Counted from the first letter of the stretch, positions 1 to 64,000 are shown. The stretch: 64,000 nt of DNA from Tubulanus polymorphus (GCF_964204645.1 NC_134032.1:11210275-11274274), one strand, 5' to 3'. Numbers and translations: made by a program. Notes: a model not told the origin generated them from the letters alone.

Positions 1-1512
1 CGAGGACTCAGTTCTACAGTTATGGGTTGATTAAAACCGTTTCAGTGTGTTTGCGCTGCAGTGCGGTCGTATGAATCGGTGATGGACTGCATCGTGGTGT
101 ATTCATGTAATTAGTGATCGGTAAATATCTCCTTAAAGGCACTAGCGCCAAACACGTTGAAAAATAAGTAATTAATGACCGCACTGCGGTGTAGATGCTC
201 CTCAGCAGTATGCTGTTATATAAAGCACTAATCTCCAAATTATTTCTAGCACAAAAAAGGCTGATTTTGTGTTTTGGGGAGAAGTTGAAAAATTCAAATT
301 TCATGCCTACGTAATTAAAATGATCCATAAAGATTAGTCAGCACTGAATAGGTTCAGTTGGTACCTGCAGCACTGGTTCCCCGCGGCTGAAAGTACATAT
401 AACACTATCGATAAAGTGATAATTATGTACCATATTTTACCATTTTTCGATTAGTTTAAAATGTGCATTTATGAGATATGAGATATTATATATAGTAGTT
501 TAGACCTAAGGCGGCTGGTACGCCGGGATTATTATCAAGTATATAGAAATCGAAAATAAATGAATATCATTTAAATCCGAGCTCTTTCGATTTCTTCATC
601 TGTGGACCTTTTATCAATTTTCCGGTTTTATCGAGAGATCAAACAATAGCCGTGATTGAGGATACTCCAACCCTACCCTCATAAACCTCCTATTCAAGTG
701 AAGTTTCAATCATACATTGTGGACGACTGGAAGGGTTTGTCCCTATGGATAACCTGAAACCACGAACTTGGCTTTTTGAGGGAAAATCATCCTTTATTAA
801 AAGATATAGAGAGTTCAAGACATACGAGGACTATTTTTTTATACAAAAGTGAACGTATTTTATTTTCACTTAACAGTGTACTAAGTTTGCGAATATGAAT
901 AAATTACGAACCAGTAATAATAAAATATTACGTTATAAATTATACATCATATAAATTATACATAAATTATACATTATATATCACATTATAAATGTGATAG
1001 TAAATATCACAAAATCAACTTGTGTCATGACTGAAAAAATATGCCTGCTTCGCACAGCGAAATCAGAGGACAATCTAAATCAATGAAAATATCATAATTC
1101 TCTCGTTTATTCGATAAATCTTTCAATGAATTGAGTCTTATTTATTCAAATTCGTAGGAAGTATCAGTTCCTATGTGTTCTGGTAAGCGGACAAAGCAGG
1201 TCATCATTAATTCAATATTACATTAAATATCTTATACACGAATAATACGATTATTCTAAATGAAGATGCATACGTAAGTTGTAGACGGAAGGTAAATAAT
1301 TCAAAAAATTAAATCTACATCAAAAAATATTTTTCTTCTAAACGTAAAATTTTAACAATTATAATGGAAACAATACATTTTCATAACATGGAAGCACGAA
1401 TCATCGAATACTAAATCATCACGAAACATATCGTATAAAAAAGTACACATTTTGTAAACAGGGGAGCACAGTTTCATGAAAAAATTCAGGTGAAAACCTT
1501 TTTTTTGGAAAG

Positions 1513-1866
1513 GGACCGTTCATTAAGTACGTACGCAAAAAATAGTACCTTTTTTCAGGGTGCTAGCTCGTGTACGCACATCGTACTATTATCACGACAT
1601 ATAGCTTGCCCCTCTTTGAGGGATTTACTAGGATGCACCCTTTTAAAGGGGGTATTTAATTCATTATATTGTTCAAGACACATGGCTGAACATTTACCTA
1701 GATGAGTAGCCAGGCTACTACAAGATTATACCATAGAAATTAGTGCACTTTGATTTATTTAGTACGTACGTTTTGTGTAAATAGCTACCTAGCTTTGTAC
1801 ACAGATTGTACGCTTTTGCTGTTGAGGTCCTACCTAGGGCTTGGGCATGTATTTAATGAACGGTCC
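1513..1866. mobile_element. MITE with 14-bp TIRs
   Basis: GGACCGTTCATTAA (1513-1526) and its reverse complement TTAATGAACGGTCC (1853-1866); ends resemble the MITE at 7797-7966. Confidence 0.6.
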
Positions 1867-2234
1867 GAAATGACAAGCTTACTACCCTGGTTTCAAGGCT
1901 GTTAAAAAATCTTCAGCAATCATCTTTTTTGGAAGTCATTGAGGTAAAATATGGAATGTAAGCAACAGTAAGTAAGGAAATATTCCAAGTTCTAAACACA
2001 ATTCGCCTAGGAGGGGGGGGTCAGCAGCGCAAATGGTAAACGCATTATAAGCACATAAGCAAGATCATTTTCAACGTTCAAAAAATTCTTGAGCGACAAT
2101 TTCCATTTATTTGGAAGCAAAAATATTGAGGATAAATTCTGTGAAGCGGTATTCTCTCGTTTGTAGAAGAAGTGAGAATTATTTTGGAAGCGCGTAAGAT
2201 TTTTCCAATACGACGTAACGTAATTCGTATTCGT

Positions 2235-5200
2235 TCATTCAGCTTTTATCCAACGACTTATTGATTTTCTCAGAGCAGACGTCCACCTGAAAATGCGAAC
2301 AGCAGACGGATTATCGATCAAATTTTTGACGAAGTTTGAGATTGCCTTAACTTTTTACAACCATCAAATTTCGATCTATGTCGCAATGAGAACAAAATCA
2401 TAAGATTTTGTTCGCTTTGTATTGTTTACTATTCTTAACGTCATTTGCATTATGATTTCCTAAGACTAACCCTATTGGATTAATCATTTAACCTAATGAC
2501 GGCCTTTGATTTGAAGTGTTGCCCACACACTGTAAGCAGCTAGCAGAACACAGTGATCACAACATATGATGCCCTCTGTAGGAGTATTGCAAAACTATCT
2601 ACCTCTTAAAATCTGTTTCGTTGTCCGCTGAGAAATTGAAGGCTTTCATGCTGACCTCTGGTGGTGTTAACACGAAACTGAACTTACGCCCGAGGGTCGT
2701 AGTCTCTTCGACTGTGTAACCATGGAGATGAGCGACTCCTGCAATAAAATCAAAATCCAACAATGAAAACCCGGTTAAATCTTACAGCCGAGGACAGTAT
2801 ACGATCAAGGCTTTGATTTAAAATAAGTCTTAACAGAATCTATAACCGACATCCCAAATCAAAACTGAGCTTGAGACTGATCTAACCGATCTTATGAATC
2901 CAAGGTTCATGGGTTCAAAATTTGGTGGCGGCAGAGTTTCTTGATCAACAATTCTTCCCAAACCCCTCTCTCTTCCCGGCAGACCCGACTACCTAAACGT
3001 CTCCCTTTGTAGTAGTTTTCACCACAATTTTACATCGATTTCACATCGAAAATAGTCGCTTAATTGAAAATTCACTAGAAATCAGTCTGATTTTGTTGGT
3101 ATTTTGATCGCTTTGGTAGTAACTGATAGTTACTACTCTCGAGTAGTAATAGTAATAGTCGAGTCTATCCATCAATAAATTAGTCGCATTCAACCAACTT
3201 ATCGGATAAGTCTTACCTAACGCGGTAACCGAGTTCAAATCCTGATAGTAATACATGACCGCGTCTTTCAGCACGCAGTACCGCCGTCTCCACAGTCGTT
3301 TGATAATACCCAGTTTACACAGGTGACCGTGGCAATCAGGGTGTTTAATCGCCAAGGCCGGAATATCGACGTTCTGACTGGTCACGTGCACAAAACCATC
3401 CTACACGAAGATATCGTTAGAAAACGCGAAATCATTGAAAATCATAAAATTTATCAGGATCCATTTCTCCGTTGTTGTGCGAGTTTAGATTAGTTCATTT
3501 CATTCACAATGTCTGAAGTCATATTTTAACCCACAATATTGGAACTAAATCAGTTAGCAGTTGACCTCAATGGGCATCACATAGTAACCTAGTCCCTAGG
3601 CATTTAAGTGTTACAAAATGGCCTGTAGAATGGAGTAGAAACGTCTAAAGTTACCTTGTGTTTGCTGTAAGCTGCTGCATTCATAGCTGTCGCCCACCTA
3701 GAAAATGAATTATAACAAAATCTATTATTGACTGCAAGAAATTCCAATCAGAAAATAGATATTATTCGTACATGGACTCATAAAATCACTTAGCGATTAG
3801 AATATGTCATAGGGAGAAGCCGACAACTTCTCTAGATGGGTCTATAGACAAAGTCACTAGAGGGTGCTTTTATAGACTGGTATTATCTTTAACTTGGCGA
3901 TTTACTCAATTAAAAACGAATTGAGTTATCCCCAAGGTTAAAGTTAATACCAGTCTTTAAAACCGAGCCTAGGTGTTTTGATGATGTCATAGGAGGATTT
4001 TGACCCCCAAGGTTAAAGTTAATACCAGTCTATAAAACCGGGCCTAGGTGTTTTGATGATGTCATAGGGGGATTTTGACTCCCAAGGTTAAAGTTAATAC
4101 CAGTCTATAAAACCGGGCCTAGGTGTTTTCATGATGTCATAGGGGGATTTTGACCCCCAAGGTTAAAGTCAATACCAGTCTATAAAACCGGGCCTAGGTG
4201 TTTTGATGATGTCATAGGGGGATTTTGACTCCCAAGGTTAAAGTTAATACCAGTCTATAAAACCGGGCCTAGGTGTTTTGATGATGTCATAGGGGGATTT
4301 TTACCCCCAAGGTTAAAGTTAATACCAGTCTATAAAACCGGGCCTAGGTGTTTTGATGATGTCATAGGGGGATTTTGACCCCCAAGGTTAAAGTTAATTA
4401 CCAGTCTATAAAACCGGGCCTAGGTGTTTTGATGATGTCATAGGGGGATTTTGACCCCCGAGGTTAAAGTTAATACCAGTCTATAAAACCAGGCCTAGGA
4501 GTTTTGATGGTGTCATAGGGGGATTTTGACCCCCAAGGTTTAAGTTGATACCAGTCTATAAAACCGGGCCTAGGTGTTTTGATGATGTCATAGGGGGATT
4601 TTGAATGCAGCGATCTGAAACGAGTTCTACCTGATCATGTCTCTCTCGGATTGCGCCGTAAAGTAGTAAGTTTTCGTGCCGAATTTCGAAGCGCGGAACG
4701 TGTATTTACGATTGAAATTCGTCGCTTTCGTGATGACGAAATTCTTCAACATTATCGCTCCTAACGGCGACGTATCCTACGAAACAAAACATTCGAGAAA
4801 TTCGAAATTAAGAAACGTGGACGCCGCGATCGTGTTTTAGATTTAACTCATGTCAAAATTAGAGGTAGCTCATTTTGACGATGCCGATGAAATGATATTC
4901 ATACAGGGCCAATTTCACTGATTCGATGTTCAAAGGCGCTTTAACGTAATCCAGTAAACAGGTACCGTATGTTTTTAGGAGTCCTTTGATTTTCAATTAC
5001 TTTAACTCAGAGTGAAATCTAATTGAAAGGCCTGAATATCAACATTTAACTCAGAACTAGTCGGCCGGATCCAGGACTGAGGTAACCATTGGTAAATTCA
5101 GGTTTTCTAGAGTCAAAATTAGTTATTTTCGATAATTTTTAAGGCAATTTTGACTCAACCCAATTAAATCGTGATACATGTTTGTGCGTTAAGTCACTAT

Positions 5201-8200
5201 GCAGGCAAATATTGACTGTATCGAAAATGTTGCGTGGGAAATCTTGAGTACCGCGGTAGGCTGGATCCACCAATGAAGTTAATATCTGATTCAACCCCTA
5301 CAAGGCCAAGGGTAAAATCTTATTCAATCCAAGATCCTTCAAGGCAAATCTAACTCAATAGAAGAACCCAAGGGTTGAATTGAACTCACTGGAATTCATT
5401 GGATTGAACAGATATTTTATAACACCACTTAGTTTTCTTACCTTTTCAGTTTTGTAATAATAGAGACAGTTATCTTGTTTCAACAGGAACCAGCGTCGAC
5501 GCCACGACTTCAACAAACCGGTCCCGCACTGCTTGATCAGGTAACCGGACACGACCGGTTCGTCGTCGTAGCTCATCGTGTAGGACTGCGAACCGGTGTG
5601 CGATAACTCCATCATAATCCGACTGTCGTCTGTGAAAATAGACGAAATATTTCAAAAAGTTTGTGTCAGTTATCTCCAACGGTTACCGCAGGTGTTCCGG
5701 GCCGAAATTACTGGGAGGTTTATTCGGACATTAGTACTTGAAAGGACCTTTTAGCAGAGTTTTAATACACGACGTAATGCTACATGGAATTATCAAACAT
5801 AATTTACCGCTTATATGTAAAACCTGTAGAAAATGCCCCCAATACAATTTCTCAGTCAGAAATGCTAACTTTTTTATTCAAGATGGTTTGAATGATAATA
5901 TGATATGATAATAATATCATAATCTTTTTTTATATGTTCATCACTTATTTGAAAAAAAATCTGTTTTCCAAAGGTATTTCAAAATATGATCATTATTTCG
6001 ATCATTAGTGCAACATTTTGATGTAATACACTATGGATCATTTTATAGCATAAAGCATTCTAGGTAAATACATTATGATATCTATCACTTTTTTAACAAA
6101 CCGCCCTGCCTATATCCCGGGTCACCGGTAAGCTGAGGACCCTTTAAATTTCATTTTGACTTTTTTTATACCTTGCGTGAGTAATTTGATGACCTCGTCG
6201 TGATCTGAATCGATGACCTTGACCCCGTTCACGGATATCAGTATATCTCCGACTTGCACCCCGGCCTTATCAGCAATGCCACCTACAATCAATAAACGGA
6301 ACCGTTGCATAAATGAATAACAAGGTGAATGGAAATAGCGGCCTAGGTCCAGTTTCAAGTTTAAGCTAAAAACGCTTAGGTTTGAATTGTTCACCTCAAT
6401 GAAAATATGAAGTAACCGATAGCAATTAGAGCAAATATTTGAGTTTAATTTTTCACGAAACAGCACCCTGGTTTCACCAACAATTGCTTAAATTTTGCTC
6501 GATATAATATTTGTTCTTATCAAAAAGACAATAAAGTCCTTTTTAACGCCACTGATGGGACGACTGGAAAAGAAGATATTATTAAGAATTTACCACTACA
6601 AAATGGTTATTTTATTGAATTTCAGTTAGGATTGAGCATATCTGTTCTGCCTCTGAAAAGTGTTGGGTGGCGTTATAACTTTGTATTATTAGAAAGTATC
6701 ATAGAAATTTGAGTTAGAAACTTTTTTCTCCTGGCCCTGCCTCTAGAGAAGAGTTTACCTGTATCTACAGTTGACACGTAAGTTGGTTTGTTTCCTTTGA
6801 CGTGAAATCCAAAACTGTCAGTTTTCTTTGATTTCTCTAACACGACTGGCCGTTCCGCTTCTACAACAATATCATTCATTCAGGCTTCATAACAGTAAGG
6901 CTGAGGCAAGAAATATCTACTAAGCACTTTCTAAGGCAAAAGTGGAAATTTTCAAGACCGCAGTCCTTGTTCTAATCATCCTTGTCAGTAAAACCGGCCC
7001 AAAAAATTATTTGGGTAGTCGTAAGTAAGCACTTAGCAATTTTGCCGAAAAGTAAGCACTTTACAAGGGTTGTACGTGATTTTTTTCAATAGTAAGTACT
7101 GTATGCACTTATGATCAGTTATAGGGGGATTAATGGAGGATGCCATCTATCCCGGAAGAGCCTAGATCAAATCACTGATGATATCATTAGGCCCGTATGC
7201 TGTTGGGTGATATGATGTCATAAGCGGCTTTACGAAAACCGCGACGAAATCGAAATCCTCGCTTACCGCAGTATCTTTCCGAAGTTCGTTGATAATTTTG
7301 CGTGCTGTTTTTACGTTGCACGGAGCGCAACGACACGGCGTGGAATTTCTTGCGGAAGTCTTTCTCCGAAGCGGTCGACGAGAGCGAGTCAACGCGTCGG
7401 TGACCTCGCGACGACCGCAGTTGCTCGTCCGTCTGCTCGCCGTCGAGGTTACCGCTACTGTCCGTCACTTCATCCATGTACGAATCTAAAAAAAAAAAAT
7501 AGCACGTGGAATTTTTCGAATTTCGATTAAAACATCGAGATCTTTAACCCAACGTGACATTACCTACGTACCGTCGTATGGCTCTGAACCAGCGCTGCTT
7601 TCAGCGCCCTCTGATGGCACCGGTGATAAACGCAATTCGTCGTTCGATCCAATGTACAGCCATCGTGAATGACGATGACTTTCAGTGTACATTCCTATAA
7701 AACAGACGCAGAGAAGAATTATTAATGTTTCAAGATTCAGGGGCCAGTTCCTCAAAAGTTGGTTTGAGTTAACCAGTGGATAGTTTACATAGTGACTAGG
7801 GATCATTCATTTATAACGTACGCATAAAATTTGAATTTTTCAACCCCCCCCTCCCCCCTGTACGCAAAATCGGCCCTTTTTTCGTATACATTTAGCATTA
7901 CAGTACGCAATTGCACTGACCCCTCCCCCCTCCCCTAATGCGTACGTAATAAATGAATGACCCCTATTGAAAGTTCATTGTTACTAGGGTATTTATCCGC
8001 CGGTTAACTTTAACCAACTTTTGAGCAACTGGCCCCATGGGCGGATCCAGCCTACCTCTACTACGGCTTGAGCGGTGCTTACGATTGTAGAAGTGCCCTT
8101 CTATTTTCCAAGTTCTGGTAGAAGTAATTAAAATGGCCAATTTGAATTATCGAAAATGAGTAAACTTCTCATATTTTACGAATGATTTTTTTTTAAACAT

Positions 8201-9210
8201 GTCATATTTTGTGCCAGAGAAGGACATGATGCTGAGGATGGAGCTGAAATCCCGAATGGAGCAGGGGCAAATAGAAATTGACAAAATTCACGTAGAGGGC
8301 CAAGACTGGTTTTCCGAAATATCAAGGTCAAGGAGAGTCGTCAAAATTCCAGAAATGAATGGTTTCAGAGCACACGGGTTGGATAAGATTTCTGGAAAAA
8401 CTCACCTGCGTCTTCATCATCATCTTCATCATCTTCACTACTAGCACTGGCTGGTGGCTCCCCCTGGAGAGCAGAAATCAGAGCAGGATTCGATACTGAT
8501 TTTTCGAATACATCAGAATCGGCATCATCGCAAACTTCACTCCCATTTGTATTAGGCACATAAACCTCACTCGCCAGTGATGGCTCTACCGAGTCGTTCG
8601 CCAATGATGGTTTTTTCCTGAGATTAACGATTTCTTCGTCGCCTCGTTTTTCTCGAATGAGTTCGCCGTTGTTGATGCTTCCATTGTTGCCCGTAACGAC
8701 CTTTTCGGAGGAGAAAATGTCGTCGTCGGCGCCGCACTCGAAAACGGTATCGACATTGTTGCACTGGTTACCGCGATGATCGGTATATTTGTCCGTATAC
8801 GGAGGAAACGTAGGCGACCTTTGTTGCGGTCCGTCCGTCGTCATATCAACGTAAAACGTACTCGACGATTGCTTTTGCGATTTAACGCTTAATTTTTTCA
8901 TTTTTTTGAAAATGTCGAATTTCCTCTCGAGTCCGCGCGTGCAGTCCGTCGTCTGCTCGGCCGAACTGACGGAACTCGTCGATCGTTCCCTCGTTTGAGC
9001 GTCGTCGCGGCGACCGTCGTCGACTGCCGCCTCATCCTCCTCGCCGATAGAGCTTCGGTGTTGTAAATCGTCGACGTGATTCAGAAATCCGAAATTATCG
9101 TTGATGAAACCGGAATAGCGGAATTTACCGGAGCAATCGGAGCCGGGAGAAGTCGACTCCGCGTCCGCACGCTGCGGACTCGGAGGGTCAGCGTTCGCAG
9201 TCGTTGCCAT
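2235..9210 (-). CDS. PDZ and tandem PH domain protein (PDZPH1-like), 11 coding exons
   Basis: Phase-consistent GT-AG exons: 9210-8406, 7694-7572, 7485-7267, 6860-6759, 6282-6172, 5629-5442, 4776-4631, 3697-3655, 3400-3217, 2738-2603, 2286-2235. In-frame stops lie just upstream of ATG 9210. Long acidic/Ser-rich N-terminus; PDZ (SFGFHVKG...GIADKAGVQVGDILISVNG); PH1 (SGYLIKQ...KSWRRRWFLL...RWATAM); PH2 (GHLCKLG...WRRRYCVL...RWTSAL). A splice acceptor at 9270-9271 implies an upstream non-coding exon. Confidence 0.85.
3929..4603 (+). repeat. Intronic minisatellite, ~75-bp unit x ~9
   Basis: Unit CCCCAAGGTTAAAGTTAATACCAGTCTATAAAACCGGGCCTAGGTGTTTTGATGATGTCATAGGGGGATTTTGA recurs at ~75-bp period with few substitutions. 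Confidence 0.95.
7740..8036. mobile_element. Palindromic MITE (GGGGCCAGTT...AACTGGCCCC) interrupted by a second MITE at 7797-7966
   Basis: Outer arms match the uninterrupted copies at ~61920-62047 and ~62498-62623. Inner element has TIRs TAGGGATCATTCATTTATAACGTACGCAT / ATGCGTACGTAATAAATGAATGACCCCTA. Confidence 0.75.
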
Positions 9211-9399
9211 TATTCATTATTTTAGCAGCTGACGTTGATGACGATGGGTCCGATGACCGAACTAGAATACTGAAAAATCACAAAACAAGAGTAAGGAGAA
9301 ATAAATCAGTTCGTGAAATAATAGACATTATTATTTAGACCAACAAATTATTTTCTAGAGATACCTATAAGTAAAATTGTTGAGCAAATAATTAAGGCA

Positions 9400-9600
9400 G
9401 GTGATATTTTGCCAATGCGGCATTACTCCTGTTAAAGCTGTAGTCAATGGCTTGTTCTGATTAGCTAATTGACTCCACGCTTAGCTCCAGCTTAGAAAAT
9501 CCAAGGAAAGTGTGTTGAAGCGAATAGGAGCATAGAGCGGGATTCGAACCCAGACCAGCATATTGCTAGTGTAAGATCTTTCCACTAGACCACCGAGGTT
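9400..9600 (-). mobile_element. tRNA-derived SINE
   Basis: Minus strand shows A-box-like TGGTCTAGTGG and B-box GGTTCGAATCC; part of the body is similar to ~27780-27870. Confidence 0.55.
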
Positions 9601-11922
9601 CCAGCAATCCAGCTGTAAGTTTTCACTACACATAGCCTGAACCTTACCCTAACCCTATCCCTAACGTAACGGACCCTAAACTTCACCCTATCCCTAAACC
9701 TAACCCCCTGGACCCTTTTAAAATTTTAAACCTATCGAAACCCTAGCCCTAAACCCGATATAATGATTTCATTGTTATATTTTATTAGTCTATCTTATTA
9801 TATATAGCCATTGGCAAAATAGCGTTTGCCTGAATAATGCAAAATATTCACGGTCTTTTTATTAGTTTTAAATGATAAAATTTTCTCCCTTGCCTTACTA
9901 CTAGAGAGGCGTGATATTTTATTAAACCTCTCTCTCAGTAGGCCTGAAAATCTTTCCTCGTTCTTAAACAATACTGTTTTGCTTTTGGTAGGCCTAATCA
10001 ATTGGCTACTGACCAGTCAGAGGCTCGAGGCAGGTTTCATTTTACTACTGTTCGATACTATTCACTATCTTGACATTTGTATACAAAGATCAATAAATAA
10101 TTTGAATTTGATATGGAAAGTAGAATGTCTAGGGAAACTGTGGTGGATGTTAACGAAAGGGAGCAATTGAGATTATAATTAACTTTATTGATCTTTTTCA
10201 TAAACATCTTCAGATTCTAATACAATGAAGTAGATGCACAACTGAACTAAGGTCAAAAAGTTGATACTTTGTTTCTCATTTCTACTGAGCTTAAGAGTTG
10301 ACCTTACCGACGGTATATATATCTAACAAAAATGGCCCGGCCGCTGCGGATAAACAAGGTGTCATTTTCATTTAGCCTGAAACGTCGATTTTTAATCCTC
10401 ATAACACTGCGAAGGATTACCGAAGGTCTCAGTCTATGCATGAAGCCGAATTAGTAACCGGCAAACATTGATTCCGAGGAAAATCATAGTTGAAACATTC
10501 TTAGATCCTCGCACCACTCCTGCTCAAAGCTTTCTGAAGAACAAATTCGACATCTGTTCTCATTAACACAACTATTGCACTTTTGGGATGCTTCGTAACA
10601 TTTAGTCAGGCGTGTAGGAGTAACAACTGATTTTTTTTTCAGTGCGAACGTGTGAGAAAAAATATTTTTTCCAGAGGAGATTCCAAACTCTTGAACCCTC
10701 CTGAATAACTATTGTGTAAGAATAACAAAAATAAGATGATTGATAAAATTCTGATGTCTTCCTCTATATAGGATCATACAGCGTCGGTATCGCCCGGGCT
10801 TCTTCGATGTTTGAAAAATCTGGCTTTCGTCATAAAGAAATTCAATTGATGTTAAGTTTTAAATTGATAAGTGCAAAAGTAACCGGTGAATCAATAAGAC
10901 CAAAAAGTGGAGTTTATCTGTGTATGTTGCGTGTGTGTAGCGGAATGAGGATGAGGGATTTCCGAAGTTGGATTAAGAGGGTCGAGCCTCTGATGCTGAA
11001 GTTAGGGTTTTAAACCCAAGATCTCCGAACGCGCTTTCTTATTTCAAAAATGTGAACGAAACGCATGCCAATGCAAATTAATGTTTTTTTCAGATTGCAT
11101 TGATTGTTAAATGATAGACGCAAACTCAGAGGATTTTCACACATGGCTACAATAAATTCTATCATAGCAGGGCCATTTATTTCGTATCGAGGAAAACTGG
11201 AAATCCATTGGTTACCTAAACGTGTGGTAGTAAAACTAAAGCAAGATTTCAAGATTCAAATTTTTATTGTTCACAAATTTTACAATTCGCATTGAATAAA
11301 AATATACATTGATAATACATAAATACATAACGGTATTACAGCGTGGGGAGTTCACATCTCTATCTAAGGCCTAGACGTGTTTACAATTTATTTTGAGCAT
11401 ATTGGAATAAAGTCAGAAAGATTTATCAGAATTTATCAGGGAGTTCATGTTTTCAAAATTTGGAGTTGACCAAAATCTTCTAGGGCTTAGTTTTTCGCGT
11501 TGTACCTGGAAAAAAAACATTCTGATATAGAGTGTGACGCTCGTCCCCCCAAAAAGGGTTACGGACTAGACATCACTTGATTATTCGGGTCCGTTATCCA
11601 ACTGGGTGGTTCTTACAGAAATTCTCGGGTCAACTCAGAATTTAAAAAGCAAGTCTCTTGGATCGATGTGTTCTTGGTGTTCCGTGCTTTTATGGAGAAT
11701 GGGGATGTATTTGACGAATCTCGATGACCGGAGACAGTCGAACGAGTTTGAATGAAAATGAAATAATCATACGTAGGCTGGTCCCAGTCCGACGACACGC
11801 GTACTGCCTTTAACCTAGTATGAATAGAATATGAATCATTGACTTATAGAGAAAGGTATTCGTCACTCTTGCTGGGGCTGTTCTAGATTTGGAGAATTCA
11901 TTTTGCAAAATGTAACTAATGG

Positions 11923-12561
11923 GTAATTACTGGGTTCAAACCCGGGACACCCCTGTACATCCTCTATTCAGCATCGGGACCACTCTGAATCAGTATCAGT
12001 AATTACTGTGTTCGAACCCAGGACACCCCTGCTGTGTAAATCCTCAGTCCAGCATCAGGACCACTCTGAATCAGTGCCAGTAATTACTGGGTTCGAACCC
12101 AGGACACCCCTGATGTGTATATCATCAGTCCAGCATCAGGACCACTCTAAATCAGTATCAGTAGTTACTGTTCGAACCCAGGACACCCCTGATGTGTATA
12201 TCATCAGTCCAGCATCAGGACCACTCTAAATCAGTATCAGTAGTTACTGTTCGAACCCAGGACACCCCTGCTGTGTACATCCTCAGTTCAGCATCAGGAC
12301 TTCGAACCCGGGACACCCCTGTACATCTTGTATTCAGCATCAGGACCACTATGAATCAGTATCAGTTCGAACCCGAGACACCCCTGTGTACATGCTTTAT
12401 TCAGCATCAGTACCAATCTGAATCAGTATCAGTAATTACTGGATTCGAACCCGGGACACCCCTGTATATCTTGTATTCAGCGTCAGGACCACTCTGAATC
12501 AGTGTCAGTAATTACAGGGTTCGAACCTGGGACACCCATCAGCTCTATTCAACATCAGGAC
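11923..12561 (+). repeat. Minisatellite, ~76-80-bp unit containing a tRNA B-box-like GGTTCGAACCC
   Basis: Unit GGGTTCGAACCCGGGACACCCCTGTACATCCTCTATTCAGCATCAGGACCACTCTGAATCAGTATCAGTAATTACT, about 8-9 copies, some truncated. Confidence 0.9.
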
Positions 12562-14352
12562 TTCTTAGAATAAGGTCAATATTATTACTGAATACGACCT
12601 AGATAGTAATCACTCTGCTAATCTAATCGGCCACAAAAACGCCTTTAAAGAAAAAGCCAGGCGGCGCTTAATTCGGAGAGGGCCGAGCTGTTGAGAATCG
12701 AGTAATTTATTTTATATGGCCTTGTACGATATTGTTCAGCTGACTTCTGGCGCGTATTTAACCCGACAGTAGAACCTTCTATAGGCTCTCTCGAAATCCA
12801 GTAATCTCTGTAAATCCATTCAACAATAGAGACACAATTGCGGCTATTCAGAGTTGTTGATATCATTTATACGCGCTATTGAATACGTCACCGGCTGATC
12901 ACGGTGTACACAAGCATTCACCTCAGCTCTCTCACACTGTGTGCATGCTACCGTGGATTCTCCTCCTGGCGATCTTCGCTGCGCTCCCGCTCCTGCTCCT
13001 GTTCCTGCTTCCTGAGAAACGACGTCTTTATGTTTTATGTGTTATTGTTCGTCTCTGTGCTGTCCTGTACTGTTCCGTGTTTATTAATCCTATTTTCCAG
13101 GGTCTCCCCCGTTCTCTTTGTCAGGGCCGATTTCTCCGTCGAATTTCAGCGTTTGCTGGAACAAAAATGTCCGAAAACGTGTGCTCTTTTTCGCTGGTCA
13201 TGTGTCGAGAACGTCAGGTAAAAGTCAGCCAGGAAATGATGTTCCTACGTGCCGTAGAGATAGCAAATCAGGACGACAATGCCTCACGTCATTATCTGCC
13301 TACAGGGTGTGCTGAGTGACGTCAGTGACTGTGATATCTATCGGATTGCTAGGGGTATAAAATTGAGTGGTGTCATACTGGTTACCTTTCCGGCAGGACT
13401 CTAGTTGTTCTCAATCCTCGGATCATCCTTCCTGCAACTAGTTAACTCTAGTTTTGGCTGTGGTCACCTTTGGTTTTCCGGCAGAACTTCTCCGAAGATG
13501 TAACCCTCCGTAGATGTTGTTCTCAATCCTCGGATCACCCATCCGGCAACTAGTTAACTCTAGTTCTGGCCATTGGTTGACCATGGTTTTCCGGCAGGAC
13601 TTCTAGTTGTTCTCGTTCGGCAACTAGTTAACTCTAGTTCAATCAGTTAGCACTACTCTCTTTTGTCTTTAGCAATCTGGCAGATGTGTACTATGTCTGT
13701 ACTTCGATTTCGAAAGAAAATTATGTAAAATCGATCGCCACTCACACAACTATATCTGTACTTCTATTCCCGCCTGTTTTGCTCCGGCAGGTGTGGTACG
13801 ATTGTAAGGGACACCAACTCAAAAAGTCAAATGAAAGCTTGAGGTCGACAAATCATCGAAAATCTGCCAATTCGAGAACAGTGCACAAGGGCCGATTTGA
13901 ATCAAACTTAACAACCAAACAACCAGCTTAGGAGATCCTCGCCGATAATGAACACAGCAATCATAAAAGGTAACTTGATATACTTTGATATACTTTGAAT
14001 TATTACGATTAATTCTGGATAAAATATTTGTATTTACAGGATATTTTTGTTTTCTCATTTCAGCTAAATCCAATCTATATGAAACTGCCGCGCTTGAGAT
14101 CAACAACTCGTTTAAAGTCTGCCGATTGGAGAACAGCCCACAGAAAAGGCCAATTCTGATCAAACTCAACAACCGACCAACTTAGGAGATCCTCACCGAT
14201 AATGAACCCAGTAATCCTAAAAGTTAACTTGATATACATGAAATTATCTTATATAATAATTGTCGGACCCACTGCTCCATCGTTACGGGATGAATCGCCC
14301 TGAAAATTTGCCTTGTGGTAGATCTCGTCGTCTTTTATGGCTTGGTTTCCAT

Positions 14353-14661
14353 GGAGCGTTGTGACCGAGTAGTTAGTGTTCGGCTCTGAAAAGCCAGGGC
14401 GGGGGTTCGAACCCTGTACATTGCCATAGTGTCCTCGGGCAAGACACTTATCCTCATTGCCTCTCTCAACCCAGGAGTAAATGGGTACCTGGCCTCATAG
14501 ATGACCCCTGGGCGCTCGTTAGGCACTCGGTGTTACTTCTCCCCAGGAAGAGATGACTGATGAGTATTAAAATGGCTGGGGTAATAATACTGAAATGTAA
14601 AGCGCTCTGAGCAGCCTTGCTGGATTTAGCGCTATATAAGACACATATTGTTTATTATTAT
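14353..14661 (+). mobile_element. tRNA-derived SINE with conserved central domain and LINE2-like tail
   Basis: A-box-like GTGACCGAGTAG; B-box GGTTCGAACCC; CORE/V-like GTGTCCTCGGGCAAGACACTT...GTAAATGGG; tail TGTAAAGCGCTCTGAG...GCGCTATATAAG followed by (TTA)n. Confidence 0.8.
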
Positions 14662-16299
14662 CTAAGTGTATTTTGGAATTCATGTGGTGGGCCATTTACC
14701 AAATTTTTGTAGTCTCTTCTACTGTTCACAGAGGGTGCATAGGTCTGCTGGCATAGCCACTGACTTGTCGCAGCCACTGTTGTCACAGTTGATACAGTAC
14801 GAGTTACTGCTGAGCCGGGTCACCAGCTGGGTCATGAAGCAGTTTTTCAAATGTAACAGATGATAGTAGATAAAAAAGCAATTAACCCACTTACGATAAC
14901 CTACGAAGCACTGCTGTCGGTTCAAAGCAATACACTCACTTCTTGAAGTCAGCAGACTGTATTGGGCGGGTTCAAATCTTCAGTACTACGTAAAATTCAT
15001 CCAGGGCTGTCGGAACTGGGGCGGCAGGGGCGGCCAAAGCCGCCCCACTTTTTTGCATAACAAAGATTGAAAATTTGTTAATGCTTTTTTGCAAAAGCAC
15101 GCTGTACCGCGTAGCAGCTCATCGTTCTCTGTACTAGGTGGTTGGCTCACGACTTCTCATGCTTCTGTGAATGAGACCATGAAATGGCTCCAAAACGCAT
15201 CTGCGATTGAATTTTCAAAATTTTTCAGGGGAGGGCCCAAGACCCCCCTTCAGAAATAAGCCTCGCTACTGAAAAACTCCTTCCGACGGCTCTATACATT
15301 ATGAAATGATCATATCGGTACTTTACATGTTTGTTCCTATCTATAGGTCTGTTAACTTGGGCTTAGGTCAAGTCGGTCCAGAGATCCCATATTGTCTCTA
15401 TTGGCACAGGTGATCCCACCACATAATAGGCCACTTTGAAATGCTCCTACTCAATTCACGTGCAATGAATTAATAAGTCGGAAGTTCTACGCTTAAAAAT
15501 CACACGTACTTTCCACTAGTTGCGATTAATTCTGAATGAAATATTTGTATTTACAGGATATCTTTGTTTACTCGTTTCAGCTCTGATTAGAGAACAGCAC
15601 ACAGAAGAGGCATTTAATTATCAAAATCTATGCACCGGTCCACATTGCTGATCTGATATATATCCGGCTTAAATCTTAATCTTAAACAGTAATGAACTAA
15701 TGCTACTACAACGAATAATTGGGCAGTTGGGGTTCTAATGTCCGAATACACCGAGCATCTAAGCCTTAACCCAGCCATCGTTAAAGGTAAGTTTTTTTAC
15801 GTGGAAATTATGATCAATGCTATATAAAGAATTGTGTGGAAACAGGATATTTTCTTTTACTCATTTCAGTTAAATCACATCTATAAGAAAAAGCCCATCC
15901 TAAGATTAACTAGTCAAAAATCTACTGATTAAAACAGCCAACCGAAAATTCCAACTTGAATTGAACTCATCAACTACCACAGAAGAGTCTTGAACCTACT
16001 TCGACAATCCTAGCCGATACTAAACTCAGCGAACTTTATAGGTTTGTTGATTTACATGGAATTTATTATCATTAATGTTATATGAAATATTGTATAATTA
16101 GATGATATCTTACTTACAGCTAAATCACATCTGTAAGAAAAAGCTCAGCCTGAAATAAACTAGTCATTTAAAAACCTACTCATTAAAACAGCCAACAGAA
16201 AATTACACCTTGAATTGAACTCACCAACTACCACAGAAGAGTCTTGAACCAACTCAGACAATCCTAGCCGTTAACTAAACTCAGCAATCTTAAAAGGTA

Positions 16300-16985
16300 A
16301 GTTGATTTCGTTATTCCGAAGAAAGATGGAGCATTTAGATTGATCCTTGATTTACTTTATTTGAATAGAAGTGTGAAATATTATCACTTCAAAATGAATT
16401 CCCTTGCTACAGTTCTGAATCTCGTGACCCCAGGTTGTTATATGTCTTTGTTAGGTCTTAGGGATGTTTATTATTTCATCCCAACTCATGAAAATGATAA
16501 AAAATATCTTAGATTTATATGGAAAGGTCAACTTTTTCAATATATCTGTTTAGAATTTGTGGAATTTCCTCTGCTCCTAGACTTTTTACGAAGTTATGGA
16601 AACCTGTATTTGAACCTTTACATTCAAGAGGGTTCTTCTCATTTGATTATATCGATGATATATATTAACAAGGAGATTCTATAATGGAAAATAGTATTAA
16701 TACAACTGAAACTGAAATTCGGCTATCTAAAGCAGGGTATTTAATTCATGAAGTTAGATCAGAGAAGGAGGCAGATACTCAAAGAAAATGGTTAGGATTT
16801 TGGTTGAATTCAAAACCTTGGATAGTTTTCATAAGAAATGATAAAACTGACAAGATCAAGAAAAAAATGTCAACTGTTGTTAAATTCTTCTTATCCTTCA
16901 ATTCATAAGTTGCCAGGGTCATTGGAATTTTAGTCTCTGTGTTCCCTGCTGTTCCATTTGGGCGACTGCAGTATCGCAAATTACA
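16300..16985 (+). pseudogene. Degenerate DIRS-type retrotransposon reverse transcriptase fragment
   Basis: DGAFRLILDLLYLNRSVKYYHFKMNSLATVLNLVTPGCYMSLLGLRDVYYFIPTHENDKKYLRFIWKGQLFQYICL resembles DIRS1 RT motifs (HFKME, DLKDAY, YL.F.W.G). Frameshifted; continues as WLGFWLNS...VIGILVSVFPAVPFG. Confidence 0.8.
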
Positions 16986-17612
16986 TAGTTAACCCCGAAG
17001 GAGCCAGTACCATAGTTGCGAGTTAGAGTCTATTCTACCAAGACTTTATGCGAAAAATTCACTTATTGATGCGAAATTGTTCATTTTCACTGTTCCCTTC
17101 CATCATAATGAAGTCTGAGAAAATAAAATCATAAAAAACATATTTTCATTTGCCCTCTCATTTCCTCACGAAAACAATCCGGGCAACTTATAATTCAGTA
17201 AATGACGTGTTGGTAGGATTTAGATCGGAGGTCAGTAAAAAACGACGTAAAGCAAAAACAAACGAACAAACAAATCATTCGAAACTGAAACAAGGTCTAC
17301 AGCCGTTCTGCCCCTCCACAAGGCAATATCTACAATGCAGCATCCATGTGTTTCTACCTCAAATCTCTACCTGGGGAAATATCAGTATGAAATCATTGCA
17401 ATGAAATATACGAGTTCGTATATTTCTATCGTATATATATTTCTGACGTAGCTAATTATGTAAAATGAAAATGAAACCCGGCGAATAAAAAACTTACGAG
17501 GGATTACAATTCGAACCAGTATCATCTACGGAAATAATTACAGCAGCAACGGAAAACGTGGATAACCCAAATTGGATGAACTGTAGTCTTATGTTGGTAT
17601 TCGGCGAAAGAA

Positions 17613-20600
17613 ATGCGGACTAAGATTTCAATCATTTTGCTCATACGGTCATGTGTATGTTGTTCAGTATGGATCGACTGTTTTTTTGCGTCGCTGATCG
17701 TCTGGCGAGTTAACATCGCGCACGCTGATCTGTCTGACTCCTTGACTATCAGTTCGTCTTGTAATGACACGTTGTACCCGGTCGATTCCTCGTCCGGTTA
17801 CATAGTTTCACCGAATTATCCGGCACTAACGCGCGGTGTTGAATGTCGTTGGTTCATCAATAGCTCATCACCCGGAGGGACTGTCAACATCAAACTACAT
17901 GTATACCACGACATTGAGCCGTCAATATTCTGCGATGACAACTACCTTCTCGTCGTTGAGTCCGGCAAAAGATTCTGCAGTGATGGAGAACAAGAAATAT
18001 TTCGTAACGATTCGATCTCGTTGATGTTTATGAGTAACGTCGATGGTGCGCGAGGTAGTCGGGTTTTTATCGTGTATCGTTATGAACGAAGCCATTTGAA
18101 TTTAAGACACGACTGTGCAAGAAGCTATTTTCTTGAATTGAGCAGCATGAAAACAGCGAAGGGGTACAAATATGCAATAACCAGATTGCAATGTCAACTC
18201 TATTTAGAATGGGTCGGACTTACGGATGATTACGCTCTGAACCTGACGTTCGTGGGAGTAAGTTTAAAGTTAACCCATATTTTCGAATCGGTTTCGGTTA
18301 AGATTCGTGACGGCTGGAACACCAGCAGTGAACCCTTCGCCAACATACACGAACAAACTGGCCTACCGTCGGTGACATTTTATACAAAATCCAACAAGGC
18401 AACCATCACAGGTTTAGCGCATCGTTTCATATTTCGTACACAATTATTAGTGCAAGTTTACAAAATATCCGATTGGAACGTCACTAATCCGTTAATTCAG
18501 ATACTTGATAAAGAGTCAGGAGTGCTCGTCCCCGGAGGCTCGAATTTACACGTAATAACTCGATCGAAACATTTACACTGCTGGTGTATAACAGTGCAGG
18601 TGTTGCAGTACGTCACGTTCAACTGGACAAGTGTTCTCGTCACTTCAAGTGACGTGATCGGTGTCTATAAACTGGAAGGGTTACGAATTGTGGGAACTGA
18701 TATTTTACTCGGTTTTAACTATCTCGAATCGCTTAGCGTAACGTCAGACAGCTTTCTCGTCATACTGTGCGTTTTGATAAAGGATGAACTTGCGATCAAG
18801 TCTCGGATAGAAATATATTTCAAAATGGAATCGTCTTTGATGGCGAATTTAAATTTTTTTTCGATGTCAGTAAGTACATTAATATATTCGGATGTAGGGA
18901 AAAAATTTCGAAATCTTATAAAACATGCACATATCAATTTCTAACGAATTTGTATTTTTCTCCACAGCCTGTGACGCAATTTCCACTTTTCATAACGTTC
19001 GGCAGGAGAAAAAATCCGACAATAACGTATCGCGTGTATAGAATAATGTTCACATTGAAAGTCGATATTAACGATAATGATTTACGCATGTTAGTTTTAT
19101 CGGAGAATTGCGAGCAAGCCGGATTTTACATTTTTGATGGTGGCAATTTGACGGCTAGTCGCTACGGACCGTATTGTCCGGGTTCAATTAGGTATGACCA
19201 TAACATCGTTAGTCTCATTTCATCAGGTGGTCCGATTACATTGGTTGTATACGCTTTCAAATGGGTCGGACAGTTATTGCAAAATAAAAATTACGAGTCT
19301 ATCCAATTTCGACCAACAGACTGTACGGGGTACACGCTACTGGAAGGAGAACGTCAGATCAATACGACATCGCACTGCGTAGTAATTACACCTAAAAATC
19401 GTCGCCTGCCCTTTAAGAACATCCGTATTCTATCAGAACACGAATACCAAATTGACAGATGTTTTCCTCGAAATGAGCGATCGCCGTGTAGCAGATTTAT
19501 AGTTTTAAATAATCAGTTTCTCAATAGTGGTCTTGTATTGATGAATGTGACTTTAAAAGGTGACAACAGGTTCCGGAAGTATCCACTCATCGTTAAACTA
19601 CGCCGTAAATGCCTAGGTCTGAAGAGAGTAGAGGCCCTCGGTATTGGAACAAAATTTTTCCAGTCCAATAATGAATGTGGACTCGTGCAGTCACCGAACT
19701 ATCCGGGAGTTGCGGGCATCTTTGTGCGATCTCAAATCTATAGCTTTCAAGCTGTAGCGTTAGGAAATGCCAAGAAATACACGTATTACAGGTTTGTGAT
19801 CAAATATATAGAAAAGACAATGTGCTCAAAAAGATTTCCAACAGATAAAGATCCGATCACCTACAGTCAAACGATTGGTTACTTACACCGACAACAACTT
19901 GATCAGAGGATCTGTATCACTTATTATCCAATACTCGGTAGCATAATTCACAGTCTAGACGATGGCAATGTCCTTTTCGTTGTAAGAAACCATATCCCAA
20001 CATTCCAAATACAATATACTTTAGAAGAAGCATCACAGATCAAAGGTAATCGTTGTAAATCGGGATTTTTTTATACTGGATTTTCTTGCGTCACATACAT
20101 CAAATCTGAACGTCTGAATTGGGAGAATGCCGAATTGTACTGTCGACGAACGTATGCGGGACATCTTCTCAGTATCAACTCGGAACAGGAAATGATTGCT
20201 GTAAAAAGATTATTTGCTACGAACCTTCTGCAAGCTGCGTATTCACAGAAAGCGCTCATAATAATGATTGGATTGAAACTGCAGGTAAATTTGATTTTGC
20301 AATTCTTTTGTATTCCGTGTGAAGACTCAAGCACTCAGCATTGTGTACACATGTTTCATTAACTTGCAGGCCCAAAACGAAGAGTAAATAGGCAAAAAGT
20401 ACCCGTCCCTAATATACAATTCTAAAATGTATGTAATCAAGGGAAATGCCCCTTTACATCCATTCCAAATTAATGCATAGAAAACCCTAATTGTTTATCT
20501 TTTTTCAAAACAGTCAGATACTTCTGGTTATTACGCGTGGACTGATGGCAAACCATTGAGCTACACAGAGTGGTATAGACCTACGAATAACGAAACGATA

Positions 20601-23600
20601 CCAGATGTTATCCAAGGATTGATACCCCTTCGTAGGAAACAACCGATCAATGACGCCAATATGCCGTGTACGGCGATGATTCTGAATAATCCACGAGGAT
20701 CTGCAAACTGGGTTCGATTCCCATGTAAAATCGAGGAGGTTCACACGACTTTCGTTTGCGAATCGGACTACGATGATAAAAAGCAAGTGGACAATGTAAC
20801 TATCTCTAGTAATAAAACAAAGGTAACCGTTAAAACAAATATAATGCCAGACGCCATCTTTTTAAACTCAACGTGCACCCGGGATTGGCTAGGTTTAGCC
20901 GGGAGGTGTTACCAGATACTAACAGAATGGAACAAACATCGAGGTTTGGATATCAAAACAGCGACAAAGATGTGTCACGCTATTGGCGGTGAAATAGCTA
21001 CGATCACTTCTTTGGTGGAAAATATTGTGAATGATTTGATCACTAGGTTTAGCTATCAATACCAATATGGCGCTCTAATAGTACTGGATGGAAGAAACAG
21101 ATTTAGAGAGATACGGCCATCACTCACAAGGGATGAAATCACGTACATTCATTCATTGGTTTGGTCTATTCGAACGATTGACAGCGAAGCAGAAATAGGT
21201 GTTGTGCATTCTGTTTTGTGTTCCTATAATGTAACTGATGAAGACTTAACTTCTATAAAAGGTTGCAAATTGTGGCAGTTTCAATGTAGCGACGGAAGAT
21301 GTATCAGCAACCATCGTGTGTGTGACACTATACGCGACTGTCAACACGATGAAGATGAATTAAATTGCACGGATTTACATTTGTTCAGTCAGTTCAGTTG
21401 TAACGATGGATGGGTCGTATCAATAAGCGGATTTTGTAACTTCGTAAATGACTGTTTGGATGGTTCTGATGAGATCACATGTTTCCACAATTCGTGTCTC
21501 AATGACCAATACCGATGCTATAATGGTCAATGTGTCGATGTGTCATACAGATGTGACGGAGACACCAATTGTCAAGACGGCTCCGATGAAATGGGATGCG
21601 CTGTTGAACTATGTCAGGGGTTCAGGTGCAACAACAGAGAATGTATCAGCTCCAAGTTTTATCAGGATGGCGTCGTTGATTGCAGCGGAAGCCTCGAAGA
21701 AGATGAATCGGTACAAACTACTAATGTTACAGTTACGCCTATAGTTCAGTGCAATAATGAGAATCACTGTAAGACTAATTTCACAAACCTGTGCGCGGAA
21801 CCTGATGAACAAAGATGTTCTTTTAATTCCCTGCATTGCTATTCTAGACGTCACAGATGTATTTTAGAAAGGTTGACAAATGGTTATCCAGCTTGTAGAA
21901 ATTTGGAGCACTTATTGAGATGTGAAGAATTTGAATGTCCAGCTGGTACTGTAAAATGTACAGCATCGTATTGTATACCTGTCAGACAGGTGTGCGATGG
22001 TCGATCTGATTGTCCCAATTCAGAAGATGAGCAAAACTGCGAGACATTGTCATGTACAGGAATGTTTAAGTGTGGTCACGAAAATCGATGTATTCCACAA
22101 TCCGAAGTTTGTGATGGAATTGTACATTGTGAAATTACTACTGACGACGAGGCTTTCTGTAACGTTACGTGTCCTAACCGTTGTAAATGTCAAGGACATT
22201 CTGTCGACTGTAGAAATGTTGGTCTCACTGATATCAATGACCGTATCACTATATCAACTCGACTTTTAATGCTGTCAAATAACAGAGTTATTTTCAATGT
22301 GTCGACGTTTTCTTCCTTTGTTTATCTTCGTATGCTCAACATTTCCTTCAATAGATTATCCTACGTTTTGCCCAATTCGTTCTCCAACCTGCGTAACCTA
22401 CATACGTTAGACCTTACATACAATAATATAACATCCATACCCACGAATACATTCTTCGGTTTGAATAGTTTAAAGAAACTGCTCATTAGAGGAAATCCGA
22501 TTCAATATTTAGAAGAAGGTAGTTTTTATGATGTAAAGTCACTTTTAACGTTTGATCTGCATGGATTGAGCATTTCGGTACTTGGCGCAAATGTATTCAA
22601 AGGCCTATCCTCACTAATTTCATTGAATATCAGCAGCAATAGAATCAACGTCATTTCTAAATATGCTTTCTCCAGTTTAAACGAACTCGAGCATCTTGAT
22701 TTGGCCAATAATTCAAAGTATATTTCAACTGATAAATCAATTTTCCACAACCTGACATCATTAGTCTTCCTTAAATCTGACGCTTACAAATTTTGCTGCA
22801 TGGCTCCGAATGTCGACCGCTGCCTTCCCGAAGCTGATCAATTTTCCTCTTGTTCTGACCTAATGGGTAACTCAGTCCTCAGAGCAATCATCTGGGTCAT
22901 CGCTGCGTTCAGTTTCTTCGCTAACAGCATTGTCATTTTACTTCGCTTTCAACTATCATCATCCGAAACGCGCAGCAGATCTTCTGACATCCTCGTCATG
23001 AATCTTGCAGCTTGTGATTTTCTAATGTCAATTTATTTGTTTTTGATCGCGGGAGCCGATAAAGTTTATGAAGGCGTTTATTTCCTACATTCTGAAGTTT
23101 GGACAAGTAGTTCGTTGTGTCGTGTTGCTGGTATTTTAGTAACTGTTTCTTGTGAAGGCTCTTTGACATTCCTGCTCGTTCTTACACGTCAGCGATACTC
23201 GAATGTAATTGATATATTTTCCGACGGTTTTTTCGCATCCCCAAAACACGTCAGCCGTATTTGTTGTTTTTGCTGGCTTATTTTAAGTTTAATTTCTCTT
23301 TTACCGCTTTCACAATTGCCGTACTTCGGTCAAAATTTCTATGGCACTACCGGAGTTTGTTTACCAATGAATTTTCTGACAAATGACGTTCACGCCTGGC
23401 AATATTCTCTGGGTATTTTTGCTGTGTCAAACTCGGTCATACTTGCTACGATAATGATGACTTACGCACAGATGTACAGACTCGTTTCTGGGAGCAGGTC
23501 CAGCTCGGGAAGAATTAATCCTACCGAACTAGTTTTTGCGCGCAGGAGTTTGGTGATAAATCTTTCTAATTTATTTTGCTGGCTGCCAATTATTACCGTT

Positions 23601-23759
23601 CAGTTTTGCGCGGTGTTTCGAGTAGAAATACCGAATCAGGTGGCGGCTTGGTTGGCGGTTCTTTTCTTGCCCATCAACTCGTCCCTCAATCCCATTCTTT
23701 ACACTATACTGACTATTGATTTGAAGTCCATACAAGCAAAATATAAACGTCATCAGTAA
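17613..23759 (+). CDS. GRL101-like LDLa/LRR-containing GPCR (LGR type C) with N-terminal CUB and C-type lectin domains, ~1939 aa, 3 exons
   Basis: Exons 17613-18869, 18968-20284, 20514-23759; both introns GT-AG, phase 0. CUB (SGYIVSPNYP...CRW); CTL (WENAELYC...GHLLSINS...WTDG...SYTEW); second CTL-like domain; ~7 LDLa repeats (DC.DGSDE); LRRNT (CPNRCKC); LRRs; hinge DQFSSCSDL; 7TM ending NPILY. Confidence 0.9.
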
Positions 23760-25869
23760 ATTACCAAAATATGGCCTAGGCGGTTCGACGCTCGCAAACC
23801 CGCCTAGATCCGACTATGTAAGTAAAAACCTCTTGTTCTGTGTATTTTTTTGTAGGGCCCAGATGCACAGTATTGTCATAAGAACAAATGTGTTCTTAAA
23901 TTTCAAGACTGGTCATAAGTTGTTATTTGCTTAGACTGGTCTCATGTTGTTGGATTCGGTATAAAACTAAAATGAGCTCAGACAAGTTTTAAGTTGTTAG
24001 ATGGCAGAAGACCAAAATAACTTCAGACGGATATAAGTTTCTAAATTGGCTGAAGTCACTTACACTGGTCTTTACATGCTTAAATGCGGTGTTGTCATAT
24101 CGCGGAATGACGGAATCGCGGAATTTTTTGTAACACGGAATTTCTTCACTTTCACTATAAATAGAAACTGGGTTTTCCCGCAGGGATACCCTTTGTCGAA
24201 AAAGGTAACGGACAAAAGGTAACGGACCAATCGATGCGTTGAGTTAGCTCCGTCTAGTACCGATAATACATTTTTTAAACAGAGAAGCAACTACATAACA
24301 GCTTTCTCTTCAAAAATAACGCAGTTAAAAAGATTTACCATTTTATACATAATCTTTAATATCAATCAACTTTTATTATGCTCTGCTAGATACATCAAAC
24401 TCGCATTTATCACAATTTACATACACAAGACGCCTTAAAAATCCAAAGCCAGAATATGCATAATGTGTATCTTTTTTTGTCTGACACCGTTTATTTTGGG
24501 ATATTTCTCTTGGCCGTTTAAAAACATACTTCATCAGTCTGGTCTTAATATGACCAGTGAAACAGTGCGGTCTGGATAAACCATCGTTTTTATATCCATT
24601 TTACAACGCATCATTTATTAACTTACATGATAATTCCTCGAATACAAAGCTAAGTTTGCAGAATTTCGATTTTTGATGAGAGATTGATTATTTGTGAGAG
24701 TGAATTTGTTGTTTTATGTCCAGTTTTAATCTAATTATGTTGGAGATGTGTTACCGGGTATGCAGTTTTTTTGTATAAACAAAATATCTTAAATCTCTCT
24801 TACATTGTAATTAGAATAGTTGATATGTGATTGAATGCTTCATAATTCATGAAATAGCCAAGTGTCACTTATGCCCGGTGACATCATGAATTGTCAAATT
24901 AATGGTGTTAGACATTCAGACTAGTCCCCATTGTCGGTGTTTTATGGATCAAAGTTTACAATTCTTTGTGTAATTTTGTTATTTTCCTTTTGATTCAAAT
25001 TGTATGAATCAGTTGCAGTGGAATTTTTTTTGGTGAATTGAAATACCTTGAAATACCTTGCATGATGTAGTAGCATATGTGATATTAAAAGCTAGTAATC
25101 TTATATTTTGGATAATCTAAGTCATTAAAAGGCTAATGATGATATCTTGTTTTTTCCTGATCGGCCGGGTCATTTCAATTTGTAATAAGTTCATTTCTAT
25201 CTGCCGGGTCTCTCATAGTTTGCTTGATCATGATTTTTAAAAAAAGTCACGTATGGCCTAAGGTAGATCAGCGACCGGCCGGGTCAACTTTTAAGAGTAA
25301 AAATATAAATCACATTGATTACTTAAAATCTTACGCTTTCCAGAGTATTTGGCCAGGTTTATCTCAGGTTTTAGTGCGGGGAGCCATGGACTCTTACAGT
25401 TTAAGAGTCCATGGTTGGGCCATAGACGTTTTTGTTTTATAGTCTATGGTTGGACCATGAGCGTATAAACTCTCGTTTAAGGTTTATATATCCATGATTG
25501 GATTGTTTTTGAAATCAGTCCACGTGTTTGAGGAACTTAGGTTATAATTCCTCAAGCACAAACCTGGCGTTTTGTATAATTGTTGTATGTGAGTAAATAT
25601 AATTGTCTGAAACTCTTTTTGTTAAGTTAATTAGCTACTCTGAACCTAATTCGTTCACCGGTCAGTGGTTTTGATGCTATGTTCTGCCGATTCTTAAGAT
25701 TGACTATGCTCGGATTTTGCACTGAACTGATTCTGGCAGTAGACTCTCCGTGGTTGCCAGAGACGATTCACGTCAGTGTATGAAAAATCCGCTAATGTTG
25801 AGCATAGCGCAATATCAGCACCGGACGGTGTAATGGGCAGCACATCGCTTAGAATTTTCTCAGTATTAT

Positions 25870-26928
25870 TAATTACTGTGTTCGAACCCAGGACATCCCT
25901 GTACATCCTTAATTCAGCATCAGGGCCACTCTGAATCAAGTCAGTAAAAAAATACCTGGTTCGAACCCGGGACACCCCTGTACATCCTCTTTTTATCATC
26001 AGGACCACTCCGAGTCAGTATCAGTAATTACTGGGTTCGAACTCTGGGCACCCCTTTACATCCTCCATTCAGCATCAGGACCACTCTGAGTCAGCATCAG
26101 TAATTACTGGGTTCGAACCCGGGACACCCCTGTTTATCCTCCATTCACCATCAGGACCACTCTGAATCAGTGTCAGTAATTACTGGAATCGAACCCAGGA
26201 CACCCCTGTACATCCTTATACTACAGTGATTACTGGGTTCGAACCCGGGACAGCCCTGTACATCTTGTATTCTGCGTCAGGACCACTCTGAATCAGTATC
26301 AGTAATTACTTTCACCAAGAACCTTAGTGTCTGTTGTACCACAGGTGGGTACACTAGGATTGTAGAGCGACAGATTAACTGCGGATTACTACGAATACAC
26401 TGATTTAGTAAATACGAATACGAATACGAATATTTATTACACTCCAACCATTCCCGTGGCTATTGAGGAGAAAACAGTATTTACAATTATATACAAAAAC
26501 ACTAGATAAAAGCACTTTGAAACATAACAAACGTTACAACATACTATTTACACACTACCGCCGGAGGGATCGATATAGTAAAATATGCTGTACGGTGCTG
26601 CCGCTATGATCGACAGCGGATTTTGCATAAACTAACACGAACTGACTCTGGCAGTAGACTCTCCTTGGTTGCCAGAGTCGATTCATGTTAGTGTATGAAA
26701 AATCCGCTAATGTTGAGCATAGCGGCAGCACCAGACGGTGTAGTGTGGCATCACGTCTATTTCATGAGTGTGCCAGTGGGTGCGAACCCGGGACACCCCT
26801 GTACATCCTCTATTCGGAATTAGGACAACTCTGCATCAGTGTCAGCAATTACTGGGTTCGAACCCGGGAGACCCCCTGTACATCCTCTATTCGGAATTAG
26901 GACCAATCTGCATCAGTGTCAGTAATTA
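25870..26928 (+). repeat. Second locus of the B-box minisatellite (25870-26310 and 26778-26928), interrupted
   Basis: Same unit as 11923-12561. The segment ~25710-25830 is duplicated at ~26617-26742. Confidence 0.85.
26311..26387 (+). mobile_element. Miniature internally deleted derivative of the Academ element
   Basis: 26311-26344 matches 43114-43147 at 33/34 nt and is joined to sequence matching 50510-50537 at 24/28 nt. Confidence 0.7.
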
Positions 26929-29139
26929 CGCAGAGCTTTTACGTTGCGGAGGAAACCCTGGCAAGCGAGTATACCCTTGGCGGTTGCGATTGAGTCGAAC
27001 TCAGACGACTAAGAATAAGTAAAATTGACAACACCTTGTGAGTAAACATTGATTTGTAAAATCGCTTAAATTTCGCAGTAATACAACAGGTATTTCAGGG
27101 AAGATCAATTTTGCAATTTTGAGTAGCATCTGAATTCGTTTTGCGTCGGAAAACAGCTAAAATTTATACTGACAGCTAGCTATTGATCGTCAATCAAATT
27201 GAAATTTATTGAGAAAACTTTTAACTGCAGTTGTCCCTAGTCTAGTACCTAGCCGTCGTTCTACAAACAAGTTGTAGGGAACCGGTAACAACGACTGGTA
27301 TTCAGACTACAGTTGTCCCATGCCGTATGGTTAAATTAGGGATAACTTGTTATTTCCTGGTAGGTTCGGACAACTATTCATCAGCCACCACCACAAGGAC
27401 GCTAACCACAATTGGTTAACTTACTTACAGTCAACCAGGGGCATGTTGCATGTTGTGACCATGTCGACCAATAAAAAGGGCATATATTCTTAATTTAGGG
27501 CAGAAAGGCATATCTGCAGCAAAATTTTTGAAACTTTACTGTCATTTTAGAGCTTTCTGAGCATCTCTGAGAGGCATTTAGTCAAGAACATAGGTCATAT
27601 ATTTAGGAAAATTATCTATTGTGTATCTTGGGTGGTTACAGCGGCAAATTTTGATACAAAGAAAAAATAAAAAGGCACTTTAAAATTCCGATCGTGTCGG
27701 GCAACACGGTCTAAATCCGCCCCTGGTCAACGTATTGTTATTGAATCCAGTCGCTCTGCTTTTTTAGACAGGCCACGGGGGATATTTTGCCAATGGCTCA
27801 TTCTGATCGGCTAGTTCACACCACGCATGCACACTGACATGCCAAAATTCAGAGAAAGTGTGGAGAGCAACAGCTACTACAGGAGAGTAATTCCTGAAAT
27901 TTTGAAATCTGCGTTGACACGACTACAAGCTTTATGGACCCTGTTGTTAGAGCTTGATAAATCATGCGATGAGCCGTTCCAATGTCCATGATGGATCGCA
28001 ATTCACTAAAAAAAGAACTCGTTTTTTCACTCCGAAAGTGCTTACTTTTGCTTTAGCCTTACCGCACCGAACCATGTATAATGATAATGAAAATAATATT
28101 TATTTCATCATCAATTAAACCGAATGCAAAATTACAAATAACGTAAATGACCGGAATTAGTGGATTGATGTTAGGGGCCTGAACAAAGCCAATCAGACGT
28201 TCAAGCCCCTTGAAAAAAGGTTTAATGATCATATATAGTAGTTAACCTCTTCACTACCGCAGATAATGTAACGTACCTCATCAGGACTCGAACCCAATGA
28301 CATCATTCAATTGACCTCAATTCGGTATTAGAGGCTTTTAGAGGTACTGATCCTCCATCTATGAATAAAATTGGAACTAAATTGAAGCGGACCGTTATAT
28401 AGTACACATAGCTACATGCCAGCGGCGTAGTGACTCGCAACACCAGCAATTGTAGTAAAAACATATATTTGCGATGTAAGAATACGTCACTAATGGTTAT
28501 TATTATTAAGAAATCTTCGTAATCGGACGCCGAATGAGCGATAAACCATTAGTTCCCCCTTTTTTTGTACAGCCACTAGTCTTCTTCTTCTTGTTCCTTT
28601 TACTTTTAGCATCAACTTCTTCTTCTGTTTACTGTCAGCATCAACTTGTTGATGAATATTACAGTTTTCGGGTGTGCGCAGAGAAATAAATATAAGTATA
28701 AGGGAGAAATTCAAAGGATATTGTTTTTGTTTTTTTTGTTTGTTCTAATTAAAATAGCCATGAATATACTATTGGCTATGGAGAGCAGCCTTGAAGCTTG
28801 CAAGGCTGCCGACTGACACCAGGTCTGCAGGGAGTTTATTCCACTCTCGGATAGTGCGAGGGAAGAACGACTGCTTCCTGGTTTCTGTACGCTGGTACTT
28901 GTCTTGGGGATGTTCTTTCAATTATGTAGAACAAGTGTTCATTAAATCTTTATAAAGATCTTCACATATATTGATAAATAGATATATTATAGGTTAATAG
29001 AAGATAATAATAGTAATAGTAATAATAATGAGAATACGTATGAGAAAACCCTAATCGTCTCTTTGTTGTATGTCGTTGTAGTTTTTCGCCCACCACCTGG
29101 CTGTTGTTGCTGCTGCTGCTGTAGATATCTCGGATCGCG

Positions 29140-32100
29140 ATGGGTAGCGACAGTCCTATTAAACAGGCGGAGGACACGTTCACGAAATGGAAACGTCGAA
29201 TTTACCGTGTCAGAAATTGCGGCATCATCTGGCTGCTCGTGTCGATTTTACTGTTCGTCATCGGAATCATTTTACTGGTTTTCTACGCCTCGTTCATAAA
29301 TGATAAAACTAACAAAGCTAAGCAGTAAGTGTTGTGGTCTTTTCTTATTCCAGTTCCCTATGCCTTCTTGGTTATGATATGATATGATATGATTTATTTG
29401 CATAAAAGATTGTTACAGAGTTTACAAATGAATACACAATATATGGAAAACAATGTACCAATAAATTATGCGAGGAATTAGGAGAAGCCAAAGTTGGTTT
29501 AATCTAGCCCTAATCCCTCGTCCATACACTCTCACATACACACAGACATATACACCAATTTACATTCATTCCTAGTTTACCAAACAAACCAAATATACAT
29601 AATATACATAGACAATTGCACATAAAGTAATGTGGCACGGTATAAAAGATTACACAGATAATTAATAAGTGGAACGAAGATAACGCTGAAGCTGAATTTT
29701 GAAGTTGGATATCGAGTCTAGATATTTTAATTTCTCTGGTAAACTATTCCAGAATTTCGCTCCTTGAATTTTCGTAGATGTATACTTGTATTTAGATTTA
29801 GCAAATTCTATTGATAAGGCCATAGGCCTGCGACAAACTCCTAAACAGGAAATACATTTAAAGTTGCTTGAGACACCTCTAATTTGAACAAAATGCCCGA
29901 AACTCCTTCAATTTTAAGAAATAGGCAATTAGAAATTTTTGTCTAGATTTTTAGTTGTACACAGTGGACTACCCCTTAACAGGGTCCGATCTAAGCAATA
30001 AAATCCACTTGCCCGGGGGGCAAGCATATCTGAAATTTCGCTTGCCCCCTCCAAAAGCTACTTGCCCTGCACAGGCAGTCCGATTGGTGGCACTGTCATC
30101 CGTTGTATCGAGTGGGAAAAAAGCTTTGTGACATAAAATTGCAAAGCCTGGTAGACAAGTGATAACAAAAATACGATAATGATAACCTACTTGCCCTGAT
30201 GAGAATATACTTGTCCCGGGCAATCGGACAAGTGCTTAGATCGGACCCTGCTTAGTCGATACAGTTGGGACCTGGATTTTTTTCACCCAATTAGGCGCTT
30301 ATTTAAGGGTACAAATTTGCTTACAAAACAACCGAATTATTGGTTTACCGAGATAAACAGTACCGATATCGAGGTTTACGCTGTTGGGATATGAAAGTGA
30401 TGCAGACACTAGCGGCAGAACTGCAGATGAAATAATCTATTGCGACAAATTTCGTTCTAATAAATTATTTCATATAAAATTCGAATTGTGGGACATCTTC
30501 AATTAATCTACAGTATACACACATTATAGTGTATCATTCGACTACTAACACATGGTGATTTCGGAGATCGGGTCTGAGCTCGAGAACGGTCGTCACATAT
30601 CGCTTGTTTTATTTCATTTTATCGAAACGTTGTTTACGTGTTATTTCAGCGCTGGTGGCATCGCCGGAGTCGTCACGCTCCTGTTGGGAATTCTCGGTTT
30701 AGTCATCGGAGTACTGATGATCGTTTTATTCCTACATCTGTTCAAAAAAATGGAGCGAAGGGTACGTATTACGTAGTGGCAATATTGAGCAGCCTGATTC
30801 TACGATCAAAATCTAAGTCCAAAAAACGGGATTAGATCGTACGACTGGTTTTATTGATATGGTTAATACAGTGTAAATTTCGTCTGACGCGGACAAACCA
30901 GTAGCCAACTCGAAACCAAACTGACATGGAAAAAAAACTGATTATTTTCAGACTTCTTATTTTTCCGATCAAAACGAACTGCCTTTAAAGACGGTTCTAA
31001 GAGAAATGGCGACACTAACCTAGGATCATCTAGATGTTGAACAAATTAAGATCTGTTTTCAAGATTTATCTTAAGTCTACACTTGGACTCAAAATCATGA
31101 CTGGACCGGGTCCAGAGGTTTACCTTAAGCCATGCATTATTCACATTTGATATGTGAAACATTTTGTGTAGAATTTTGTAAAAAATTTGCTAAGTTCTTC
31201 TCCGTACCTCATGTTTATGACACATTTATTTTTACAGATGAACGGAACAATGGGCCCAAATACCAAATATAACGCGGAAAGTCTGCCGCCCGGTAGTTAC
31301 CCGAAGCAGCCACCAGATGTCGTTGATCCGTCGGCGTATCCCGGTGCCGAACCATCTGCCCCAGATCCGAGGTTCGTTGATTTTCTTCGCTCATTCGGCT
31401 TTCGGTTACGAAGATTTCCGAAATCATTTGGATCCGTTTCCACAGTTGTGAGTTAAGACTTAACTCTGAGTTAAAATTAGTTCATTTTCAATTCTAGAGT
31501 CAATTCTAAGTTAACAACTGTGGAACTGGGTTCTGTATATCACTATCGAATTGCTTTTCACTTGGTTGATTTATGAAGAAAGAAATCTCTTGGCTTGATC
31601 GGTGAAGACTGACTTCATGCTAGTGTCCTCTGAGCTCAGACCACTATTCCAAAATCTTCTATATCCTATAGGCCTAGTAAAAACAAGAAATTGGAGTGTT
31701 AAGTTCATATAAAAGCGTGTAAATTCAGGGGAGATCCTGCTTATGGCTGTTAGGCCAGCATCTTAGCTATGCGCATTGATGTGGTTTTCGCCCCAGAAAA
31801 ACCAACCTAACCTTTGAAATAATCAAACCCTTAGAAAGGGGGGTAACCCAGGACAAGTATGCTAGTACACCCAAGCCAAGAATTCCCCACTTTGTTTGGT
31901 GCTCTTATTCCAGACAAAAAAATCCAGGGAATCCTTTATTTCATGATAAAATGGGGGATTGTGGAGAGCACTTTTTCTTTCTAGGTACTATTTTTGGGGT
32001 CGTCCCCTACGCGCATCTTGAAGCTTCTAACCTAACTGTGTTCGTATCTGATCATGCCACCTAGTGGACCCTCGATTGCCGCAGTAGCACTTCTAATACC

Positions 32101-32183
32101 GATTACAATAACTTTTTTTCAGTCACACGAACAAAGCAGCAACAGTCGATGAAATACACATCGAAGAGAATGTTAAATTCTAA
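29140..32183 (+). CDS. Uncharacterised 163-aa two-TM protein with Pro-rich tail, 4 exons
   Basis: Exons 29140-29324, 30650-30761, 31238-31371, 32123-32183; phases 2/0/2 are consistent. TM1 GIIWLLVSILLFVIGIILLVFYASFI, TM2 GGIAGVVTLLLGILGLVIGVLMIVLFLHLF; protein ends ...IEENVKF*. Confidence 0.75.
29375..29860 (-). mobile_element. 3' end of a CR1/L2-clade LINE
   Basis: Minus-strand translation ...KIQGAKFWNSLPEKLKYLDSISNFKIQLQRYL fits the ORF2 C-terminal G..WN.LP...FK motif; followed by AATAAA and an (ATATC)n tail. Confidence 0.7.
29980..30250. mobile_element. MITE with perfect 18-bp TIRs
   Basis: CAGGGTCCGATCTAAGCA ... TGCTTAGATCGGACCCTG; no clean TSD seen. Confidence 0.75.
30794..31141 (+). 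repeat. ~340-bp dispersed repeat; inverted copy at ~33407-33732
   Basis: For example GACTGGACCGGGTCCAGAGGTTTACCTTAAGCCATGCATTATT matches the reverse complement of 33407-33455. Confidence 0.75.
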
Positions 32184-35100
32184 TACGATCGGTCGGTGAA
32201 AGTGCCGGTCTGCTCCGGATGGGAGTGCTCCGATATACCTCTGCTCGCGGCGGGAGGTGTGTTAGTGTGTTTTTACTGATTTTCAGTATTACAACAGTCT
32301 CACTACTTGTTCTCTGTCTCCAAACTGTTGAATGTTTTACCCAGGAACGAGTTTTATCTGGCTCAATGTTTATAACGGTAAAACCCGCTTAATCCGGATC
32401 GTTTGAAACTGTTTAAAGTCATTGGTTTATTAAAAACCAGAACCCGGTTCGTCGGTTTCGGGGTTAAATTTCACTCGCATTATGATTCGAAGTCGGTTCA
32501 TTTTCCGAACGTTTAAACTGTGAAGTTGTAAAAATCTAACCTTGAGCTTTCGAATTAGGCCCAGAGGTCAGTTTCACAAATAGGTTTAACTATTAAATCG
32601 ATTTAAGATAAAGTGAATTGATGAAGAGATTGAATTGATCCAAGAGTTAAACCTTTTTGTGAAACTGGACCCTGGACTCGGTTCCGCAGTTGTTAGAGGA
32701 ATATTTGAAAATGAACTGATATCAACTTGAACCTTCCTCACAATCGGGATCTAAGCCCAGTTTCTCAATTGTGAGTTAAGATTTGAATCGGAAGTTAACT
32801 CAGTGAAAACAATGAAACTACTGGTCCCAGTTCCAGAGTTCTGTGTGTTGAAATTCAACTCAAGAGTTACATCAGAATTAACGAACTGAACTGGAACTGA
32901 ATCCTGGTATTTTAACTCAAACTCACAGCTGTTAACTAGATCCTGCGGTTGTTTTTTGTTCTATTTGGATTTAGATCGATTCTTTCTTGATTTCAACATG
33001 ATCTCCGGATTAAGCAGGTTTCATATCTTTGTTCAATCGTTTATTAATGATTTTAACTTATTTTGATTAATTATCGAAGTTGATTAGAAGTGAATGTTAC
33101 AATTATAGTTATATTTATTTATCTTATCCTGATGTATATTATCAGAAATAATATCGGTTTGTGTCGTTTGTTGTGAGGTTTTTCCGAGGGTTTTGCATAT
33201 TTTCTCATTTTTTTCGGAATTCTCGCAGCGGGCATAATAGTTGATAATAATCAACCACCGTAATATTTATTTCCAAATTATGGGAAAATCGACATAGAAT
33301 CTCCGGATGTGATAAACTAAATGCCAGTAAATGTTATTTCGACCTCTTGAAGTGAATATTTAAAACTTTCGATGTGAAATATATTGATGTTGATAAGGTA
33401 TACCAAATAATGCATGACTTAAGTTAAGGTTAACCTCTGGACCTGGTCCAGTCAAGATTTAAGCCCAAAGCATGGACTTAAGATAATTTTAAAAATAAAG
33501 GCTAGTCTAGCCATTACTCTAAAACCATTTCTAAGAACAGTTCATTTTGAACGTGAAAAATAAGATAGATTGGAAATAATCAAATTTTCATCTGAATTCA
33601 GCCAAACATCCGAGCTAGCAACTGGTATGTCTGAGTTAGACGAATTTTACTGTGTAACCAATAAACCAAATTAAGTAAAACCAAAACCGATCTGATCCTG
33701 TGTTTGGACTTAAATTACGACTGAAGAATCAGTCCCTGGCATGTGACTATGTATATCTTATACATGTTTAATACACAAAAGCATAAATGTATATAAAGGT
33801 TTATATGATGTTTTTTTTTTCTGGTTTAAGGAAGCGCCCCGTGTTATTTTGTCGTTCCGTAATACGGAATAGTAGTAATATCGTAATATCGTATAAAACT
33901 ATGGATGAATGTAAAGAAAACGTGTCACAAAGAATATTATAGAATGTATTAATTTTTTTCGAATGATAAGTGCCAAATTTTGACGATTCGTGATTGTTGA
34001 ATTGTAGGGGTTTAAACTTTGTGTGAAGTTGACGAACCCCGAGAAAGGTGTAACCGATGCAGGCGTCAATAAGCTGCCTGGAACCACACGCACTCCCGGA
34101 ATTTCATTGTTGGATGAAGACTGGACGATCAGTTTTCTGAAAGTGGGCCACAGCGAATTCATACCTGCATCAGTTACTGTAGCTATAGTTCAGAGAAATA
34201 TTTCAGATTTATTTTAATAATCGGCTTTTATTTTTCTAGCCGTTGTTTCTGTTTTTCCTCAGATCGTGTTATCTTCCTGCTAAGAATATGTTTCAGAATA
34301 TTTTTCTTCGCTAGATTATCTAAGATTCTTCCAGTTTTCGGTGATGATTTCATTTGTTATCCTCACTTTCCAGGGTCGCCTCGTGCTCTGAAGAGCGCAC
34401 CGTGCGTGTTGGGGTGAGGTTCATCCCCCTGGCAAGTGAGGTTGTTATGATATATTTATCTGCATTTACCGTATATATTATTTTTCCCTGCTCTGTAATT
34501 CGTGATCAGCAAATTATTGCTGTGACCCCAAATGATGTGTGGATTTCTAATCATGGTAAAGAGTTTGAATTTTGAAGAGTTGTAAAGTAGCTTGACTGGG
34601 AAATTGTTCTACTTTGAGAAGGGGTCCTATGCAGATCAGACTATGACACTATGAGTTAAGGGTCATTTTACTAGTGTAAGAGTACAACTGCCCCCAAAAA
34701 TATCCAGAATTCTCTCAAAATTACAGAATAATTTCTAGTGCATTTTCAATCAAACTACTATTTTTTATGTCAACATACTCTCATTTTTGGGGTGGGGAAA
34801 ACTATTACTAGAGGGAGTCAGTAGGCCTACTGGTAGTCTGGTCTGCCTATAGTCCTACAGCTTTCACAAACCCATCTGCTCGATGGGCCTGTATAAACAG
34901 GACTGTGGTCCAAATTTTAAGTAACTATCTTCCCCAGCCTGCCCCAATATACAGTCAAGATGATTCGTTTCAAATTTTTTACATAATTTCAGTAAGATTT
35001 AAAGAGTTTTTCAAGTATATCATGATGATGTTTAGAAATTGTTTGGGGTGAATTTTTCAACAATCATTATTTCTACTGGTACTTAATAAATGAATATTGC

Positions 35101-35389
35101 ATATCTTGCATGATATTCTGTATTTTTATATACAAACTATGGAAAAATAAATTTTATTAGTAACTGCTTAAAAAACACTGTAAATGCGTTATTTTCGATA
35201 ATCCATTATGATTCATTGACGTATCTTTGTCGCTTTTTCAACTGAAGATCAGGCATTTGTGGTGATGTGTTCTACAACTTTTAATGCTAGTCTTGAAGTA
35301 AGACCGGATTCAGTTTTTGTTCAACAAAGTGGTATTGAGTTTGAGTTTGTGGTAGTTAGTACGTTTGACACTCATATGACTTCCGGTCT

Positions 35390-38300
35390 ATGGCTACTAT
35401 GGTAAGAATGCGTATTAAATCTTAGTTTTTCGCAGATTGCGGTCGTGTTTGAAGCCGGCTCGAGTTGTCAGCGCCATGGAACTGAAGAACAGATATTCCC
35501 CCGCGGTTAGAAACGGCGTTCATTTCTCCTACGCCTAAAACCCGTTTAGAAACGGGCCTTCAAATAGTCGACTCTGTCATCTGATAGTCTGTGTCCGCTC
35601 CGTTTGTTTCTCAAAAAAATGAATCATCCGACCCCTTTTTGTGAATGATTAATGTAATTTTTATGCTGGTGTGTATGGATGTCTAGATAAATGTTAGGCC
35701 AACTTTCCACTTTGTATTGCTAATGAAATTAGGGTAATGGTGAGGTGAAACCCAACAATAACATCCTAATAATTAGAACGAAGGAACACCATGACCAAAA
35801 CTGCAGTCGCTCCCTGATAATACGATCCAATGTCCAGTGTTTGTGGTTGTTTTTCGATTAAGAATCGAATTGGTTGAGGGCCTGTGAAAATGTGGAGTGT
35901 GGACTGATCAGTTTTTGAAAGTGTGCTGAAAAATATCCAAATGACTGGTGTTCATAGTTCATTTTCGCTTAAAAATTTAAAAATACCTTTGGGTAAAGTT
36001 CAGAACAGCCTAGACTATCATAAGTTGGAAAAATGTTGATAGAATATCTGAGCGGGGTGCAGATTAATCGTGTTCATATTTGTTGAATGTGTCACTCAAA
36101 AAGCACCTGGAGAGTGATCATCAAGACTTCACATTGATTGAACTATGATTTGGTTTGTTTGGCTTTGCGTTGTTTGGATCTTGGTTTTCCAGACCCTTAT
36201 GGCTTGTTCATTTAACTTCACGACGGGACGGCCTTTGAAGTGTTGCCCGCACACTGTAAGCAGCCAGCAGGACTCAACCCACTTGTCACTTGGCACTGAT
36301 AGTGGATGCAACAACTTCACACCTTATCTCACTGATCTACTGAGGATGATTAAAGTCTAAAATGGCTGCAGATTGAAACCTCAGTTAAAAATCGTTGTCT
36401 CAAACGTCGAAATATTCTCATTTTCAGTCGTATGTAGAAGATGTCGATGACGGCCCGTATAGCTCTAGTTATACCGTAGGCTCGTTCCCGAAAGATTATG
36501 GGTACGGGCCCGATATGGACGGCGATCAGGACATGTCGGGCGGGGCGACGTCCCCGGAAAATAAACCCCGCATTTTACTCATGGGGCTTCGCAGGTAAAC
36601 ATTTTATTAGTAAATCGCATAATTAAAGGTGAAAAAATTGCAGTAGAACTTGATTTTAGAAATAAATTTGTCTTTGACCTGGACCCGATTCCATAGTTCT
36701 AGGATTAATTTCAAAGTGGTTAAGAGTTAAAATAAGATCTGATATTTTAGCTTTTTAAGAGGCAAATCTGAAATCTGTAGAACCAGGTCTTTGGTATAAA
36801 GCGCTGCGCCTAAAAACTTACTCGCTGCGCTATCTCTCGAAGGCCCTTTTAACCCTTTCAGTGCTGGCTAATTAATACCCTATAGTGCTGAAGATAATTT
36901 GAAAATTCTGAAAAATTCCATTCTAGTGTGTTGAATAACGGGAATAGCACTATAGTGCGTCTACACCGCGGCGCGGTGTATTGTTAGTTATTAATAGTTC
37001 ACTATGTTTGACAGGTGCTGCCATCTTTCAAGAGAGATAATTAGTAATTACTAATTAAATCAATACACCGCAGTGTGGTGTACTAGCAAAATCCATCACT
37101 GATTCGTACACTGCACTGCAGTGTAGACGCACTGAAAGGGTTAAATAGCCAGGTTTTAACTTATGTTTTTAAACTTATGTCATCAACTTATCTCGTGTCC
37201 ATAAGACTATTCCATAAACAAGGTCCTTGAATAATTGAAAATAAACTGAATATTGACTGTTAGTGAGTGAGTCAAATCTACTGAAACTGTGGAACCGAGA
37301 CATTTTTCAATTATTCAGCCTGGCAGTTAACTCAATGTCAACCCCCACAAAGTAAAACGAAAACTGATCTAGAAGACTTATGACCGGCTTTTCACTGGCG
37401 TTTTGAAATTTAAGAAGTTTTTTTTCGTCTTCAGGAGTGGCAAATCGTCGATACAGAAAGTCGTGTTTCACAAAATGTCGCCGAACGAAACCTTATTTCT
37501 CGAGAGTACGAGTAAAATAGTTAAAGACGGTGAGTTAAGAATATTCATAGTTCAAAAACAAAACTGCCTCAAAGTTTCTGTATTTAATAATCAGTCGTAT
37601 TGATTCTATTCGTTCTGTTTTCTAGATATATCGAACAGTTCGTTCGTGCAGTTTCATATTTGGGATTTCCCGGGACAGATCGATTTCTTCGACCCTCAGT
37701 TCGATTTCGAGATGATTTTCAGCGGATGTGGTGCTCTTATTTACGTGATAGATGCTCAGGTAATTACAATTAATCAGCGTGAGATGGGATAATTTCAAGG
37801 GCGAGGGTAACTCGAGAGGGGAGAGGCTCCAGGGTAGATTCTGCTTTTTAATTCTGGATTCTTGGCCGAGTTTTGACTTAAGACTAAATGTAAACGTTAT
37901 CTTTGATCTTAAGGCCAGTATAAGTTGTCAGATAGGTTACAGAACTAAACTAAAGTGAGCTTAGACTGATCTTAAGTTGTTAGATTGGCTATAGACGTAG
38001 AACCATAATAAGCTGAGCTGGGTCTTTAATATCTTCACCTAATTGTTGGTGGTAAGCTTTTATAATGGGATGGGCTTATATCAACTCATGTGAAACTGAC
38101 CCACACGCAGCTTACTGACTTAGGTGTTAAGTTGTAAGATTGGCTAGAGAACCAAAATAAGCTTTAGGTTGGTAGAATGGGCTTAGACTGGTCTTAACAG
38201 GTCCTGTCAATTTGAAAATGGTTAAATCCAGTTTAAACAAAAAAAAACATAGTGTGAATAAGATTGAAACGATAATCTTTTCAGGATGACTATATGGAAG

Positions 38301-41300
38301 CGTTGTCCAAGTTACACATGACGGCGTCGCGAGCGTATAAAGTCAACCCAAGCATCAAATTCGAGGTTTTTATTCACAAAGTCGACGGTTTGTCGGACGA
38401 CCATAAAATCGAAACGCAGCGTGATATCCATCAGCGGGCTAACGACGATTTAGCGGACGCCGGATTAGACAGTTTACATCTCAGGTATTGTGCGAAATAG
38501 ATTCGAATGAGTTCCCCTGTTTGACATTTACTAAAGTGCGATAAGTTTCCAAATGAAATGCAAAGGAAATTGAAAATAACGATTAAGGTATTGCCAGCCA
38601 GTGGATCCTCAGTTGCCACAGTAGCTTTGCCAGTTCCAGAATAGGAAAGGTCTGAATTCGCATTTGTGTCACCTAATATTTTGTTAGTTCTCCATTTCAC
38701 TGATTCAATGACACCTAATGGACCCTCAATTGCCACAGTAGCACTGCTATGTATTTCTCCATTACCTTAATGTGAAATGCTTATTTCACACTAGGACATG
38801 GCAGTGGTACACATAGCATTTGGTTGTTAGGGGGGCAAAGAATAAACAACAAACAACCCCAATATAGCGATTCTTCTTATATGTCCCAACAGAATCTCTA
38901 GTAAACGTTTAACAAAATGCTTGTCAATCCCAAGTGAAGGAATTTCAATACAGAAAGATTTTTAAAATGGGCGCAAATACAGTAGAACTGGTTTAATTCG
39001 GATCACCTAGCACTGGAAATTTTGTCCAATCAAAAAGAAGTCCGGATTATGTTCTCTCGTTTGAATAGAAATAACCTAGAGGGGACTGGAATTTTTGTCC
39101 GAAATAAGTGAAGATCCGAAAAAATCCGATCTGAATTAAACGAATTGTACTGTAGACAAAATTTCTGCAGGGCAACAGCCCCTGCTGTCGCACTGAGTAC
39201 AGCTTCGTAGGACTGCTTGGTGGATCCTCGAGGTGCCATGAGCCATAATTCATGATGACTGAATATGTTTTCCCACTGTTTATATTTCAGTTTTCATTTG
39301 ACGAGTATATACGACCACTCAATATTCGAAGCGTTCAGTAAAGTTGTGCAGAAATTAATTCCGCAATTGCCGACGCTGGAAAATCTGCTCAATATTTTCA
39401 TTTCGGTGAGTTGCACCCTACCCCTCGCCGACAAAGGTCTGCCGTGGTCAAATTCAGCGTGGCCACTTGTCTGGAAATCAGCGAAAAGTCAGTGAATTTT
39501 CTTTTCTTCAGAAAAGTTAGGGAACACTGACTTGACCTGGAATCCTGAAAAACATAGGGAATCAGAAAAATCTGGCAAAAATCAGGGAATTTGACAAATT
39601 TCACCAAAAACCTGGAAAACTCGGGAATTCGGATAATGTTATTAACCGTGTGTCCTTTATCACTTGGTGATTCAATCAATAATGAGTGAACTATAACATT
39701 TCGAACCTAGAAATTAATCCGGTTCACTCACGAAATTTTGTGTAATCACATAGAAAAGTAAGGGAAAACATGAGGGATTTGTAAATGGGCGGAAAGTGGT
39801 CACCTCGCAAATGAAACCATGGACAGCTGACATTCAGAATACTTTTTCATGTGACAGACTCTATTATCTGGTCTGCTTGGGGAAAACAATATTCACCGAT
39901 ATCGATACGTCGTTTATTTTCGTTTGCAGAATTCTGGTATTGAGAAAGCATTCCTGTTCGACGTGGTCAGCAAAATCTACATCGCTACCGACAGTTCACC
40001 CGTTGATATGCAGTCTTACGAATTATGTTGTGATATGATCGATGTAGTCATCGATGTTAGCTGTATTTACGGGTGAGTGTGTGATGTTCTACATCCCGAA
40101 ATTCTTTATCCCTACAATCTGACGCCTCCTGCCAAACCCTATCTCAAGACTCCAACAGTTGTTCGACTTTTATGCAGTTATCAATCCGCTACCTGGACCC
40201 CCTCAGATATACGATACTTTATCAACATTCCTGCAAGTTTTGATCTTCCACCCCTTCACATTTATTCAGGACATGTTGAATTGAAACTTCTTTTGGGTGT
40301 ATATAGGACTCCTCCTAGGGTATACTGCCGAAAATGGCTTTCCTTAGTACCTCCTATGTATGAAGGATGTATGTGTATGTTGTGAATTCACAAATCGACC
40401 ATTTATATTGTGAATATGGATGATCCTTACCAACAGTGCTTTCTTTTTCTATCAAGAAATGCTTGAAGTGCTAGATTTTGCCTCAGTCTACCTACCGAGC
40501 CCTGGGCCCAGTTTCACGAAGAAGTTAAACTCAAATATTTGGTGTAATTGCCATTGGTTACTTCATGTTTTCAATGAGGACAACAATTGAAACTTAACTG
40601 ATTTAAGCTTAAACTTTTTCGTGAAACCGGGCCCGGCTTGATTTATCTATTTGACAAGTGTACATGGTGGAGTAGACTTGCGGCCCTTGAAATAGTCTCG
40701 ATAGGAAAGTTTTCTAAGCTTTATTTGTGTGATGTTTTCTTTTTCCAGGGAGGACACAGAAACTAGTGCGTTTGATACGCAATCTAGTTCGATAATACGT
40801 TTAAACAACGCGACTATTTTATATCTACGAGAGGTGAACAAGTACTTAGCTCTAGTCTGTATATTACGTGAGGATAGTTTCGATAGGCAAGGTACGTATA
40901 GATGTTACGCACAATTAAATTATTTGACATGGCATTGCGTTCATCGCATGTCATCCTCCCGTGGTAGCGATTTGAATCTGATGATACGGAGAAGCCTCAT
41001 CTACGGCATGATATCTGCCTGCTGCTGACCACGGACTTGAGAGAATTTGCATTTAGAGACCTTCATTTTATAGTGGACTCCTCTAGTATTACTGCAGAGT
41101 TTCTATGGAATGACTTCAACTGGGTCTATAATTCTAGTCATTGTTCTCCATATGCTGGTATTTGAGTAAAAGGGCTGCATCCATTGTGAAGTTAATGACA
41201 TTGTGGCTGCTGAAGTAGCAAGGCTTTCGATGCCGAAAATACAGAAATTTAAGCTTCATTTCGGTGTAATCGTCTTCTATTTTTCATATTAGCTCAATAT

Positions 41301-41674
41301 ATTTCGAAACAATCATCAGCATTGATAGAATATTGACATCCACTCCGGTAGGGGCAGCAGATATTTTATAAGGGGTGGCCGATTTTCAGATGGGTGCATT
41401 TTAAAGATAAAAGGGTCCCTTTTAAACCTGTTGTGAACTGAAATTTGAAGAAAAACTACTGCAGGATTTAGATCAGATGACGAAAATCATAACATGCCTT
41501 TTGTTTTAGAACTTCTATTCATTGGTCATTTCAGGAATAATCGATTATAATTTTCATTGCTTCCGGCGGGCGATTCAAGAGGTATTCGACGTGCGGTGTA
41601 AAAGTCAACTGCTACAACACAGTTCACAGGATAGCGTGCAAAGTAACGGACTACCGGTGAAATCAATGACGTGA
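35390..41674 (+). CDS. RRAGC: Ras-related GTP-binding protein C/D (Rag GTPase), 9 coding exons
   Basis: Exons 35390-35401 (MATM), 36428-36594, 37435-37529, 37626-37759, 38285-38484, 39291-39405, 39930-40072, 40749-40891, 41535-41674. Motifs [51 protein letters not shown]. Probably the single invertebrate RagC/D co-orthologue; the start exon is the least certain part. Confidence 0.95.
36853..37140. mobile_element. Non-autonomous piggyBac-like element
   Basis: TTAA|CCCTTTCAGTGC ... GCACTGAAAGGG|TTAA: TTAA TSD and 12-bp TIR. Confidence 0.85.
38980..39152. mobile_element. Tc1/mariner-type MITE
   Basis: TA|CAGTAGAACTGGTTTAATTCGGATC ... GATCTGAATTAAACGAATTGTACTG|TA: imperfect TIR and TA flanks. 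Confidence 0.65.
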
Positions 41675-42839
41675 GCGCCACCTTCATTATAGAATAGGTA
41701 GGCGTGTATCGTTTGCGAAGAACGCCATCTGCTGTACACGAACGAATTCTGGATTCTCGTATTTGATGCTGATGATGATTCGCGTTTATTTATGTAATCA
41801 AGGGAATTAAACTTATTGTCGACAATTGACGATGCATGATTGGCAGTTTAATTGGCCAATTAATTAATTGATTAGTGGGCAATTAGTCCGGCGACAATTC
41901 TAGAAAGTCTTGAATTATGAATTTGTGTTCGAACTTTTGATTTTGTGGCTTGTACTTCAAATGAAGTAGTTGAATTGTTGTTGATGGAGCTTTAATCCAG
42001 AAAAAAATTTCGATCCTATAATTTTCCTCAAAGATGTGGAAATTTCGGTCTCCGAAATGAAGAACGTGAACAAGGCGTCTTTATTAAAAGGATACGACTT
42101 GTTTACGATATTAAACAATACTTAATCCAGAGAAACGAAAGGGTAGTAAGGGATTATAAAAGGTTGCGAAAACATCTAAAATCGTTTACCGTATTGAAAC
42201 GGAAGTTGAAAAGTGATGTTGTAAATATCATTATTATATATAGCGAAGAAAAGATTATAAATGAATTCTGTGTAAATCTTTAGGTAAAATATTATTAAAA
42301 ATAAACCTGTAAAGTTTATAAGTGAAAGAAATGTTTTGATTTCGTCATAAGCTTTTATGTTAAACGAGGAATTTTGCCTTGTAACTGGTATGAGGATTTT
42401 TAGGTGGATATGGTCTATTTGGAGAGCAGTCTTCTGTTTGATGTGGGGAATGGTTATCATCGGGACTAGCCAAAATTAGTTATAAGTGGATGTCACAGGA
42501 GTGCGCAGTTGATGTTTAGGGGGAAAAGTAGCTTGGATCCTCCCAATATTCCAGCATCTTTATTTGATAAAGAATATTCGGAAAGAAGTTTCAGAAGCTG
42601 AACTCATGGACAGGGGCTCAAGTTTGGGGTGAAATGATAGCATAGATGGTCCTATATATCCGAGGTACTATTACCTGGGTTATTGGATTATACTGGATGA
42701 TCTAAGCTACTATTCACCCCCAAACTCCAAATACGAGCCCCTGTGCTCGAAACTTGTACGACTGGGTCCGGAGGAAGCTGCAGCCCGCAAAACCACAAAA
42801 TTGCGCGATGAAATGCTGAATATTGTACGGTGCTGCCAC

Positions 42840-43104
42840 CACAAGTTTTACACACGCTCCATGAATGAACGGTTCAAGTAGGTCATTTGATGACGTTTTA
42901 AGGTGTGGCAACCAATCAGCCACATGGAATACGGACACACCCGCGTTCGGTGACCTCGCTGAACAGGTGCCCGTGAGGAAAGCCCCGAGAACTGAATCCG
43001 ACCCGAGATTTTGTTCCCGAATAAAGCCCGTATTTTTGCGGCGATTCAGTTCGAATTTTGCTCGCAAACAGTCGCCGAAACCTCGCGGAATACATTTCGG
43101 GTAT
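42840..43104 (+). promoter_or_regulatory. Probable native glutaminase promoter/5'UTR, displaced by the transposon
   Basis: CpG-rich relative to flanks; CRE-like TGACGT at 42891 and CCAAT at 42912-42916. Removing the TSD-bounded insert joins this region to 50586-50602 and the GLS ATG. Confidence 0.5.
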
Positions 43105-43485
43105 AAATTGAACTTCACCAAGAACCTTAGTGTCTGATGTACCACAGACACTAAGGTGCGAATGACATTTTCTCGATACTCTTCAATCACTGTGACTTTA
43201 AACCACCAGAAATCCAGTTTCACCGAACCGATTGTCAAAAATAAACTCTCTTTACAAACCTCAAACATTCAGTTTTCTTATTAGTGTATTTATTCGGAGG
43301 AGCTTTGATTATATTCCGTGCATGATGCGATATTATTGAGGAAATTGCACAAACGACGCCATTTTCAACTTTTGAAATCAGCTCGATAGCAACGCCCTCG
43401 AGCGATCTATATTGTTACTCGGGAGACTCGTACGGGAGTGTACGGCATCGGAACAGACACTGGACGGGCTGATTTAATTCCTAGG

Positions 43486-45754
<2,269 letters not shown>

Positions 45755-46028
45755 TGAATATTGAATAGATTATCCCCCTGGTAGGCAACACTGGGTTGTA
45801 AAATTAATAGTAGAAGCTCTGCCTGTTATTCGCTCGTCACTCCAGGAATGGACGTCGAAAGTTATCGACGGAATGAAACGGACGGAATGCGCAAAAGGTG
45901 TAGCTGCTGCGAGGCTTGCAGGATTTCATGTGGATGATTGATAATTGATTTTTGATTTTTGAAATGAAATACTTTATGCTTCAAATATATAGATGTTGTA
46001 TATATGATGGCTCAAATATTGTAAATAA

Positions 46029-49000
46029 TTACCTCAATTGAATCAAAGCGTCCATATCACGACTATGTTTTTGTAGTTTCTTTTTCAACTTAGCAGCCCC
46101 ACGATCACTTATTGTGGTTATTGGCTCGTAATCTGGAAATCCTCGATGATGGCGGCCAGGAATCCATTGAAAAAGATTGTTTTCCTCATACATTTCAATG
46201 AATGCGCGAACCTTATCAGTGTAAGCATTTTCACCGTGCGATTCTAGAAATTTAATAATAAAAGACGATTTAATTTCGGCACGCTCTAGATCATTCCAAT
46301 CGATTACATATTCGTCAATTTACCATTATTCGAATAAACGTATGTGTCGGCGATGTTCGTCTCGTACAACCTATCAATGTTTTTCGCAACTTGCCCTATC
46401 AACTGACTAGCTCTGGCTACAGATGCATCGGTGTATCGCCCATTCAGCTGTTTGAGATTCTCTGAAGAAACGATAAGTAAAAATATAGATAAATGAAATA
46501 AATTTTATGAAAATCAATGGACTGTTAAATAAAACCGAGTGACAGTTTTCATACCCTTGAATTGGCCGTTCAGCAATTCATTGACGTAGTCCATTGGGTG
46601 ATTCTTACCGACCCCGCCTACAACATTAACTGTTCGATTCCATGTAACTTCCTTGCAGATTCTTTCTGGCCACCCACCATTGAGACCTACAGCAATTACA
46701 AGAAATCATGTAAAATAAAGTTCAAATTACCAGACGATTAGGCTTATAATAATATCACACCTGCAAGGAGGTCATGGCCAAGTATCAGGTATTTGTTGTG
46801 ATTGCCTAAATGAAAATTAGGCATATCAAGCCTCCAGTGGTCAATGATTGCCGCTCCATCTCCTTCTCTCACGGCGTCGACCCGACATCTATCGTTCAAT
46901 ATCGACCACAGCAATCCGATCGAATACAAAAAAACGCGATCTTTTGACGATTCCGATCTGCACATCTCTGAACAAAACCAATCCGAATCTGAAATAGATA
47001 CATTAAATTAATAAAAACTCAAAACAGTTAATTAAAAGTAAACTTGGTGTGAATTTAAACGGTACCTGTCGGCTTTGTGGATAACCCGATACAATCGAGA
47101 TGAAGAATGCCATTGTATATACATTTTTGTCCATTTTGGCATTTGATTGTCGGTTTTGCCTGCACAGTTTTACATACACAAAATATAGACGCCTTTGAAT
47201 TTTCGCATTCCTTGCAGCACCACCAATCTCCTAGAATTTCTCCATCAACTCCTACGCAGCTCCAGTGGAACCATTTTCCGTTTTCACATACAGGATTGCT
47301 GCATTCAATCATAGGTTCGTCTTCTAGGTCTATTATTAAAATCTTATTCTGTTCAATCACTTAGCAGGAATGATTGGAAAAAATCAAAATTGAAATGAAA
47401 TGATGAGAAAAAAAGATTAAGATTAAGTACCTTCTTCGCATAAACAGTAAAATGCTGTTTCATCTTCGTTCGGTACAGATACAACGCGGTTGCAGTCAAC
47501 TGGTAACCATACCGTATGGACGATCTGCGTAGCCAGCTCATCAATTGTCTTGGATGTTTTCTTTTCGCAAATGCTTCTCGCCAATAAACAAATGAGCCCA
47601 TCACCCACAAACGATAAAAAATTACTCACCTAAAAACCGATAATTTTGATTTTTATCAATACATTAAATTTTCCATTCTCTGAATTTGATAAACTTTAAT
47701 CTCACTTGATTGAAATTAGCCATGACGTCTTTCTTCAGCCTTTTGTGATGGAACACGTTTTTCATATGGAACAGAGTCCCGCGATCTCGTTGGCTTTCTT
47801 GTTTAAAGAATTTGTCCATTATGTCCTAAGAATTAGCATTAAACATTATACATTCAAATCATATTTCACACAAAGTTTTATTACTAGAAAATTGATTTTC
47901 GAATGGTAACCTGAAGGATAATTCCACGTTTGTGGAATTCTTGCGGGACGACAGTCAATCCTTCTAAGCGGCTTAGCTCGTTACCAGCGCCCATTCTCGC
48001 TCTCGACGCAGATTTCGACCTCTCGACCGTCATGCCATCGCCGTGACATGGAATGGTGTAAATGCCATTTGGTTCCGTTGGCACGTATTTCGCTTGCAGG
48101 TGTTCCAATATGGCGATAGTTCCAGCCGTAGTAGATGGGTCCTCCTCTATCACACCGATGTTAATCTGCAAATATATTTGACATAAACAGGTATTACTTC
48201 ATGTTCATACAAGGAGGACAATGAAGGCTTTATGAAAGTTCTTACTACTTTACTCTTCTTTGACATTGCAGCCGAATAACGATGAAGGATGTGCTCGTTC
48301 ACAATTTCATTTTCATAACATTGAAAATATTTCTTGAGCACACGTTTTACCAGTACGATCATCCGGGCCTTCAAATTTTCTAAGTCGTTCTGATTTGGGA
48401 GGAATGTTGTGATTGGCATTTGTGTTGCAGGTTTGTAATGAAAATCGTCTATATTTTCAAACGTAACGCGGTTTACTGAAGCAAACGCGAGCGCCCAAAG
48501 CATCATTTTGTTTTGTGTGCGTCCTTCATAACGGGCTAAAGAAAGTTTCTGCACATTATCCCAACAAAGCGAGTAACCTGAGGATGATCAAAAGATTTTA
48601 AACATGTAGTTAATATTTGATATATATATATATACGTAAATTGTGTAATGCACGTATTACTGGTACAATCAGAAACATACTTGTTATTTGGCTGGTTTTC
48701 GCAGCGAATTGACGCTGAAAGAATTATAGATATATATATATATACTTATTACAATGTTAATGAAAAAAATTCATGTGACGTTTAATGAAAAAATAGGTTT
48801 ACTTCAACATTTTGTTTCATGTGCATGATATCTTTGTCGTAAGTTTCTCGAATCCTATCGACAACCTTCCGCGTACATACAGGTCCGAAGCAAACTCCGA
48901 GTTTAGAGAAGCATTGATATAGCTGAAATCAAACGGATTTATGCGATTGCATTATACATGTATCAACGAAAAAAACGATGTAAAGTGTAAATGCATCTTA

Positions 49001-50143
49001 CTTGCTGCCTGCATCCACTTCGCCACATCTGAAGAGAATTGATTTCCTTCAAAAAACGAACTTTTCTGCAATTTCTAGAGTCTAGAATTGTTGACACTAC
49101 GAACCCGAAGCGGTTATCCGGTGTTTGTGAATTTCTATGAATAAAAATCACTAAAATGTTACTATTGAATGCTTGAGGAAAAAAAACAGCAAACTTCAGA
49201 TCTCATACCGTTTTCCTGCCATTAACGATAACAATATACTTGTTAATGCGGGCATTGATCCTTTGATAGCGCCGACTGTTTCAGACCACGAAAACTGTTC
49301 CATATTTTCAAGCGAGGCTTCGTCAAAAAGTGGCGATTTTGTTTGCATGAAGGCCTGCTTCTCTTTCTTGATGAGTATACTTACTACAGCAAGTAGCTGA
49401 ATAAATGCAACCTTACTCTTTTTTAAAAGTAACAATATCGCTCCTTTATAATTCGAGTGGCCGATCATTTTTTGGGCCTGGTGTCTGAAGTTTTTCTGGA
49501 ATTGATATAATATATGATATGTGTACATACCATTACATTTGATTTTAATCTAAGAACTATATAGCCCATTGGTCTTAGTCAATTTCAGAAAGGCCTGATT
49601 ATTTCAGGTACAATCTGAACTCAAATGAATAGTCTATCCTACCACAGAGATTTTTGTGGAAAAACCAGCAGCATCTCCTCCGCCTTGTTCAACACTTATT
49701 CGTTTTGGAAGCCTAGACGTGGAGCATTCAGGTGAATTGTGTAGAGATCGTTTTGTTCCCCGATTGAATACCGGTATCGAATTATTTCTAGACTGAATTT
49801 CAACTTGAAATAAACAAAGTTTTGCGAAATAAGATCGTGAAATGATTCACTTGATAAACATTTTTCTGTGTTTGAAAAGTAATTGATTAACTTATTTTGG
49901 AAACTCACCTTTGATCTCATTTAATTCTCTTGTTTTTTTACTATATGCTTCTAAAAGTTTAAAACATGTGTAACAAACGAATTCCTTTTCGGGGTGAAGA
50001 CAAAATCCGTATTCCAAGCAGACCCTTATTACTGAAAAACCCTTAGCAATCTCACGTGTTTTGTGGAATCTTTTCCACCCTTTCTGCTTAGCTTCGAAAT
50101 TGCCGCCGCAAAATGCGCACTCGGAAGGCGACGAAGGTGCCAT
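46029..50143 (-). CDS. Academ-type transposase with N-terminal CxxC...CxxC module and two internal PHD fingers, ~968 aa, 15 exons
   Basis: Exons 50143-49909, 49803-49643, 49549-49209, 49134-49002, 48922-48803, 48714-48681, 48577-48246, 48165-47911, 47825-47706, 47629-47431, 47329-47066, 46988-46761, 46686-46555, 46461-46324, 46243-46029; all phases compatible. Motifs WDN, HGDGMT, EFH, REGDG, H..KY, WNRTVN..G..G.N.PMD..NE..N, LF..IPGR.H. The exon 3 acceptor is ambiguous. Confidence 0.85.
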
Positions 50144-50602
50144 CTTTCAATAAACTACGGCAAAATACCACTCGACCGCATTGGAATCCCGGTCGGTTCT
50201 CTTGATTGACAGCCGGATGTTATTGTTGCGGGTTGCCACGTGACATTCTATCATCGGCTTGAACCGATTTTCAGATTCTAAATTGTCTTTCCTTTTTTCA
50301 TTTGAAAACCAATGCTACCTAATGGTGTTTTATCCTCAAACAAATATATTGAACAAACGCATGTTGTCATAAGGTTAGTGTAGATAGTTTATTTATCAAA
50401 ATCGGTTATTTACAAGCTGAGATATCGCAGTTTGAACACGGACAAAAAAGCCGACCAAATTCTGGTCGGCAACTGTACAGCGAATTTGAATGCACGCGTC
50501 TGGGTGGTTGGTTACACGAGGATCGTAGAGCGACGGAGATCACTGGTGGAGACAACCACTGCCAGTGCTGGGTGAAAAATTGAACCTGAACCCGGGCCTA
50601 AA

Positions 50603-53600
50603 ATGCCCATTGTACGCGCAATCTGTAACCAACTGAAGCTCTCTAATCTTCTACGATGGCGCCGGGTGATTCTTCAACCATCATCAGGATTTTTATGCGA
50701 GTCGAGACAAGCGAGCTCGTTTAATCGGGGACCCAGCGATCTGACACATCATGAACCAGCTGGAGAAGTAACCAGGTGAGGATTTCTAAATTTTAAATTG
50801 ATTGCCTGATCTTGATATCAAACTGCACGAGAAGGCGCCAAATGAATGAATGCTGGCTACATGCCAAATCTCCTACACCCGACCATCATAAATTTGTGAG
50901 TGCAGTCTCGTCAATTAATTCTGAAGGCTGTGACCTACATTTCATTCATTAAAGACTATCAGTATTTTAATTAGGTCAATTACGACTTCGTGATCAATTG
51001 CTGTTTGAATAGGGTAACTCATTATTATTCAGCTGTCTGTGGTAATTAGTTTCACTTTTCGGATATTTTCACAATTAAAGCCATCTGAGCATAAAAAGTT
51101 TACCACCAATGATTCGGATAAGGTACCATTACACCACCAGTAACTAGTACAAAAATAGCCTGAGAGCTTAGCTTCAGGCACTTTTCAGGGGTTGAGGAAC
51201 AGGGACTGGGTCATTGCTTGTTACTTACCGGTCAGGCTACCTAATCATTGGTGGTATTAGCTTTTATAAACGGATGGGTTTGAAAGTATCCGATCGTGAC
51301 ACTAAACCATAGACAGGTCGAATAGGTCATTGCGAGTATCTTTGGGCACTCGTAACAGATACAATTTTAGTCTCGCAGATAGCTTAAAAATTTGACTCTG
51401 ACTTATGACCAAAGCTTATTTTGGATCTTAACCAAGCTTACAGCTTCTGACAGTTTTATACCAGTTTTGATCATTTTGTTGCCAATCTAACAACCCAAGT
51501 CCTGTCGAAATGCGGGGACCGCTGAGCGAGGAGGCTTTAAAAAAGATATGAATATATATAATATGTTTCACTATGCATTTACTTTTCAAATTATCTTGTG
51601 GAGGACCCCAAACCCCCTAGGAAACTTTCCTCTGCGCGCTTCAGTTCTAACGAACTTAAAACCAGTCTAACTAAGCTTGCTTCGGTAATGTAGCTAATCA
51701 AACAACCTGAAACCGGTCTTAACGTCTTTAATAACCATATTACGATTTGCAAATTTTTTTCACGCGATTTTCTCTCTAAACGCGTTTGTATTTTTTCAGA
51801 GATTTGACCAATCCTCAAAAATTATTCGAAACCGTCGATGAATTATTTGATTCGTCCGCAAGGTAACTTTTTCACGCACCTCCGCGTATTGGCTAACTAG
51901 AAACCCGAAATCAACGCACCGCGACGTAAAATTATTACTGGCTTTTTTTTCATCAATATCGATAACTGGTGTCGTTGAATGTTATCACGGCAAGATTGTT
52001 GTAAATATATATGCTATCGTAGATGAATTCGCTTTTTACCATTGTTTGACTCCCGTTGGAAACCAGGATTCGAAGGGAACTGGGAACCGTCTTCAATAAT
52101 GCATGCCTCGAACACCTTCTTTTTCATTCTCTCCCGCGTGCTATGAGCCTGACCAGTTTACGGTAGAATTTCACCTTTTCGATCTCAATTCCAGGCCTGC
52201 GTTCTCATGTAAATAAAATTCATCTTAGCTGCCTTCTTCCAGGGCTGCCAAATCTATTCCTGATTTTCAGTTGTTGTTAGAATTTTATAACAAGAAATAA
52301 GCCTACTGGTTTGATGCAAACAAAAATACCAGTATGAAAAATGTTACCAAGGGTCTTACTAGTGATGACTGATTAATTTGAACATTTACTTTCATATTTC
52401 AATGAAATGTTACCGGTACTGAAAAAAATTTGTTACTGATAGCACTCTTCAGAGATTGGCAGCCCTGTTGTTTGCGAAAGATAGTCGGCCCATGTTCCAC
52501 AGCGAAGACTTAAATCGAAATACAGGCTATTTATAATCTCTTTATAAGGACTAGACCTTTATTCAAAATGAGCTAAGTTCGGTCTTAAAGTCACGATTAT
52601 GGAATATGGCCTTGAATTTCGTTTTTACGTTATTCCGAGTTCACCTCGAGCTCAGGGAGAGATTGAATATTTTCGTCTTATTAGTTTGAAACCTTGGAGT
52701 TATTATTCCAACGAAATAACCACTCCAAAGTTATTGCAGACTCCGTAGCAACACCGATACCCGCCCGCAACTATCGTAGAACTGGGTTCAGATTTCAGTT
52801 TCATGAAAAGAGTTCAAAGCTCAGAATTTTGGTTGGAACTAGTTAACCAATAAAGATTATACTCAAAGAATGATACCTTGTTTCTTCTCCTAATCGGTCG
52901 TAATCAGTTCATTTCTATAACTGTTGGGTCTGTCATGGTAAAATAGATCATGCTTTGAAAATATAGTAATGTACAAGGTAAATAGGCGACTGACTGGGTC
53001 AACTTTTAAGCTCAGCAGAAGTGAGAAACAAGGTATCAATTTTATTCAGTCTAACTTAGTTAAAGAATGATGTTGGTGCCAATTTGACTTAAGCCTTTTT
53101 CGTGAAACTGGATATAGACATATATATTTTTTTTTGTTTTCGGTGGTCATTCGATGACTTATTGAATTGAATTTTATTTCAGGTTTATTTACGATTACTC
53201 AAAAAGTCACAGTCTAAACCATGTATCTGTAATAAGGTGTGTGTGTGTGTCCAGTATTTATATGTATACCTACTGATTCAGACTTATGTTTAATTACAGC
53301 TAATCGCGCTGGGCCGGGTTTCACAAGAAAAAAAAAAGATCAAATAATACCTCTCCATTATTTCAGATCCAGTTTAAATGGATTAAAAATTTTTTTTTGT
53401 GAAACTGGGAACTGAACAACATAACATTAACGGCTTTATATTTCGCTTATTAAACCAAGCCTCCCGCTTTCCCTGTCTCGTCTCTGTTTTCCTTGAAATA
53501 TTCCTAGATATGTTTTCGGCGAGTGATTACCTTTAAAAACCGTACCCGGAATCTAGAATAACGGGTCTTACAGAGACGGAGGGAAATAGAGAGCTAGGGC

Positions 53601-56600
53601 CATTTGCACGACCAAGACTTGGAAGACTGTCCGATATCATTTTGGCTTCGATAGCCAATCTTAAGACTAGTCTAAGGATAATTTTGGATCTACAACCAAT
53701 CTAAACAGAGATGCCAACTGTTCCTGATTTTCAATATTCAGTTACTATTGTATAATGAGAAATACTGATTTGATTTGTTTGATGCATAAAGAAAGATGTT
53801 ACTGAGGGTTTTACTGTTGATTACCGATTAATTTGAACATTTTCTTTCATATTTCAATGAAATGTTACTGAAAAAAATTCAATTTGTTACTGATAGCACT
53901 TTTCAGAGATTGGCAGCCCTGTTGTTTACGACAGGTAGTCAGCCCATGCTCCTCAGCAAAGACTTAATACAGGCTCTTTATAATCACTTTACAGAGGTTG
54001 GCAGCCCTGGTCTAAGTTCATTTTGGTGCTATAGCCAATGTTAACAAATCCAGCCTTAAGTAATAAAAAAGTCGCAACTGTGCAATTGGCCCGTTGGTTG
54101 GTTTTTAATCTAGTTTTGATTTTACAGAGCTTCAGATGATCTAATCGCGGACGTATAAACTAGAATGTATAATCTAGTTCATACGTTTCTCTATGATTTA
54201 ATTAAAATGTATGCATTTGTTTGTTAATATTGGTAGCAGCATGATAGAAATTATCGCCTAATTGCTGAGTGTTAACCCCCTAATTCCGACCCCCTTGACT
54301 TGTAAAAACACTGTCTTGCGCTGAACTCTCTCCCTTTGAGACTATTCTCGCTAAATTTCGGTGTTTCGATTTGAATGTTGTCGAATTTGTTGCATTTAAA
54401 GCATGTTAGACCAGTTTGGCAGCTTAATCACCAAATGAACTTTTATAAGTAACGAGCAATAGGCAATTTTACCTTTTTTCCTAAGGCAGGGTTCAACAGA
54501 CGTTCAAGGCTTCCACAGTCGCAATAAGAAACCATTGAATTCCTGCAATTTGTTTTGGTGTACGTTTAAAATGTGTCTGATTAATTTTAAATTCGCGATA
54601 AGATTTTTTCAATGAGATTTAGCTACGCATAGATCTGCGTTTTGATTTGACTCCGGAGTCATTTAACTCGATAAGAGTCGACTTCATTTTACGGTAAAAT
54701 ACTCTGCGTAACTCAAATTCCTCGGGACCGTTTCATTTTGTTTGAAATATGCAATATCTTGCAGACATGATTGCAGTTTTTCTTTAGTTTTGAATGAACC
54801 GATTATACTATGAGCAAGACGAGATTTCGAGGTATTCAAATCCTAGGTTATGCAGAGTCTTATTATTTTCAATGCCATTTATAATATTGACTGTTATTCG
54901 AGATTCTCCAGTCACCTGTTACACTCCGTCTGCCTGTGCGCTCCAGTCCGTCTGCTGTTGTTCAAACATAATAACAGCTTTTTATAATTGAAAAACCCAT
55001 TTTCTCAACCGCAATTGATAAAAGTGGTTTAATCGAATTTCTTTTTCGTCGTAAATTGATTTATGTAGTAATCGTTTTATGGTCATTTTGCCCGCATACC
55101 TCGGCCACCACCCTCCGCTTTTGGTGTTGTTTTTTGACGCCTTAAAACTTTTATGCGTTATTTTAGGGGATATGTGTAAGTCGATGTGCACTACGTCATC
55201 GGTATAAGGGTTTCTAAATAACAATCATAATTGCGGATTTCGGCGTTTATTTTCTAATAATCAGATATATTTCGTCATTCATATTTTACATTTGATAAAT
55301 CTTAATTGTTTTTGAGACGAACTGATGCATGCACAGGAGGTATAGCTCGGAGTGTTCGTACGTGGGGTTCTGAAAAATCTTGGGCCAGGTTTTACAGACT
55401 GGTATTTAATTTAGCGTGGGGGTTAACTCAATTCATTTTCAATTGAGTTAGCCCTGGGTTTAAAGTTGATACCAGTCTCTAAAGATATTACGCTTTGAGA
55501 GGGTTGGTATTGCATGTAACACTTAGAGGGAGGGGGGCTTGTTGCAAATGATCCCCACTCCTCTCCCATCTTCACGGGTTGTTTTCGCAGGTGTACTATT
55601 ATCGATAGTTGACTTGTTCAGCTGGTTTAGACTTAATTCCCGTCGCGCTTGTGACTGTTAACTAAAGAATTGCCTGTCAAGTGATCACACGATACCTGCA
55701 CGGTCAGATTGGAGCTCGAATTTGTTTTCGAATAATCGCAGTGTTTGTTTTCGTCAACTGTCAACAACCGACCGGGTGTTGACCGGTGACCGACTGTCTC
55801 ATGATTAGGTTCTATTTCACGCACAGACGGACGTTTAAACCGAAGTCGCGAAGTCGACAATACGTGGAATATGTTTTCGACAAAACACGAGCGTTTGTCA
55901 TTGAAAAGAAAGATTCCAGTCATTGTTGAGAATTGTTTTTCCCGAATTAGCTATAAGGCGGGGGTCAGTTGCACGGTCAATGGCTTAGATTGAGACCAGT
56001 CTATTAGTAGTTTTATAGCCAATATAACAACTTAAGATTAGTCTTAAGATTTAAGACATCTTTCGGTTGGCACCAAGTAGGGTCAGTTGTATCGTCACAG
56101 CTTAGTTTTGTCTAGAGTGCAACTGGGCCCCAGTTGATAGAGTTCATGGCCCGAAATCATGCAAAGTTTTAACTTCGACATCGACTTAATTTCTTCACTT
56201 ATAATGACAGCATGATTTGGGACTTGTTTTTAATGAATTTCTTAGCCTAGGTCAATCCCAAATACCACCATTAGCTCTCCCCACCTCACACTGTCGGTCA
56301 ACCTTTTCAAAAAAATTTTTCATGCTTATTTTTTCAGGGATTCGAAGGAACTACGCAGCGTCGAGGATATTTTATTCGAGTTATTGTGCGATAAAGATGA
56401 GAAAATCTCGATCAACCGATTCTTCAACGTAAGATACCGTATATATTCGTCGTTCATTCACGTCCATTTTTTTTCAAAAAACTGACCAAAAAATTCTCGT
56501 TACTCGGGGAAACGCAACAGAAGCCGTTCAAACGAAATAACTTTAAGCGAACGTATCGTTATTTTTAGATATAAATGAAACTTAGATGTTGAAACCGATT

Positions 56601-59600
56601 GTTATTTCTATACTGTTGGAGATAGGGGGTGGCGACTACCCTGGAAACGCTGAGGTTTAGTTCTTCTGTAGAATGTTTTCTTTTTTTATCGTGTGTAAGA
56701 ATTTTGGAATCCGATGCCGGGTTTCATGATGATCGTGTAGTCGGTCGGTTTTTATGGCGTATCATTCATGTCTGTCGGAATACCTTGAAACTTCAACTGT
56801 GTCTGCGGTGAGCTGTGGATGCCGGTAGTCGAGGGGAGGCTGGGAGAACGTTTGAGCGAGTTCAGCTACGTGTTAAAAGTTAAAAAAAAAGATTTAGCCT
56901 ATTATATGAAGCTGGTAAAACCCTGGACATAAGCAACCTCCGGAGTGGGGTCTGAAAATGTGGAGCATGTGCTAGGCACAGCGAATGGCCTTTAGCGTAC
57001 CTGGACGAATGTTGAAGGAATGCAAAGGAATAAACCGATTTATGAAATGCCCTGAATTCAGTGGGATGTCAATGAATATATTCATTTTAGAAAGTAGGAT
57101 GAATAGGAGAGAGTCCAAAACGAATCTTTGTCAATTTTTGATTTGATAAATCGATTTTTGTTTTAGTCATTTGAATTTGTGTATTATGTAGTTTTAATTG
57201 TACCAAAAATACGTTTTATGTATTTTTGATCGTACATATAATCTATTTTGCATGCTATGAGTGTAGCTAGTTTACTAATACAGGAAAGTTCAGTGTATAT
57301 GTGTGAGAGGAGGAGATGGGGGTCTTGGCAACTTTCCGTTATTGCTACGAGTAAATGGCCTCGATGCTGTACATGTAAACATTACAAGAACAGCCTTCAT
57401 CGTTATGTTTAACTGGTGATGAGAACGAACTGGAAAATAGAATCGTAGAGTTTGGGGTGAGGGGAGGGGTTTAATAGGTCTGTCTGACGTGACACCAGAC
57501 CCAGTCCCACACTTTGCAGCTAGAGAATAGAATTATAGAGTTAGGGGTGAGGAGAGGGGTTTTAATAGGTTCTCCAGACCCAGTGCTACGGTTAAAGTAC
57601 ATAAGGCTCGAACTTGAGCTGTTTCTGAACAGTATTTTTCTTTTATTCGCAATGTAATTTAATGCACGGGTAAATAATATGAAATTCTCCGGAGTCGGTG
57701 CCAAAAGCAAATATCACCACCAACACAAACGCACGGTTTATGAAACATTGCCAAAGGTTAAGAATGTGCGCATTGTGTCAATCAATGTGAATATGGTTTT
57801 AAAAAAAGATAGCGACAAACGAACGAAAAGTTGCTTCTAGACTCGATTATTTAAGACTGGGTGAATTCAGATGCAAGTATTTGAAAAAAAATTGACCAGA
57901 AAATGATAATAGTCGACGGAATAGTTTATGCTATTTCAGGTTCAACCCATGAAAAGCTTTTAGGGGGGTGGGGTTATTTTTATGCGCTAATGATTTTGAA
58001 TGAAGATATATTTCATCCGGTATGAACTCGCGTCGGGAGGGAGGTGCAATTGCTTTATTCACAGCACTTGAAATAAGTCGGATGGTGGGTGGGGCTCTCA
58101 AATCGTTTTTTTTTTTAAATAATTTTCGTAAATTTATTTGGACCTTACAGAGCAGAATAAGACAATCATAAATGTACAAAATGTGTCGAGGTTTCGTCCA
58201 AAGCCAAACAAGGCTGTACTCAAAGAGGGGATGAAATCTAAACACTGATGCTGACAATTACAATGAGAGTAGAGATTCCCTCCTGGATATACTAGTCAGG
58301 TACAGAACATGGGTCAGTTGAGAAAAGCCAATTGGACAGGGGGGTTTAGTAATATTGTATACTCACCGGACTAAAAATTAGGGAGGGGTTAAGTAATATT
58401 GTATACTCACCGGACTAAAAATAAGGCGGGGGAGGGTATCTATTGTCAAGGGCTCTGAAGGATCTTTTGGGAAACAAAATTTTCAAGTATTTCACACGAA
58501 ACCGTCACTATTAATTGATTCAAATCTATCATTTTCTTGGGATACTGGCGATGCAAGATCGAAGGACAAGACAAATTTCTTAAAATTCGTATTGTCACAA
58601 TATCTGTATTGATTGACGTTGTGTAATAATGAATTTACCCGAGAAGTGACTTATTGGTCGGGGTTTAGTGCGAACGTCAATCCGTAAGATTTATCTCCTT
58701 CAAAATCCAATTACTGATAGATCGATCCCCGCTCCTGCGCGATTCCTGTAATCTGCTTATAATCCAATCACTGTGTAGAACGAGAGCGGATCAATATCCA
58801 TTCCGTCTGCTGCGTTTTGAAATATTGATTAACGCGTGTTCAAACGAATCCGGCTCCAACAACTTCACAGTTTCATCGGTAACGACTAAAATGACACCGA
58901 ACTGAACGCATTGTTTTGTAGGTAACGAGTCTGATTATCAATTCTGAACCCGGTTTCAATTCTGAACAGTTCTTTTAACGGTTAAATTTGACTCAATTTA
59001 GTTCGTGTTCATATTAGCCGCGGTGGCTCGGAGACGATTTGGCTCGGGCCAAATTGGCCTTGATCAGACCCCAGTCAAATTAGGCCCATACCTAACTACA
59101 TGTACATAATGCATTCACATGTAAATCACTCACTTGTGAGGTTAGATACTTCTCTAGTAGAACCAGTTAGCATTCACACGGAATAATTTGACCCGTGCTC
59201 AAATTTGGCACAAGCCTCGTCCAACGTTTTTGGTCGGCTATGTTCGGCTTGTGTCTAACAGGCGCGGACCTATTTGGTACCAACCAGTGTGAGTGGTTGG
59301 CCCTGGATTAATTTGGCATAGGTTGAATTTGGCCCAGCTCAAAACCAATCGTGTGATAGTGGCTTTTAGTTGCAGCTGTGGCTAAGGACTCTTTGACTTA
59401 TGATATTTGAAATTCTCTGCACTTGATGTTTCGATGACCAAGTCTTATCAGTCAATGATTAAATAGAATTTATTGAAGATTGATTTTTTCCTCTTGTCAA
59501 ATTTTTCTGATATTTGTTTTGTTTTGTTTGTGTAGTTGTTACAGTCGACCGGACTGCGACTCAACGACCCGAGACTCCGTGAGTCGATGCACAATTTCAC

Positions 59601-62600
59601 GAGCGTTCAGCGACAAGTTTCCGAATTTGACGGCACGGATGGAATTTTGGTCGACCGCGAGACGTTCAGAGAGTAAGTGTATAGATGTAGATAGCGCTAC
59701 TAATATCTTCTGTTATAGGTGGCGCTAATAGAAACCCTAGTTTAAAGAGGGTGGTAATAGATAAAAATGATTAGCTAGTACATGTATTTGAAATGAGGCC
59801 AGTTTGAAAGACCTGTCTCAACTTGGCTGAGGTGAATTATCCTTGGGTTGTATTTAGGATAAAGTGGTTCCATGACTCTTAATTCTTGGTAAAATTTGAC
59901 GGAATCATCGGAATGTTGAATTATGCTGAACTTCAGGGGGACCTTAAGATCTGTTTGTTATTATTGATAGCTCATTATATCCAGTATTAAATTATCTAGA
60001 TTGTCTTACTTGGGGACGGCATTCTAAATTTGCAATAAGTTTCGAGTTCATTATAACAAGATTCCACTGTACGAAATTGAAATTAGTTCATTTTGGATTT
60101 GAAGAGTCAAATATCTTCCATTTTCGCAGAATTTTTTCAATCAATTCTAAACGCAATATCAGATTTTTGTTTGGTTTCTATTTGCGCGCAGGTGTGTATC
60201 GGATAACGTAGTGTTGATCGGTCGCGCGTTTCGCAATCAGTTCGTTATTCCAGAGTTCTCAAAATTCACCAATCAGCTCGATCAAATCTACTGGAAATGC
60301 CGTACGAACACGACCGGTAAAGTGGCTGATTATATCCCGCAGCTGGCGCGATTCTCCCCCGACTACTGGGGCGTCAGCGTTTGCACGATCGACGGACAGC
60401 GGTGAGTAAAAATGGATGCCTCCGTGAATCCCCCTATGACATTGTCAAATCATTGCCAAAAGATGGCTGTTGCCATGAACCCCCCATATGACATCATCAG
60501 TTTGATGCTGATTACTGTCAGACTCTTGGCTCTACCTCCATAAATCCCCCTATGACATCATCAAATTTAATGCTGATTACTGTAAGACTCTTGGCTCTAC
60601 CTACATAAATCCCCCTATGACATCATCAAATTTCCAAGCAGTTTGACACTTCAAGAAAAGATGACTGTTACAGCGAATCCTTCTATGATTGGATGGACAC
60701 TTGCAGAATATAAAGCTACCTCCAAAACTCCCCTTATGACATCACTTTGAATGTATTTACAAGATTTTATAAATCCCCCATGACCCATGACATCATCGAA
60801 TTATCTATATGACCCTAATATATACAAGTTCGTACCTAGTGTATTTTGAGTGGCAAGAAACCCGAAAAGGGTAGTTCTATTGGAAAAAACAATAGTATTT
60901 GCAAAAGGGCACTTTTTTCTGAGGGTCTAGGTATGGCCATAATCAGATCTATATCTACTGGGGACATGAAAGCATGTATTTTCATATATTTTCAGTCATT
61001 CAATTGGAGATGCTAATATACATTTTTGTCTGCAATCAGTCAGTAAACCGTTAAACTACGCGCTGGCACTCAGCGACCTCGGATCGGAGGTCGTACACCA
61101 GTATGTCGGTCAGGAGCCAAGTGGCGGTTCATTCAATGAACTCAGTCTTAATACCTCGAGTGAGTAGAATTTAAAAATCGGCGAAACGTCGGATATAACG
61201 ATTTTTTTAACGAATCAATGGACATTTTGGCCCAAATTTGAAACTGTAGAAGCATTGGATCGAAGTTCCTCGGTTGTTGATTTGTTAAGTTGTCTTCAGA
61301 TTCGACTCAAAACTGTTGAGTTTTTGGTGCAGAGTCTATAACTGGCTCCTGAAGTAAGACTCTAAATTGAGTTCATTCAGTTCAGGATTTTTATCAACGA
61401 TGTTTATAATTTTCTCTCGTCGCGTAGGTCGGCCTCACAATCCGATGATAAACTCGGGAGCGATCGTGATTTCTTCGCTGTTGAAGAATCAGCTGAAACT
61501 CGCCGACCGATTCGACTACGTAAGTTTACGTAATTACGATGTTTATGTAGATTACGTACATTTTCATATATAAACAGGGGCTCTCGGGGGTTTGTAGTAA
61601 GTATGACTAAGTCGGAAAGAAATGCTTACTTTTGGAAAAATAATTTAGGCTAGGCACAGATTCATGCTCAATTTTCAGGTAAGATCCTAAAAGTGTTGAA
61701 AAGCTCTTAATTTTTGGAATGAATGTCATCACAGGAATTATCCATTGACAAAACCTAATCGATGCCTATGTGTCTGTCTCAATGTTTGAAATCATTAAAA
61801 AACTCCATCTTTTGATCAGGATGAAGTTGCTCACTTATGACCTGAAAAATTGCAGAAACAGCTGAATTCAGCCTTGGTCTTACTGCTACAGACCCTATTG
61901 CTGATGTTAAAACACACAGGGGTCAGTTGCTTAAAGTTGGTTAAAGTTAACTGGTGGATGAATGCCATAGTGACAATGGAAATTGTATTGCAGCCATGCT
62001 GTTTGTCTACCTGTTGACTCGAACCAACTTTTGAGCAACTGACACCCGGAGCCTAATCTAACTGTTGAACTGGGTCCTGAAGAATTAAAGCTGATTAAAT
62101 CCATCTGCTCTGATAGACTCACTATGTACTGTATGGTTTCACTATTTGTTGCAGATTCTAGGGATGTATCGCAGACTGGCTGGTGGTGAATTCCTCGGCT
62201 TCAGCAACGCTACGTAAGTTGAACGAATATCCATTTTCGAAATGCATCTATAGTATTCCTTCGAATAATCGTGAGTAATAATAATTTGCTGATGTTTATT
62301 TTGTCGTTTCCAGGTTCTTGTCGGAACGAGAAACAGCCGATCGGAATTTCGCGCTCGGTTATTACATGAAAGAAAATAAGTGTTTTCCGGAAGGAGCAAA
62401 TCTACTGGAAACGTTGGATTTCTATTTTCAGGTACCGTATGTTCCGGTCTATAAGCCCACCCGGCCTATAAGCTGAGTCTCCTCTTCGGCCTCTCCAGGG
62501 GACAGTTGCTCAATAGTTTGTTAAATATAACCAGCGGATAAATACCATAGTAACAATGAACTTTTAATTGTCACTATGTCAACTATCCACTGGATAACTC

Positions 62601-63557
62601 CGTCAATTTTTGAGCAAATGGTCCTTTTTGCCTTGGGACCAGCAAATAAGCCTAGGCCCTTTATCAGAATCTTACCGGTAGATTACGCTTGATTTGTCTT
62701 GAGATGTTGTAAGAGATCAACTGTTACTGATTTTCAGTATTAGTTACTATTTTATATCGAGAAATACTGATTTGATATGTTTGATGCATACAGAAATATG
62801 ACAAAGGTTACTATGAGTCTTACGGTTAATTACTGATTAATTTGAAAAAACTTTTTTCATATTTCAATGATATGTAATTGAAAAAAATTCAATTTGTTAC
62901 CGATAGCACTTTTCAGTCCTGGATTCGATGAAAATAAAACTATTGCGTTATATTTTGTAGTTGTGTTCGATCGAAGCGACCGGTGAGTCGGCTAGCGTAA
63001 TGGCCGCCACGTTAGCTAACGGAGGAATATGTCCGATAACCGGGGACCGCGTGCTCGACGCCGACTCAGTCAGGAATACTCTCTCACTGATGCATTCGTG
63101 TGGCATGTACGATTATTCGGGACAATTCGCTTTTCAAGTGAGTATCAAGATCCATTTGTCAGGGCGGCCATTTTGCCTGGAAGTCAGAGAAAGAGGAATT
63201 TCTTTTCTTTAGGAAAGTCAGGGAATTTTGTAAAATAAAAAGCTAAAATCAGGGAAAAGTTTAATTTGTTGAGAAAGAGATTGCATGTACATGTATCATC
63301 AAACGGTTTTAATATTTGACTTGATTCTTAATGGATCAGTTGCTCGATAGTTGGTTGGTGACTAGCCCCTGCATGTAAGGGAAAAAGCAAAACAAACTGG
63401 TTTAATTTGTTGGTTTCATTAACAGGTTGGGTTACCTGGTAAATCTGGCGTGTCCGGCGCGATCATGTTAGTTGTGCCGAATGTATTCGGAATGTGTATG
63501 TGGTCGCCACCGTTAGACGCAACCGGTAACAGTTGCCGTGGAATACAGATGTGTCAG
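50603..63557 (+). CDS. GLS: Glutaminase (mitochondrial, GLS/GLS2 family); 3' part lies beyond the window
   Basis: Exons 50603-50775 (Arg/Leu/Ser-rich presequence-like [22 protein letters not shown]), 56338-56428, 59536-59672, 60192-60401, 60996-61159, 61428-61519, 62155-62213, 62314-62431, 62961-63137, 63426-63557. Motifs [11 protein letters not shown], catalytic [34 protein letters not shown]. Exon 1 is supported by phase match and presequence character. Confidence 0.92.
52239..52467. mobile_element. MITE family CAGGGCTGCCAA...TTGGCAGCCCTG; further copies at ~53706-53921 and ~62713-62920
   Basis: Terminal inverted repeat plus a shared internal sequence (...CATATTTCAATGAAATGTTAC...GATAGCACT...). 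Confidence 0.7.
60420..60800 (+). repeat. Degenerate tandem repeat with core AATCCCCCTATGACATCATCAAA
   Basis: About 6-7 copies at roughly 55-65-bp spacing in a GLS intron; the core is the reverse complement of part of the 3929-4603 unit. Confidence 0.75.
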
Positions 63558-64000
63558 GTAAATCCAAAATTCATATCGTCTTTCCTTAGACAGTAGGAAT
63601 GAAACAGAATGATCGCTTCGCCCAGGTTCAGAATAAACCCGGGTAATCGAGACTGCCTTTATCAGTAACAAATCCTACTTTAATTCAATTGTTGAAATCC
63701 TCTAAAATGAGAAGGTTGTCATCAATAACTACCGGTAATCATAATTTTACTGAATTGTTGAAGTCATTGATAATCAGGAGGCCGTTATTAGTTACTGATT
63801 GTAATTTTACTGAGTCATTGAGAACGAAAAGGAATAACTTATCATAATTTTTATGAATCGTTTAAGTCATTCGAAATGAGAAGGTCTTCACATTGATAAC
63901 CAATCATAATTATAATGAAATGTTAAGGTCATTCAAAATCATAAAGTCGTCATTAGTAACTGACTTATCGCGATTTCATTTCAACTGGCCCCTAAGTTTA

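Follow-up and report, generated by a model that had tools for sequence, protein, structure and literature searches.

Transposons that occupy the promoter or 5' leader of a host gene in only some individuals are well known, and the P-element and hAT insertion alleles of Drosophila and plants are familiar examples. The glutaminase insertion described here resembles these alleles in several ways: it is of the cut-and-paste kind, it is flanked by a target duplication, it lies tens of bases from a start codon, and it appears to be polymorphic. As with those alleles, the insertion would be expected to cut the link between gene and promoter. It differs from them in the type of element involved and in that its family showed no promoter preference in the flanks of the copies studied (n = 19).

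One animal sublineage of the AcademH transposons reportedly has a PHD finger in its transposase, and the transposase of the element in the window has one as well. The element is also like AcademH in having two genes, one for a superfamily-2 RecQ-like helicase and the other for a large transposase; Pfam names the transposase core only as DUF6589, and the comparison with AcademH is one by description. For the AcademH DNA transposons (Kojima, 2020, as cited in passages of PMC10045372 and PMC10799480), target duplications of 9 or 10 bp are given in a passage of PMC10045372. The family of the window element differs in this respect. Among its 16 short copies with both ends, an exact duplication of 8 bp was present in 12, one of 9 bp in two, and an imperfect one in two. 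The element encodes a helicase besides its transposase, as AcademH does, whereas a 9-bp duplication was found in only two of 16 short copies and in the window copy. The usual target duplication of the family is 8 bp.

The window is the whole stretch of 64,000 nucleotides that was analyzed. We consider it fairly probable (roughly 0.65) that a full-length two-gene transposon has recently entered the 5' leader of the sole glutaminase gene, that it is not fixed, and that it has cut off the native promoter, with expression lost or reduced. The features on which the argument depends are the following, in the order of the window:

42840-43104, plus strand: displaced upstream region of glutaminase, with promoter-like motifs; from about 42991 rightwards it would hold part of the 5' leader of the empty allele
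43105-43113: left copy of the target-site duplication, 8 bp AATTGAAC and one further matching A, giving AAATTGAAC; read in the sequence
43114-50576: DNA transposon of 7,463 bp, its ends set by more than 40 short family copies
43114-43365, plus strand: left terminal 252 bp of the element, common to the short non-autonomous copies
43486-45754, plus strand: RecQ-like helicase gene of several exons, from open reading frames, RecQ-like motifs, and weak Helicase_C matches
about 46125-50143, minus strand: transposase gene of about 12 exons, from DUF6589 matches and tblastn of the homologues P0031, P0045, P0117, and others
50144-50576: right end between the two start codons, in two parts (50144-50328 and 50329-50576)
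50577-50585: right copy of the target-site duplication, AAATTGAAC; contigs of other samples start their exact match to the window here
50586-50775, plus strand: 17 nt of leader and glutaminase coding exon 1, from the open reading frame and an RNA contig joining 50775 to 51800
51800-51862, plus strand: glutaminase exon 2, 63 nt, from RNA joints and splice sites read in the sequence
53183-53236, plus strand: glutaminase exon 3, 54 nt, from an RNA joint and splice sites read in the sequence
56338-56428, plus strand: predicted glutaminase exon 4, 91 nt, from a candidate search (EF-hand_14 positions 1-23, E = 0.086)
59536-59676, plus strand: glutaminase exon 5, EF-hand-like domain (EF-hand_14 positions 26-70, E = 8e-9)

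Direct reading showed that the left and right flanking repeats are identical at 9 of 9 positions. At fixed ends, a match of this kind arises by chance with a probability of about 6e-6 for 9 bases and about 2e-5 for 8 bases. The element starts with TTCACC and ends with GGGTGAA; the two ends have TTCACC and scattered matches in common (about 10 of the first 12 bases), which makes a short and imperfect inverted repeat. In BLAST searches with the terminal 252 bp of the left side and the terminal 248 bp of the right, each end matched more than 40 places in the genome with 85-93% identity, and all of these matches began at 43114 or finished at 50576. Most of them belong to non-autonomous copies of about 625 bp. 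With its duplication and its copy-shared termini, the stretch 43114-50576 has the hallmarks of a cut-and-paste (class II, TIR) element.

The ninth matching A of the window duplication may be a chance coincidence, and the restored empty site is identical whether the duplication is counted as 8 or 9 bp. A reading made from the sequence alone (hereafter, the sequence-only reading) had already proposed a transposon insertion, and the target duplication and the termini, at which over 40 family copies also begin or finish, show that it is real. Each coordinate in that reading was confirmed directly, including the end of the right duplication at 50585, the glutaminase ATG at 50603, and the 17 nt between them (50586-50602). 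When the duplicated target is counted, the insertion lies 26 nt upstream of the glutaminase start codon. No second haplotype or empty site was found in the assembly, where both flanks are single copy except for a small repeat at 42700-42746.

The left end of the element contains a strong hairpin at 43124-43157 (13-bp stem, fold z = -5.3). The helicase gene runs from an ATG at 43486 to a last exon at 45389-45754, with the first exon and its donor read in the sequence, and its orientation is that of the displaced glutaminase promoter. The exons of the transposase gene were mapped with homologues from a representative search, and the Pfam domains of these homologues show that its core is DUF6589 with a PHD finger inserted. 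Its first coding exon (50143-49909, minus strand) is an open reading frame that is intact in both long copies of the element, and residues 23-94 of the homologue P0117 align onto it by tblastn. In the right end, the part at 50144-50328 occurs in the long copies only, has a CACGTG at 50237, and is presumably the 5' region of the transposase gene. The part at 50329-50576 is the terminal 248 bp common to the short copies.

Only one other long copy was present in the genome. It is located in contig C10, is 97% identical to the window copy, and is without 43114-44449 and 45142-45635. No second copy of 43400-44320 exists in the genome; given this and the incompleteness of the C10 copy, the window copy is the sole complete one in the assembly. 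The element, which has this helicase and a transposase of DUF6589 type with a PHD finger, seems to have been mobile in recent times. An (AT)n microsatellite of 120 bp occupies 44330-44449 in a helicase intron, and the homology with the C10 copy begins directly after it, at 44450. Just upstream of the C10 copy (C10:5266978-5269571), there are two stretches with 77% identity to the transposase core at 47032-48244. These probably represent a diverged relative of the element family, beside the 97% copy.

Glutaminase is encoded at a single locus in the genome, on the plus strand at 59.5-63.6 kb of the window, and in profile searches both PF04960 and PF17959 matched this locus alone. The catalytic exons (60.2-63.6 kb) follow exon 5. 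Exon 1 begins its coding part with the ATG at 50603, has 173 coding nt in a frame of 58 codons, and ends in a GT donor after 50775; the encoded peptide, which is basic, resembles a mitochondrial presequence. An exact look-up of this 58-aa product in public assemblies returned no record. A 565-nt RNA contig of run X2 (record 10), with introns removed, matches 50577-50775, 51800-51862, and 53183-53237, and both of its joints are GT..AG. The coding lengths of the three exons (173, 63, and 54 nt) keep phase 2, and the next letter of the RNA contig is G. A splice leading directly to 59536 from exon 1 or from exon 3 was considered and rejected, as the phase would be wrong, and the path to exon 5 therefore runs through exons 2 and 3, which come from RNA, and the predicted exon 4. 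The only good candidate for exon 4 was 56338-56428, which has a G after the AG, is of a suitable length class, and is similar to the beginning of the EF-hand-like domain. The exons were examined singly, and the junctions between exons 3 and 4 and between exons 4 and 5 are predictions.

With these exons, the frame from the ATG at 50603 is open through exons 1-5 into EF-hand_14, with phases 2, 2, 2, and 0. The gene has the arrangement of a kidney-type glutaminase (GLS), with a catalytic domain after an EF-hand-like domain and exon 1 in frame. The claim that GLS transcripts use the exon at 50603-50775 was thereby upheld by the spliced RNA contig, with its joint from 50775 to 51800, and by a frame that leads into the glutaminase domain. 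Two stretches in introns 2 and 3 (52801-53200 and 53601-54000) gave summed contig depths in the thousands, with many alternative joints, in all four runs; they are high-copy repeats. Elsewhere in intron 2, at 52514-52762, the RNA-like run X2 had a 250-nt contig of depth 10.6; an unannotated transcript, intron retention, or a repeat could account for it.

The read data came from four public runs of one study, covering two samples, and were examined over 49001-55000. In run X1, the depth was about 30 across introns and about 15 at heterozygous sites, and this run looks like whole-genome DNA of one diploid animal. Its record 4, a 2,214-nt contig whose depth of about 32 is the normal diploid one, matches the window from 52401 down to 50577 with one difference and continues for 389 letters that are unlike the element. 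Record 10 of X2 likewise has 114 letters before 50577 that are unlike the element. The sequence-only reading had suggested looking for the empty allele in the alternate haplotype, raw reads, and related species, and these two contigs, both of which stop matching at 50577, probably represent it.

The 114 and 389 letters would correspond to the flank ending at 43104 (42716-43104 for the longer stretch), an identity derived from the position of the breakpoint and from the lengths only. At 50576 the element has an A and the left flank a T, so a read of the uninterrupted locus should break exactly there. If record 4 is collinear with the left flank, it would end at 42716, about 30 nt inside the repeat that ends at 42745-42749, which is where an assembly made with 31-letter words would be expected to break off. 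Neighboring contigs of X1 also overlap by 30.

The element letters in the reads point to the other long copy. At 20 sites over 49001-50396, the letters of X1 are those of the C10 copy, and over 49546-49848 and 50176-50325 only C10-copy letters were present and the letters of the window copy were absent. Sample S2 (runs X3 and X4) also had C10-type letters only, at low depth. At three sites within 49904-49954, X1 has both C10-type letters (depth 34) and window-type letters (about 17), and the neighboring sites are C10-type only; this may reflect a haplotype block or a third partial copy. We conclude that the insertion is probably absent from X1 and that the expressed allele of S2 is probably uninterrupted, on the basis of contigs that, in X1 and X2, prove presence better than absence. 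The predicted junction of the empty site had no exact match among metagenome contigs, as expected for an animal locus. The insertion thus appears to be polymorphic and unfixed, with other sequenced animals of the species carrying and expressing the uninterrupted gene, provided that the unmatched letters are those of the left flank.

The RNA contig also bears on the position of the promoter. Counting the 114 letters, the 9 bases of the target, and the 17 nt that follow, the mRNA leader of the uninterrupted allele is at least 140 nt (114 + 9 + 17), and we infer that transcription starts at or left of about 42991, about 80 nt downstream of a CCAAT box. Since at least 114 nt of RNA extend upstream of the site, the promoter would lie to the left and would now be 7.47 kb away, and the insertion itself would lie within the transcribed leader. 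A start at or left of about 42991 agrees with the upstream flank that had been predicted to hold the promoter of the empty allele. The insertion had also been said to separate the gene from its promoter, and the separation stands; the element is not situated between the promoter and the start site, as it lies inside the transcribed 5' leader.

The displaced flank contains TGACG at 42891, CCAAT at 42912 (in an NF-Y-like context), and TATAAA at 43102. The last of these, at the junction with the insertion, was rejected as a core promoter for this transcript: with it, transcription would begin right at the ATG, and at least 114 nt from upstream of the site are present in the RNA contig. In the 265 bp of the flank there are 23 CpG (o/e 1.40, GC 0.50), compared with a CpG o/e of 1.02 for the whole window, and 20% of 265-bp windows score at least as high as the flank. 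Of the description of this flank as a CpG-rich CRE/CCAAT region, the TGACG and CCAAT motifs were confirmed, and the richness in CpG is only modest. The displaced promoter faces the left end of the element, and the helicase ATG is at least 495 nt downstream of it in the same orientation.

Further upstream, 42700-42749 and the sequence before it form the end of a different small repeat. About 46 nt of it match dozens of loci (91-96% identity), and the matches often lie in inverted pairs with 100-130 bp between them. The repeat has the look of a short MITE family that has no relation to the main element. A plus-strand open reading frame at 40729-41028 resembles the C-terminal roadblock part of a Rag-type GTPase. 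This suggests an upstream neighbor that does not extend to about 42 kb, with 42.7-43.1 kb as intergenic sequence.

In the reading that we favor, an element encoding a helicase and a PHD-bearing DUF6589 transposase would have entered the untranslated 5' leader of glutaminase recently, by cut-and-paste. This would have left the carrier allele with its native promoter, and no less than the first 114 nt of leader, 7.47 kb upstream of the gene and directed into the helicase gene. Transcripts from this promoter would end or be processed inside the element, where they would meet the helicase splice sites and AATAAA signals. Normal glutaminase mRNA from the carrier allele would then be lost or much reduced, unless a new start exists in the right end. 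The loss of expression on the carrier allele is an expectation, as the RNA came from samples without the insertion.

A new start of this kind has the layout of the right end in its favor. As the sequence-only reading had described, the transposase ATG at 50143 (minus strand) is head-to-head with the GLS ATG at a distance of 460 bp, with the N-terminus of a homologue aligned to the exon at 50143, and a CACGTG E-box is found between them at 50237-50242. There is a second CACGTG at 50053, 185 bp from the one at 50237, and the two lie around the transposase start codon (6 occur in the whole 64-kb window); the pair may, tentatively, be a control element of the transposase gene. Glutaminase on the carrier allele could start in this right end, from a promoter shared bidirectionally with the transposase or from outward activity of the terminus, and the allele would then be functional. 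Besides the closeness of the start codons and the two E-boxes, the CpG o/e of the right end (1.17) fits this explanation, and with a start downstream of 50490 the leader would be free of upstream ATGs and the A at -3 would be kept. Starts upstream of 50490, in contrast, would add up to five upstream ATGs (plus strand, 50217-50490). Moreover, X2 carries the C10 copy but has zero depth at transposase exon 1 and at 50001-50200, so that promoter activity of the right end was not detectable in this run, and no transcript joining the element end to exon 1 was seen in the runs, which come from samples without the insertion. On balance we think that a functional start in the right end is unlikely, with some chance of being correct.

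It is less plausible still that the native promoter continues to serve glutaminase on the carrier allele, either by read-through of the element or by splicing of a leader or helicase donor to a glutaminase exon. The promoter, the helicase gene, and glutaminase all have the same direction. Chimeric splicing is known for other transposon insertions, and such precedents lend this explanation some support. However, read-through would have to traverse two convergent genes over 7.5 kb and to pass five AATAAA signals of the plus strand at 46257-46714, and the path has many upstream ATGs, four of them before 43486 alone. With a splice onto exon 2, the start codon and the presequence would be missing, and no chimeric contig was seen in these same runs from samples without the insertion. 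We regard it as very improbable that the insertion is not germline and arose somatically in the sequenced tissue or through an error of assembly. The absence of the insertion from both other samples examined and the lack of a second haplotype of the locus in the assembly would agree with it, but a precise target duplication at exactly the termini of the family is what true transposition, and not a mis-join, leaves behind, and a somatic event would rarely reach the assembly consensus.

We also considered targeting of promoters by the element family, which found no support: around 19 short copies, the CpG density of the flanks is not high (3.1 CpG per 100 nt), the values being 4.1 at a greater distance and 6.8 at the site in the glutaminase gene. 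Selection could have removed promoter-proximal copies. A bolder proposal is that the family is still moving, that its PHD finger reads promoter chromatin and led the element to an active site close to a promoter, and that the host promoter now drives the helicase while the right end drives the host gene, in a reciprocal exchange of promoters; we hold this to be a speculative idea of low probability.

The insertion is an ordinary insertion polymorphism, of a common kind, and it leaves general concepts unchanged. A silent carrier allele would mean that the only glutaminase gene of the animal has a natural knock-out or knock-down form that segregates in a wild or laboratory population, and studies of allele-specific expression could make use of it. 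The sole complete copy appears to be absent in other individuals, which makes this poorly studied two-gene family a candidate for a currently mobile element. For transposon biology, the mobility of the two-gene family would be a more useful point than the glutaminase allele itself.
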